A stretch of DNA of 64,000 nucleotides, taken from NCBI RefSeq assembly GCF_013167455.1, contig NZ_CP038328.1. One strand, 5' to 3'. Source of the stretch: Escherichia coli O157:H7. GTDB lineage: Bacteria; Pseudomonadota; Gammaproteobacteria; Enterobacterales; Enterobacteriaceae. Positions 1 through 64,000 of this stretch are shown here, one piece after another. Under the pieces are notes generated by a model, which made no database searches, was not told where the DNA came from, and saw nothing but the letters and a program-made list of their open reading frames with translations. Numbering within the stretch: position 1 is the first letter of the stretch; the number at the start of each line of letters is the position of its first letter. Both the position numbers and the translations under genes were made by a program.

Positions 1-555
1 GATGATTACGACAGTGAGTTTCGCTATCACGGTAAGCCGTTACCGGCACTAAAAAGTCTCGACGCGCCGCAGCGGGTGATTTATGCCGGAACATTCAGCA
101 AAGCGCTATTTCCTGCATTGCGCTGTGCGTGGCTGGTGGTGCCGGTGGAGCAGATTTCGCAATTCCGGCAGCAGGCGTCACTGGAACCATGTGCTGTACC
201 CGTACTGTGGCAGAACACACTGGCAGATTTCATCCGTGAGGGGCATTTCTGGCGGCATCTGAAGAAAATGCGCCAGCATTATGCCCAGCGACGGCAGTGG
301 ATTGAGCAGGCACTTACGCAGCAGGGATTTCAGGTTGTGCCGCAAAAAGGCGGTATCCAGATGGTGATCAAACTAGCAGGTAATGACGTGACATTCGTGC
401 ATAAAGCCAATGCTGCTGGTCTTGCCGTACAGGCACTTAGCGACTGGCGTATCCGCTCAAGCGAGGACGGAGGATTATTGCTCTCGTTTACGAATATCGT
501 TAGCGAAAGTATGGCGCGACAGGTAGCACAGCAATTGCGCAGTGCTTTAAATTAA
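1..555 (+). CDS. MocR/GntR-family PLP-dependent regulator, C-terminal aminotransferase-like domain (5' end outside window)
   Basis: Reading frame open from nt 1 to the stop at 553-555; translation ...AGTFSKALFPALRCAWLVVP... resembles the PLP-lysine region of MocR-type regulators. Confidence 0.5.
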   Translation, partial: DDYDSEFRYHGKPLPALKSLDAPQRVIYAGTFSKALFPALRCAWLVVPVEQISQFRQQASLEPCAVPVLWQNTLADFIREGHFWRHLKKMRQHYAQRRQWIEQALTQQGFQVVPQKGGIQMVIKLAGNDVTFVHKANAAGLAVQALSDWRIRSSEDGGLLLSFTNIVSESMARQVAQQLRSALN

Positions 556-558
556 TAA

Positions 559-579
559 CCCCGAAGCCAGGCTTCGGGG
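559..579. terminator. GC-rich hairpin between convergent genes
   Basis: ccccgaagcc-a-ggcttcgggg inverted repeat directly after the upstream stop codon. Confidence 0.45.
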
Positions 580-704
580 TCCTATAAGACTGGTGACCAG
601 GGCAAAATCCCCTGATGCGCTATGTTTTTCAGGCCTGTAGGCGGACAAGGCGTTGACGCACTGAGTACTTTTCAGAAGTCAGACTACTGCTTGTCATCGT
701 CTCA

Positions 705-1046
705 CTACGATTTACGCATGCTCAACAACGCACCGATAAAAATACCTACCGCAGCAGCAGTTCCCACACTACACCAGGGTCTTTCACGAACAAAAGAATC
801 CGCGCAGCCTACGGCATCGCGCGCGGCTTGCTGGACGCGAGTACGACCATGCATTCGCGCCCTGGTTTCTTTCAGCAATGCCTGAGCTTTACTGCGTGCG
901 GCTTCAGCTTCCCCTTTGGCGTCGCTGCCCCAGGACTTCAATACAGATTCGAGGCTGTCAGCTAATTGATTGACATCATTCTGGATATCCTGCACGCCAT
1001 CATCAACGTCGTTGCGGTTCGGTCGGTTAAACATATGATCCCCCAT
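705..1046 (-). CDS. ygaM: DUF883/ElaB-family ribosome-associated membrane protein YgaM
   Basis: 113-aa ORF, coiled-coil N-terminus plus C-terminal TM helix; matches remembered K-12 YgaM and its position next to ygaC. Confidence 0.8.
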   Translation of the reverse strand: MGDHMFNRPNRNDVDDGVQDIQNDVNQLADSLESVLKSWGSDAKGEAEAARSKAQALLKETRARMHGRTRVQQAARDAVGCADSFVRERPWCSVGTAAAVGIFIGALLSMRKS

Positions 1047-1185
1047 TAGAATTCGATGTAATTTTCAGTGTAGACCATAATTTTCTTAACTGAGGTTCAT
1101 CGCGGCTTTATGGACTTTTCTGAAAGCGTTGTGAATGCGCAATCAGGTAAGGTAGGCCCGCGGTTGATAATAACGAGGATCAAAT

Positions 1186-1530
1186 ATGTATTTACGACCA
1201 GACGAGGTGGCGCGCGTACTTGAAAAAGTCGGTTTTACTGTCGATGTGGTAACCCAGAAAGCGTATGGTTACCGCCGTGGGGAAAATTATGTCTATGTTA
1301 ATCGCGAAGCGCGAATGGGACGTACCGCTCTGGTAATTCATCCAACATTAAAAGAACGCAGTTCGACACTGGCTGAACCCGCTTCCGATATTAAAACTTG
1401 CGATCATTACCAGCAATTTCCGCTCTATTTAGCAGGCGAGCGACACGAGCATTACGGTATCCCGCATGGCTTTAGTTCGCGTGTTGCGCTTGAACGTTAT
1501 TTGAATGGTTTATTTGGCGAAGCCAGTTAA
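1186..1530 (+). CDS. ygaC: Uncharacterised protein YgaC (DUF2002)
   Basis: 114-aa ORF in the K-12 gene order between ygaM and alaE. Confidence 0.75.
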
Positions 1531-1533
1531 AGA

Positions 1534-1556
1534 CGCGACTGGCGATGCCAGTCGCG
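1534..1556. terminator. Hairpin between convergent ygaC and alaE
   Basis: Perfect 10-bp stem cgcgactggc/gccagtcgcg with 3-nt loop; flanked by A/T runs. Confidence 0.5.
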
Positions 1557-1566
1557 AAAAGAAGAG

Positions 1567-2016
1567 TCAGGCTTTTACCTGCTGGTAACGGCTGACTTTA
1601 AACAGTCGGCGGCAATAATCGAGGAAGTAGCCATAAACCGCCCCCATCAACATCGAAACAACGATGTTTGAACTGACCGCCGCCATAATCTGATGCCAGT
1701 CTGCGCCCACCACTAACAAGATCGCCACATACACCGGTGACTGGAACGTCACATAAGCCAGGATATCCGCCAGATTTTTTATCCAGCCCGACGGGCTAAC
1801 TTTGCGTGCCGCGCGCATAAACAGATCGCGGTACATACCGTATGGCCATGCAATTAAGATGTTCACCGGAATCGCTACCAATCTGGAATAAAAAGACTGT
1901 TCGAAGCTCATTCCGGAGAGGAAAACTTCAATACACATGTTCACGACAGAACAGTAAACAACCATCGCGAACGTATCTGCAACTGCATGACGCAAGCGTG
2001 ACTGCGGTGAGAACAT
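1567..2016 (-). CDS. alaE: L-alanine exporter AlaE
   Basis: 149-aa hydrophobic ORF matching remembered AlaE (YgaW); synteny with stpA. Confidence 0.8.
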
Positions 2017-2039
2017 GCTAATGCTCCTTAATAAAAGCG

Positions 2040-2683
2040 TAATGGGATGTTAATGGAGATGAAAGCAGTGGATCTCATTGCCATCTGCATTTTCGCATAG
2101 CGTATATCGCTGGCTATGACTAATCAATTAGTGAAAAATTTTTATTTAGTCAGTTTTTGTAGATAAAATATTCCGTAACGGCTCGTTTTTTGTGCATTGT
2201 GGATTTTTACATGCTGATATGATTTATTTTCAATTAAATCAATTGGATATGACCTTTCCTTTAATTTCGCTAATGAAAGTTTGGGGGTGAGGTAACGCTA
2301 TAAGCGTAGAGAATTCGGTGTATGTCGTGACCGGGTCATTTACAGCATTTTTTATGCCAGAAAATGTACATTAACAGCAGAAAGCACCAGTGAGGGGTGT
2401 TTTATTTTATTCTGTTATATTGCATTTTTATTCACTTTGGTTTTGTCAGGCTTGCGGAATTAGCGAGCAGAGAGCGCCGTTCTGTTCACCAATAATCTAA
2501 ATTACTCATCAAAATGGCTAATATATAATCTTGAAATTATTCTGAGAGTTTCAGAAAATAACAGCTGAAATAATCTCGCGCAGGACTGTAAATAGATTAA
2601 ATTTTGTGGAAATATAATAAGTGATCGCTTACACTACGCGACGAAATACTTTTTTGTTTTGGCGTTAAAAGGTTTTCTTTATT
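2040..2683 (+). promoter_or_regulatory. AT-rich upstream region of stpA (H-NS/StpA/Lrp-regulated promoter region in K-12)
   Basis: About 640 nt of very AT-rich non-coding DNA with A/T tracts immediately upstream of stpA. Confidence 0.4.
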
Positions 2684-3088
2684 ATGTCCGTAATGTTACA
2701 AAGTTTAAATAACATTCGCACCCTCCGTGCGATGGCTCGCGAATTCTCCATTGACGTTCTTGAAGAAATGCTCGAAAAATTCAGGGTTGTCACTAAAGAA
2801 AGACGTGAAGAAGAAGAACAGCAGCAGCGTGAACTGGCAGAGCGCCAGGAAAAAATTAGCACCTGGCTGGAGCTGATGAAAGCTGACGGAATTAACCCGG
2901 AAGAGTTATTGGGTAATAGCTCTGCTGCTGCACCACGTGCTGGTAAAAAACGCCAGCCGCGTCCGGCGAAATATAAATTCACCGATGTTAACGGTGAAAC
3001 TAAAACCTGGACCGGTCAGGGCCGTACACCGAAGCCAATCGCTCAGGCGCTGGCAGAAGGTAAATCTCTCGACGATTTCCTGATCTAA
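2684..3088 (+). CDS. stpA: H-NS paralogue StpA, nucleoid-associated protein
   Basis: 134-aa ORF with H-NS-like N-terminal coiled coil and C-terminal [12 protein letters not shown]-binding motif. Confidence 0.9.
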
Positions 3089-3140
3089 TTACTGAGGCCG
3101 GATGTCGCTGCTAGGGCGCGTCCGGCGTCGCTTCTCAAGC

Positions 3141-3659
3141 TCATTGGTTCCACGGCATCTTATCTAACAACCTTGCCATCCCACAAAAACCGCTAATTCC
3201 TGCAAACAGTAACCCGGCACCAACAAAGCCGCTTAATAAGAAGAAACCGCTATTTACGGTATAACCCAGTATAACGCCGATTAATATTAAACCACCCGCA
3301 GCGATCTGCACCTGGCGCATTAACGGCAAGGGTTGAGATTTATTTACCGCTACTGGTAATCCTGCTTTTTTCCAGCCATCAATCCCATCTTCGAGTAAAA
3401 AGATTTCTGCGGGGGCGGCAATCGCTGCTAATTTATCGGCGTTATTACTGGTGCGTTTACCTGCCTGGCAGTGGAATATAATTTGATCGCGACGTAATTT
3501 AGCCGGGAGACCTGACTGTTCCAGCACGGATAATGGAGCCAGATCTGCTTCAGGAATATGTTCACGAAGATATTCATCAGCGTCACGAATATCGATTAAC
3601 TTTGCGCCGCGTGCGATTAATTCTTGTGCATCATGCGGCGAAATGGTTGTCAAAGCCAT
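3141..3659 (-). CDS. ygaP: Rhodanese-domain inner membrane sulfurtransferase YgaP
   Basis: 172-aa ORF with rhodanese active-site Cys motif (FHCQAGKR) and C-terminal TM helices. Confidence 0.8.
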
Positions 3660-3668
3660 AGTGACTCC

Positions 3669-3968
3669 TTACGGACAATAGACATTTTTCAGGGTGGCGA
3701 TAATGGCATTTACCGCCTCATTTTTAATGGAATATAGAATGCGTTGGGCATCCCGTTGGCTGTTGATAAGCCCTTCGTCCCGCATACGAGCGAGATGCTG
3801 TGATGTCGCAGAGGCGCTCAGTCCGGTAATGCGCGTCAGCTCTCCCGCGCTGGTGCCGGGGGAACCGCTAAGCATGCACAGAATCAGCAACCGTTTAGGG
3901 TGGCTCATTGCTTTCAATAAGGCCGCTGCCTGTTCAGCACTGGCCTGTAATTGCGTGAGTTCGGTCAT
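3669..3968 (-). CDS. ygaV: ArsR-family transcriptional regulator YgaV
   Basis: 99-aa ORF with winged-helix ArsR features (LILCML...GELT); 10 nt upstream of ygaP, operon-like. Confidence 0.8.
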   Translation of the reverse strand: MTELTQLQASAEQAAALLKAMSHPKRLLILCMLSGSPGTSAGELTRITGLSASATSQHLARMRDEGLINSQRDAQRILYSIKNEAVNAIIATLKNVYCP

Positions 3969-4150
3969 AGTTATTTAAGTATTTTCTAAATTAAGTAAAC
4001 TCTAAACTAAAAATGCAACATATACCAGCCTCAGCAGCGTAAATGAGAGTAAAAGCGTAAGCTGAAACTGGCAGCCTCCGCTAAAATTACTACGCTTAAG
4101 AGATAAAATCTCTTTTTAAACAATAAGTAATTTTCTTATAGGGAGTACAT

Positions 4151-4309
4151 ATGGGTTTCTGGAGAATCGTCATCACCATCATTCTGCCGCCGCTCGGCGT
4201 GCTGCTCGGTAAAGGGTTCGGTTGGGCGTTCATTATTAATATTCTGTTGACACTGCTTGGGTATATCCCCGGTTTGATTCACGCGTTCTGGGTGCAAACC
4301 CGCGATTAA
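4151..4309 (+). CDS. yqaE: Pmp3/UPF0057 small membrane protein YqaE
   Basis: ATG at 4151 translates MGFWRIVITIILPPLGVLLGKGFGWAFIINILLTLLGYIPGLIHAFWVQTRD (52 aa); below the ORF-track size cut-off. Confidence 0.75.
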   Translation: MGFWRIVITIILPPLGVLLGKGFGWAFIINILLTLLGYIPGLIHAFWVQTRD

Positions 4310-4392
4310 ACCTGTGCTCATCCCCGCGGCGTTAACGCGCCGCGTTCCTCTACTACACTTTCTGAGTGTTTCCGTTAACGAATGAGGTAGCT

Positions 4393-4842
4393 ATGGGTCT
4401 GTTCAATTTTGTGAAAGATGCCGGAGAAAAACTCTGGGACGCGGTTACAGGTCAGCACGATAAAGATGATCAGGCGAAGAAGGTGCAGGAGCATCTGAGC
4501 AAAACCGGTATACCTGATGCCGATAAAGTGAACATTCAAATTACCGATGGCAAAGCGACGGTCACTGGTGACGGCCTGAGTCAGGAGGCGAAGGAGAAAA
4601 TCCTTGTTGCGGTGGGGAATATTTCCGGTATTGCCAGTGTTGATGATCAGGTGAAAACGGCGACACCAGCCACTGCCAGCCAGTTTTATACCGTTAAGTC
4701 TGGCGACACTCTGAGTGCCATTTCCAAACAGGTCTACGGTAACGCTAATCTGTACAATAAAATCTTCGAAGCGAATAAACCGATGCTAAAAAGCCCGGAT
4801 AAAATTTATCCGGGGCAAGTGTTGCGTATTCCGGAAGAGTAG
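4393..4842 (+). CDS. ygaU: BON/LysM-domain potassium-binding protein YgaU (Kbp)
   Basis: [15 protein letters not shown] start preceded by a GAGG Shine-Dalgarno; C-terminal LysM motif ([13 protein letters not shown]...YPGQVLRIP). Confidence 0.85.
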
Positions 4843-5505
4843 TTAATTGCCAGCCATCGCCTGCTGGATAATGGGAATTGGCGTCAGTAAATGCTGGCGC
4901 ATTAACTCACTGGCGCGCGCGGTATCTCGCGCCAGTACCGCCGCAGTCAGGGTCTGGTGCTGATCGTGTTTATCCTCCAGCATTTCCACCGAAAGCACCG
5001 TTCGCCGCAGCCAGATAAATCGATAACGCGCCGCCAGATCAAACAACCGTTCACGCATTTGCAGCAAATAGTGAGAACCACAGCCCGCCACAATTGCAGT
5101 ATGAAACGCCTGATGACGCAGATCCCACTCATCAAGCATTTTCTCGCTGGCGTCACAGGCCTCAAGCTTACTCAGCAGATGCGCTTTTGCGAGAACGTCT
5201 GCCTCCCACTCATCGCCACCGCGGGCAATCGCCAGACTCACTAACATCGCTTCCATATTGGCGCGGGCGTCGAAAATATCGAGCAGCTCCTGCTCTGACA
5301 TAGACGCCACCCGATACCCTTTTTGATTCACCACCGTGACCAGCCGTTCCGCCACCAGTTGCGAAAGAGCTTCCCGTAACGGCCCAACGCCAAGTGCATA
5401 ACGCGATGTCAGCAAACTCATTCGTAATTTTTCATCCGGTTGAAAATTACCGCGAATAATATCGTTCTTCAGCCAGCGATAGCCATCCAGAGACGTAATG
5501 GTCAT
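4843..5505 (-). CDS. csiR: GntR/FadR-family repressor CsiR
   Basis: ORF translation from the MTITSLDGYRWLKNDII start gives 220 aa; conserved position downstream of gabP. Confidence 0.85.
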   Translation of the reverse strand: MTITSLDGYRWLKNDIIRGNFQPDEKLRMSLLTSRYALGVGPLREALSQLVAERLVTVVNQKGYRVASMSEQELLDIFDARANMEAMLVSLAIARGGDEWEADVLAKAHLLSKLEACDASEKMLDEWDLRHQAFHTAIVAGCGSHYLLQMRERLFDLAARYRFIWLRRTVLSVEMLEDKHDQHQTLTAAVLARDTARASELMRQHLLTPIPIIQQAMAGN

Positions 5506-5525
5506 GGTGTGACTCCTGATCATTA

Positions 5526-6926
5526 TCAGCGCGTATTATGAACGGGTGTTTTTTGCCACAATACCAGCTTTTTCCAGCGCGCCATAATCGGCACGGTACA
5601 GATAATCCCTATCGCTAATAAGCCGGTAGAGATCACTTCTAACTGTTGCGCCGGGCGGAATAACATCACCACCAACACAAAGGTAATAAAGCCGATTACC
5701 AGCCAGGTGAGCCACGGGTAAAGCCACATGCGCAAGCGAATTTCGCTTCCTTCTGCTCGCAGAATTTTACGCATCCGCAACTGTGAAACGGCGATGACTA
5801 AATAAACCAGCAGGGCGATAGCACCGGAGCTGTCGATCAGGAATTTAAACACTTTCGCAGGTGCGTAATAGTTCACCACGACCGTTAAAAATGCCGCTCC
5901 GGTGGAGAGTAACACCGCCACATACGGGGTTTTACTGCGGTTGATTTTGCCCATTACCGCGGGCGCATCACCGCGACGGCTTAAGGAGTAGAGCATCCTT
6001 GACGCGGTATACAGCGCCGAGTTCAGGCAACTGGTTACGGAAAGTAATATCACGCAGTCCATGATTAATTTCGCATGGGGTATATTGAGCAATTCCAGAA
6101 CCGAGCGATAAGATCCAACGGCTTTCAGCCCCGGCATATTCCACGGTATTAACGCCACTACGACAAAAATAGAGCACAAATAGAAGATAGAAATACGCCA
6201 GATAACCGAGTTGGTAGCGCGGACAATATGTTTTTCCGGCGTGTCGGATTCCGCGGCGGCAATGGTGACAATTTCTGCGCCCATAAACGAGAACATGGTG
6301 ATCAACATCGCGCTTAATACCGCACCGAAGCCGTTGGGCATAAAGCCGCCGCTATCCCACAATCTTGAGATCCCGCTCACGTCGGCATACGGGTAAAAAC
6401 CGCTAATTGCGACTGCACCAAGGAAAATAAAGGCCAGGATAGCGATGACTTTGCACAGCGCCAGCCAGAACTCAAATTCGCCGTAGTTTTTAACGCTTAA
6501 TAAATTACTGCCAGTTAAGGCAAGGGTAATGACGAGGGAAAATAACCAGATGGGAATGCCTGGAACCCATGAGTGCAGGATCATGGCGGCGATGTTGGCT
6601 TCCAGCGGGATAACCAGTACCCAAAACCACCAGTACAACCAGCCGATGGTATAACCCGCCCAACGACCAATAGCTTTATCGGCATAGGTGGAAAACGAAC
6701 CGGTATCGGGCGTGGCAACCGCCATTTCCGCCAACATCCGCATAATCATAACCACCAGTAGCCCGGCGAACAGATAGGCCAGTAATACCGCCGGGCCCGC
6801 TTCGGCGATGGCGACGCTGGAACCGACAAACAGACTTGCGCCGATAACACCGGCAATAGACAACATGGTGACATGGCGTGACTTCAGCCCGCCGCCTAAC
6901 TCATGTGGTTGCGATGATTGCCCCAT
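5526..6926 (-). CDS. gabP: GABA permease GabP (APC family)
   Basis: 466 aa from the MGQSSQPHELGGGLKSRH start; 12-TM amino-acid permease; follows gabT. Confidence 0.9.
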   Translation of the reverse strand: MGQSSQPHELGGGLKSRHVTMLSIAGVIGASLFVGSSVAIAEAGPAVLLAYLFAGLLVVMIMRMLAEMAVATPDTGSFSTYADKAIGRWAGYTIGWLYWWFWVLVIPLEANIAAMILHSWVPGIPIWLFSLVITLALTGSNLLSVKNYGEFEFWLALCKVIAILAFIFLGAVAISGFYPYADVSGISRLWDSGGFMPNGFGAVLSAMLITMFSFMGAEIVTIAAAESDTPEKHIVRATNSVIWRISIFYLCSIFVVVALIPWNMPGLKAVGSYRSVLELLNIPHAKLIMDCVILLSVTSCLNSALYTASRMLYSLSRRGDAPAVMGKINRSKTPYVAVLLSTGAAFLTVVVNYYAPAKVFKFLIDSSGAIALLVYLVIAVSQLRMRKILRAEGSEIRLRMWLYPWLTWLVIGFITFVLVVMLFRPAQQLEVISTGLLAIGIICTVPIMARWKKLVLWQKTPVHNTR

Positions 6927-7163
6927 CCTGAATCCTCTCGAAAGTGTGTCACTTGGGAGAGCGCCCCGACATTTCCCGCGTCGGGTCACGCGTATAATTG
7001 TTATTGATTCTTTTTGCCGGAGAGCGGCTCCGCCTTACCCGGCCAACATAGATTTATTCCTGTTCACGTACAGATTGTCGGATGCGGCGTAAACGCCTTA
7101 TCCGACCTGGATCCCCGTAGGCCGGACAAGACGCGCAGCGTCGCCTCCGGCATAGGAGCGGCG

Positions 7164-8444
7164 CTACTGCTTTGCCTCAGCAAAACACTGGCTGATGATC
7201 TCCAGACCCTGACGGATCTGAGCGTCTTCAATGGTGAGCGGTACAAGGATGCGCAGCACGTTGTAATACGGGCCGCAGGAGAGAAGAATCAGGCCTTTAT
7301 CGCGGGCGCGAGCCACGATCTCGGCGGTGAGTTTGGCGTCCGGCTTGTTGTGATCGCCGTCTTCAAACAGCTCGATGGCGATCATCGCCCCCAGCCCGCG
7401 TACGTCGCCGATCTCAGGGTGTTTTTCGGCGATCGCCAACAATCCATCTTTCAACTTCTGCCCCAGATCGTTGGCTTTCTGCAGCAGATTTTCCTGCTCG
7501 AACACCTTCAACACTTCCAGCGCCGCCACGCAGGCAATCGGATTACCGGCATAGGTGCCACCCAGCCCGCCTGGAGCGACGGCATCCATCACTTCGGCGC
7601 GCCCGGTGACGCCCGCCAGTGGGAAGCCGCCTGCGATCGATTTCGCAAAGGTGGTGAGATCTGGTGCCACGCCCATTTGCTCCATCGCAAACAGCGTGCC
7701 GGTACGCCCCGCGCCGCTCTGCACTTCATCGGCAATCAGCATGATCCCGTGCTCGTCACACAGCGCGCGTAAACGCTGCATAAACGCAGGCGTCGCGGCG
7801 TAGAAACCGCCTTCGCCCTGAACCGGCTCAATCACGATGGCGGCGATATCTTCCGGCGCAGCATCATTTTTAAAAATTCGGTGGATACTGGCGATAGCAT
7901 CATCTTCACTGATGCCGTGCAGTGGGCAAGGATAAAGCGCGCGATAAACGTGCCCTGGCATCAGGCCCATGCCCGCAGAGTACGGATTCACCTTGCCGGT
8001 CAGCGCCAGCGTGTAATGCGTGCGCCCGTGATACGCGCCGCTAAAAGCGATGGTGCCGCTACGTTTGGTGGCAGCGCGGGCGATTTTCACCGCGTTTTCC
8101 ACCGCTTCGGAACCGGTCGTAACCAGCAGCGTTTTCTTGGCAAAATCGCCCGGCACCTTCTGATTCATAATCTCGCACAGCTCCAGATACGGCTCGTAAG
8201 CCAGCACCTGGAAGCAGGTGTGCGACAGTTTTTTCAACTGCGCTTCCACCGCGGCAACCACTTTCGGATGCAGGTGCCCGGTATTGAGCACCGCAATGCC
8301 GCCCGCGAAATCAAGATACTCACGGCCTTCAACGTCCCACACCCGGCAGTTTTCCGCGCGATCAGCGAAAATGGGGTGAATTTGCCCAACGCCACGAGGA
8401 ATTGCCTGACTGCGGCGCTGCATTAACTCTTTATTGCTGCTCAT
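7164..8444 (-). CDS. gabT: 4-aminobutyrate aminotransferase GabT
   Basis: 426-aa class-III aminotransferase with PLP-lysine context; gabD-gabT-gabP order. Confidence 0.95.
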   Translation of the reverse strand: MSSNKELMQRRSQAIPRGVGQIHPIFADRAENCRVWDVEGREYLDFAGGIAVLNTGHLHPKVVAAVEAQLKKLSHTCFQVLAYEPYLELCEIMNQKVPGDFAKKTLLVTTGSEAVENAVKIARAATKRSGTIAFSGAYHGRTHYTLALTGKVNPYSAGMGLMPGHVYRALYPCPLHGISEDDAIASIHRIFKNDAAPEDIAAIVIEPVQGEGGFYAATPAFMQRLRALCDEHGIMLIADEVQSGAGRTGTLFAMEQMGVAPDLTTFAKSIAGGFPLAGVTGRAEVMDAVAPGGLGGTYAGNPIACVAALEVLKVFEQENLLQKANDLGQKLKDGLLAIAEKHPEIGDVRGLGAMIAIELFEDGDHNKPDAKLTAEIVARARDKGLILLSCGPYYNVLRILVPLTIEDAQIRQGLEIISQCFAEAKQ

Positions 8445-8457
8445 TCGCGTTCTCCAG

Positions 8458-9906
8458 TTAAAGACCGATGCACATATATTTGATTTCTAAGTAATCTTCG
8501 ATGCCATACTTCGAACCTTCACGACCCAGACCCGAGGCTTTAATGCCGCCGAACGGGGCCACTTCATTGGAAATAATCCCGGTATTGATGCCGACGATGC
8601 CGTACTCCAGCGCCTCGCCCACGCGGAAGACGCGACTTAAATCACGGGCATAGAAATAGGCGGCAAGGCCAAACTCGGTGTCATTGGCTTGCGCGATCAC
8701 ATCGGCTTCATCTTTAAAACGGAACAGCGGGGCGAGGGGGCCGAAGGTCTCTTCTTTCGACACTTTGGCGTTGGCCGGCACGTCCACCAGAATGGTGGGC
8801 TGGAAGAAGTTGCCGCCGCGTTCATGTGCTTTACCGCCGCAAACTACGCGCGCGCCTTTTTCCAGCGCATCGGCAATATGCTCTTCCACTTTTGCTACCG
8901 CTTTTTCATCGATCAGCGGCCCGATGGTGACGCCTTTATCCAGCCCGTCGCCGATATGCAGTTTGCTCACCGCCTGCTGCAATTTTTCGGCAAAGCGGTC
9001 ATACACGCCGTCCTGCACGTATAAACGGTTGGCGCAGACGCAGGTTTGCCCGGCGTTGCGGAATTTCGAGGCCAGTGCGCCTTCCACGGCTTTATCGAGA
9101 TCGGCATCGTCAAAGACGATAAACGGCGCGTTGCCGCCCAGCTCCAGCGACACTTTTTTGATGTCTTTCGCGCACTGTTCCATTAACTGGCGGCCAATTT
9201 CGGTCGAGCCGGTAAACGACAGTTTGCGTACCAGCGGGTTGCTGGTCAGTTCATTACCCACCGCGCCCGCCGAACCGGTGACCACGTTAAACACGCCAGC
9301 CGGAATGCCCGCGCGGATCGCCAGCTCCGCCAGCGCCAGCGCAGAGAACGGCGTCTGACTGGCGGGCTTCAGCACCATGGTGCAGCCTGCCGCCAGCGCC
9401 GGACCGGCTTTGCGGGTAATCATTGCCGCCGGAAAGTTCCACGGCGTGATGGCCGCTGTAACGCCAATCGGCTGCTTGATCACAATCAGGCGCTTATCGG
9501 CCTGATGACCGGGAATGGTGTCGCCATAAATGCGTTTGCCTTCTTCGGCAAACCACTCAATAAAAGAGGCGGCGTAGCTGATTTCGCCTTTCGCTTCAGC
9601 CAGCGGTTTACCCTGTTCGAGGGTCATCAGGCGCGCTAAATCGTCCTGATGCTCCATCATCAAATTGAACCAGTTGCGCAGAATGTTGGCGCGTTCTTTG
9701 GCGGTGAGCGCACGCCAGACGGGCAGGGCGCGGTTGGCGGCGTCGATAGCGGCGCGAGTTTCATCAGCGCCCATTTTCGGCACGCTACCCAGCTTGTCGC
9801 CGTTCGCCGGATTGGTGACGTCGATGACTTCACCATTGTTGGCGTCCAGCCATTCCCCGTTAATCAACGCCTGCTGGCGGAATAAGTTACTGTCGTTCAG
9901 TTTCAT
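8458..9906 (-). CDS. gabD: NADP-dependent succinate-semialdehyde dehydrogenase GabD
   Basis: 482-aa aldehyde dehydrogenase with catalytic Cys/Glu motifs (GQTCVCANR, ELGGNAP). Confidence 0.95.
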   Translation of the reverse strand: MKLNDSNLFRQQALINGEWLDANNGEVIDVTNPANGDKLGSVPKMGADETRAAIDAANRALPVWRALTAKERANILRNWFNLMMEHQDDLARLMTLEQGKPLAEAKGEISYAASFIEWFAEEGKRIYGDTIPGHQADKRLIVIKQPIGVTAAITPWNFPAAMITRKAGPALAAGCTMVLKPASQTPFSALALAELAIRAGIPAGVFNVVTGSAGAVGNELTSNPLVRKLSFTGSTEIGRQLMEQCAKDIKKVSLELGGNAPFIVFDDADLDKAVEGALASKFRNAGQTCVCANRLYVQDGVYDRFAEKLQQAVSKLHIGDGLDKGVTIGPLIDEKAVAKVEEHIADALEKGARVVCGGKAHERGGNFFQPTILVDVPANAKVSKEETFGPLAPLFRFKDEADVIAQANDTEFGLAAYFYARDLSRVFRVGEALEYGIVGINTGIISNEVAPFGGIKASGLGREGSKYGIEDYLEIKYMCIGL

Positions 9907-9928
9907 CGCTACATCCTGTTTTCAAAGG

Positions 9929-22703: not shown

Positions 22704-23025
22704 AATAAAATGACAGTCTTCTTATTTATGAGGATTAATTCTCAGATTTGTAAAGTTTAAATCTTAAAAAAATCTATATTTAACGTAATTCTTTACGTTT
22801 TTTCTGGCAGAGCTTTTGCTATAAGGCTTAGAGATGGTTTTCTTAATATCGGGTATGGATACAGCCCACTAGCCGTACCTGTTTATTTGACGTCAAATAA
22901 AATTTTTCAAGCCATTAATATATATACCAATTAAACAAGATTCATTGTAAAAAATTTGAATTATTTTGAATTGGAATATATTTAATAAGTGAGAGTGATA
23001 TTAATTTGTTAAGTTTGAGGTGAAA

Positions 23026-24231
23026 ATGGGATATAAAGTAAAGAAATTCATCATGAGTAGTGGAGAGCGAGGATGCCTGATCCTTGATAAAAAAAGTAAT
23101 CTACCAACTTACTATCAAAATCTATTTCTTACTACAGACATAAGAAATAGAGGCGCAACGGCCTCAACGATGGAAATAGTTGCAACTAACTTACTAATTT
23201 TCAGTAATTTCTTGGATGGTAGGGGAATTGATATAATTGAGAGAGTTGAACTTAAAAAATATCTCAGCGTTGCAGAAATAGATGATCTGGTAAGATATGC
23301 GAAACAAAGATTCGACAGACAAAAAATCATAAATATAAAATCGACAAATTATAGGTTTATTGCGAAGAGAACCTTTAGTTATAGAATACACGTTTTTTCA
23401 CGCTACCTTAAGTGGTTATGTGGATTAGTTCATTCGTCAAAGGGGATTCATGCAAAGTATGAAGTAGACGTATTTATTGAAAGTATCAGAGCACATATTC
23501 CAAGAAACAGTTCATTGAATATGAATGAAATATCTGAAAAATCGTTGAATGAAGAAGAGATCAAAGTGCTTTTCCGTCTATTGGAAATTGGCGGGATTGA
23601 AAACCCTTTCCATAAGGAAGTACAGGTCAGGAACAGACTAATATTTACCTTGCTCTTAAATTTAGGTTTAAGGGCTGGAGAGTTGCTCAATCTTAAAATA
23701 GATGATTTTGATCTCAGAGACAACACTTTAAGTGTAGTCAGAAGACATGATTCAAAAGAAGATGGAAGATCTTATCAACCATTAGTAAAGACTGGAGAAA
23801 GGGTTATTCCGTTATCTGATGAGTTAGCCCGTGAAATTTTTGATTACATAAGCAATAGCAGAGAAAAAATGACAAAAAGGAAAAAGCATAATTTCTTATT
23901 TGTGGCTCATTGCACCGGAAAAAACGCAGGAGAACCCTTAAGCATTTCAGCTTATGAGAAGGTGATATCAACACTGAAACGAGCAAGTCCAGAGCTATAT
24001 AATCTTTCAGGCCATAGGTTAAGGCACTCTTGGAATTATATGTATTCTAAAGGAATAGAAGGTGCTGAATTAGAATATAATAGAAGGAAAGATTTAAGGA
24101 ATTATTTAATGGGTTGGTCAAAGGAGTCAATAATGTGTGATAGATACAACTATAAATATATATCGCAACAAGAGAAGGATGTCGTCCTAAAGGTCTATAA
24201 ATCAGTAAGTAAAATAATTAGTGGAGTTTAG
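23026..24231 (+). CDS. Tyrosine recombinase, first of three tandem genes
   Basis: Catalytic-box motifs visible in translation: LGLRAGELLNL (Arg), VKTGERVIPL (Lys), GHRLRHSWNYMY (H-x-x-R-H), C-terminal RYNYKY (Tyr); AT-rich. Confidence 0.75.
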   Translation: MGYKVKKFIMSSGERGCLILDKKSNLPTYYQNLFLTTDIRNRGATASTMEIVATNLLIFSNFLDGRGIDIIERVELKKYLSVAEIDDLVRYAKQRFDRQKIINIKSTNYRFIAKRTFSYRIHVFSRYLKWLCGLVHSSKGIHAKYEVDVFIESIRAHIPRNSSLNMNEISEKSLNEEEIKVLFRLLEIGGIENPFHKEVQVRNRLIFTLLLNLGLRAGELLNLKIDDFDLRDNTLSVVRRHDSKEDGRSYQPLVKTGERVIPLSDELAREIFDYISNSREKMTKRKKHNFLFVAHCTGKNAGEPLSISAYEKVISTLKRASPELYNLSGHRLRHSWNYMYSKGIEGAELEYNRRKDLRNYLMGWSKESIMCDRYNYKYISQQEKDVVLKVYKSVSKIISGV

Positions 24232-24232
24232 T

Positions 24233-25546
24233 ATGGAAAACAAATGTATTGAAAGTGAGCAAATCTTTTTTGCTAAGATGAACAGGTATAGTTTCAAACT
24301 GTCAGATAAGAAATGGCAACTGGATAAAGAAAACTGCGTATACCCTCATAAAGTTGTAGATAGAATGCCTACAAAAATGAAACTTAGCTACTTAAAAACA
24401 TTGGCTTACTATGCGTCTGAATATAGTTCTTTTTATATTCAAAGTATTAACAATCTATTTTATGAGTGGTTTGGTGCGATGACTATCGATACTATTGATG
24501 ACAAAGCAATATATCAATTGAATGTTTATTTAGGTTCAGAAAGAAACTACAAACTAAACTTAATTAAGGCTTTCATCATTAAATGGAAAAATCTCAATTA
24601 CCCTGGGGTAGAAGCGACTGCCATTAGAATGCTGGAGAAAATAAAAATCATTCCAAACCAAACAGGAGATGCAGTTAAAAGACGAGATCCAAATAAAGGA
24701 CCTTTAACTGAAGCGGAATTCAATAACATCATTAACGCCGTTGGAAAATTTTATCATGAGAAGAAAATTCAATGCTTTTTGTATTGTTATATCCTTTTGC
24801 TGGCAATAACAGGAAGAAGGCCATTACAATTAATATCTCTAAAAGCTAAAGATCTCATTAAAAATGAGAGAGGGTGCTTTTTGAATGTACCAAAAGTAAA
24901 ACAAAGAAAATGTTTCAGAAAAGAATTTAACATGGTTATGATAGAGCCGTTCTTATATGACAGCTTATCAATGCTAATTAATCAAAATCAGGCGTTTGTT
25001 GAAGATAAATTCAGTGTTGGGATTAGTAACTATAGAGGCGAATTACCAATCTTCATGAATTTAGATAAGATTACGGAAACAAAAAGGATTGAGGATTTTT
25101 TATATGATTTAACAACAGATTTTTTCCATATGAAAAATTCAGTTATGTCAAAACTATTAAAACACTTTCCGTCAAAATTCGATGTTAGGTCAGAAAGGAC
25201 TAACAGCTATATAGAACTTAATGCTAGAAGATTCAGATATACGTTAGGAAGTCGACTGGCTAATGAAGGAGCCTCAATTGAGGTGATTGCTAAAGCGTTA
25301 GATCATAAATCAGTAAACTCTTCTATAATATATATAAAAAATAATCCTGACAACGTTTATGACATCGATAAGAGACTAAGTGCGTTTTTTAACCCCTTAT
25401 CTAATATACTTATGGGCATAGAGATTGAAGAAAACAAGAACTTTTTTATCAAGTTTGTTTCAGATGCATTTTTCTTATTGGAAGATACGAAAGAGGATTT
25501 GAAATGTTTAACGTGTAAAAAATTCAATCCCTGGAGAGCATTATGA
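24233..25546 (+). CDS. Tyrosine recombinase, second of three tandem genes
   Basis: Starts 2 nt after the upstream stop with GGAG Shine-Dalgarno; motifs ITGRRPLQLISLK, RRFRYTLGSRLA, ALDHKSVNSSIIYIK. Confidence 0.75.
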   Translation: MENKCIESEQIFFAKMNRYSFKLSDKKWQLDKENCVYPHKVVDRMPTKMKLSYLKTLAYYASEYSSFYIQSINNLFYEWFGAMTIDTIDDKAIYQLNVYLGSERNYKLNLIKAFIIKWKNLNYPGVEATAIRMLEKIKIIPNQTGDAVKRRDPNKGPLTEAEFNNIINAVGKFYHEKKIQCFLYCYILLLAITGRRPLQLISLKAKDLIKNERGCFLNVPKVKQRKCFRKEFNMVMIEPFLYDSLSMLINQNQAFVEDKFSVGISNYRGELPIFMNLDKITETKRIEDFLYDLTTDFFHMKNSVMSKLLKHFPSKFDVRSERTNSYIELNARRFRYTLGSRLANEGASIEVIAKALDHKSVNSSIIYIKNNPDNVYDIDKRLSAFFNPLSNILMGIEIEENKNFFIKFVSDAFFLLEDTKEDLKCLTCKKFNPWRAL

Positions 25547-27174
25547 ACAATATATTTATTTTTGAACCAAGCAATAAAAACAACCCTCTCGATAATGTTA
25601 TTAAGTTTATCGAGTTTTGTAAGAGTACTATTTCTAATAATAATTTAACAACTTCATGGGAAAGCAATAAATGGAAAGGTTTATATAGGTTTACTAAGTT
25701 TAACTCAAAAAACAACCTAAACAGCAAGGAGTGCTTAGATGATAGCTTTATTAATTTTGCTAAAGCATATATGTTGCATGTGCATTCATTCAATAAATCT
25801 AAGACGAAACACTCAACATTATCAATGTTGAAGATTGTCGAATTCGTTTTACTTAAAATCAATATGGAAGCTAATGTAAACTATTGCAACAATTCAATCT
25901 ATGATGAATGCATAAGGATAGCCTCTGAAAAGTATTCTAAAGCACATGCATTTGCTATTGGGAAAGAACTTGAGAAATTGAGTTCATTTTTAAATGATAA
26001 TAGGATGACTAACTCATTTTATTTATTTTGGGTAAATCCAATTAGGTATAGGATTACTCAGTCTTGGACTGGTTATGATTCTTCACTGGAAGGCCATTCT
26101 AGATTGCCTGATATCAAATCAGTTATTGCGATTGCTGAGATTTTTTCAAAGCGGGATGAACAATTATCGTCAAGAGATATATTTACTACATCTGTGCTTG
26201 CTTTACTTATGTGTGCACCGAGTAGGATATCGGAAATTTTAGCTTTGCCAGCGGATTGTGAAATCACAGAATGTGATGGAAAGGGCATTCAAAGATACGG
26301 TTTAAGATTTTTTTCAGCAAAAGGGTATGAAGGCAATATAAAATGGATTCCAACTTTAATGATACCTGTAGCTAAAAAGGCTATTAGCAGATTAAAAGAA
26401 TTATCAAGTCAAGCGAGGTTATTGGCTGCTGAAATTCAAAAGAATTACTCTAATTCAACGAAGGGAACCCTTAAAGAAAATATACCTCCTGATCTCTTTT
26501 GGTATGATAGAGAGAAGAAAATCAAATATTCTAATGCGCTTTGCTTGTTAACTGAAGGACAGTTAAATCAAAATAAAAAGGAAATGTCAGATAAATTATT
26601 CAGACCTACAACGAATTTTTTTAAAACTGATATCATTGATTCTGATTATATAAAAGGGTATTTTAATGTTTTTAAAAGACATGGTTATATAAATGAAGAT
26701 GGTAGCCCATATTTGCTAAGAACACATCAACTAAGGCATCTTCTCAACACATTTGCTCAAATAAATGGTATGGATGAATTTAGTATTGCTCGCTGGTCTG
26801 GACGTAAGCTTATTTCTCAAAATGTTTCTTATGACCACAGATCGCATCTTCAAATGTCTAAAGCAATAAGAGAAAAAAAGTTATCAGTATGTGTTAATGA
26901 GCACAGAATAAAGGATATTCCAGTAGTGGATCTTAATGAGTTTGACTCACTTAGTAGTGGTGCAGTACTTGTATCAAAACATGGCTACTGCAAGCACTCA
27001 TATGCGTTTAAGCCGTGTGATAATTATCCAATTAAGAACTCTGGTTTAGATAACGAAACGATTTCAAATATCCACGATAAAATTTTAAAAAGAACACTGT
27101 ATGATAAAAATGATGGGAACATAAATGCTGATAAATGGTATGAATTCCATAAAAAAATAAAAAAAGGAGAATAA
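25543..27174 (+). CDS. Tyrosine recombinase, third of three tandem genes (543 aa)
   Basis: ATGA start/stop overlap with the upstream gene; motifs CAPSRISEILAL, LRTHQLRHLLNTF, WSGRK...NVSYDH. Confidence 0.75.
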   Translation: MNNIFIFEPSNKNNPLDNVIKFIEFCKSTISNNNLTTSWESNKWKGLYRFTKFNSKNNLNSKECLDDSFINFAKAYMLHVHSFNKSKTKHSTLSMLKIVEFVLLKINMEANVNYCNNSIYDECIRIASEKYSKAHAFAIGKELEKLSSFLNDNRMTNSFYLFWVNPIRYRITQSWTGYDSSLEGHSRLPDIKSVIAIAEIFSKRDEQLSSRDIFTTSVLALLMCAPSRISEILALPADCEITECDGKGIQRYGLRFFSAKGYEGNIKWIPTLMIPVAKKAISRLKELSSQARLLAAEIQKNYSNSTKGTLKENIPPDLFWYDREKKIKYSNALCLLTEGQLNQNKKEMSDKLFRPTTNFFKTDIIDSDYIKGYFNVFKRHGYINEDGSPYLLRTHQLRHLLNTFAQINGMDEFSIARWSGRKLISQNVSYDHRSHLQMSKAIREKKLSVCVNEHRIKDIPVVDLNEFDSLSSGAVLVSKHGYCKHSYAFKPCDNYPIKNSGLDNETISNIHDKILKRTLYDKNDGNINADKWYEFHKKIKKGE

Positions 27175-27573
27175 ATGGCTAAGCATATAAATGGTTATCA
27201 TGAGAAGAAGATTGTAGATGTTATTAACACATGGTCTATAGATGAAAAACTAACCTGGAATGCTTTGTGCGATAGGTTAGTCAGGGTTATTGGGAAAAGA
27301 CCATCAAGACAATCCTTAAGTAGTCATGTAAGGATTGCGGAAAGCTTCAATGTGAAAAAAACCACAATCAAATCTGGTGTAATACACACTGTAAAACCTG
27401 CTAATTTAAAAGTGGCTTCTCAACGAATTAAAAGACTTGAAGCAGAAAATGAAGCTTTGAAGGCATTAAATGAACGCTATTTAGAGCAGTTCAAAGTATG
27501 GCTTTATAATGCTCACCTTAAACAAATAACGATTGAAGAACTTAATAATCCGTTACCTGCAAAATACCTTTAA
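27175..27573 (+). CDS. Small 132-aa protein with C-terminal coiled coil, translationally coupled to the recombinase trio (TnpC-like position)
   Basis: ATG directly abuts the TAA of the upstream gene; helical RIKRLEAENEALKALNERYLEQ segment. Confidence 0.6.
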   Translation: MAKHINGYHEKKIVDVINTWSIDEKLTWNALCDRLVRVIGKRPSRQSLSSHVRIAESFNVKKTTIKSGVIHTVKPANLKVASQRIKRLEAENEALKALNERYLEQFKVWLYNAHLKQITIEELNNPLPAKYL

Positions 27574-27613
27574 TAAAATTGATAGGTTTTAGCTATTGAC
27601 ATGGTGAAATATT

Positions 27614-28084
27614 ATGTTATTTATTTTCTTGTCAGGACGACAAAATTTCACTATTGCAAGGATGCATATTATGGACAAAACAAATATTAACTTAATGGAA
27701 AGGTATCTTCTTCTGCTTGATCGATTCGTTGATAAACTCGCTGAATCAGGTTTCTCAGAGCAACGAATTATCGAACAATCATATCTTTTTTGTGCAGGAT
27801 TTTATATCAAATACCAGAGTGGTATAGAAAAAATGACCTTCTCCAACAGGGAGGTTGTTTTAACCTTTCTGCTACTTTCATATTATAGTCATATAAATAA
27901 ACTGGATGATGATTTGATCAACAAAGAGCGTATGAAGCATGTATGTTCTTCATTGATTAACTTTATAGTCAGTAATGGTAGCCGAACAGAGAAAGTCTAT
28001 GCTAATGAGAAAAGGAAATATGAGGCTTCAACTCTAAAAAGAGAATTATCGAAAAAGGATAAAAGGAAAAGATATAGGTTGTAG
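27614..28084 (+). CDS. Hypothetical 156-aa protein, Lys/Arg-rich C-terminus
   Basis: ORF in AT-rich DNA downstream of the recombinase module; start uncertain (27614 or 27665). Confidence 0.45.
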   Translation: MLFIFLSGRQNFTIARMHIMDKTNINLMERYLLLLDRFVDKLAESGFSEQRIIEQSYLFCAGFYIKYQSGIEKMTFSNREVVLTFLLLSYYSHINKLDDDLINKERMKHVCSSLINFIVSNGSRTEKVYANEKRKYEASTLKRELSKKDKRKRYRL

Positions 28085-28479
28085 TGTTTGTATGATTTTC
28101 ATTAGACTTACTTAATCTATAGTCTAAATTTTAATATTAGATTCGTAAATCTATAATTCCATGAATCTAATTAATGCTTAAAAGCATCCTCTAAGATGCT
28201 TTTACTGTTACCATGCATACATACCCAGAACCTTTAACAAACGATAATAGAGGGGAGTTGTGTATAACAACTCCCTGACCTTACTAAGGTTAGCGATGTT
28301 ATTCAGCATCATTCTGTCAAAGATTTAATTTCTTTGAAAAATACTAATTCTACCCCTTAAGTTAATAACTTCTGCTTGATCGTGTATTTTGGTAAGTTGG
28401 AGTACAATTTTTTGATTGGATCGTCAATAAGAAAAAGCTAGAATCCTTAGAAGGACATAGATTTTCATAGGGTTAAGAT

Positions 28480-29778
<1,299 letters not shown>

Positions 29779-29801
29779 TTTATGTTTCTGTAAAAAGCCC
29801 G

Positions 29802-29835
29802 TAGGTATCAACTGCGGGCTAAATTTTCCCTTGAT
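29802..29835 (+). terminator. Rho-independent terminator after the PE-repeat gene
   Basis: agcccg...cgggct hairpin followed by aaatttt. Confidence 0.5.
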
Positions 29836-29853
29836 GCTGGTTTTGTCTTTTAT

Positions 29854-30249
29854 CTAAAAAATGCCAGTCTTCACGTTGCTTGTTCCAGCATTAAAGATGT
29901 ATGTGCTGACTTTTTCGCCTTTGAAAGAAACTGTCAGAGATTTAGTTTGTGAGTCTGCGCCACCTGCAAGCAGTCCCACAACGGGGATGAAAGAGGTTGC
30001 TTTGGACTGGCTGTTATACATAGTGTATGACCATTGTTCTTCACCATCGATCAAAGAACGGCTGTCAGGTTCACCGAACGATGCTAACACGTCCTGTTTT
30101 GTAGTTTTGCCTTTAACAATTTTGGTTTTCACACTTTCCTGCGTCTCATTTTTCAATGACTGGTTGCCTACTGAAGAACAACCTGCCAAGGTCAGAAAAA
30201 CGAATCTATATGAGAGTTTTTTGTACCTGAGACTAAATCGCCCTCCCAA
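29854..30249 (-). CDS. Putative lipoprotein; 5' end overlaps the IS30 remnant, native start possibly lost
   Basis: Lipobox LTLAGCSS after a hydrophobic stretch; ORF-track start is TTG; the first ~13 codons lie inside IS30-derived sequence. Confidence 0.45.
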   Translation of the reverse strand: MGGRFSLRYKKLSYRFVFLTLAGCSSVGNQSLKNETQESVKTKIVKGKTTKQDVLASFGEPDSRSLIDGEEQWSYTMYNSQSKATSFIPVVGLLAGGADSQTKSLTVSFKGEKVSTYIFNAGTSNVKTGIF

Positions 30250-30947
30250 TGCCCTAGAGAGCGTCTGTTATCGATATTTCGGGAACGTTCGTGAATTGGT
30301 GTTCCGTTCACTATGTTAATCGTACCTCTTTCGCCTTTGCGGGTATGACGCCTGCCATGGCGAAGGCTATGCGACCGTCGCAGATGCTGTATATTCAGGT
30401 GGTGTAGCGCTTCACGGCTACGAAAGTACAGCGTTTTATAAATTGTCTCAGGTGATATTCGCAGCGTTTTTTGACGTGGTTTTGTTCGCCTTAACCATCC
30501 TGATATTTGCTCTGGAGACCATTTCATCTCCAGCTTTTCCAGAACAAGCTTTCGCAATGGTAAATTTTGATCCAGTAAGCACGGTTTTGGCCTTTTCGCC
30601 ATTCTGTTGGCTCGGTTATTAGCATCAACAGCTTTGTAATAGCGTCTGCCCCGATTACGCTGAACTTCACGTGAGATCGTCGAAGGACTGCGATTCAGCG
30701 CAGTAGCTATCGCACGAATGCTCATTTTGGCTGACAAACCAGCTCGTATCTCCTCGCGCTCAGACAGTGTCAGGTGAGCTACAGCCCGCTTACGCTCATG
30801 GGGTTTTATGCCGCCAGTATCCCTTAACATAGTGAAGATCGTTCCGGGTTTTGAACCCAGGATATTCGCTATTTCACTGAAGCCTGTTCCGTTCTTCCAT
30901 AGTTCAAAAACAGAGGCTTTTTCCTCTGCTGTAAATGTTCGTCTCAT
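30192..30947 (-). pseudogene. IS30 transposase, C-terminally truncated (about 246 of 383 aa)
   Basis: MRRTFTAEEKASVFELWKNGTGFSEIANILG...HWEGDLVSGTKNSHI then unrelated DSFF-stop. Confidence 0.8.
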
Positions 30948-31009
30948 TCAAAAAACCTCCGCAACCCCATGTTTTCACATAACTGTTGCGTTGACCAATT
31001 GAATCTACA
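30207..31009 (-). mobile_element. IS30 remnant (left inverted repeat plus 5' two-thirds of transposase)
   Basis: Terminal sequence TGTAGATTCAATTGGTCAACGCAACAGTTATGTGAAA (minus strand, ending at 31009); transposase translation matches remembered IS30 InsI up to ...GTKNSHI, then diverges. Confidence 0.8.
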
Positions 31010-31024
31010 GTGGTCTGTTTTAAT

Positions 31025-31094
31025 ATTTCTATTTCTATTTCTATTTCTATTTCTATTTCTATTTCTATTTCTATTTCTATTTCTATTTCTATTT
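31025..31094 (+). repeat. (ATTTCT)n hexanucleotide microsatellite, about 12 units
   Basis: Perfect tandem repeat beginning 16 nt outside the IS30 terminus. Confidence 0.95.
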
Positions 31095-31288
31095 GTTGTG
31101 ATTTTTTCTTTAGTTCATGTATTTCGATTTGTTTCTGAATTATCGGGGGTAGTGTCTTCCCTTTTCCCTGAGGCTTATCATGCAGTTATTTTCGCCATCT
31201 TGGTATTGTGGAAATACCGACATCCATAGCTTTGGTGAGCTCTGTTCAGGTGGCCAAATTCAGAAAACCATTACGGAGGAAGAAGGCG

Positions 31289-31855
31289 ATGGCTAAACCA
31301 GCGCGAAGACGATGTAACCGTAAAAGAGAAGATTTAACTGTTAAAAGGATATTTGAGTTACTAAGTTTCGATAAATCTACCGGGGTATTTAGATGGAAAG
31401 TTCCCACTCAGGGAAGGATAGCATTAAATAGTGTTGCTGGAGCTTTTGATTCCAACGGTTATTCAATGATCATGATAGATGGGCGTAGATATAAAACTCA
31501 CGTCTTAGTTTTTTACATAACTCATAATCGTTGGCCTGCTGGTCAAATTGACCACGTTAATGGAATTAGGACCGACAATAGGCCAGAAAGTTTAAGAGAA
31601 TGCCTGCCAATAGAAAATTCAAGAAATATAAGGATCCGAAAGAATAGCAAATCAGGTTGCAGAGGGGTTACTTGGCACAAACGACAGAAAAAATGGAATG
31701 TTAGGCTAGGATTCCATGGCAAGAGTAAACACTTCGGATGCTTTGATGATCTGGAGTTAGCGGTACTAGTTGCTGAAGAAGCCCGAGATAAGTATTACGG
31801 TGATTTTTCCGGCAACGAAAGGAGCACTTATGCGAATCTATCGAAGGAAATGTAA
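31289..31855 (+). CDS. HNH endonuclease with AP2 DNA-binding domain (phage homing-endonuclease-like)
   Basis: ATG with GGAGGA Shine-Dalgarno; HNH motif [18 protein letters not shown] and AP2-like [31 protein letters not shown]. Confidence 0.65.
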
Positions 31856-32441
31856 ATGTTGCAATGAATGGTTTATACCAAAATATCAAAATCAATATTG
31901 GTGTAATGAGATTTGTGGAACCAAGATAGCACTCGAACGACGAAGTAAAGAACGCGAAAAAGCGGAAAAGGCAGAAAAGGCAGCAGAGAAGAAACGACGA
32001 CGAGAGGAGCAGAAACAGAAAGATAAACTTAAGATTCAAAAACTCGCCTTAAAGCCCCGCAGTTACTGGATTAAACAAGCCCAACAAGCCGTACACGCCT
32101 TCATCAGAGAAAGAGACCGCGACTTACCATGTATCTCGTGCGGAACGCTCACGTCTGCTCAGTGGGATGCCGGACATTACCGGACAACTGCTGCGGCACC
32201 TCAACTCCGATTTGATGAACGCAATATTCACAAGCAATGCGTGGTGTGCAACCAGCACAAAAGCGGAAATCTCGTTCCGTATCGCGTCGAACTGATTAGC
32301 CGCATCGGGCAGGAAGCAGTAGAGGAAATCGAATCAAACCATAACCGCTATCGCTGGACTGTCGAAGAGTGCAGGGCCATCAAGGCGGAGTATCAACAGA
32401 AACTTAAAAAACTGCGAAACAGCAGAAGTGAGGTTGCATGA
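31830..32441 (+). CDS. ninG: Lambdoid NinG/Rap-family recombination protein
   Basis: [30 protein letters not shown] zinc-ribbon N-terminus and [12 protein letters not shown] tract typical of NinG. Confidence 0.75.
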
Positions 32442-33103
32442 ATATCTACGAAAGAATTGATGGCAGCAAATACCGAAATATTTGGGTAGTTGGCGATCTG
32501 CACGGATGCTACACGAACCTGATGAAAAAACTGGAGACGATAGGATTCGACACCAAAAAAGACCTGCTTATCTCGGTGGGCGATTTGGTTGATCGCGGTA
32601 CAGAGAACGTAGAATGCCTGGAATTAATCACATTCCCCTGGTTCAGAGCTGTACGTGGAAACCATGAGCAAATGATGATTGATGGCTTATCAGAGCGTGG
32701 AAACGTCAATCACTGGCTGCTTAATGGCGGTGGCTGGTTCTTTAATCTCGATTACGACAAAGAAATTCTGGCTAAAGCTCTTGCCCATAAAGCAGATGAA
32801 CTTCCGTTAATCATCGAACTGGTGAGTAAAGGAAAAAAATATGTCATCTGCCACGCCGATTATCCTTGTGATAAATACGAGTTTGGAAAGCCAGTTGATC
32901 ATCAGCAGGTAATCTGGAACCGCGAACGAATCAGCAACTCACAAGACGGGATCGTGAAAGAAATCAAAGGCGCGGACACGTTCATCTTTGGTCATACGCC
33001 AGCAGTGAAACCACTCAAATTTGCCAACCAGATGTATATCGATACTGGCGCAGTGTTCTGCGGAAACCTCACATTGATTCAGGTACAGGGAGAAGGCGCA
33101 TGA
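32438..33103 (+). CDS. Lambdoid Ser/Thr protein phosphatase (NinI / PP-lambda family)
   Basis: Metallophosphatase motifs GDLHG, GDLVDRG, GNHE; ATGA overlap with ninG. Confidence 0.8.
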
Positions 33104-33723
33104 GACTCGAAAGCGTAGCTAAATTTCATTCGCCAAAAAGCCCGATGATGAGCGACTCACCACGGGCCACGGCTTCTGACTCTCTTTCCGGTACTGATGT
33201 GATGGCTGCTATGGGGATGGCGCAATCACAAGCCGGATTCGGAATGGCTGTATTCTGTGGTAAGCACGAACTCAGCCAGAACGACAAACAAAAGGCTATC
33301 AACTATCTGATGCAATTTGCACACAAGGTATCGGGGAAATACCGTGGCGTGGCAAAGCTTGAAGGAAATACTAAGGCAAAGGTACTGCAAGTGCTCGCAA
33401 CATTCGCTTATGCGGATTATTGCCGTAGTGCCGCTACGCCGGGCGCAAGATGCAGAGATTGCCACGGTACAGGCCGTGCGGTTGATATAGCCAAAACAGA
33501 GCAGTGGGGGATAGTTGCTGAGAAAGAGTGCGGAAGATGTAAAGGCGTCGGTTATTCAAGAATGCCAGCAAGCGCCGCATATCGCGCTGTGACGATGCTA
33601 ATCCCAAACCTTACCCAACCCACCTGGTCACGCACTGTTAAGCCGCTGTATGACGCTCTGGTTGTGCAATGCCACAAGGAAGAGTCAATCGCAGACAACA
33701 TTTTGAATGCGATCACACGTTAG
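33100..33723 (+). CDS. Late-gene antitermination protein Q
   Basis: 207-aa ORF at the canonical position after the nin genes; Cys-rich motifs [10 protein letters not shown] and CGRCKGVGY. Confidence 0.7.
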
Positions 33724-33960
33724 CGCCATGATTGCCACGGATGGCAACATATTAACGGCATAATATTGACTTTTTGAATAACTTTGGGGAAACTTGACAC
33801 CAATAATGGGCGTTTTTTACATGTCATTGATGAGTCTCAATAACCTGCCGCCGAGTAGTTTTTATGCTCTGAATTGTATTTGTGTAGTAAACATGCTGAC
33901 TGCAATGTAATAGAGTTTTTTTAGCCTGTAACCTCTTGACGGCATTGAATTGCTTTTGTT

Positions 33961-34719
33961 ATGAGTTGTAAGCCAATGTTATCATCTTGTATTGGGGTGG
34001 TTATGAAGGATGGTGCGCTGCTCAGGAGTTCTTCACTTTTTATTGCCTACATGGGATGCCTTGGATGGGGGAGTGCTTATTTCTATGGATGGGGTACTTC
34101 TTTTTACTACGGCTTCCCATGGTGGATTGTAGGTGCAGGTGTTGATGATGTTGCCAGAAGTTTATTTTTTGCAGTTATCGTCATTGCTATATTTCTTATC
34201 GGTTGGGGTATTGGTGTTGTATTCTTTTTCGCAGTGAAAAGAAAACATTCTATGCAAGAGCTAAATGTATTTCGCCTTTATTTTGCTGTGGAATTATTGT
34301 TTGTGCCGGCAATTATTGAGTTTTCTATATTGAGACAGAAGATTCAGGTACCTCTTTTGCTACTGTCAGCAGCGATTGCGCTGGCGGTCACAATTTCGAT
34401 AAGATCTTATGGGCGATTTTTATCGGTATCATGCTTCTATGATAAGCCATTTATAAAAAAACATTTTTTTGAGATTGTGATGATTGCTTTTGTGGCATAT
34501 TTCTGGCTTTTTTCATTTCTGACAGGATATTACAAACCGCAGTTTAAGAAAGAATATGAAATGATTAATTATAATGATGGTTGGTATTATGTTCTTGCTC
34601 GTTATGATAATTGTCTGGTTTTGTCTACTTCTTTCAATGCAGGTAGTAAAAGGTTTGTGATTTATCAATCAGCACAAGATAAGAATCTTCAGGTTGATAT
34701 TGTAAGGACCAGAATTTAA
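33961..34719 (+). CDS. Polytopic membrane protein of unknown function at the Q-downstream cargo position
   Basis: 252-aa ORF with several hydrophobic helices rich in W/F/Y/G and a hydrophilic C-terminal tail; AT-rich; occupies the interval where stx lies in Stx phages. Confidence 0.5.
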   Translation: MSCKPMLSSCIGVVMKDGALLRSSSLFIAYMGCLGWGSAYFYGWGTSFYYGFPWWIVGAGVDDVARSLFFAVIVIAIFLIGWGIGVVFFFAVKRKHSMQELNVFRLYFAVELLFVPAIIEFSILRQKIQVPLLLLSAAIALAVTISIRSYGRFLSVSCFYDKPFIKKHFFEIVMIAFVAYFWLFSFLTGYYKPQFKKEYEMINYNDGWYYVLARYDNCLVLSTSFNAGSKRFVIYQSAQDKNLQVDIVRTRI

Positions 34720-35139
34720 TTGGCTGCATAAATAATATTTTAAGTTGCAAGTTGGCTATTCGTAGGAATAGAACCTTAGGCATGCTGAATGCGTTTTCTG
34801 AACATTGTTTTATAAACTGTGTCTGCTTGCTGTTGTGATCCTGCTTTTAGTGATGGTGATGATGGATTTCACCAGCAGGATAATGTTGGTACTGACTGAT
34901 GGCGCTCTGGTCTGCGGCATTGTGGTATTGCTGTGGCCGGTGATAAAAAGAAACAGCCTGCATAATGCTTGATTTTTTTGTTTACTGTTTATTAAAAATA
35001 CTACTGCATGGTGAATCCCCCTGTGCGGAGGGGCAATCAGCAACCAGGTATATGTGATAATCGCGGATTCAGGTGCTGATACTGAATTCACCGGGAGGCA
35101 CCCGGCACCATGCAAGAAAAAGAATGTGCATGCAAACAT

Positions 35140-35166
35140 GCCCCTCTCCGGAGGGGCATTTTTTAT
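35140..35166 (+). terminator. Rho-independent terminator in the Q-to-nanS-p intergenic region
   Basis: gcccctc-tccg-gaggggc hairpin followed by atttttta. Confidence 0.6.
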
Positions 35167-45252: not shown

Positions 45253-45520
45253 AAAAGTCCCTCTATACTGTGTTTGTATACAGTATTATTTTTAACTGTA
45301 CAAATAAACAGTATCAAGGTGAGTGAGATGAAAAAAACGGGGGGGTTGTTACCCTTAGTTACAAATTGAAAAACCCCAGTCGGTGATAACTGGGGTTTTT
45401 TAGAAGTGCACGTGCATTTCACGTGTATATTTTTGTCTTTTTTCAGTCCGACTACTGTCTGGCTTGTGTCCGTAAGTGGCTGTATTTATTGCTACTGTCC
45501 GGTTGTAGTCCTTCTTAAAG

Positions 45521-45883
45521 TGGTGGAGCTGGCGGGAGTTGAACCCGCGTCCGAAATTCCTACGTCCTCGGTACTACATGCTTAGTCAGTCTTTACATTC
45601 GCTTGCCAGCTGCGGACGGACACGCCACTAACAAACTAGCCTGATTAAGTTTTAACGCTTCAACCCCAGGCAGGGCTTCCACGCGATCTCTTTTGGGTTT
45701 GACCTCTCTTGATCCCCGTCCTAAGAGCGGAGGCTAGGGAGAGAGGGCTCTAAGCAGGTTATTAAGCTGCTAAAGCGTAGTTTTCGTCGTTTGCGACTAT
45801 TTTTTGCGGCTTTTTACGAGGCCAACCGCCCCTCGGCATGCACCTTGGGTTTCGCAAATCCCGTCGAATCCAGAATCAGCCCC
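45521..45883 (-). ncRNA. ssrA: tmRNA (SsrA)
   Basis: Reverse complement reads GGGGCTGATTCTGGATTCGACGGGATTTGCG...tag-peptide region...GGAGCTCCACCA, matching remembered E. coli tmRNA over 363 nt. Confidence 0.95.
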
Positions 45884-46097
45884 AATGTGTAACGGCAAGT
45901 ATACCAGATTTATGAGCGCTATGACCAGCCTCAATGGCGTTATCGTTAAAGATTTAGCACCCATGTAGCCTGATTTTTATTCGATTAAGCAATGGGATGG
46001 CAACATTTTTGTCGGATGTGATAGCCAATAAGATGTTCATTCGCGCCGCCGGAGAGGGAGGCGCGGTGAGGAACAGGTCAAGAATTGGAGTGCAGGT

Positions 46098-46580
46098 TTA
46101 ACGGTGGGCGTTTTTCATGATACGCGCTTTATCCACCTGCCATTCGCGTTCTTTGATATCTGAACGTTTATCGTGCTGTTTCTTACCTTTGGCGACGCCG
46201 ATTTTCACTTTGCACCAGGCATTTTTCCAGTACAGGGAGAGCGCCACTACGGTATAGCCTTCTCGATTGACGCGACCGTACAACGAATCAAGTTCGCGCT
46301 GGTTGAGAAGTAACTTGCGGGTACGGGTAGGATCGCACACCACATGCGTAGAAGCCACAGCCATTGGCGTGATGTTTGCGCCAAACAGGAACGCTTCTCC
46401 GTCGCGCAGAAGGACATAGCTGTCGCTAATATTGGCTTTTCCTGCGCGCAGGGATTTAACTTCCCAGCCTTGCAGGGCAAGTCCCGCTTCGAACTCTTCT
46501 TCAATAAAGTATTCGTGACGGGCGCGCTTGTTAAGCGCGATGGTCGCTGAACCAGGTTTATGTGCTTTTTTCTTCGTCAT
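46098..46580 (-). CDS. smpB: SsrA-binding protein SmpB
   Basis: 160-aa [48 protein letters not shown]... Confidence 0.95.
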
Positions 46581-46711
46581 AAGCGTCGTGAATCATCGGT
46601 AATCTGAAATCGAAAATACCCCATATCAATCCTGCGGGGGACAAGGCTCTATCTTAGCATGAACCGGATGTTACCCAGCGCCGGGATAGCGTTTTTTTTA
46701 CTGCAGGATAA

Positions 46712-47188
46712 ATGATATTATTTGTTGGATTTTTGTTGATGGAAATTGTTATGCCTCAGATTAGCCGGACCGCACTGGTACCCTACAGCGCGGAGCAAAT
46801 GTATCAGTTAGTGAATGACGTTCAGTCTTATCCTCAGTTTTTGCCGGGTTGTACCGGAAGTCGGATTCTGGAGTCCACTCCTGGGCAGATGACTGCGGCG
46901 GTAGATGTCTCTAAGGCTGGGATCAGCAAAACGTTTACTACCCGCAACCAGTTGACCAGTAACCAAAGTATTCTTATGAATCTGGTGGATGGGCCGTTCA
47001 AGAAATTGATTGGTGGATGGAAGTTTACGCCGCTGAGCCAGGAGGCGTGTCGTATCGAGTTTCATCTCGACTTTGAGTTTACCAATAAGTTGATTGAACT
47101 CGCTTTTGGTCGCGTGTTTAAAGAGCTGGCGTCTAATATGGTCCAGGCTTTTACGGTTCGTGCGAAAGAGGTTTACAGTGCCAGGTAA
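46712..47188 (+). CDS. ratA: SRPBCC-domain protein RatA/PasT
   Basis: 158-aa ORF; synteny smpB-ratA-ratB-bamE. Confidence 0.8.
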
Positions 47189-47468
47189 AATTGCCGTTGA
47201 GGTGGCTTATGCGCTACCTAAGAAGCAGTACCTGCAGCGCGTGACGCTGCAGGAGGGCGCGACGGTTGAAGAAGCTATTCGCGCCAGTGGCTTGCTGGAA
47301 TTGCGTACCGATATCGATTTAACTGAAAACAAAGTCGGCATTTACAGCCGTCCGGCAAAATTAAGCGATAGTGTGCATGATGGCGATCGGGTGGAGATTT
47401 ATCGCCCTCTCATTGCCGATCCGAAAGAGCTTCGCAGGCAACGAGCAGAAAAATCAGCGAATAAATAA
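47178..47468 (+). CDS. ratB: RatB (UPF0125 protein)
   Basis: GTG start overlapping the ratA 3' end; 96 aa (M)[26 protein letters not shown]... Confidence 0.75.
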
Positions 47469-47474
47469 CGGACA

Positions 47475-47505
47475 GAAAAAAGGTGCTCATTGAGCACCTT
47501 TTTTA
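47475..47505. terminator. Bidirectional rho-independent terminator between ratB and bamE
   Basis: aaaaaaggtgctc-attg-agcaccttttttaa. Confidence 0.75.
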
Positions 47506-47529
47506 ACGTCTTTGAGAGCAACTTTATTA

Positions 47530-47871
47530 TTAGTTACCACTCAGCGCAGGTTTGTTATCAATATTGGTCAACACACCGCTACTGTTAAAGGTTAGCGTCA
47601 GCGTTTGCTGCGTTACACCTTCATGACCTGGTTGCTGGCGGAAGACATAGAACCAGGTATTCGTACCAAATGGATCGGACATCAGCGGTGTACCCAATGC
47701 GTACGCAACTTGTTGTTGCGTCATGCCAACACGTATTTTGGATACGTCGTTAGCGGTCAGATAGTTCCCCTGGTTGATGTCAGGACGGTAAACCACTCGC
47801 TCCAGAGTGGAACAGCCTGCGGTCAACATCAATAGTACTGCTGCTGCAGCAGTCAGCGTTTTACAGCGCAT
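47530..47871 (-). CDS. bamE: Outer-membrane assembly lipoprotein BamE (SmpA)
   Basis: 113 aa with lipobox LTAGCS; matches remembered BamE. Confidence 0.9.
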
Positions 47872-48019
47872 AGTGATTTGATTCCTTTTCGGGCCCGAGC
47901 AGTACGTGGCTCATCTGTAATATGCCGATGATAATAGACCTTTCATCACTTTAAAACCTTTTGCTTTCCGGTCTTACGGCGTTTTGCTGTTTACTCTGAC
48001 CGTGAAGCAGGAAAAAAGT

Positions 48020-49681
48020 TTACGCCGCAAGCAGTTCTTTCGCATTCGCCAGTGTGTTACGTGTGACTTCACTGCCACCAAGCAGGCGCGCCAGCTCTTG
48101 TAACCGCGTTTTTTTATTCAGGGATTGCATATGCGTTTCTGTCATCGCACCATCGGTTTCTTTGCTGACAAAATAGTGTTGATGACCACATCCCGCGACT
48201 TGTGGCAGGTGGGTAACACACATCACCTGAGTTGATTCGCCGAGTTGACGCAGCAGTTTGCCGACAACTGCCGCTGTTGGACCGCTAATCCCTACATCCA
48301 CTTCATCAAAAATCAGTGCCGGGGTTTCCATTTTACGCGCCGTGATGACCTGAATTGCCAATGCGATGCGGGACAATTCACCACCGGATGCGACTTTGGC
48401 AATAGGCTGCATTGGCTGACCTGGGTTGGTGGTTACCCGAAACTCAATACGATCGGCGCCGTCAGCGCCCAGGTGATGCTCGTCAAATTTGACATCAATC
48501 GTAAACTGCCCATGCGGCATTGAGAGCGCATGCATACTGTCGGTGATCAGCTGTGCAAGTTCTTCTGCATAATGCTGGCGTTGCTGGTGTAATGCGCGCG
48601 CCGTTTCCAGTGCCTGCTGATGATGTTTCGTTACCGCCAGTGCGAGCGTTTCTTGTGAGTCGGCCTGATCGTCCAGTTGCTGCTGTTCTTCCAGTAGCGA
48701 CTGGTAATACTGTGGCAATGTCTCAGGGCTGACGTGATGTTTACGTGCCAGCGAAATCTGTTTTGAGATGCGCTGTTCAAGTTCAAACAGTCGGTTGGGA
48801 TCGAGATCCAGACGATCGCAGTAGTGGCGCAGTTCGTCGCTGGCTTCAACAATCTGGATGGTAGCTTCTTCCAGCATATCAAGTACGCCGGACAGTTTGC
48901 TGTCCATGCCAATCAATTCGCTCACCAGTTGTTTAGCCGTGTAAAGCTGACTTTGCAGGTTTGCGTCTTCACCGTCGGCCATTAATGCCAATGCATTCTG
49001 GCTGGTGGTCAGCAATTGACCGCTGTTCGCCAGACGTTTGTACTCTTCGTCGATTTGCTCAAACTCTCCGGGCTGCGGATTAAATTCGTTAAGTTCTTTT
49101 AATTGGTATTGCAGCAGTTCCGCACGGGCAGCGCGTTCCTGACTTAACTGTTGATGATGCGCGAGGTCACGGCAGCTTTGATGCCACAACTGATAACGTG
49201 CGGTCATTTCCTGGAGTAGAGAGGTTTCATTGGCATAGCCATCAAGCAGGAATTTTTGGTGCTCGGGTTTGGTGAGTAACTGATGAGCGTGCTGACCATG
49301 GATCTGAATCAGCAACTGACCCAGTTCGCGCAGTTGTGACAGAGGAACAGCTGTACCGTTGATGAAACCACGGGAGCGACCATCGCTGCTGATCACGCGA
49401 CGAAGCAAACATTCATGCCCGTCTTCAAGCTGGTTTTCTTCCAGCCAGCGCAGGGCCGCTGGCGTATCTTTCAGAGAAAAACGGGCGCACAGGTCAGCGC
49501 GAGCAGCGCCGGTACGCACCATGTCGGCTTCAGCGCGACCACCGAGACAAAGACCGAGGGCATCTATTGCAATAGATTTACCCGCACCGGTTTCGCCAGT
49601 TATTACGGTCATGCCGCTATGAAAATCAATCTCAAGCTCACGAACGATAGCAAAGTTGCTGATGGTCAGTTGTGCCAACAT
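48020..49681 (-). CDS. recN: DNA repair protein RecN
   Basis: 553 aa, Walker [12 protein letters not shown]-like coiled coil. Confidence 0.95.
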
Positions 49682-49766
49682 AGTCGTTTTCCTGTATGAA
49701 AAACCATTACTGTTATTGTGTACAGTATAAACTGGTTTTATATACAGTAAAGAGGCTGGCGTAAAA

Positions 49767-50645
49767 TTAGAATAATTTTTTTGACCAGCCGAGCTTGGTG
49801 CTTAATGTGTTGAAATAACTGTAATCTTTCGGATGAATCAGATTCAGATGGTAATCACAGCGACGAATCAGGACATCTTCACCTTCCTGAATCGGTAGTG
49901 CTATCTGGCTGTCGCAACTGATTTCCAGGTCGTTACGGCGATGCGAAAAACGCAGACGGATCGTGCTGCTGCTGTTTATGACCAGTGGTCGTGCTGACAA
50001 CGTATGCGGGAACATGGGCACCAGGGTAATCGCATCCAGAGAGGGGGTCAGAATAGGACCGCCCGCAGAGAGGGAATAGGCGGTGGAGCCTGTTGGCGTC
50101 GAAATAATTAGCCCATCAGATCGCTGAGAAAACGCAAAGATCTCGTCGATATACACTTCGAACTCTATCATATGCGCCACTTTGCCTGGATGAAGTACCA
50201 CTTCATTTATCGCGGTGCTGATGCGCTTTTGGCAATCTTGCTGACAGACTTGCGCTTCCAGCAAAAAACGTTTCTCGCTGATGTAGTGACCTTCCAGCAC
50301 ATCGGCTAATTGTTGCTGGGCGTTATCGGGGTCAAGGTCAGTCAGGAAACCCAGGTTGCCACGGTTGATTCCAATAACTTTAATATCGTAACGGGCGAGC
50401 GTGCGCGTCGCGCCCAGCATATTACCGTCGCCACCAACGACTACCGCGAGATCAGCCAGTTGCCCAATCTCCGCGAGCGTGCCAGTTTTCACATTCTTCA
50501 GTTGCAGTTCGTGAGCGATTTGTTGCTCAACGATGACCTCGTAACCTTTTGTGCACAGCCAGCGGTAGAGCATTTCATGTGTTGTCAGTGCAGTAGGGTG
50601 CCGTGGGTGTCCCACAATGCCAATACACTTGAAATGATTATTCAT
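49767..50645 (-). CDS. nadK: NAD kinase
   Basis: 292 aa with GGDG motif ([11 protein letters not shown]). Confidence 0.95.
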
Positions 50646-50734
50646 TTTTCCGAGGTCCTTGTTGCGAAGATTGATGACAATGTGAGTGCTTCCCTTGAAA
50701 CCCTGAAACTGATCCCCATAATAAGCGAAGTTAG

Positions 50735-51361
<627 letters not shown>

Positions 51362-51383
51362 TTTCTGTTTTCGTAATAATTCA

Positions 51384-51415
51384 CGGCCCTGCATGCGAAT
51401 GCCGGGCCGTTTTCG
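51384..51415 (+). terminator. Terminator after grpE
   Basis: cggccc...gggccg hairpin followed by ttttcg. Confidence 0.55.
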
Positions 51416-52678
51416 TTACTCCGCCACACTCTCGCGCAGCGGTTTCACAGGAAAAACTTTTACCTGCTTAATCATATTGTCCTGTACGTCGAGAATATCG
51501 ATATCGTACTCGCCAATACGCACGCGGGTGCCTACGACAGGGATCTCTTCCAGTGCCTCAAGAATGACGCCATTAACCGTGCGGGCATCATCTTCCGGTA
51601 GATGCCAGTTAAAGGCTTTGTTGATTTCCCGCACGTTGGCAGTGCCATCAATAATCACCGAACCGTCGTTTTGCGGCGTGACTTCTTCGGCAAGTGTTGG
51701 CGACATCGACGTAGTGAAATCGCCGACAATCTCTTCCAGAATATCTTCAACCGTCACCAGCCCCTGAATGTCTCCATACTCGTTGACGACCAGGCCGACT
51801 TTCTTTTTGTTGCGCTGAAACTTCACCAACTGCGTGCTGAGCGGCGTACCTTCCGGCACAAAATAGATCTCGTCCGCGGCGCGCAGCATGGTTTCTTTGG
51901 TGAACTCTTTTTTCTCCGACATCAACCGCCAAGCTTCACGTACTCGCAGCATACTGATGGCGTCGTCCAGCGAATCACGGTAGAGCACGATGCGCCCGTG
52001 AGGTGAGTGGGAGAGTTGGCGCAGAATAGATTTCCAGTCATCGTTGATATCAATACCGATAATTTCACTGCGCGGCACCATGATGTCATCAACGGTCATT
52101 TTTTCCAGATCGAGCACCGACAGCAGCATATCCTGATTGCGACGGGAAATTTGTGAGCGCGATTCGTGCACGATAGTGCGCAACTCTTCTTTGCTCAAAG
52201 AGCCGCTAACCACGATATCGGTTTTGATACCCATCATGCGCATCAGCATACGGGTGATAGCATTCAGCAACCAGACCAGCGGCATCATCAAAATTTGCAG
52301 GGGAGCCAGCAGAAAACTACTCGGATAAGCGACTTTTTCCGGGTACAGCGCGGCAATGGTTTTCGGCAATACCTCAGCAAAAACCAGTACGACAAAAGTC
52401 AGCACACCAGTCGCAATTGCCACGCCCGCATCGCCGTACAAACGCATCCCAACAATAGTGCCGAGCGCGGAGGCAAGAATATTGACCAGGTTATTGCCGA
52501 TTAACACCAGGCTTATCAGGCGGTCTGGCTTACGCAGCAATTTTTCGACGCGTTTGGCCGAGCGATTACCCTGTTTCGCCATATGTCGCAGACGATAGCG
52601 GTTGAGGGTCATCATTCCGGTTTCGGACCCGGAAAAATAGGCTGAAATGACCACCATGATGATCAGAATAATGATCAA
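51416..52678 (-). CDS. yfjD: CNNM/CorC-family membrane protein (DUF21 plus CBS plus CorC_HlyC)
   Basis: 420-aa ORF with N-terminal TM domain and CBS pair; K-12 synteny between grpE and ypjD. Confidence 0.8.
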   Translation of the reverse strand: MIIILIIMVVISAYFSGSETGMMTLNRYRLRHMAKQGNRSAKRVEKLLRKPDRLISLVLIGNNLVNILASALGTIVGMRLYGDAGVAIATGVLTFVVLVFAEVLPKTIAALYPEKVAYPSSFLLAPLQILMMPLVWLLNAITRMLMRMMGIKTDIVVSGSLSKEELRTIVHESRSQISRRNQDMLLSVLDLEKMTVDDIMVPRSEIIGIDINDDWKSILRQLSHSPHGRIVLYRDSLDDAISMLRVREAWRLMSEKKEFTKETMLRAADEIYFVPEGTPLSTQLVKFQRNKKKVGLVVNEYGDIQGLVTVEDILEEIVGDFTTSMSPTLAEEVTPQNDGSVIIDGTANVREINKAFNWHLPEDDARTVNGVILEALEEIPVVGTRVRIGEYDIDILDVQDNMIKQVKVFPVKPLRESVAE

Positions 52679-52723
52679 CGTAGTAGTAGAAATGTGTTCC
52701 AGGGGGAAACTCCTTTTCTGGGT

Positions 52724-53515
52724 TTAGCTGATTAACTGCTGGACAATTCGGCTGCCGAAGTAGGCCAGTGTCAGAATGACTGCACCCGCAACGTTAAACC
52801 AGACGACGCGACGTCCACGCCATCCTTCATGATAATGTCCCCATAGCAGCACAATATAGACAAACCACGCCACGATAGAGAGCACAGCCTTGTCGATATT
52901 TTCCATGCTAAATAAGTTGTGCATGTAGAACAGGCCAGTGCAAAGCGTGAGCGTTAGCAGCACCACGCCAATCTGCGTGATGTGGAACATTTTACGCTCG
53001 ATACTCATCAATGGCGGCATTTCCTGGTTAAACGCCAGCTTCTTGTTCTTCAGTTGGTAATCAATCCACGCCAGTTGCAGCGCGTACAGGGCGGCGATAA
53101 TTAGCGTGGCATAGGAAAAGAGCGATAAGCCAATGTGCACCAGCATCCCAGGCGTAGCTTCCAGATGGGTGATGTATTCATTGGGCATGAAGGTTGCCAG
53201 CGCCAGGTTGATAAGCGCAAAGGCATAGACAATGGGTAGCAGCAACCAGCCACGATTGCGAGAAGCCACAATGGTCATTACCGTACAGATCATCAAACTG
53301 ACCAATGAACCAACGTTCAGCAGGCTGAGGTTTTGTCCGCTATCACCGTCGGGCAGGATGCGGGCTTCCAGAGCGATTGCGTGGCAGACCAGCGCAATGA
53401 CCGCAGAAATAATAGCCATGCGCCGCCAGCCGCCGTTTTTTTGCAGCAGACCGGGAACAATCAGCGCAAGACTGACGGAGTAGGCGACAAGCGCGAGCAG
53501 AGCAAAAACGGGCAT
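52724..53515 (-). CDS. ypjD: Inner membrane protein YpjD (cytochrome c assembly protein family)
   Basis: Polytopic membrane ORF, 263 aa from the MPVFALLALVAY start; divergent from ffh. Confidence 0.75.
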   Translation of the reverse strand: MPVFALLALVAYSVSLALIVPGLLQKNGGWRRMAIISAVIALVCHAIALEARILPDGDSGQNLSLLNVGSLVSLMICTVMTIVASRNRGWLLLPIVYAFALINLALATFMPNEYITHLEATPGMLVHIGLSLFSYATLIIAALYALQLAWIDYQLKNKKLAFNQEMPPLMSIERKMFHITQIGVVLLTLTLCTGLFYMHNLFSMENIDKAVLSIVAWFVYIVLLWGHYHEGWRGRRVVWFNVAGAVILTLAYFGSRIVQQLIS

Positions 53516-53681
53516 AGTGATGTCGACAGTTTGAGCAATAAGAAAGAGAAGCAGTATAGCGTCAGGTGAACGCTGCTCCAACCGTTGCATAACAACAAAG
53601 ACGCCTTCATGTTATACTGCGGCAAAATACTGATGATGTGTCGCGATTGCGGCCAACCGTTTCCACCCCAGGCGAGAGACA

Positions 53682-55043
53682 ATGTTTGATAATTTAACCG
53701 ATCGTTTGTCGCGCACGCTGCGCAATATCAGTGGCCGTGGACGCCTCACTGAAGACAACGTAAAAGATACGCTGCGCGAAGTGCGCATGGCGCTGCTGGA
53801 GGCGGACGTCGCTCTGCCGGTAGTGCGTGAGTTTATCAATCGCGTAAAAGAGAAAGCGGTTGGTCATGAAGTTAATAAGAGCCTGACGCCGGGGCAGGAG
53901 TTCGTCAAAATCGTCCGTAACGAACTGGTTGCGGCGATGGGCGAAGAGAACCAGACCCTGAATCTGGCTGCGCAACCGCCTGCGGTCGTGCTGATGGCAG
54001 GCCTGCAAGGTGCCGGTAAAACAACCAGCGTTGGTAAACTCGGTAAGTTCCTGCGCGAGAAGCACAAGAAGAAAGTGCTGGTGGTTTCTGCTGACGTCTA
54101 TCGCCCGGCGGCAATCAAACAGCTTGAGACGCTGGCAGAGCAGGTGGGCGTTGATTTCTTCCCTTCTGATGTTGGTCAGAAGCCGGTTGATATTGTTAAC
54201 GCGGCGCTGAAAGAAGCCAAACTGAAATTCTACGACGTGCTGCTGGTGGATACCGCTGGTCGTCTGCACGTTGACGAAGCGATGATGGACGAGATCAAAC
54301 AAGTCCATGCGTCGATTAACCCGGTTGAAACCCTGTTTGTGGTTGACGCCATGACCGGTCAGGATGCGGCCAATACGGCAAAAGCATTCAATGAAGCGTT
54401 ACCGCTTACCGGCGTAGTGTTGACCAAAGTGGACGGCGATGCCCGCGGCGGTGCGGCGCTCTCTATTCGTCACATCACTGGCAAACCGATCAAGTTCCTC
54501 GGTGTTGGCGAGAAAACTGAGGCGCTGGAGCCGTTCCATCCGGACCGCATCGCGTCGCGTATTCTCGGCATGGGCGACGTACTGTCGCTGATCGAAGATA
54601 TCGAAAGCAAAGTTGACCGCGCGCAGGCAGAGAAATTAGCCAGCAAGCTGAAAAAAGGTGACGGCTTCGATCTCAACGACTTCCTTGAGCAACTGCGCCA
54701 GATGAAAAATATGGGCGGCATGGCCAGCCTGATGGGCAAACTGCCGGGCATGGGGCAGATCCCGGATAACGTCAAGTCACAGATGGACGATAAAGTGCTG
54801 GTGCGTATGGAAGCCATCATCAACTCGATGACGATGAAAGAGCGCGCTAAGCCAGAAATCATCAAAGGTTCGCGTAAACGCCGTATTGCTGCCGGTTGCG
54901 GTATGCAGGTGCAGGACGTTAACCGTCTTCTGAAACAGTTCGACGACATGCAGCGCATGATGAAGAAAATGAAGAAGGGCGGAATGGCGAAGATGATGAG
55001 AAGCATGAAGGGGATGATGCCGCCGGGATTTCCTGGTCGCTAA
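53682..55043 (+). CDS. ffh: Signal recognition particle protein Ffh
   Basis: 453 aa, GTPase motifs GLQGAGKTT and DTAGR, Met-rich C-terminal M domain. Confidence 0.97.
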   Translation: MFDNLTDRLSRTLRNISGRGRLTEDNVKDTLREVRMALLEADVALPVVREFINRVKEKAVGHEVNKSLTPGQEFVKIVRNELVAAMGEENQTLNLAAQPPAVVLMAGLQGAGKTTSVGKLGKFLREKHKKKVLVVSADVYRPAAIKQLETLAEQVGVDFFPSDVGQKPVDIVNAALKEAKLKFYDVLLVDTAGRLHVDEAMMDEIKQVHASINPVETLFVVDAMTGQDAANTAKAFNEALPLTGVVLTKVDGDARGGAALSIRHITGKPIKFLGVGEKTEALEPFHPDRIASRILGMGDVLSLIEDIESKVDRAQAEKLASKLKKGDGFDLNDFLEQLRQMKNMGGMASLMGKLPGMGQIPDNVKSQMDDKVLVRMEAIINSMTMKERAKPEIIKGSRKRRIAAGCGMQVQDVNRLLKQFDDMQRMMKKMKKGGMAKMMRSMKGMMPPGFPGR

Positions 55044-55101
55044 ATGACCTTATGCGACAGAGTTATTAACTGCTGATTGCATTTTCTCCAGAAATCAGTA
55101 A

Positions 55102-55428
<327 letters not shown>

Positions 55429-55446
55429 TCTGTCACGGTGGTCATG

Positions 55447-55995
55447 ATGAGCAAACAACTCACCGCGCAAGCACCTGTTGATCCCATCGTTTTGGGAAAA
55501 ATGGGTTCGTCTTACGGTATTCGTGGGTGGCTCAGAGTGTTTTCTTCCACCGAAGACGCCGAAAGCATTTTTGACTATCAGCCCTGGTTTATCCAGAAGG
55601 CGGGTCAGTGGCAGCAAGTCCAGCTGGAAAGCTGGAAGCACCACAATCAGGACATGATCATCAAGCTGAAAGGCGTTGACGATCGTGATGCGGCGAACCT
55701 GCTGACGAATTGTGAAATTGTCGTGGATTCATCGCAGCTGCCTCAGCTTGAAGAGGGTGACTACTACTGGAAAGACCTGATGGGCTGCCAGGTAGTAACC
55801 ACTGAAGGCTACGATCTCGGTAAAGTCGTCGATATGATGGAAACCGGATCCAATGACGTTCTCGTCATTAAGGCAAACCTGAAAGATGCGTTTGGTATCA
55901 AGGAACGTCTCGTACCGTTCCTCGATGGGCAGGTTATCAAGAAAGTCGATCTCACTACTCGTTCAATCGAAGTAGATTGGGATCCTGGTTTTTAA
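55447..55995 (+). CDS. rimM: Ribosome maturation factor RimM
   Basis: 182 aa from the [31 protein letters not shown] start. Confidence 0.95.
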
Positions 55996-56025
55996 ACCAC
56001 CGGATAAACGGTAAAAGACGGCGCT

Positions 56026-56793
56026 ATGTGGATTGGCATAATTAGCCTGTTTCCTGAAATGTTCCGCGCAATTACCGATTACGGGGTAACTGGCCGGGCA
56101 GTTAAAAATGGCCTGCTGAGCATCCAGAGCTGGAGTCCTCGCGATTTCACGCATGACCGGCACCGTACCGTGGACGATCGTCCTTACGGCGGCGGACCGG
56201 GGATGTTAATGATGGTGCAACCCTTGCGGGACGCCATTCATGCAGCAAAAGCCGCGGCGGGTGAAGGCGCAAAGGTGATTTATCTTTCACCACAGGGACG
56301 CAAGCTTGATCAAGCGGGCGTCAGCGAACTGGCAACGAATCAAAAATTGATTCTGGTGTGCGGTCGCTACGAAGGTATAGATGAGCGCGTGATCCAAACC
56401 GAAATTGACGAAGAATGGTCAATCGGCGATTACGTTCTCAGTGGTGGTGAGTTACCAGCAATGACGCTGATTGACTCCGTTTCCCGGTTTATTCCGGGAG
56501 TACTGGGACATGAAGCCTCGGCAACGGAAGATTCCTTTGCTGAAGGATTGCTGGATTGCCCGCACTATACGCGGCCTGAGGTGTTAGAAGGGATGGAAGT
56601 TCCGCCAGTGTTACTGTCGGGCAACCATGCCGAGATACGTCGCTGGCGTTTGAAACAGTCGCTGGGCCGTACCTGGCTTAGAAGACCTGAACTTCTGGAA
56701 AACCTGGCTCTGACTGAAGAGCAAGCAAGGTTGCTGGCGGAGTTCAAAACGGAACACGCACAACAGCAACATAAACATGATGGGATGGCGTAA
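56026..56793 (+). CDS. trmD: tRNA (guanine37-N1)-methyltransferase TrmD
   Basis: 255 aa [27 protein letters not shown]... Confidence 0.97.
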
Positions 56794-56831
56794 GCCCCCG
56801 AGATATCAGTTTACCCAGGATAAGAGATTAA

Positions 56832-57182
<351 letters not shown>

Positions 57183-57212
57183 GATTTCGCTTAAGCGACA
57201 TCCTGTTAAGAA

Positions 57213-57241
57213 GGGCTGGCCAATTGGCTGGCCCTTTTTTT
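57213..57241 (+). terminator. Rho-independent terminator after rplS
   Basis: gggctggccaattggctggccc hairpin followed by a run of seven T. Confidence 0.8.
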
Positions 57242-57258
57242 ATCTGTTTGCTCGTGTT

Positions 57259-57741
57259 TTAAGGGGGAGTAATCACCACTGCGACGCGGCGGTTCTCGGC
57301 GCGGCCCTGGGCGGTCTTGTTACTGGCTATGGGATATTTTTTTCCTAAACCCTGTGTGGTGAGATTGCTGCGTGGAATTTGTCCACCCATAGCCCATGCA
57401 TCGGCCACGACATTCGCCCGTTTCAATGATAAGCCTTCGTTGTAACTGTCTTCACCATAGTTATCGGTGTGTCCATCCATACGGGCATGTGTTAGCCCTG
57501 TCGAGGCCAATTTGGCTGCCATGGTTTGGATCTGTTGCTGGCTTTCCGGGAGCAATTTGTAGTCATTTTTTGCGAACAGAATGGCATCTGATAAGCCCAG
57601 CGACCAGTCGCCGGCGGATTCAGTAAATCCATAAGATTGCATAGCGGCGACTTGCTCAGGAGTAAACTTTCCCTGAGGGGACTGGCAGCCAGTCAGTATT
57701 AGTGAGGTGAAAATCAGGGGTGCTACCAGGTGCTTTATCAT
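57259..57741 (-). CDS. yfiB: OmpA-family outer-membrane lipoprotein YfiB
   Basis: 160 aa with lipobox LTGCQS and C-terminal OmpA-like motif (NRRVAVVI). Confidence 0.9.
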   Translation of the reverse strand: MIKHLVAPLIFTSLILTGCQSPQGKFTPEQVAAMQSYGFTESAGDWSLGLSDAILFAKNDYKLLPESQQQIQTMAAKLASTGLTHARMDGHTDNYGEDSYNEGLSLKRANVVADAWAMGGQIPRSNLTTQGLGKKYPIASNKTAQGRAENRRVAVVITPP

Positions 57742-57756
57742 ATCGATATATCCTTG

Positions 57757-58983
57757 TTATCTCACCAGCTTTTCGGCACGCTGGTGTTTGGCCTGATACA
57801 TATTGTGATCGGCCAGCTCTTGTAATTTTTCCGCAGAAGCGTGCGCAATGGTCATTGCGTAACCAATGCTTAATGTCATGGTGGTCTGATGGCCATTATG
57901 AAGATCAAACGGGAGATTAAAGATTTGTGTCAGTGCTGAGCATATCTGCTGCACTTCAGATTCCGACTGTACACCATAGAGCACCATAGCGAATTCATCG
58001 CCGCCCAGGCGGTATGCTTTATGTCGCAGCCCGCCAAATTCAGCTAACCGTTTTGCGATTTCAATCAAGACTCTATCGCCCGTCGCATGACCCCAGGTAT
58101 CATTGATATATTTGAAATTATCGCCATCAAGAAATAGTAACGCCGACGTTTTTCGGGCAGCGGAATTGTTCATCAACGTATTGATGCCGCTACGAAACGC
58201 TGCGCGGTTAGCCAGCCCGGTTAATGGGTCATGTAGCGCGGTACGTAGAAGCTGCGCATTTTTGGCCTGTAAACGAAGCTGCCACTCTTCCATTTCATCC
58301 AGCAGACTGTTGAAGTCGAGAGCGAAGCGGTGAAACTCAGCGATACGTTCTTCCGAAACTCGTCGGGAAAAATTGCGGTTGGAACGCACATCATGTACGA
58401 CATCGGTGATATTTTTCAGTGCTTCCACCAGGCCATTGTGCAAATGGCGGGTGAGGGTAATTGCGATTCCTGATGCCAGCAGAATACAACCGGTCAGTAC
58501 GGCGAGCGAAAACCAGATAAAATGGCTGATTGAACTGTCGCGAGCGGTTAAGCGTACTTCGCCAATGGTTTCACCATTGTGACGAATCGGCTGAATGATG
58601 GGGGCAGGGAAGAGCCAGTGGCTTATGAAATTGCTGAAAGTATCGCCTGGATCCTTACGGGTGTAATGCCAGGATGCCAGAATATTTTGCTGCTTATCAC
58701 GTACTTCTGCAGTTGAAAATTGCCCTTGCTGGCCCAGCGCTGCCAGTGTTTCAGTTGCTGCAGGGCCATCGGCAAAAACGACAGCTGCTTCCAGACTGTA
58801 AGTCATTGTTGCTGCTGTCAGTGCCAGGTTTTTTTGCGCGTACTGTTTCAGGGGCAGCACCGAGGTCACGGAAAGCAGCAACCAGATCAGCATCATAGTG
58901 ATAAATATGCTGGTCATACTGATGTTGCGTAATGCTCTTTTAAACGTGGGGCGCTTATTAAGAGAATTATCGTTATCCATCAT
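57757..58983 (-). CDS. dgcN: Diguanylate cyclase DgcN (YfiN), membrane GGDEF protein
   Basis: 408 aa with two TM segments, HAMP and GGDEF domain (RLGGDEF). Confidence 0.9.
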
Positions 58984-59491
58984 TTTTCTTCCGTGCGAGC
59001 ATTAAGACATCCGGGTTGACCTTTACACCGCTACGCGATAAGGCATCCAGGTTTACGGCAAATCTGACGTCATTATTGTGGATGATCAGACAAAAGGCGC
59101 TACCAATAATGCACTCGGTATTTTGTTCGGCAATTAATAATAACGCCTTTGACGGATATTGTTCGGTTAATTCCATCTGGAATGTCGGTGACTCGTTGCC
59201 AAAATAAAAACCATTGCAGCCTGAAATCATCGCCTCTTGTTGAGTGTGAATGATGACAGGCAGATAAGGCAAAGATGTTGCGGCATTCTCTTGTAGGGCG
59301 GTACTAAAACGTGAAGATGAAAAGATACATAACTTTGGTGGCCCTGATAGCGCAGGCCAGCGGGTGTAACTGACAATACCGGAAACCATCATACGCACGT
59401 TTTTCGCAACGTCAGAAGGCTCCTGAGCGAGTATTGGTGCTCCCGTCAGCAGGAGAATCAGCAGTAAGAACAGTCGGTGAGAAAAACGCAT
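58973..59491 (-). CDS. yfiR: Periplasmic DgcN repressor YfiR
   Basis: 172 aa with signal peptide; overlaps the dgcN start (operon yfiR-yfiN-yfiB). Confidence 0.9.
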
Positions 59492-59640
59492 TCAGGGATC
59501 CCCACCATCTTCGCTCGAAATGCATCGATATTTTTTCAGAATGCTCATTAAAATATCATTATTTCATGCGGTCGTCATCATTGTGAGAAATAAAACATAA
59601 TGAGTAAAATCTTATGTTTAATTTATTTGTGGGGTTTTAA

Positions 59641-60006
59641 TTAATTTAATCGTATTGCGCTGGCATTTTCATCAGCCCCTTTTTGCCATACTTCATGCAG
59701 TTGGCTGGCATTTTCAACATTGTTGCAGCTGGCAGGAAAGCTTTTACCGGAAAGTCCTCGGGCATAAGTAAAATCGGTCTGGCAAGTTTTCTTTTGTCCT
59801 TCGGCATATCCTTTAAGGTATAGACCGCGATCCGCCTGTGAATCGCTAAATGCATCGTCATCTTTTATGGCGCTGCCCGATATCGCATCTTCCATACCAA
59901 CATCATACCAGTCGGTGCTGGTCAAGGTTGGCGCGTGAGTATAAGGATCAATCTGGCATCCGCTAACCAGTAAAGCCAACAAGGGGGCGATAAACTTTTT
60001 CATCAT
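59641..60006 (-). CDS. yfiL: Lipoprotein YfiL
   Basis: MMKKFIAPLLALLVSGCQ lipobox start; about 121 aa. Confidence 0.75.
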   Translation of the reverse strand: MMKKFIAPLLALLVSGCQIDPYTHAPTLTSTDWYDVGMEDAISGSAIKDDDAFSDSQADRGLYLKGYAEGQKKTCQTDFTYARGLSGKSFPASCNNVENASQLHEVWQKGADENASAIRLN

Positions 60007-60051
60007 TTCTTTCTCCTTTTTCAAAGCATAGCGGATTGTTTTCAAAGGTGG

Positions 60052-60144
60052 TGTAAATTTATCTATACAGAATCAAGGGTTGAAAGCGCGAATAAATTGC
60101 TTATGTAAAGAAAAATGTACGAAATATGGATTGAAAACTTTACT
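60052..60144 (+). promoter_or_regulatory. aroF promoter region with three TyrR boxes
   Basis: TGTAAA-N6-TATACA at 60052-60069, TGTAAA-N6-TGTACG at 60104-60121, TGGATT-N6-TTTACT at 60127-60144 match the TyrR-box consensus TGTAAA-N6-TTTACA. Confidence 0.6.
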
Positions 60145-60215
60145 TTATGTGTTATCGTTACGTCATCCTCGCTGAGGATCAACTATCGCAAACGAGCATA
60201 AACAGGATCGCCATC

Positions 60216-61286
60216 ATGCAAAAAGACGCGCTGAATAACGTACATATTACCGACGAACAGGTTTTAATGACTCCGGCACAACTGAAGGCCGCTTTTCCAT
60301 TAAGCCTGCAACAAGAAGCCCAGATTGCTGACTCGCGTAAAACCATTTCAGATATTATCGCCGGGCGCGATCCTCGTCTGCTGGTAGTATGTGGCCCTTG
60401 TTCCATTCATGATCCGGAAACTGCTCTGGAATATGCTCGTCGATTTAAAGCCCTTGCCGCAGAGGTCAGCGATAGCCTCTATCTGGTAATGCGCGTCTAT
60501 TTTGAAAAACCCCGTACCACTGTCGGCTGGAAAGGGTTAATTAACGATCCCCATATGGATGGCTCTTTTGATGTAGAAGCCGGGCTGCAGATCGCGCGTA
60601 AATTGCTGCTTGAGCTGGTGAATATGGGACTGCCACTGGCGACGGAAGCGTTAGATCCGAATAGCCCGCAATACCTGGGCGATCTGTTTAGCTGGTCAGC
60701 AATTGGTGCTCGTACAACGGAATCGCAAACTCACCGTGAAATGGCCTCCGGGCTTTCCATGCCGGTTGGCTTTAAAAACGGCACCGACGGCAGTCTGGCA
60801 ACAGCAATTAACGCTATGCGCGCCGCCGCCCAGCCGCACCGTTTTGTTGGCATTAACCAGGCAGGGCAGGTTGCGTTGCTACAAACTCAGGGGAATCCGG
60901 ACGGGCATGTCATCCTGCGCGGTGGTAAAGCGCCGAACTATAGCCCTGCGGATGTTGCGCAATGTGAAAAAGAGATGGAACAGGCGGGACTGCGCCCGTC
61001 TCTGATGGTAGATTGCAGCCACGGTAATTCCAATAAAGATTATCGCCGTCAGCCTGCGGTGGCAGAATCCGTGGTTGCTCAAATCAAAGATGGCAATCGC
61101 TCAATTATTGGTCTGATGATCGAAAGTAATATCCACGAGGGCAATCAGTCTTCCGAGCAACCGCGCAGTGAAATGAAATACGGTGTATCCGTAACCGATG
61201 CCTGCATTAGCTGGGAAATGACCGATGCCTTGCTGCGTGAAATTCATCAGGATCTGAACGGGCAGCTGACGGCTCGCGTGGCTTAA
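60216..61286 (+). CDS. aroF: Tyr-sensitive DAHP synthase AroF
   Basis: 356 aa from the [25 protein letters not shown] start. Confidence 0.95.
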
Positions 61287-61296
61287 GAGGTTTATT

Positions 61297-62418
61297 ATGG
61301 TTGCTGAATTGACCGCATTACGCGATCAAATTGATGAAGTCGATAAAGCGCTGCTGAATTTATTAGCGAAGCGTCTGGAACTGGTTGCTGAAGTGGGCGA
61401 GGTGAAAAGCCGCTTTGGACTGCCTATTTATGTTCCGGAGCGAGAGGCATCTATGTTGGCCTCGCGTCGTGCAGAGGCGGAAGCTCTGGGTGTACCGCCA
61501 GATCTGATTGAGGATGTTTTGCGTCGGGTGATGCGTGAATCTTACTCCAGTGAAAACGACAAAGGATTTAAAACGCTTTGTCCTGCGTTACGCCCGGTAG
61601 TTATCGTTGGCGGCGGCGGTCAGATGGGACGTCTGTTCGAGAAGATGCTGACACTCTCGGGTTATCAGGTGCGGATTCTGGAGCAACATGACTGGGATCG
61701 AGCGGCTGATATTGTTGCCGATGCCGGAATGGTGATTGTTAGTGTGCCAATCCACGTTACTGAGCAAGTTATTGGCAAATTACCGCCTTTACCGAAAGAT
61801 TGTATTCTGGTTGATCTGGCATCAGTGAAAAATGGACCATTACAGGCCATGCTGGCGGCGCACGATGGCCCGGTACTGGGGTTACACCCAATGTTCGGTC
61901 CGGACAGCGGTAGCCTGGCAAAGCAAGTTGTGGTCTGGTGTGATGGACGTAAACCGGAAGCATACCAATGGTTTCTGGAGCAAATTCAGGTCTGGGGCGC
62001 TCGGTTGCATCGTATTAGCGCCGTCGAGCACGATCAGAATATGGCGTTTATTCAGGCACTGCGCCACTTTGCTACTTTTGCTTACGGGCTGCACCTGGCA
62101 GAAGAAAATGTTCAGCTTGAGCAACTTCTGGCGCTCTCTTCGCCGATTTACCGCCTTGAGCTGGCGATGGTCGGGCGACTGTTCGCTCAGGATCCGCAGC
62201 TTTATGCCGACATTATTATGTCGTCAGAGCGTAATCTGGCGTTAATCAAACGTTACTATAAGCGTTTCGGCGAGGCGATTGAGTTGCTGGAGCAGGGCGA
62301 TAAGCAGGCGTTTATTGACAGTTTCCGCAAGGTGGAGCACTGGTTCGGCGATTACGCACAGCGTTTTCAGAGTGAAAGCCGCGTGTTATTGCGTCAGGCG
62401 AATGACAATCGCCAGTAA
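61297..62418 (+). CDS. tyrA: Chorismate mutase / prephenate dehydrogenase TyrA
   Basis: 373 aa [33 protein letters not shown]... Confidence 0.95.
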
Positions 62419-62460
62419 TAATCCAGTGCCGGATGATTCACATCATCCGGCACCTTTTCA

Positions 62461-63621
62461 TCAGGTTGGATCAACAGGCACTACGTTCTCACTAGGGTAA
62501 CAGCCCAATACCTTCATTGAACGGGTGATTTCCCCTAACTCTTTCAATGCTTTTTGCATTTCCGCTGATTCAAGATTGGCCTGAATATCCAGATAAAACA
62601 TCTCTTCCCATGGATTACCGTGAATCGGGCGTGATTCCAGACGGGTCATAATCAGATTGTGGTTGCGCAGTACCAGCAACGCTTCAACCAGCGCACCGGC
62701 TTGTTGCCCGGTCGCCATTAACAACGTCGTTTTCGCCGGAACCTGATCAGACACGTTAATGGCTTTACGCGCCAACACCACAAATCGGGTGAAGTTTTGT
62801 CGCTGATTCGCTTCAATCCGCTCCAGTACCTGCAAACCGTACAAAGTGCCGCCAGCTTCGCTTCCTAACGCAGCAACATGCGGTGATTTTGCCTGTGCAA
62901 CCTTTTCCATTGCCGCAGACGTACTTTCGGTATATTCAATCTTCCAGTGCGGATAACGATTAAGGAATTTGCTGCATTGCTGGAATGGCTGCGGATGGCT
63001 GTAGACCGTATTGATGGTGGATAAATCAGTCGTGCCGGAGACTAACAAACAATGGTCGATAGTTAACGTCATCTCGCCAACAATCGACAAGCTGGTATGT
63101 TGCAGCAGATCGTAAACGTCATTTATGGCACCGGAGCTGGTATTTTCAATCGGTACGACGGCATAGTCGGCCTGGCCGGTTTCCACCTGATTAAAAATAT
63201 CGGCAAATTTGGCGCAGCCACTTTCAATGAATTGCTCAAAGTGACGGGCAGCATACTGGCGCGCCGCAAGATGGGAATAAGAACCTTTGGGGCCGAGAAA
63301 AGCGATGCGTGCTGAGTGCGGATTAATTTTATTGAGATGTTGTTGGAGCAAAGCCTGCTGAGTTAATACGGAATCTTCAATGATGAGCTGGAACAGGCGA
63401 GTAATGTAATGGGCGTCCAGATGGTGCGCTTTACCGAGCGTAATTAATCTTTCCAGTAAATCGCGTTCACGATCAATATCACGTACCGGGCGATGCGAGA
63501 GCAGTTTGGCTTTTCCCACCTCGACGGCCAGTTCGCGCCGCTCTGCCAGTAATGCTAATAATTTTTCATCCAGCGCGCTGATTTTCTCTCGCAGCGCCAG
63601 TAACGGGTTTTCCGATGTCAT
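62461..63621 (-). CDS. pheA: Chorismate mutase / prephenate dehydratase PheA
   Basis: 386 aa [35 protein letters not shown]... Confidence 0.95.
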
Positions 63622-63640
63622 AGTGTTGCCTTTTTGTTAT

Positions 63641-63676
63641 CAATAAAAAAGGCCCCCCGATTTGGGAGGCCTTATT
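63641..63676 (-). terminator. pheA attenuator terminator
   Basis: ggcctccc...gggggcc hairpin followed by ttttttatt on the minus strand, between pheL and pheA. Confidence 0.7.
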
Positions 63677-63719
63677 GTTCTTCTTCGCATTCTGTTTCAC
63701 ACGACGAAACGCCTCCCAT

Positions 63720-63767
63720 TCAGGGGAAGGTAAAAAAGAATGCGAAGAAAAACGGTGTGTGTTTCAT
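63720..63767 (-). CDS. pheL: pheA leader peptide PheL
   Basis: Minus-strand ATG AAA CAC ACA CCG TTT TTC TTC GCA TTC TTT TTT ACC TTC CCC TGA = MKHTPFFFAFFFTFP (7 Phe in 15 codons). Confidence 0.85.
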   Translation of the reverse strand: MKHTPFFFAFFFTFP

Positions 63768-63873
63768 GTTTGTTTCCTTAAGTGACTTTAGTACAGTACC
63801 CGTACTGTTTTCACGCTGTCAACAAAAAACGCGCCCGAAGGCGCGTTGGCGATACACTCAATATAAAGGACTA

Positions 63874-64000
<127 letters not shown>

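Follow-up and report, generated by a model that had tools for sequence, protein, structure and literature searches.

The gene that runs into the first position of the window (the whole 64,000-nucleotide stretch of Escherichia coli O157:H7 DNA analyzed here, contig NZ_CP038328.1) is best explained, with a probability of about 0.85, as an intact and vertically inherited MocR regulator gene belonging to an ancestral module, which would control a divergent AhpD-like gene and itself and which was probably lost by deletion in the lineage of K-12. A preliminary description of this DNA had proposed instead that the regulator gene was a strain-specific insertion at the window edge, in the space where K-12 has nrdH beside ygaM. 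A difference from K-12 is in itself no proof of insertion, and here K-12 appears to be the derived strain; the absence of the module from this laboratory strain may also explain why it has escaped study.

Frame 1 is open from the window edge through its TAA codon and encodes 184 residues that match Pfam Aminotran_1_2 (E = 1.2e-9). The first 1100 bases of the window are 100% identical to O157:H7 chromosomes, where the complete gene (1335 nt, 444 aa; L001:11221-12555) corresponds to RefSeq WP_001138451.1, whose record names the product "PLP-dependent aminotransferase family protein"; as had been supposed, the gene continues beyond the window edge. The full protein carries a GntR winged helix-turn-helix (wHTH) domain (PF00392, residues 4-66, E = 1.2e-16), encoded outside the window, and a C-terminal fold-type-I aminotransferase-like domain (PF00155, Aminotran_1_2, E = 2.7e-27). 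The window encodes only part of this effector domain, whose first residues, like the linker and the wHTH, are encoded upstream. The protein aligns nearly end to end with Bacillus clausii PdxR (7pq9, E = 3e-65) and Bacillus subtilis GabR (4n0b, E = 9e-59), and in the HMMER alignments its IIEDDYDSEF and FSK..P..R motifs align with those of both proteins; DDYDSEF begins at window position 1, upstream of the Lys294 codon. It shares with GabR and PdxR the two-domain architecture, the PLP lysine, DDYDSEF, and the phosphate-binding Arg motifs. The GntR wHTH, the aminotransferase-like domain, the PLP lysine, and the cofactor-binding motifs that mark the MocR/GabR subfamily were thus all found, and the two domains of the full protein bear out the earlier designation of the gene as MocR-type. 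The similarity to GabR and PdxR remains at the level of the family. Their partner genes are gabTD and pdxST, respectively, in contrast to the AhpD-like gene found here, and the operator sequence differs. The K-12 paralogues YjiR and YdcR, the latter of which we take to be the second MocR transcription factor of E. coli K-12, belong to the same subfamily but occupy other loci, have other predicted targets, and are distinct from the O157 gene. Two MocR transcription factors were counted in E. coli MG1655, of which YjiR (b4340) was named and given COG5457 as its predicted target (PMC5320631).

Table 1. Features of the regulator locus. Plain coordinates are those of the window; those preceded by L001 refer to the O157:H7 chromosomal locus.
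Feature	Position	Strand or orientation	Basis
MocR/GabR-type regulator gene, 3′ end (codons 261-444 and TAA at 553-555)	1..555	+	ORF and Pfam
Lys294 codon AAA, predicted PLP Schiff-base lysine, motif GTFSKALFPALR	100..102	+	HMMER alignment with 7pq9, 4n0b
G+C-rich stem-loop CCCCGAAGCCAGGCTTCGGGG	557..581	.	terminator scan and fold energy
109-bp spacer, O157-type allele only	582..690	.	haplotype comparison
ygaM, DUF883 / ElaB-YgaM-YqjD family, conserved right-hand border of the module	705..1034	-	
Three predicted operator boxes	L001:11175-11220		
Predicted operator box 1, ATGG core, ATGGACTGCT		forward	
Predicted operator box 2, ATGG core, AGAGAGCCAT		reverse	
Predicted operator box 3, ATGG core, AGCAGACCAT, abuts the regulator start codon		reverse	

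Upstream of the regulator, across an intergenic region of 87 bp (L001), lies a divergent gene for a 143-aa AhpD-like protein of the carboxymuconolactone decarboxylase (CMD) family (PF02627, E = 2.5e-21; TIGR00778, the AhpD core domain, above cut-off). This protein aligns over its full length with Pseudomonas aeruginosa PA0269 (2o4d/2ijc; E = 1e-30), an AhpD-like protein of solved structure that reduces H2O2 weakly and in a thiol-dependent manner (Clarke et al. 2011, PMC3141380). Its CxxC in INGCAFCLEMH, the downstream His, and an upstream Glu in MELIYLR preserve the Glu, Cys-x-x-Cys, and His of the proposed proton relay, whereas the relay residue Tyr50 of PA0269 is replaced by Phe51. The gene arrangement is also alike, PA0269 adjoining the MocR regulator PA0268 in P. 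aeruginosa as the AhpD-like gene adjoins the regulator here. The AhpD-like gene ends in its own terminator, a hairpin with a T-run (−16.9 kcal/mol), and nrdH follows 208 bp beyond it on the same strand, succeeded by nrdI, nrdE, and nrdF (L001). In a separate context, a study with a salicylidene acylhydrazide probe named "z3974" among the O157 proteins that the probe pulled down (PMC3191033); we do not equate it with the AhpD-like gene described here.

We aligned the divergent intergenic regions of 21 species and found one block with fixed spacing, TA.CACTAT.ATGG.CT....GA.AGCCATA...T....AAAAA.CAGACCAT, while its surroundings drift. Box 1 of this predicted operator overlaps a −10-like element, CACTATAAT, and boxes 1 and 3 form a 10-bp inverted repeat in which 9 of the 10 positions are complementary in O157. 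The two-box pattern had a single match in the 25-kb locus, which was the operator itself and not a site near nrdH, and no match in the 64-kb window. Related three-box layouts were seen upstream of homologues in Burkholderiales and Pseudomonas. The MocR subfamily typically has TGG-containing repeats in mixed orientation (PMC5320631), and the operators described for GabR and PdxR, several short repeats in mixed orientation, have a layout like that of the predicted operator. A CMD gene was present within 5 kb of the regulator homologue in 61 of 79 loci and within 300 bp in 43, and was divergent in 34. A conserved divergent block combined with CMD linkage is the pattern expected of a MocR protein that regulates its neighbor and itself, and the regulator likely controls both the divergent AhpD-like gene and its own gene. 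We infer DNA binding by this protein, as well as the target, sign, and ligand of the regulation. In the proposed mechanism, a regulator dimer would bind the three ATGG-core boxes of the 87-bp divergent region (ATGGnCTG-N5-GAnAGCCAT-N20-CAGACCAT), a putative operator that overlaps both the −10 element and the regulator start codon, and would in this way govern the AhpD-like gene together with autoregulation. By analogy with GabR, the signal may be a ligand with an amine group that would form an external aldimine with the bound PLP. It is conceivable, albeit rather doubtful, that the MocR/AhpD-like pair serves as a PLP-based sensor-effector for a reactive oxidant or electrophile, overlooked because K-12 deleted it. 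Its presence in the O157:H7, 536, 042, ATCC 25922, and Nissle-derived genomes and in Salmonella, and its loss or decay elsewhere by the K-12-type deletion or by a 589-bp internal deletion, would then reflect niche-specific selection, possibly coupled to nrdHIEF expression.

Another reading, which we consider unlikely, is that the module mainly modulates the adjacent nrdHIEF genes (the alternative ribonucleotide reductase and the NrdH redoxin), either by read-through from the AhpD-like gene or via regulator sites near nrdH. The close, same-strand position of the AhpD-like gene upstream of nrdH is kept in many genera, the AhpD-like protein and NrdH are both thiol-redox proteins, and 45 bp by the nrdH control region differ between chromosomes with and without the module. 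Against this stand the terminator of the AhpD-like gene and the single occurrence of the two-box operator in the 25-kb locus, away from nrdH. In addition, the pairing of MocR and CMD genes persists without nrd genes in Pseudomonas and Burkholderiales, and in Kluyvera genomosp. 1 (L007) and Klebsiella sp. BIGb0407 (L019) the pair adjoins proV, again without nrd genes.

The pairing of MocR with COG2128 and the corresponding regulog were already predicted in 2016, and the regulator gene was already annotated; here we document the domain architecture and gene order of the module, how widely it occurs, the scars of its deletion, the purifying selection on its genes, and the conservation of its predicted operator. 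Suvorova and Rodionov (2016, Microb Genom 2:e000047, supplement, PMC5320631) defined a MocR group, "Spro_3719 - Enterobacteriales," with COG2128 as the sole content of its predicted regulon and with members that include STM2803, a Klebsiella pneumoniae MGH 78578 protein (printed KPM_03002), CKO_04020 of Citrobacter koseri, ECA2654 of Pectobacterium, and proteins of Enterobacter 638 and Serratia. A "PA0268" group from Pseudomonas, Burkholderia, and Ralstonia likewise has a COG2128 regulon, and COG2128 was counted in 53 predicted MocR regulons (PMC5320631). The module described here has the same divergent pair of MocR and COG2128/PF02627 genes as the Spro_3719 and PA0268 regulogs, with repeats of the same ATGG/TGG core. 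The E. coli copy is missing from the published list because K-12, which does not have the gene, was the only E. coli in that survey (PMC5320631). Our literature search found no paper that joins MocR with AhpD or carboxymuconolactone decarboxylase, and no experimental study. Salmonella LT2 would also have the module (STM2803), as judged from locus tags and synteny in published papers rather than from sequence comparison; STM2804 has been placed some 5 kb away from stpA in that strain (PMC3723669).

Newer PGAP annotation makes the protein PdxR, the PLP-responsive activator of PLP biosynthesis, and some RefSeq records name the gene pdxR. This name arises because the protein passes the NCBIfam PdxR model (NF052282, an equivalog model; 415.9 bits against a cut-off of 320), and its best solved relative is indeed B. 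clausii PdxR. We scored five homologues that are 39%-77% identical to the O157 protein (from Pseudomonas, Massilia, Rahnella, Citrobacter, and a Bacteriovorax MAG) on the same model and obtained 407-424 bits, and for 2 of these 5 the rhizopine MocR model gave an equal or better score, indicating that the NF052282 score is generic to the family. The partner gene is AhpD-like and not pdxST or pdxK, and the annotation of the 25-kb locus contains no pdx gene. Moreover, E. coli makes PLP via the DXP-dependent PdxA/PdxJ route. In the published classification the Spro_3719 group is set apart from the PdxR groups (PMC5320631). A PdxR function thus appears quite improbable, and the name, which is spreading automatically in RefSeq, looks like an over-call and is probably wrong, the genomic context indicating an AhpD-like target. 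We file the product of window positions 1-555 as a predicted MocR-subfamily transcription factor of the Spro_3719/PA0268 kind rather than as PdxR. That the gene encodes a working aminotransferase instead of a regulator, as its RefSeq name might imply, is very unlikely: although the window fragment alone matches just the aminotransferase fold and the PLP-binding residues are intact, the full protein has the N-terminal GntR wHTH and matches the regulators PdxR and GabR along nearly its whole length, a conserved predicted operator stands in the gene's promoter, and transaminase activity is, to our knowledge, low or absent in GabR-type domains.

To place the module in a wider context, we scanned one genome per species for relatives and recovered the neighboring genes by tblastn with the O157 proteins. 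Among the matches listed, regulator identity was 90% in Escherichia albertii, 75%-77% in Citrobacter, and 61%-70% in Kluyvera, Pseudocitrobacter, Pseudescherichia, Cedecea, Shimwellia, and Pluralibacter, as well as in Enterobacter, Klebsiella, and Enterobacteriaceae isolates; the remaining relatives listed were below 50%, including Rahnella at 47%. The order and orientation nrdE-nrdI-nrdH-CMD-MocR-ygaM-ygaC-alaE were recovered in nearly all loci with at least 61% identity and in Rahnella, and synteny around the module extends from E. albertii to no fewer than 10 further enterobacterial genera, with the Citrobacter module locus lacking ygaM. The identities of MocR and NrdE fall together (90/97%, 75-77/90-91%, 66-68/87%, 62-64/82-85%, and 47/74%). 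These comparisons suggest that the module is ancestral in Enterobacteriaceae and was inherited vertically between nrdH and ygaM.

We then surveyed 5426 complete E. coli genomes for the module and for the empty junction. The regulator and AhpD-like genes were present in 1387 of them, always as a single chromosomal copy, and the K-12-type empty junction was found in 4033, so that the species divides cleanly into two states. This wide occurrence does not fit the idea that the gene is specific to a strain, while neither K-12 nor most of the species (74% of the genomes) has it. Among the carriers are O157:H7, O145:NM, 536, 042, ATCC 25922, and a Nissle derivative, and among the genomes that lack the module are K-12 derivatives, NEBExpress, O104:H4 C227-11, and O121:H19. 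In terms of the phylogroups to which we presume these strains belong, E, B2, and D have the module, and A and B1 lack it. In the K-12 derivative Stbl4, nrdH and ygaM are separated by a 247-bp spacer without the regulator gene, confirming the K-12 gene order that the preliminary description had given. Two intact allele types were found among the carriers. An O157-type allele (identity of 95% or more to the O157 module) occurs in 364 genomes, 358 of them at 99% identity or more, and a second type, about 91.7% identical to the O157 module, occurs in 1023. In about 111 of these 1023 genomes, a 589-bp internal deletion between CCAT.ATG microhomologies takes out the start codon and the DNA-binding domain.

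The structure of the empty site bears directly on how it arose. The site aligns to the joined flanks of the module, and the nrdH control region is identical to that of occupied haplotypes. On one side it retains the ACGGGGTAGGGGATTTTGTG stretch that stands before the CMD terminator, followed by the left arm of this terminator in degenerate form (CACCAGGCAA versus GCCGGGCAA); on the other it retains the final bases ahead of the MocR stop (AAA right before the shared hairpin) and the hairpin itself. Because both module ends have left remnants in the empty site, a deletion of about 1.9 kb is indicated. On this sequence comparison, the K-12 state is the derived one, brought about by a probable deletion of this size in the E. 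coli lineage to which K-12 belongs, and O157 would have gained nothing. A single such event may have begun at the CMD terminator and ended in the final codons of the regulator gene, sparing the nrdH control region and the ygaM terminator. The 3′ flank of the empty site has the form seen in B2 strains and E. albertii. Just past the nrdH control region, a 45-bp stretch differs between empty and occupied haplotypes at about half of its positions, while occupied E. coli and E. albertii agree across it, suggesting that the loss was not a clean single step from a present-day occupied allele, or that the empty allele entered by import from some divergent lineage.

The proposal of a strain- or lineage-specific insertion, that is, a horizontally acquired islet in the ygaM-nrdH spacer of O157:H7, has very little left in its favor. 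It could draw on the absence of the genes from K-12 and from most complete E. coli genomes, on the break of K-12 homology exactly at the ygaM stop codon, and on the 8%-10% divergence of the O157 allele from the B2 allele. It is contradicted by the shared position and orientation in more than 10 genera with a divergence that tracks the species tree, and by the remnants of both module ends in the empty site. The G+C content of the module is native (52.5% compared to 51.4% in the flanks), and the annotation of the 25-kb locus revealed no integrase, tRNA, repeats, or mobility genes around the module. The native composition, the absence of mobility genes, and the syntenic position are not those of a horizontally acquired islet. 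Furthermore, the end of megablast homology to K-12 at about window position 703, by the ygaM stop codon, does not mark an insertion boundary. It arises because the O157-type allele has its own 109-bp REP-like spacer, separate from the module. Vertical inheritance followed by deletion in the K-12 lineage is the reading that we retain for the gene.

The preliminary description had assigned positions 1-705 to the regulator feature; its coding part (1-555) stands, but positions 556-705 are noncoding and consist mainly of the hairpin and the REP-like spacer (Table 1). The regulator gene is convergent with ygaM, as had been noted. The stem-loop, located 3 nt past the MocR stop codons, has folding energies of −20.7 and −22.5 kcal/mol (z = −4.0 and −3.6), is conserved in 536, E. 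albertii, and K-12, and persists in K-12-type empty sites. It is most likely the ygaM terminator, because a T-rich tail follows it on the minus (ygaM) strand only. The 109-bp spacer stands in for 16 bp (AAAGACGCGTATTTAT) of the B2, E. albertii, and K-12 haplotypes and holds degenerate REP/BIME-like sequence, with positions 585-636 being 83% identical to the REP of the ridA-mgtA spacer; at full length it occurs in 364 genomes only, which are those of the O157-type allele class. We also considered an inverted-repeat or inversion model of the junctions, since short-word BLAST matched the K-12 spacer to window positions 558-612 in reverse (E = 2e-5). This match was taken as coincidence, as most of its score came from the palindromic hairpin and the CAAAATCCCC arm is a REP-like context also present in the ridA-mgtA spacer. 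No Rfam family matched window positions 1-1300 at E ≤ 1, and a sigma-70 consensus scan of positions 1-1250 returned no promoter-like sites, an expected result because the module promoters lie upstream of the window.

Finally, we compared the alleles for signs of selection and exchange. Full-length copies of the regulator and of the AhpD-like gene are present in E. coli, E. albertii, and Citrobacter, and the dN/dS values between the O157 and 536 alleles (regulator, 0.10; AhpD-like gene, 0.07) denote purifying selection. Synonymous divergence between the O157 and B2 alleles reached 0.41 in the regulator and 0.31 in ygaM, compared to 0.09-0.14 in the AhpD-like gene, nrdH, nrdI, and ygaC. It is therefore about 3- to 4-fold that of the neighboring genes, climbing most at the 3′ end of the regulator, inside the window. 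The raised dS of both genes suggests past recombination across the regulator-ygaM segment.

Comparison of K-12-type empty and occupied haplotypes revealed that the module, composed of the MocR-type regulator gene and its divergent AhpD-like neighbour, is not the only difference between them. Approximately 45 bp that follow CACACAA, immediately past the nrdH control region (itself conserved), differ at about half of the positions between the 2 haplotypes, while over the same stretch the occupied E. coli strains O157 and 536 and also E. albertii agree with one another. This mismatch suggests that the empty allele did not arise by simple deletion from a present-day occupied allele, or else that a divergent lineage was its source. 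A 589-bp internal deletion, carried by E. coli strain 4750 as well as some 110 further genomes and with CCAT.ATG microhomologies at its endpoints, removes the start codon and the wHTH domain of the regulator and leaves the AhpD-like gene whole. This deletion is an independent second path to regulator loss in E. coli.

Coordinates of the features at and near the regulator locus (L001, 25-kb locus of an identical O157:H7 chromosome; L002, its K-12-type empty counterpart; L083, strain 4750)
Feature	Coordinates	Remark
Divergent stretch, ~45 bp	L001:10603-10647 vs L002:5866-5908	slightly beyond the left edge of the window, upstream of nrdH
Locus with the 589-bp internal deletion	L083:2052-2807	
Probable recombination patch	window 1-1034	3′ part of the regulator gene, plus ygaM
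O157-type spacer, 109 bp	window 582-690	in place of 16 bp of ancestral spacer
REP-matching segment	window 585-636	within the 109-bp spacer
Pseudogene	window 12531-13100 and beyond (L001:24531-25100)	internal stop

When the O157 and 536 alleles were compared, the regulator and ygaM had synonymous divergences of 0.41 and 0.31, respectively, compared to 0.09 to 0.14 for the AhpD-like gene, nrdH, nrdI, and ygaC, and 0.01 for alaE. The last of the nine 150-nt windows compared, close to the regulator gene's 3′ end, showed only 79% identity. This region is probably a recombination patch. The spacer between the two genes is confined to the O157-type allele (364 genomes) and lengthens the ygaM 3′ untranslated region ahead of the terminator hairpin. 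It contains degenerate REP/BIME-like sequence, with 83% identity to the REP of the ridA-mgtA spacer.

Newer PGAP runs name the regulator [quoted passage not shown] (RefSeq, e.g., NZ_CP104645.1). This name looks like an over-call, because the NCBIfam PdxR model (cut-off 320 bits) scores distant CMD-linked homologues equally, at 407 to 424 bits. In EDL933 numbering, the AhpD-like neighbour may be z3974. A salicylidene acylhydrazide affinity probe captured 16 proteins, including O157 z3974, which showed no binding in Far Western blots (Wang et al. 2011, PMC3191033).

Downstream of glaH (csiD) lies a pseudogene annotated in RefSeq as "alpha amylase C-terminal domain-containing protein". The G+C content is 46.1% for the entire 64-kb window versus 51.4% for L001, which overlaps its first 13.1 kb, so low-G+C DNA must make up much of the remainder, perhaps as O157 islands or prophage.

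Follow-up and report, generated by a model that had tools for sequence, protein, structure and literature searches.

An IS30 remnant as a deletion scar between a truncated genomic island and a truncated lambda-like prophage in Escherichia coli O157:H7

The IS30 stub in this part of the Escherichia coli O157:H7 chromosome is an ordinary deletion scar at which two truncated elements, a genomic island and a lambda-like prophage, have been welded together, and we put at roughly 85% the probability that the scar is inert and arose through a succession of mobile-element events. The window, i.e., the whole 64,000-nucleotide stretch of DNA that was analysed, lies in a degraded region running from ypjA through HNH-NinG-Q to espW, nleG, espM2, dinI, and ssrA. 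We take it to be of the Sp17 type, on the basis of its position, its gene content, and the map of Sakai. The junctions of the window are present identically in at least 272 complete genomes and are therefore neither chance nor assembly artefacts. The Sp17 region (Sp17a/Sp17b) of O157 Sakai has been described as a degraded region of two tandem prophage elements beside ssrA, and was scored in tabular form as being without nearly all phage functions (Asadulghani et al. 2009, PMC2669165); its gene content and that of the window are alike from ypjA through ssrA. The pieces of the scar are thus already known: the partial IS30 transposase from RefSeq, the degraded tandem Sp17 from the literature, and the adjoining hexanucleotide repeat as a standard MLVA locus.

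The IS30 remnant occupies positions 30206..31009 on the minus strand and corresponds to nucleotides 1–804 of the 1221-bp element. Ungapped blastn alignment with the K-12 copy reveals 803/804 identical positions, with a single mismatch and no gaps. The 26-bp left inverted repeat (TGTAGATTCAATTGGTCAACGCAACA, at 31009-30984) is identical to that of IS30A in the IS911 of K-12, whereas the stub represents only two-thirds of the element: in the alignment with K-12 IS30 homology ends at nucleotide 804, the locus contains no right inverted repeat, and the final 417 bp are missing. The sequence-only reading had placed the end of the remnant at about 30207, which alignment with intact IS30 (nucleotide 804, window 30206) and the PGAP annotation of a partial IS30 transposase (30207..30947) bear out to within one base; no intact native ATG, which would have argued for another breakpoint, was found for the adjacent lipoprotein gene. 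The truncated transposase reading frame in the ORF list (30192..30947, minus strand, 251 codons) consists of 247 IS30 codons followed by DSFF and a stop codon contributed by lipoprotein-gene DNA, in comparison with the full-length, 383-residue DDE transposase of K-12. It matches only profile positions 1–147 of the 267 in the NCBIfam model transpos_IS30; a Pfam search returned only the helix-turn-helix domains HTH_38 and HTH_32, and the rve catalytic core was absent from the results. With its right inverted repeat and its catalytic domain both gone, the stub can neither move nor be mobilised as one piece, and it should be unable to transpose.

The two sides of the stub belong to different elements. 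Homology to a related island (L005) stops at 30206, and homology to a related prophage that is free of IS30 (L002) starts at 31010. At least 13 kb more of the island follows the lipoprotein gene in L005 and in a second relative, L012; in L005 this continuation specifies a 222-aa protein, a relaxase, an Hxs system, ParB-like proteins, and a serine recombinase. The recombinase module of the window is part of a separate integrative island of the mobilisable type, itself truncated. The stub does join this module to the lambdoid remnant, as had been proposed from the sequence, but the module is not the prophage cargo that it was called. The copy of this island in O155:H21 was rejected as the ancestral state; it sits elsewhere, near yncH/pao, and can therefore be used only as a reference for gene content. 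On the phage side, the DNA left of the repeat in the IS30-free relatives (L002 and L003) contains cI, cro, cII, O, P, ren, ninB, a methylase gene, and ninE, all of which are missing from the window. The first intact gene of the lambdoid remnant is that for an HNH endonuclease (31289..31855, plus strand; PGAP annotation of an identical sequence), followed by those for NinG, a phosphatase, and Q.

The DNA adjoining the left end of IS30 is a decayed IS911-like relic of the IS3 family (31010..31275, minus strand), comprising left-end sequence and the C-terminal half of orfA; the ATG of the HNH gene lies 13–16 nt past its left end. The uninterrupted relic of L002 aligns with K-12 IS911 (blastn) in two blocks of 70–75% identity and in a left-end block matching at 30/31 positions, and its translation matches IS911 OrfA with 48% identity (BLASTP, E=2e-21). 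Homology runs into the start of orfB, of which only about 100 nt are left in L002. Decay is evident from an in-frame stop, the loss of about 127 nt from the N-terminal portion of orfA, and the replacement of AAAAAAG by AAAACAG. Assignment to the IS3 family rests on homology to orfA, including the region of the A6G frameshift site; intact orfA and orfB and both terminal inverted repeats are no longer present. In O157 the rest of the relic's orfA and the start of orfB were lost along with the deletion.

The two-base target duplication of IS30 is invisible in the window alone and was reconstructed from two halves. The relic sequences flanking the insertion point are ...AATGTGGT and GTGGTCTG...; the window reads IS30/GTGGTCTG, another genome (L013) reads ...AATGTAGT/IS30, and the empty site in L002 is AATGTGGTGGTCTG. 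Five genomes carry at the ypjC-ssrA locus the left part of the relic, GT, and then IS30 nucleotides 1221-381, which constitute the complementary half, its 424-nt overlap being 100% identical to the window. A search with synthetic junctions found no complete IS30 at the site, only this complementary truncated half in the five genomes. The presence of two complementary halves at one locus indicates that an intact IS30 was once there and has decayed independently in different lineages.

IS30A of K-12 lies in IS911 (a location supported by PMC9333248) at the homologous AC dinucleotide, in the same orientation and with a two-base duplication, in a host element to which the present relic is only about 75% identical. 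Recombination with an IS911::IS30 composite, with no independent targeting, could in principle account for this coincidence, but the uninterrupted relics in related phages speak against it. IS30 is found a few bases past the frameshift motif in four different IS3-type orfA genes, namely those of K-12 IS911, the phage relic, a Nissle element, and an AR437 element; the motif region ATATTAAAAAAAGCnAC encodes ILKKA, and the left half-site alone recurs among IS30 insertions. As a tentative extension, which we consider possible but doubtful, the frameshift motif region of IS3-family elements (ATATTAAAAAAAGCnAC) may be a natural hot spot for IS30, and the orfA stretch IEMENEI may have seeded the hypervariable typing microsatellite. 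If true, members of one IS family would be inactivated systematically by those of another, and VNTRs could originate from dead insertion sequences. Comparison of the insertion site with a published IS30 hot spot (lambda LHS region 33244-33498, PMC9333248) gave a best score of 18/42, no better than chance, and the insertion site is not palindromic (8/42 positions self-complementary), so that a fit to the published near-palindromic type of hot spot cannot be claimed. The repeated landing of IS30 at the frameshift region of IS3-family elements is in itself a small mobile-element anecdote.

The following order of events is suggested. Homology shows that an IS911-like element of the IS3 family inserted just upstream of HNH/ninG in a lambdoid phage and decayed to a relic of about 390 bp, in which the orfA codons ATTGAAATGGAAAATGAAATA (IEMENEI) correspond to the later (GAAATA)n array. 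IS30 then entered the relic, an event documented by the GT duplication, a few bases past the former A-AAA-AAG frameshift motif and at the same dinucleotide and in the same orientation as IS30A. In the O157:H7 lineage, one non-transpositional deletion would finally have joined IS30 nucleotide 804 to codon 8 of the lipoprotein gene, a junction that is directly visible in the sequence, with the probable loss of the last 417 bp of IS30, the entire left prophage arm (the methylase gene, ninB, ren, P, O, cII, cro, cI, and what lay further out), and the distal island. We infer both the order and the single step; two or more successive deletions would give an identical end state. In the published work transpositional IS30 deletions begin at the edge of an inverted repeat, and those with endpoints distant from the repeats are non-transpositional (PMC9333248). 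As the breakpoint here lies inside IS30, at nucleotide 804, and not at an end of the element, the deletion is not transpositional.

A more specific version of such a deletion, which we consider unlikely although well short of negligible, is that it was promoted by IEE, the IS-excision enhancer of O157. According to a preprint review (10.1101/2023.06.07.543989), IEE is carried by O157:H7 and, at insertion sequences of the copy-out-paste-in type, enhances both excision and more extensive deletions joined at microhomologies by microhomology-mediated end joining, a process applicable to IS30-family elements. Three-way alignment of IS30, the window, and L005 does reveal one base of microhomology, a single shared G, where the inner IS30 breakpoint is fused to codon 8 of the lipoprotein gene; but one base is indistinguishable from chance, IEE was not located in the window, and the 2014C-3011 lineage shows a similar internal truncation.

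The gene at the other side of the junction encodes a lipoprotein with a BamE domain, the native part of which (29854..30205, minus strand) begins at the end of codon 8 and runs through codon 124 to the stop codon. Up to window position 30206 the DNA is 97.7% identical to L005, where the ORF is intact (124 aa) and the product, with N-terminus MKKNIIVGF..., has the lipobox LAGC and matches Pfam BamE (PF04355; E=3.5e-6, residues 36–109). The L005 gene starts with MKKNIIVGFVFLTLAGC (ATG AAA AAA AAC ATA ATC GTA GGA TTC), preceded by the ribosome-binding site GGAAAG. The outer-membrane lipoprotein BamE (SmpA/OmlA) likewise combines a lipobox signal peptide with this domain; the present gene differs in being an island-borne paralogue, 5′-truncated in O157, the housekeeping bamE lying about 16 kb away, near recN. 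NCBIfam searches gave no family matches for the lipoprotein, the HNH ORF, or the EP-repeat protein. In O157 the gene is kept from the last 1–2 bases of codon 8, the first 22–23 nt being gone, and its ATG, ribosome-binding site, and promoter are all deleted; of the signals of a bacterial lipoprotein the lipobox is present, while the ATG and the first 7–8 codons are not. The loss of the native start, suspected from the sequence alone, is thereby confirmed, and the breakpoint, assigned to the first 13 or so codons of the surviving frame, needs only a small correction: codons 1–14 (MGGRFSLRYKKLSY) and two bases of codon 15 of the chimeric ORF (29854..30249, minus strand, 131 codons) are IS30 sequence. 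Its native part opens with (R)FVFLTLAGCSS. As the sequence-only reading stated, a TTG is the only in-frame start upstream of the lipobox (first at 30249 in the ORF list), and it is derived from IS30. PGAP predicts a product of 100 aa that starts past the lipobox, at a TTG within the ORF (30156), and the hydrophobic core of the signal peptide is shortened from 13 residues in L005 to 8. Because it has no ATG, ribosome-binding site, or promoter of its own, and because this core is shortened, the O157 copy is most probably a pseudogene. A crude consensus search of 29700-31400 yielded no sigma-70-like promoter, and a terminator scan of the same interval gave two terminator-like matches, at background level; read-through could still come from the left inverted repeat, where the weak promoter of the IS30 transposase lies.

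That the fusion is functional, the IS30-derived TTG and basic N-terminus (MGGRFSLRYKKLSYR) rebuilding a signal peptide such that a putative BamE-like lipoprotein is transcribed from the IS30 transposase promoter and exported, appears improbable. The chimeric ORF reads without interruption and in frame across the lipobox LAGC, its IS30-derived part supplies five basic residues, and its coding sequence is 100% conserved in O157 genomes, a conservation attributable to the youth of the clone. The sole TTG, however, has no well-spaced Shine-Dalgarno sequence (an AGGG ends 2 nt before it), the hydrophobic core is down to 8 residues, PGAP favours a start after the lipobox, the interval scanned contains no promoter-like site, and the truncated transposase frame overlaps the chimeric ORF and stops at 30192, within the signal-peptide codons. 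A function for either the DNA-binding N-terminal transposase fragment of the stub or the chimeric lipoprotein is still less likely than the proposed IS30 hot spot.

Returning to the scar, the hexanucleotide VNTR (ATTTCT)n lies on the plus strand at 31024..31094 (TRF: period 6, 11.8 copies, 100% matches), and begins 15 nt (31010-31024) after the end of IS30 at 31009, in agreement with the sixteen nucleotides noted earlier. A perfect 12-unit array had been claimed; the array is there, but in the ATTTCT phase it has 11 perfect units (31025-31090) followed by ATTTGT. The relic orfA frame reads the repeat as (GAAATA)n, i.e., (Glu-Ile)n, and the microsatellite sits where the IS3-family transposase gene had a proto-repeat of codons. 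The comparison of isolates proposed in the sequence-only reading gave 6–23 units across O157 genomes among the matches listed, a range and not a distribution, taken from lists of 60 matches ordered by score. Lengths in O157 differ solely by multiples of 6 bp, two IS30-free prophages carry about 5 and about 11 units, and the repeat also occurs in viable Stx1 phages, from which it follows that IS30 did not create it. We infer that the array varies by replication slippage; it should keep changing in 6-bp steps, to which it owes its usefulness as a typing marker.

It is highly improbable that the array is a contingency locus tuning a plus-strand (Phe-Leu)n protein or the expression of HNH-NinG-Q. 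The array is hypervariable, the HNH start codon follows about 195 nt downstream of it, and in IS30-free relatives a plus-strand ORF spans it (87 aa in L002), but a 6-bp unit never shifts the frame, annotation pipelines place three different small ORFs there, an IS911 relic on the opposite strand accounts for the region, and in O157 the plus-strand ORF lost its own start to the IS30 insertion. A search of 5.8 billion proteins returned only seven near-identical sequences, differing just in repeat number, and the (Phe-Leu)n ORF was rejected as a real gene for want of comparative support. Where a contingency locus would act through frame shift or promoter spacing, the array seems to have neither a supported gene nor a promoter-like site to act upon.

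The absence of the prophage early region from the window, which the sequence-only reading ascribed to IS30, is evident from comparison with L002 and L003, but there is very little chance that IS30 itself removed it by intramolecular transposition (adjacent deletion): the element does make deletions via joined-end intermediates (PMC9333248) and the missing DNA begins precisely at the stub, but the element has lost its right inverted repeat, the lipoprotein gene does not adjoin an IS end, the breakpoint is internal (nucleotide 804), and the 2014C-3011 lineage has a second deletion with a different internal breakpoint, at nucleotide 381.

The repeat is the MLVA locus TR1 (synonyms Vhec4 and O157-9), with no difference between the two: the unit matches and the published primers flank the array. 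The neighbouring (GCCAGA)30 is TR2 (Vhec1, O157-10), likewise bracketed by published primers with unique matches. A table of the synonyms is given in PMC3768571, and the loci derive from Noller 2003, Lindstedt 2003, and Keys 2005, as cited in PMC2246123 and PMC3768571. The published units AAATAG and TGGCTC are reverse-complement rotations of ATTTCT and GCCAGA, and both arrays vary in length. The TR1 primer CACTGAAGCCTGTTCCGTTC (PMC2246123) has an exact and unique match at 30875..30894 on the plus strand, within the IS30 stub, and its partner ACTGCATGATAAGCCTCAGG one at 31167..31186 on the minus strand, in the IS911-like relic. Neither PMC2246123 nor PMC3768571 mentions that TR1 lies in an IS911-like relic or that a TR1 primer lies in an IS30 stub. 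Because one primer is inside the stub, the assay depends on a lineage-specific junction; IS30-free prophages with the repeat, and lineages with the complementary deletion, would be expected to give TR1 null alleles. For typing laboratories this tie between the TR1 assay and the IS30 junction is a modest practical point. The biological import is small, the scar being a textbook example of how prophages and islands decay in E. coli O157:H7.

The features described in the sequence-only reading are real and its interpretation is essentially correct, with four corrections that concern the island, the non-transpositional deletion, its extent and the repeat. Alignment with an intact 1221-bp IS30 excised from E. 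coli K-12 reveals that window positions 31009..30206 (minus strand) correspond to nt 1-804 of the element, with no gaps and a single mismatch (IS30 nt 755); the left inverted repeat terminates at 31009 and the breakpoint lies at 30206. This alignment, together with the ORF list and Tandem Repeats Finder, confirms the originally proposed coordinates within a base or two. The transposase ORF (30192..30947, minus strand) encodes 247 transposase residues followed by four foreign codons and a stop. The truncated product retains the helix-turn-helix domains, and a domain search gave no integrase-core match in this ORF; nothing in these comparisons supports a regulatory role for the N-terminal fragment.

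Many complete E. coli O157:H7 chromosomes, that of strain 86-24 among them, match the 1.5 kb around the stub at 100% identity; the 86-24 annotation gives the order ileY tRNA, ypjC, ypjA/EhaD, DUF6387, a helix-turn-helix protein, two tyrosine recombinases, a DNA-binding protein, three hypothetical proteins, the “BamE domain” gene and partial IS30 transposase, HNH endonuclease, NinG, Ser/Thr phosphatase, antiterminator Q, lysis genes interrupted by IS66 and IS1203, tail-fibre fragments, nleG, espW, espM2, dinI and ssrA. Based upon gene content and the Sakai map, we take the region beside ssrA to be Sp17 of Sakai. Sp17 lacks nearly every phage function and comprises two tandem elements, Sp17a and Sp17b (Asadulghani et al., PMC2669165); the window region is likewise degraded and adjoins ssrA. 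At ~37998-40742 (20219-22963 in the annotated record L001) an IS66-family element cuts off the prophage lysozyme gene and is in turn truncated by a copy of IS1203 (IS3-family), beyond which only tail-fibre fragments are found; the same prophage remnant carries additional nested IS scars here. Housekeeping bamE lies on the other side of ssrA (~47174-47515; 6853-7194 in the further record L008), only ~17 kb from the island-borne BamE-domain paralogue.

Pairwise BLAST shows homology to an island of E. coli O155:H21 NWU_1 (L005) from window 22293 to exactly 30206, and to an IS30-free lambdoid prophage of bovine strain F2_407_2_2 (L002) from exactly 31010 to 35034; both partners of the stub are truncated. 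To the left of the repeat, the L002 prophage possesses a divergent 590-aa gene, ninE, a Dam-type methylase, ninB, ren, P, O, cII, cro and a cI-type repressor; the proximal part of the arm of a second IS30-free prophage (L003) contains the 590-aa gene, ninE, methylase and ninB. The O155:H21 island extends at least 13 kb past the lipoprotein gene, its distal part encoding a 222-aa protein, a relaxase, an HxsABCD cluster, a TIGR04141 protein, two ParB-like proteins and a large serine recombinase. Because the island continues past this gene, the recombinase module belongs to an integrative element of its own, rather than being lambdoid-phage cargo as had been supposed; the stub does mark the junction between the two (30206/31010). 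The proposed loss of the prophage early region also holds, the region being present in L002, but island DNA was removed as well: the deletion took the far end of the island, the whole prophage early arm and the last 417 bp of IS30.

Within the island portion, window ~23032-27180 (L001 5253-9401) contains two adjoining tyrosine recombinase genes and an overlapping gene for a 543-aa “DNA-binding protein,” with DUF6387 and helix-turn-helix genes ahead of them. The arrangement is like that of a mobile module with several recombinases; it heads the larger relaxase/Hxs-cluster island in O155:H21 and occurs as a variant in O121:H19 (L006). The 590-aa hypothetical gene (L002 6927-8699; L003 6912-8684, minus strand), which looks like a moron, is oriented opposite to the nin region and lies between ninE and an IS911-like relic. 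It is found in the IS30-free prophages and phage SH2026Stx1, and is missing from the window.

The chimeric lipoprotein ORF (29854..30249, minus strand) begins with TTG. Its relatives were sought with an IS30-free query (window 29780-30205), which identified the gene in E. coli O155:H21 NWU_1 (98% identity), where IS30 does not adjoin it. There the ORF has 124 codons, starts ATG AAA AAA AAC ATA ATC GTA GGA TTC preceded by GGAAAG, and specifies a normal lipoprotein signal peptide (MKKNIIVGFVFLTLAGCSS); the protein matches Pfam BamE (E=3.5e-6). This intact ATG version bears out the proposal that the O157 gene lost its native start. In a three-way alignment, IS30 ...CATATAG is joined to native ATTCGTTTTT, with one G assignable to either side; therefore the first 22-23 bases, the ribosome-binding site and all upstream DNA were lost in O157. 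The chimeric ORF opens with MGGRFSLRYKKLSYR from IS30 DNA, in a frame differing from that of the transposase. The gene is most probably dead, judging from its sequence: the hydrophobic core preceding the lipobox counts 8 residues instead of 13, no Shine-Dalgarno sequence is well placed for the TTG, the truncated transposase frame stops at 30192 within the signal-peptide codons, PGAP starts the gene at an internal TTG (30156) past the lipobox, and a consensus scan of 29700-31400 detected no promoter-like site. Nothing here supports a functional chimeric lipoprotein. PGAP also annotates the intact O155:H21 gene (L005 10078..10452, minus strand) as a 100-aa product from an internal TTG, the alternative being the ATG-started 124-aa ORF with ribosome-binding site and lipobox; the start chosen by PGAP is probably incorrect and seems to follow the model of the truncated O157 gene.

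One stub junction lies at the exact IS30 left end and the other inside IS30, indicating that IS30 transposed into the phage first and that the deletion followed later, from the opposite side. Transpositional IS30 deletions begin at the inverted-repeat edge, and those with endpoints far from the repeats are classed as non-transpositional (Szabo and colleagues, PMC9333248). The sequence-only reading presumed that the IS30 stub made the deletion; with a breakpoint internal to IS30, rather than at the inverted-repeat edge, the O157 deletion belongs to the non-transpositional class. The 1-base microhomology is compatible with illegitimate recombination. The O157 IS-excision enhancer is reported to promote microhomology-joined deletions at ISs of this transposition type (preprint review, 10.1101/2023.06.07.543989), and is a plausible specific cause.

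The complementary half of the element survives in other genomes. A synthetic query (L002 left flank, GT, IS30 right end) was matched end to end by five complete genomes, strain 2014C-3011 (L013) and four others, which carry IS30 nt 381-1221 (L013 14305-15145). In 2014C-3011 the match lies in the same ypjC-ssrA locus as in O157, where ninE, the 590-aa gene and the relic's left part, which ends ...AATGTAGT, are followed by IS30 running in reverse from nt 1221 to nt 381, where it joins a piece of tail gene J; this lineage lost HNH through the tail genes, and not the early region. The O157 junction IS30|GTGGTCTG, the 2014C-3011 half and the empty site AATGTGGTGGTCTG together describe a normal IS30 insertion with GT duplication, and the 424 nt common to both stubs are 100% identical, from which we infer that an intact IS30 once resided in this prophage and that its opposite ends were lost in different lineages by independent deletions with internal breakpoints; the synthetic-junction search found no genome with a complete IS30 at this site.

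Between the IS30 end and the HNH gene, the minus strand carries the decayed remains of an IS911-like element. Its uninterrupted L002 copy shares 70-75% identity with K-12 IS911 across the C-terminal half of orfA and 100 nt at the start of orfB, plus 30/31 bases in a further block near the IS911 left end, and the translated relic matches IS911 OrfA (E=2e-21). The relic orfA is interrupted by an in-frame stop and has lost its N-terminal part; the left end of the relic and the HNH start codon are 13-16 nt apart. IS30A interrupts IS911 in K-12 (PMC9333248), inserted after ...GAAATATTAAAAAAGGCTAC with an AC duplication; the O157 flank is ...GAAATATTAAAACAGACCAC, its dinucleotide homologous to the K-12 site and its orientation the same. 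IS30 occupies the corresponding position in IS3-type orfA genes of Nissle (...GATATATTAAAAAAAGCAAC) and AR437 (...GACATATTAAAAAAAGCCGC), hosts which clearly differ from IS911 and the relic. Thus at least four distinct IS3-family orfA genes (L015, L017, L009, L004) carry IS30 a few bases beyond the ATATTAAAAAAAG frameshift motif, which suggests that the stretch just past this motif is a recurrent IS30 target and agrees with the preference of IS30 for specific hot-spot sequences (PMC9333248). The site is not palindromic and does not resemble the lambda LHS hot spot, and a link to the published consensus is unproven.

The hexamer array is a perfect period-6 repeat of 11.8 copies (31024-31094; Tandem Repeats Finder), beginning 15 nt past the IS30 end. 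The repeat thus adjoins the IS as described, although “12 perfect units” slightly overstated it (11 ATTTCT, then ATTTGT). It was not made by IS30: the same array occurs in the IS30-free prophages (~11 units in L002, ~5 in L003) and in two viable Stx1 phages, SH2026Stx1 and AU6Stx1. On the relic strand it reads (Glu-Ile)n exactly at the ATTGAAATGGAAAATGAAATA (IEMENEI) of IS911, itself already an imperfect three-fold hexamer; most simply, this proto-repeat would have expanded by slippage once the transposase gene died. The TR1 primers of Noller et al. (unit AAATAG, tabulated in PMC2246123) have unique binding sites at 30875-30894 and 31167-31186, and AAATAG is a reverse-complement rotation of ATTTCT. 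Hence the repeat, older than and independent of the stub, is already a well known VNTR (TR1 = Vhec4 = O157-9; PMC3768571). Among the complete O157 genomes listed as matches, length differences from the window in the TR1 span range from -36 to +66 bp and are without exception multiples of six, giving 6-23 units, as the proposed count across isolates was to establish. Such copy-number comparison has in effect been routine for two decades. A contingency locus is unlikely, since six-base steps preserve the reading frame and no promoter is evident. Nor do we regard a plus-strand (Phe-Leu)n small membrane protein as a gene: a search of 5.8 billion proteins returned near-identical copies only, and three distinct small ORFs have been called here by annotation pipelines.

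TR2 (= Vhec1 = O157-10; PMC3768571) is a perfect (GCCAGA)30.7 array at 29499-29682, bounded by its primers at 29195-29212 and 29799-29816, so that these two classic O157 VNTRs are only 1.3 kb apart. The array codes for (Glu-Pro)n close to the C-terminus of a hypothetical protein of 432 aa (28480..29778, plus strand), homologues of which have 401 aa in O155:H21 and 445 aa in O121:H19; the length of this protein therefore varies in frame.

The structure is an annotated decay scar of an ordinary kind, to which the present analysis makes minor additions: the IS911-like origin of the VNTR, a common IS30 target, a complementary stub elsewhere and a typing primer within the stub.

Follow-up and report, generated by a model that had tools for sequence, protein, structure and literature searches.

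The window, by which we mean the whole stretch of 64,000 nucleotides of Escherichia coli O157:H7 that was analyzed, contains at the edge of a lambdoid prophage remnant what is best explained as a free-standing, I-HmuI-like HNH_3 homing endonuclease gene (HEG) with an AP2 DNA-binding domain, carried on a 596-bp cassette within the first 30-90 bp of the phage gene ninG. We give this reading, which is drawn from comparative sequence analysis and structure prediction, a probability of roughly 0.7. The gene is a routine, previously annotated member of the familiar HNH-AP2 class and in itself matters little, as HNH-AP2 homing endonucleases are common in phages. What is added here is the anatomy of a cassette embedded in ninG, evidence for its recent lateral spread, a window-specific exchange of asparagine for serine at residue 101 (N101S) and the lack of a visible promoter. 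The anatomy provides a clear natural example of a selfish nuclease residing inside a coding gene at low cost, its start having been captured and its N-terminus given back; it also points to a candidate homing site in ninG, which lambda, P22-like and Shiga-toxin phages alike have conserved.

The Nuclease Reading Frame

The nuclease ORF extends on the plus strand from the ATG at 31289 to a TAA stop ending at 31855 (Table 1). RefSeq/PGAP assigns exactly these coordinates to a CDS named "HNH endonuclease" (WP_001108083.1) in an E. coli O157:H7 chromosome of 100% identity, and the 801 bases around the gene are 100% identical to four complete O157:H7-type chromosomes. A longer ORF from a GTG at 31208 (215 aa) was dropped as a start, because its upstream frame is ninF in prophages with a canonical ninF; comparison with those prophages leaves the ATG at 31289, together with a GGAGG that can be read 8 nt 5' of it, as the only start kept. 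The protein matches PHROG 99 ("HNH endonuclease") over its full length (E=1.4e-68) and no NCBIfam model, and no second copy of the gene was found within the window.

The family to which the protein belongs is very large. An exhaustive protein search returned 96,601 cluster representatives at E<=1e-3 and 37,454 at E<=1e-10; this search, and not a word-indexed one that gave only 6 matches, yielded the usable alignment (A2), which comprises 34 single-module family members and is the source of the family profile used below. Phage relatives, found in thousands of records, share 25-45% identity with the nuclease, and the 2,925 phage records that match it at under 60% identity include T5-like phages and gene 3.8 of T7.

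Table 1. Coordinates of the nuclease gene, its cassette and the surrounding features in the window.
Feature	Position	Strand	Basis or remark
Truncated IS30 (N-terminal part of transposase and terminal inverted repeat, IR); left boundary of the remnant	30207-31009	-	Domains, PGAP, IR
(TATTTC)x11.8 microsatellite in phage-derived upstream flank (class A context)	31024-31094	.	TRF
3' end of ninF and ribosome-binding region of ninG (GGAGGAAGAAGGCG), conserved, now serving the nuclease ORF	31272-31288	+	Identity to lambda and to HEG+ prophages
HNH-AP2 endonuclease ORF, complete, 188 aa	31289-31855	+	ORF call, Pfam, PGAP, PHROG, AlphaFold2, Foldseek
ninG-derived start and nine codons (MAKPARRRC), forming the nuclease N-terminus; left copy of the ninG 5' end	31289-31317	+	Lambda match
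Cassette, 596 bp, 38% GC, in place of 64 bp of lambda-type ninG (lambda 42461-42524)	31318-31913	+	Pairwise junction mapping
HNH_3 beta-beta-alpha-metal nuclease core, residues 68-113	31490-31627	+	Pfam stretch 68-106, I-HmuI alignment, AlphaFold2 strands and helix
Asp88-His89	31550-31555	+	Alignment to I-HmuI
Codon 101, AGT (Ser), AAT (Asn) in every other copy examined; derived base G at 31590	31589-31591	+	Sequence comparison
Asn110	31616-31618	+	Alignment to I-HmuI
AP2-type DNA-binding domain, residues 122-173, three strands and one helix	31652-31807	+	Pfam, family profile, AlphaFold2, Foldseek
Shine-Dalgarno AAGGAG (31820-31825) and ATG (31830-31832) for the rebuilt ninG, within the 3' coding end of the nuclease gene	31820-31832	+	Read from sequence
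Diverged, AT-rich ninG 5' end from the cassette; right copy of the ninG 5' end	31830-31913	+	NinG alignment, GC
ninG	31830-32441		Downstream of nuclease
Lambda-like remainder of ninG (Rap junction endonuclease)	31914-32441	+	95% identity to lambda 42525-43043
NinI-type phosphatase	32438-33103		Downstream of nuclease
Antiterminator Q	33100-33723		Downstream of nuclease

Anatomy of the Cassette within ninG

Both junctions of the cassette can be placed by alignment to lambda. On the left, window positions 31276-31317 are identical to lambda 42419-42460 at 40 of 42 positions; the identity begins at 31276 in the comparison with lambda (42419) and at 31272 in that with HEG+ prophages carrying canonical ninF upstream. 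On the right, identity to lambda of about 95% is found over the remainder of ninG, and in a megablast search against phages the lambda-type ones align to the window as separate segments with the nuclease gene left out. The cassette is set off by its base composition as well, with a GC fraction of 0.379 where the remaining ninG has 0.491. Only from residues 12-17 onward does the protein show homology to the nuclease family, which agrees with the first nine codons being those of ninG.

These alignments show a two-way exchange of signals. The nuclease ORF uses the ribosome-binding site, the ATG and the first nine codons of ninG, and the cassette hands ninG a new Shine-Dalgarno, an ATG and a diverged substitute for approximately its first 28 codons. 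Given this capture of ninG signals, the nuclease would in an intact phage be expressed with the early nin genes and would not need signals of its own. The duplicated 5' end of ninG can be recognized on both sides, as CGAAGACGATGTAA at 31304-31317 in the left copy and as CGAAGGAAATGTAA at 31842-31855 in the right copy, whose TAA is the stop of the nuclease: the codons TGT AAA of the rebuilt ninG supply it in the other frame. The ORF that starts at 31830 is a full-length NinG (Pfam NinG E=5.2e-81; PGAP CDS). The nuclease thus resides in neither an intron nor an intein, since its reading frame ends at a stop of its own and the rebuilt ninG forms a separate one; a group I or II intron setting was rejected because no intron or other RNA family of Rfam matched at E<=1 in 30900-32500.

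The substitute N-terminus differs markedly from the one it replaces. In HEG-less NinG proteins this segment is conserved as MAKPARR[KR]CK..C.EWFHPAF.NQWWCSPE.GT in lambda, H-19B, Stx2-86 and the P22-like Salmonella phage SE22; cassette-linked NinG shares about 55% identity with HEG-less NinG over these first 34 columns and 89-95% elsewhere. At the nucleotide level the substitute 5' end has 31% GC, compared with 49-51% in HEG-less alleles, and at 32 of its 84 nt it departs from the H-19B type, with a change from GC to AT in 20 of these cases. In the E. coli records sampled and in the phage records it was found only alongside the nuclease gene. Import from an AT-rich donor would account for its low GC content no less well than selection for immunity.

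Domain Structure and the Substitution at Residue 101

The presence of both HNH and AP2 motifs, on which the original prediction was founded, is upheld, the two halves of the protein being identified by different routes. A Pfam search with the single sequence, as had been proposed, recovers HNH_3 above its cutoff (35.4 bits versus 24.8, E=8.5e-9) and leaves AP2 below it (22.1 bits versus 33.3, E=1.8e-4); a single-sequence search of the PDB likewise gives a marginal AP2 match only (E=0.19). The family profile matches I-HmuI (1U3E, E=1.6e-8) with its N-terminal half and the solved plant AP2 domains of WRI1 (7WQ5, E=7.5e-8) and TEM1 (7ET4, E=1.8e-3) with its C-terminal half. An AlphaFold2 model of the nuclease (pLDDT 90.2, pTM 0.79) predicts a beta-beta-alpha core in the N-terminal half, formed by strands 86-89 and 102-105 and helix 107-111, and strands 127-130, 135-142 and 145-152 followed by helix 155-173 in the C-terminal half. 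Foldseek searches of the PDB with this model ranked I-HmuI first (probability 0.99) and WRI1 second, and the C-terminal domain could be superposed on AtERF1 with an rmsd of 1.4 Å over 51 columns and on TEM1 with 1.1 Å over 48 columns. As the family profile and the predicted fold agree, we consider both the HNH_3 and the AP2 domain to be real.

In the profile alignment, residues D74, H75, N87 and N96 of I-HmuI correspond to D88, H89, position 101 and N110 of the window protein. His89, the general base at the end of strand 1, and the preceding Asp88 are intact in the window copy, as are the metal ligands Asp88 and Asn110, the latter located in the first turn of the helix; D88, H89, N110 and N113 are all present and occupy four columns that are invariant in A2. 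The central Asn of the H-N-H motif, on the other hand, is Ser in the window allele. The intactness of the catalytic residues, by which the prediction was to be judged, therefore holds for the general base and the metal ligands and fails for this one position, while the assignment to the family is unaffected.

Asn (AAT) is found at position 101 at the same locus of EDL933, in the Stx1 phage SH2026Stx1, in five other E. coli prophages, in the Salmonella copy and in the protein cluster P0002. Among 264 homologous modules the column is the most conserved of the nuclease half, with Asn in 258 and Ser in none. The 81 nt of the window around codon 101 are matched exactly by 4 of the 537 genomes that carry the nuclease core; presumably these are the four strains that are 100% identical over 801 bases, of which ECP19-598 alone is among the matches listed. 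N101S can be used as a lineage marker for this small group of O157:H7 strains. The central Asn keeps both strands of the finger in position (PMC5714182; PMC5304195), and mutants of the equivalent Asn retain 6.9-83% of the activity in ColE7, 50-80% in GVE2 and none in EheA (PMC5304195). Since the equivalent mutants thus range from no activity to 83%, the N101S enzyme is not obviously dead; the Ser101 allele is a derived variant, probably a weakened one.

The Window Copy in Its Prophage Remnant

Phage homology starts at 31010, directly after the end of the IS30 inverted repeat at 31009, which places the nuclease gene at the left edge of a lambdoid remnant, just where it had been predicted to lie. 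The ORF at 30192-30947 contains HTH_38 and related domains and is annotated by PGAP as "IS30 family transposase, missing C-terminus." Farther to the right the remnant is interrupted by IS66- and IS3-family elements, and it ends near nleG-type (DUF1076) genes and espW; we take it to be, probably, a Sakai Sp17-type element. The microsatellite array of the upstream flank also occurs in O111 RM9322 and 14EC047, and it has 17.8 copies in phage SH2026Stx1.

In intact relatives the nuclease gene belongs to the nin region, within the early operon; in the window, IS30 has taken the place of the upstream part of this operon. A search for sigma-70-like promoters in 30900-32000 found 0 sites, with 3.0 expected from shuffled sequences. 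The absence of a visible promoter and the replacement of all upstream sequence by IS30 make silence likely, and the combination of N101S with the missing promoter renders activity of the window copy unlikely. The suggestion that the gene could remain active in a decayed prophage has therefore become doubtful. Judged from its sequence and surroundings, the window copy is most likely silent, and would be weakened if it were made at all.

The further claim that the gene is a dead relic in this O157:H7 strain, unexpressed and inactive, with an ORF that remains open because the lineage is young, seems to us somewhat probable. The promoter count and the removal of the early operon by IS30 speak for it, as do the only change in the lineage, which is non-synonymous and affects the most conserved column, and the state of the rest of the remnant, in which IS elements and truncated genes abound; transcription reading through from IS30 or from upstream genes is nonetheless possible. 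Such a relic would be compatible with the main explanation, as it concerns the window copy and not the nature of the gene.

Distribution and Evidence for Lateral Spread

The nuclease core is present in 537 of 5426 complete E. coli genomes, and 530 E. coli genomes cover at least 80% of a query that spans the right junction. Because clonal O157:H7 genomes dominate this census, the 537 genomes represent far fewer independent events. Sixty of 991 E. coli records were sampled, which showed either the nuclease gene together with the diverged ninG 5' end or an alignment starting at 31914; no class intermediate between these two types was found among the sixty. Of 344 phage records with a match to the NinG N-terminus, four have the cassette type (SH2026Stx1 and AU6Stx1, two accessions each), and the remaining ones reach at most 61% identity in the NinG N-terminal segment.

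The contexts in which the cassette resides are diverse. The window, SH2026Stx1, O111 RM9322 and 14EC047 share a (TATTTC)n microsatellite together with a flank that is not ninF (class A), and MS 196-1, 600055, PEC422 and the Salmonella Infantis chromosome CP150140 have canonical ninB-ninE-ninF upstream; in these canonical contexts the stop of ninF overlaps the start of the nuclease gene, as ninF overlaps ninG in lambda. The presence or absence of ninH and the Q genes also vary among carriers, and the insertion site is constant. Compared with the window across seven contexts, the cassette shows 1-6 differences in 596 bp (99.0-99.8% identity) versus 11-36 differences in 528 bp of adjoining ninG (93.2-97.9% identity), a contrast in uniformity that gives Fisher p values of 2e-7 to 0.03 in six E. 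coli and phage contexts. The element is thus present or absent at one fixed site and is more uniform than its flanks, both of which are properties of homing genes, and this comparative signature is the one that would be expected of a free-standing homing endonuclease gene. The fixed site, the uniform cassette and the lack of an intron family support the original prediction of such a gene; what has to be amended is its position, as it is embedded in the 5' end of ninG.

Lambdoid mosaicism alone can bring a conserved module into divergent flanks via ordinary recombination. The cassette might accordingly be an ordinary mosaic module that landed once in ninG and owes its later shuffling solely to general or Red/Rad52-type recombination through its ninF and ninG flanks, the enzyme not being the driver. 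The nin regions of lambdoid phages are indeed mosaic, the flanks differ among carriers, and the conserved sequences on either side of the cassette could mediate such exchange. We nevertheless regard this explanation as unlikely, given that the cassette is markedly more uniform than the neighboring DNA, that its architecture is the one described for homing endonucleases and that the catalytic His, Asp and Asn are kept in 8 of 8 copies compared, each with at most three amino acid differences from the EDL933 allele.

We find it highly improbable that the protein has been domesticated, be it as an accessory nuclease for recombination or exclusion that acts with NinB and NinG, or as an AP2 regulator with a dispensable nuclease. 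The gene does sit among the recombination genes ninB and ninG, and DNA-binding domains of homing endonucleases, AP2 included, have been co-opted as phage repressors (bioRxiv 10.64898/2026.02.23.707548; PMC10448857). However, most ninG-bearing phages lack the cassette, as the phage records above attest, no PADLOC defence model was matched, and the nuclease motif is conserved in all copies but that of the window, which argues against a role independent of the nuclease.

Three further assignments were rejected: a terminase-associated HNH protein that helps in cos cleavage, since the gene lies in the nin region and not beside terminase genes and belongs to the HNH_3/I-HmuI family; a component of a defence system, since PADLOC matched neither the nuclease nor the 590-aa upstream gene of an intact phage relative; and a CasPR-type AP2 repressor, since CasPR consists of CapR and AP2 without HNH and is found in Bacillota (bioRxiv 10.64898/2026.02.23.707548).

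A Putative Route of Homing

Returning to the homing endonuclease gene as the preferred explanation, we propose that its spread could proceed as follows. In a mixed infection, or when a phage encounters a prophage, the AP2 domain and the N-terminal sheet would bind a cassette-free ninG at its conserved 5' end, and the HNH finger would then nick or cut nearby. The cassette-bearing copy could serve as the template for repair, which would convert the recipient and allow the element to spread. The conservation of HEG-less NinG N-termini from lambda to P22-like phages would make this segment a good homing target. A cassette-bearing allele might be immune owing to its split site and the heavily changed 84 bp that follow; in carriers the ninG 5' end is split and these next 84 bp are about 38% unlike HEG-less alleles, the target being placed here from position only.

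A hint of how the target may be recognized is offered by base composition. AP2 domains tend to favor G/C-rich motifs (PMC10448857; bioRxiv 10.64898/2026.02.23.707548), and the replaced stretch of HEG-less alleles contains GCCGGG or CCCGGC motifs that are lost from the cassette allele; taken together, this loss and the G/C preference are suggestive only.

The position of the cassette lends the matter a wider relevance, as about 1.2 kb separate its boundary from Q, which follows downstream in the remnant. Should the enzyme be active in other strains, it could favor exchange of the region controlling late-gene and Shiga-toxin expression. One could also imagine that an Asn101 nuclease made from a cryptic prophage, such as that of EDL933, cuts the cassette-free ninG of superinfecting or induced lambdoid and Stx phages in trans, leading either to a loss of yield (exclusion) or to repair from the remnant; we hold this to be very improbable. 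If true, such repair would carry the cassette together with linked DNA, for instance the Q antiterminator region with its bearing on late and toxin genes, into live phages.

Comparison with Known Systems

No account of this nuclease cassette in ninG turned up in the accessible literature on HNH or homing endonucleases and ninG, ninF or the nin region; the comparison is with systems that resemble it in part. The closest in its nuclease half is I-HmuI of the Bacillus phage SPO1 (PDB 1U3E), which belongs to His-Me finger group 2 and to the same nuclease family as the window protein. I-HmuI itself is reportedly the product of a gene within a group I intron, and in its published structure a C-terminal helix-turn-helix region reads the DNA. 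The window nuclease, in contrast, is free-standing, carries an AP2 domain and has Ser at the equivalent of N87. The combination of domains is in itself not unusual, as AP2 is a listed DNA-binding partner of His-Me finger group 2 (HNH_3, I-HmuI; PMC5714182).

The AP2 half finds its structural counterparts in the plant AP2/ERF proteins AtERF1 (1GCC), WRI1 (7WQ5) and TEM1 (7ET4), with which it shares the fold of three strands and a helix as well as sequence homology at the profile level. Unlike the window protein, these are transcription factors without a nuclease.

A partial parallel to the capture of a resident start is provided by gene 31 of Salmonella phage epsilon34, in which an eaE-like N-terminus is fused in frame to an HNH homing endonuclease (PMC2629481). 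In this lambdoid phage, too, the N-terminal part of a resident gene has come to belong to an HNH homing endonuclease ORF; gene 31 differs in belonging to the early left operon, in that its nuclease is related to those of Gram-positive phages and in that no rebuilt copy of the resident gene was reported (PMC2629481).

Genes of the HNH-AP2 type have been known for some time. Magnani et al. (2004; PMC520932; cited in PMC10448857) described HNH-AP2 homing endonucleases in phages, cyanobacteria and protists, and the "IPA-HNH" genes of ICP1 (PMC10448857) combine, like the window gene, an N-terminal HNH with a C-terminal AP2 domain. HNH-AP2 genes are scattered in phage genomes and lie at boundaries of genetic exchange (PMC10448857). 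The known members of this class are usually described from positions between genes, whereas the one described here is located inside the 5' end of a coding gene, whose start it reuses and whose N-terminus it re-creates.

Genomic context of the nuclease gene

The truncated IS30 to the left of the lambdoid remnant, which lacks the C-terminus of its transposase, abuts a gene for a BamE-domain lipoprotein, and therefore marks the junction of two different foreign elements, the integrase-bearing island on its left and the lambdoid remnant on its right. The island also includes a 432-aa ORF in which an uninterrupted (GCCAGA)x30.7 array specifies a Pro-Glu alternation some 60 residues long; the ORF's sole match in Pfam is a low-complexity one.

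Features flanking the nuclease cassette and in related loci
Feature	Coordinates	Position	Annotation or character
432-aa ORF	window 28480-29778	integrase-bearing island, left of IS30	hypothetical (RefSeq)
(GCCAGA)x30.7 repeat	window 29499-29682	within 432-aa ORF	
Truncated IS30 with lipoprotein gene	window 29854-31009 (lipoprotein gene 29854-30156)		
(TATTTC)x11.8 microsatellite	window 31024-31094	immediately right of IS30 end	perfect hexanucleotide repeat
38-aa ORF (MQLFSPSWYCGNTD...EEEGDG)	window 31180-31296	ninF position	
20-bp duplication	window 31307-31347	exactly at left cassette junction	imperfect, tandem
ninG/ninI junction	window 32438-32443		
252-aa ORF	window 33961-34719	just downstream of Q	hydrophobic, membrane-like; hypothetical (RefSeq)
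590-aa gene (SH2026Stx1 gp36)	L003 (phage SH2026Stx1) 1876-3648; also L009 (another relative) 1-1664	opposite strand; upstream of microsatellite in intact relatives	
Second HNH fragment and AP2 ORF	L010 (E. coli MS 196-1 prophage) 743-1186		HNH fragment decayed

Between IS30 and the nuclease gene, the phage flank carries a (TATTTC) microsatellite. The array comprises 17.8 copies in SH2026Stx1 versus 11.8 in the window, and O111 RM9322 and 14EC047 have still other copy numbers; the tract is thus variable in length. In intact relatives a 590-aa gene lies farther upstream, which has no match in PADLOC and whose region was lost to IS30 in the window.

The 38-aa ORF in place of ninF shares its C-terminal end with the last residues of ninF and is probably a remnant from the replacement of the ninF region. 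It has no match in PHROG, and its SH2026Stx1 counterpart, gp37, is listed as hypothetical in the annotation of that phage. The left cassette junction coincides with a tandem duplication (AGACGATGTAACCGTAAAAG / AGAAGATTTAACTGTTAAAAG; TRF score 54). This duplication may be a footprint left when microhomology joined the nuclease gene, at its native 5' end, to ninG, or it may be due to chance.

The MS 196-1 prophage, which also has the ninG cassette, holds a second HNH fragment followed by a separate ORF annotated as an 'AP2 domain-containing protein'. The pair adjoins a toprim/primase gene and apparently represents a broken HNH-AP2 gene at a site other than ninG.

Comparison with lambda downstream of the cassette

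The 252-aa ORF downstream of Q has no match in Pfam, and its version in O111 RM9322 is frameshifted. At the ninG/ninI junction ninH is absent, and the stop codon of ninG and the beginning of the gene for the NinI-type phosphatase overlap. O111 RM9322 and 14EC047 share this layout; other cassette carriers have kept ninH. In lambda, ninH lies between ninG and ninI, and homology to the window skips from position 1244 to 1431 of the lambda locus (L002).
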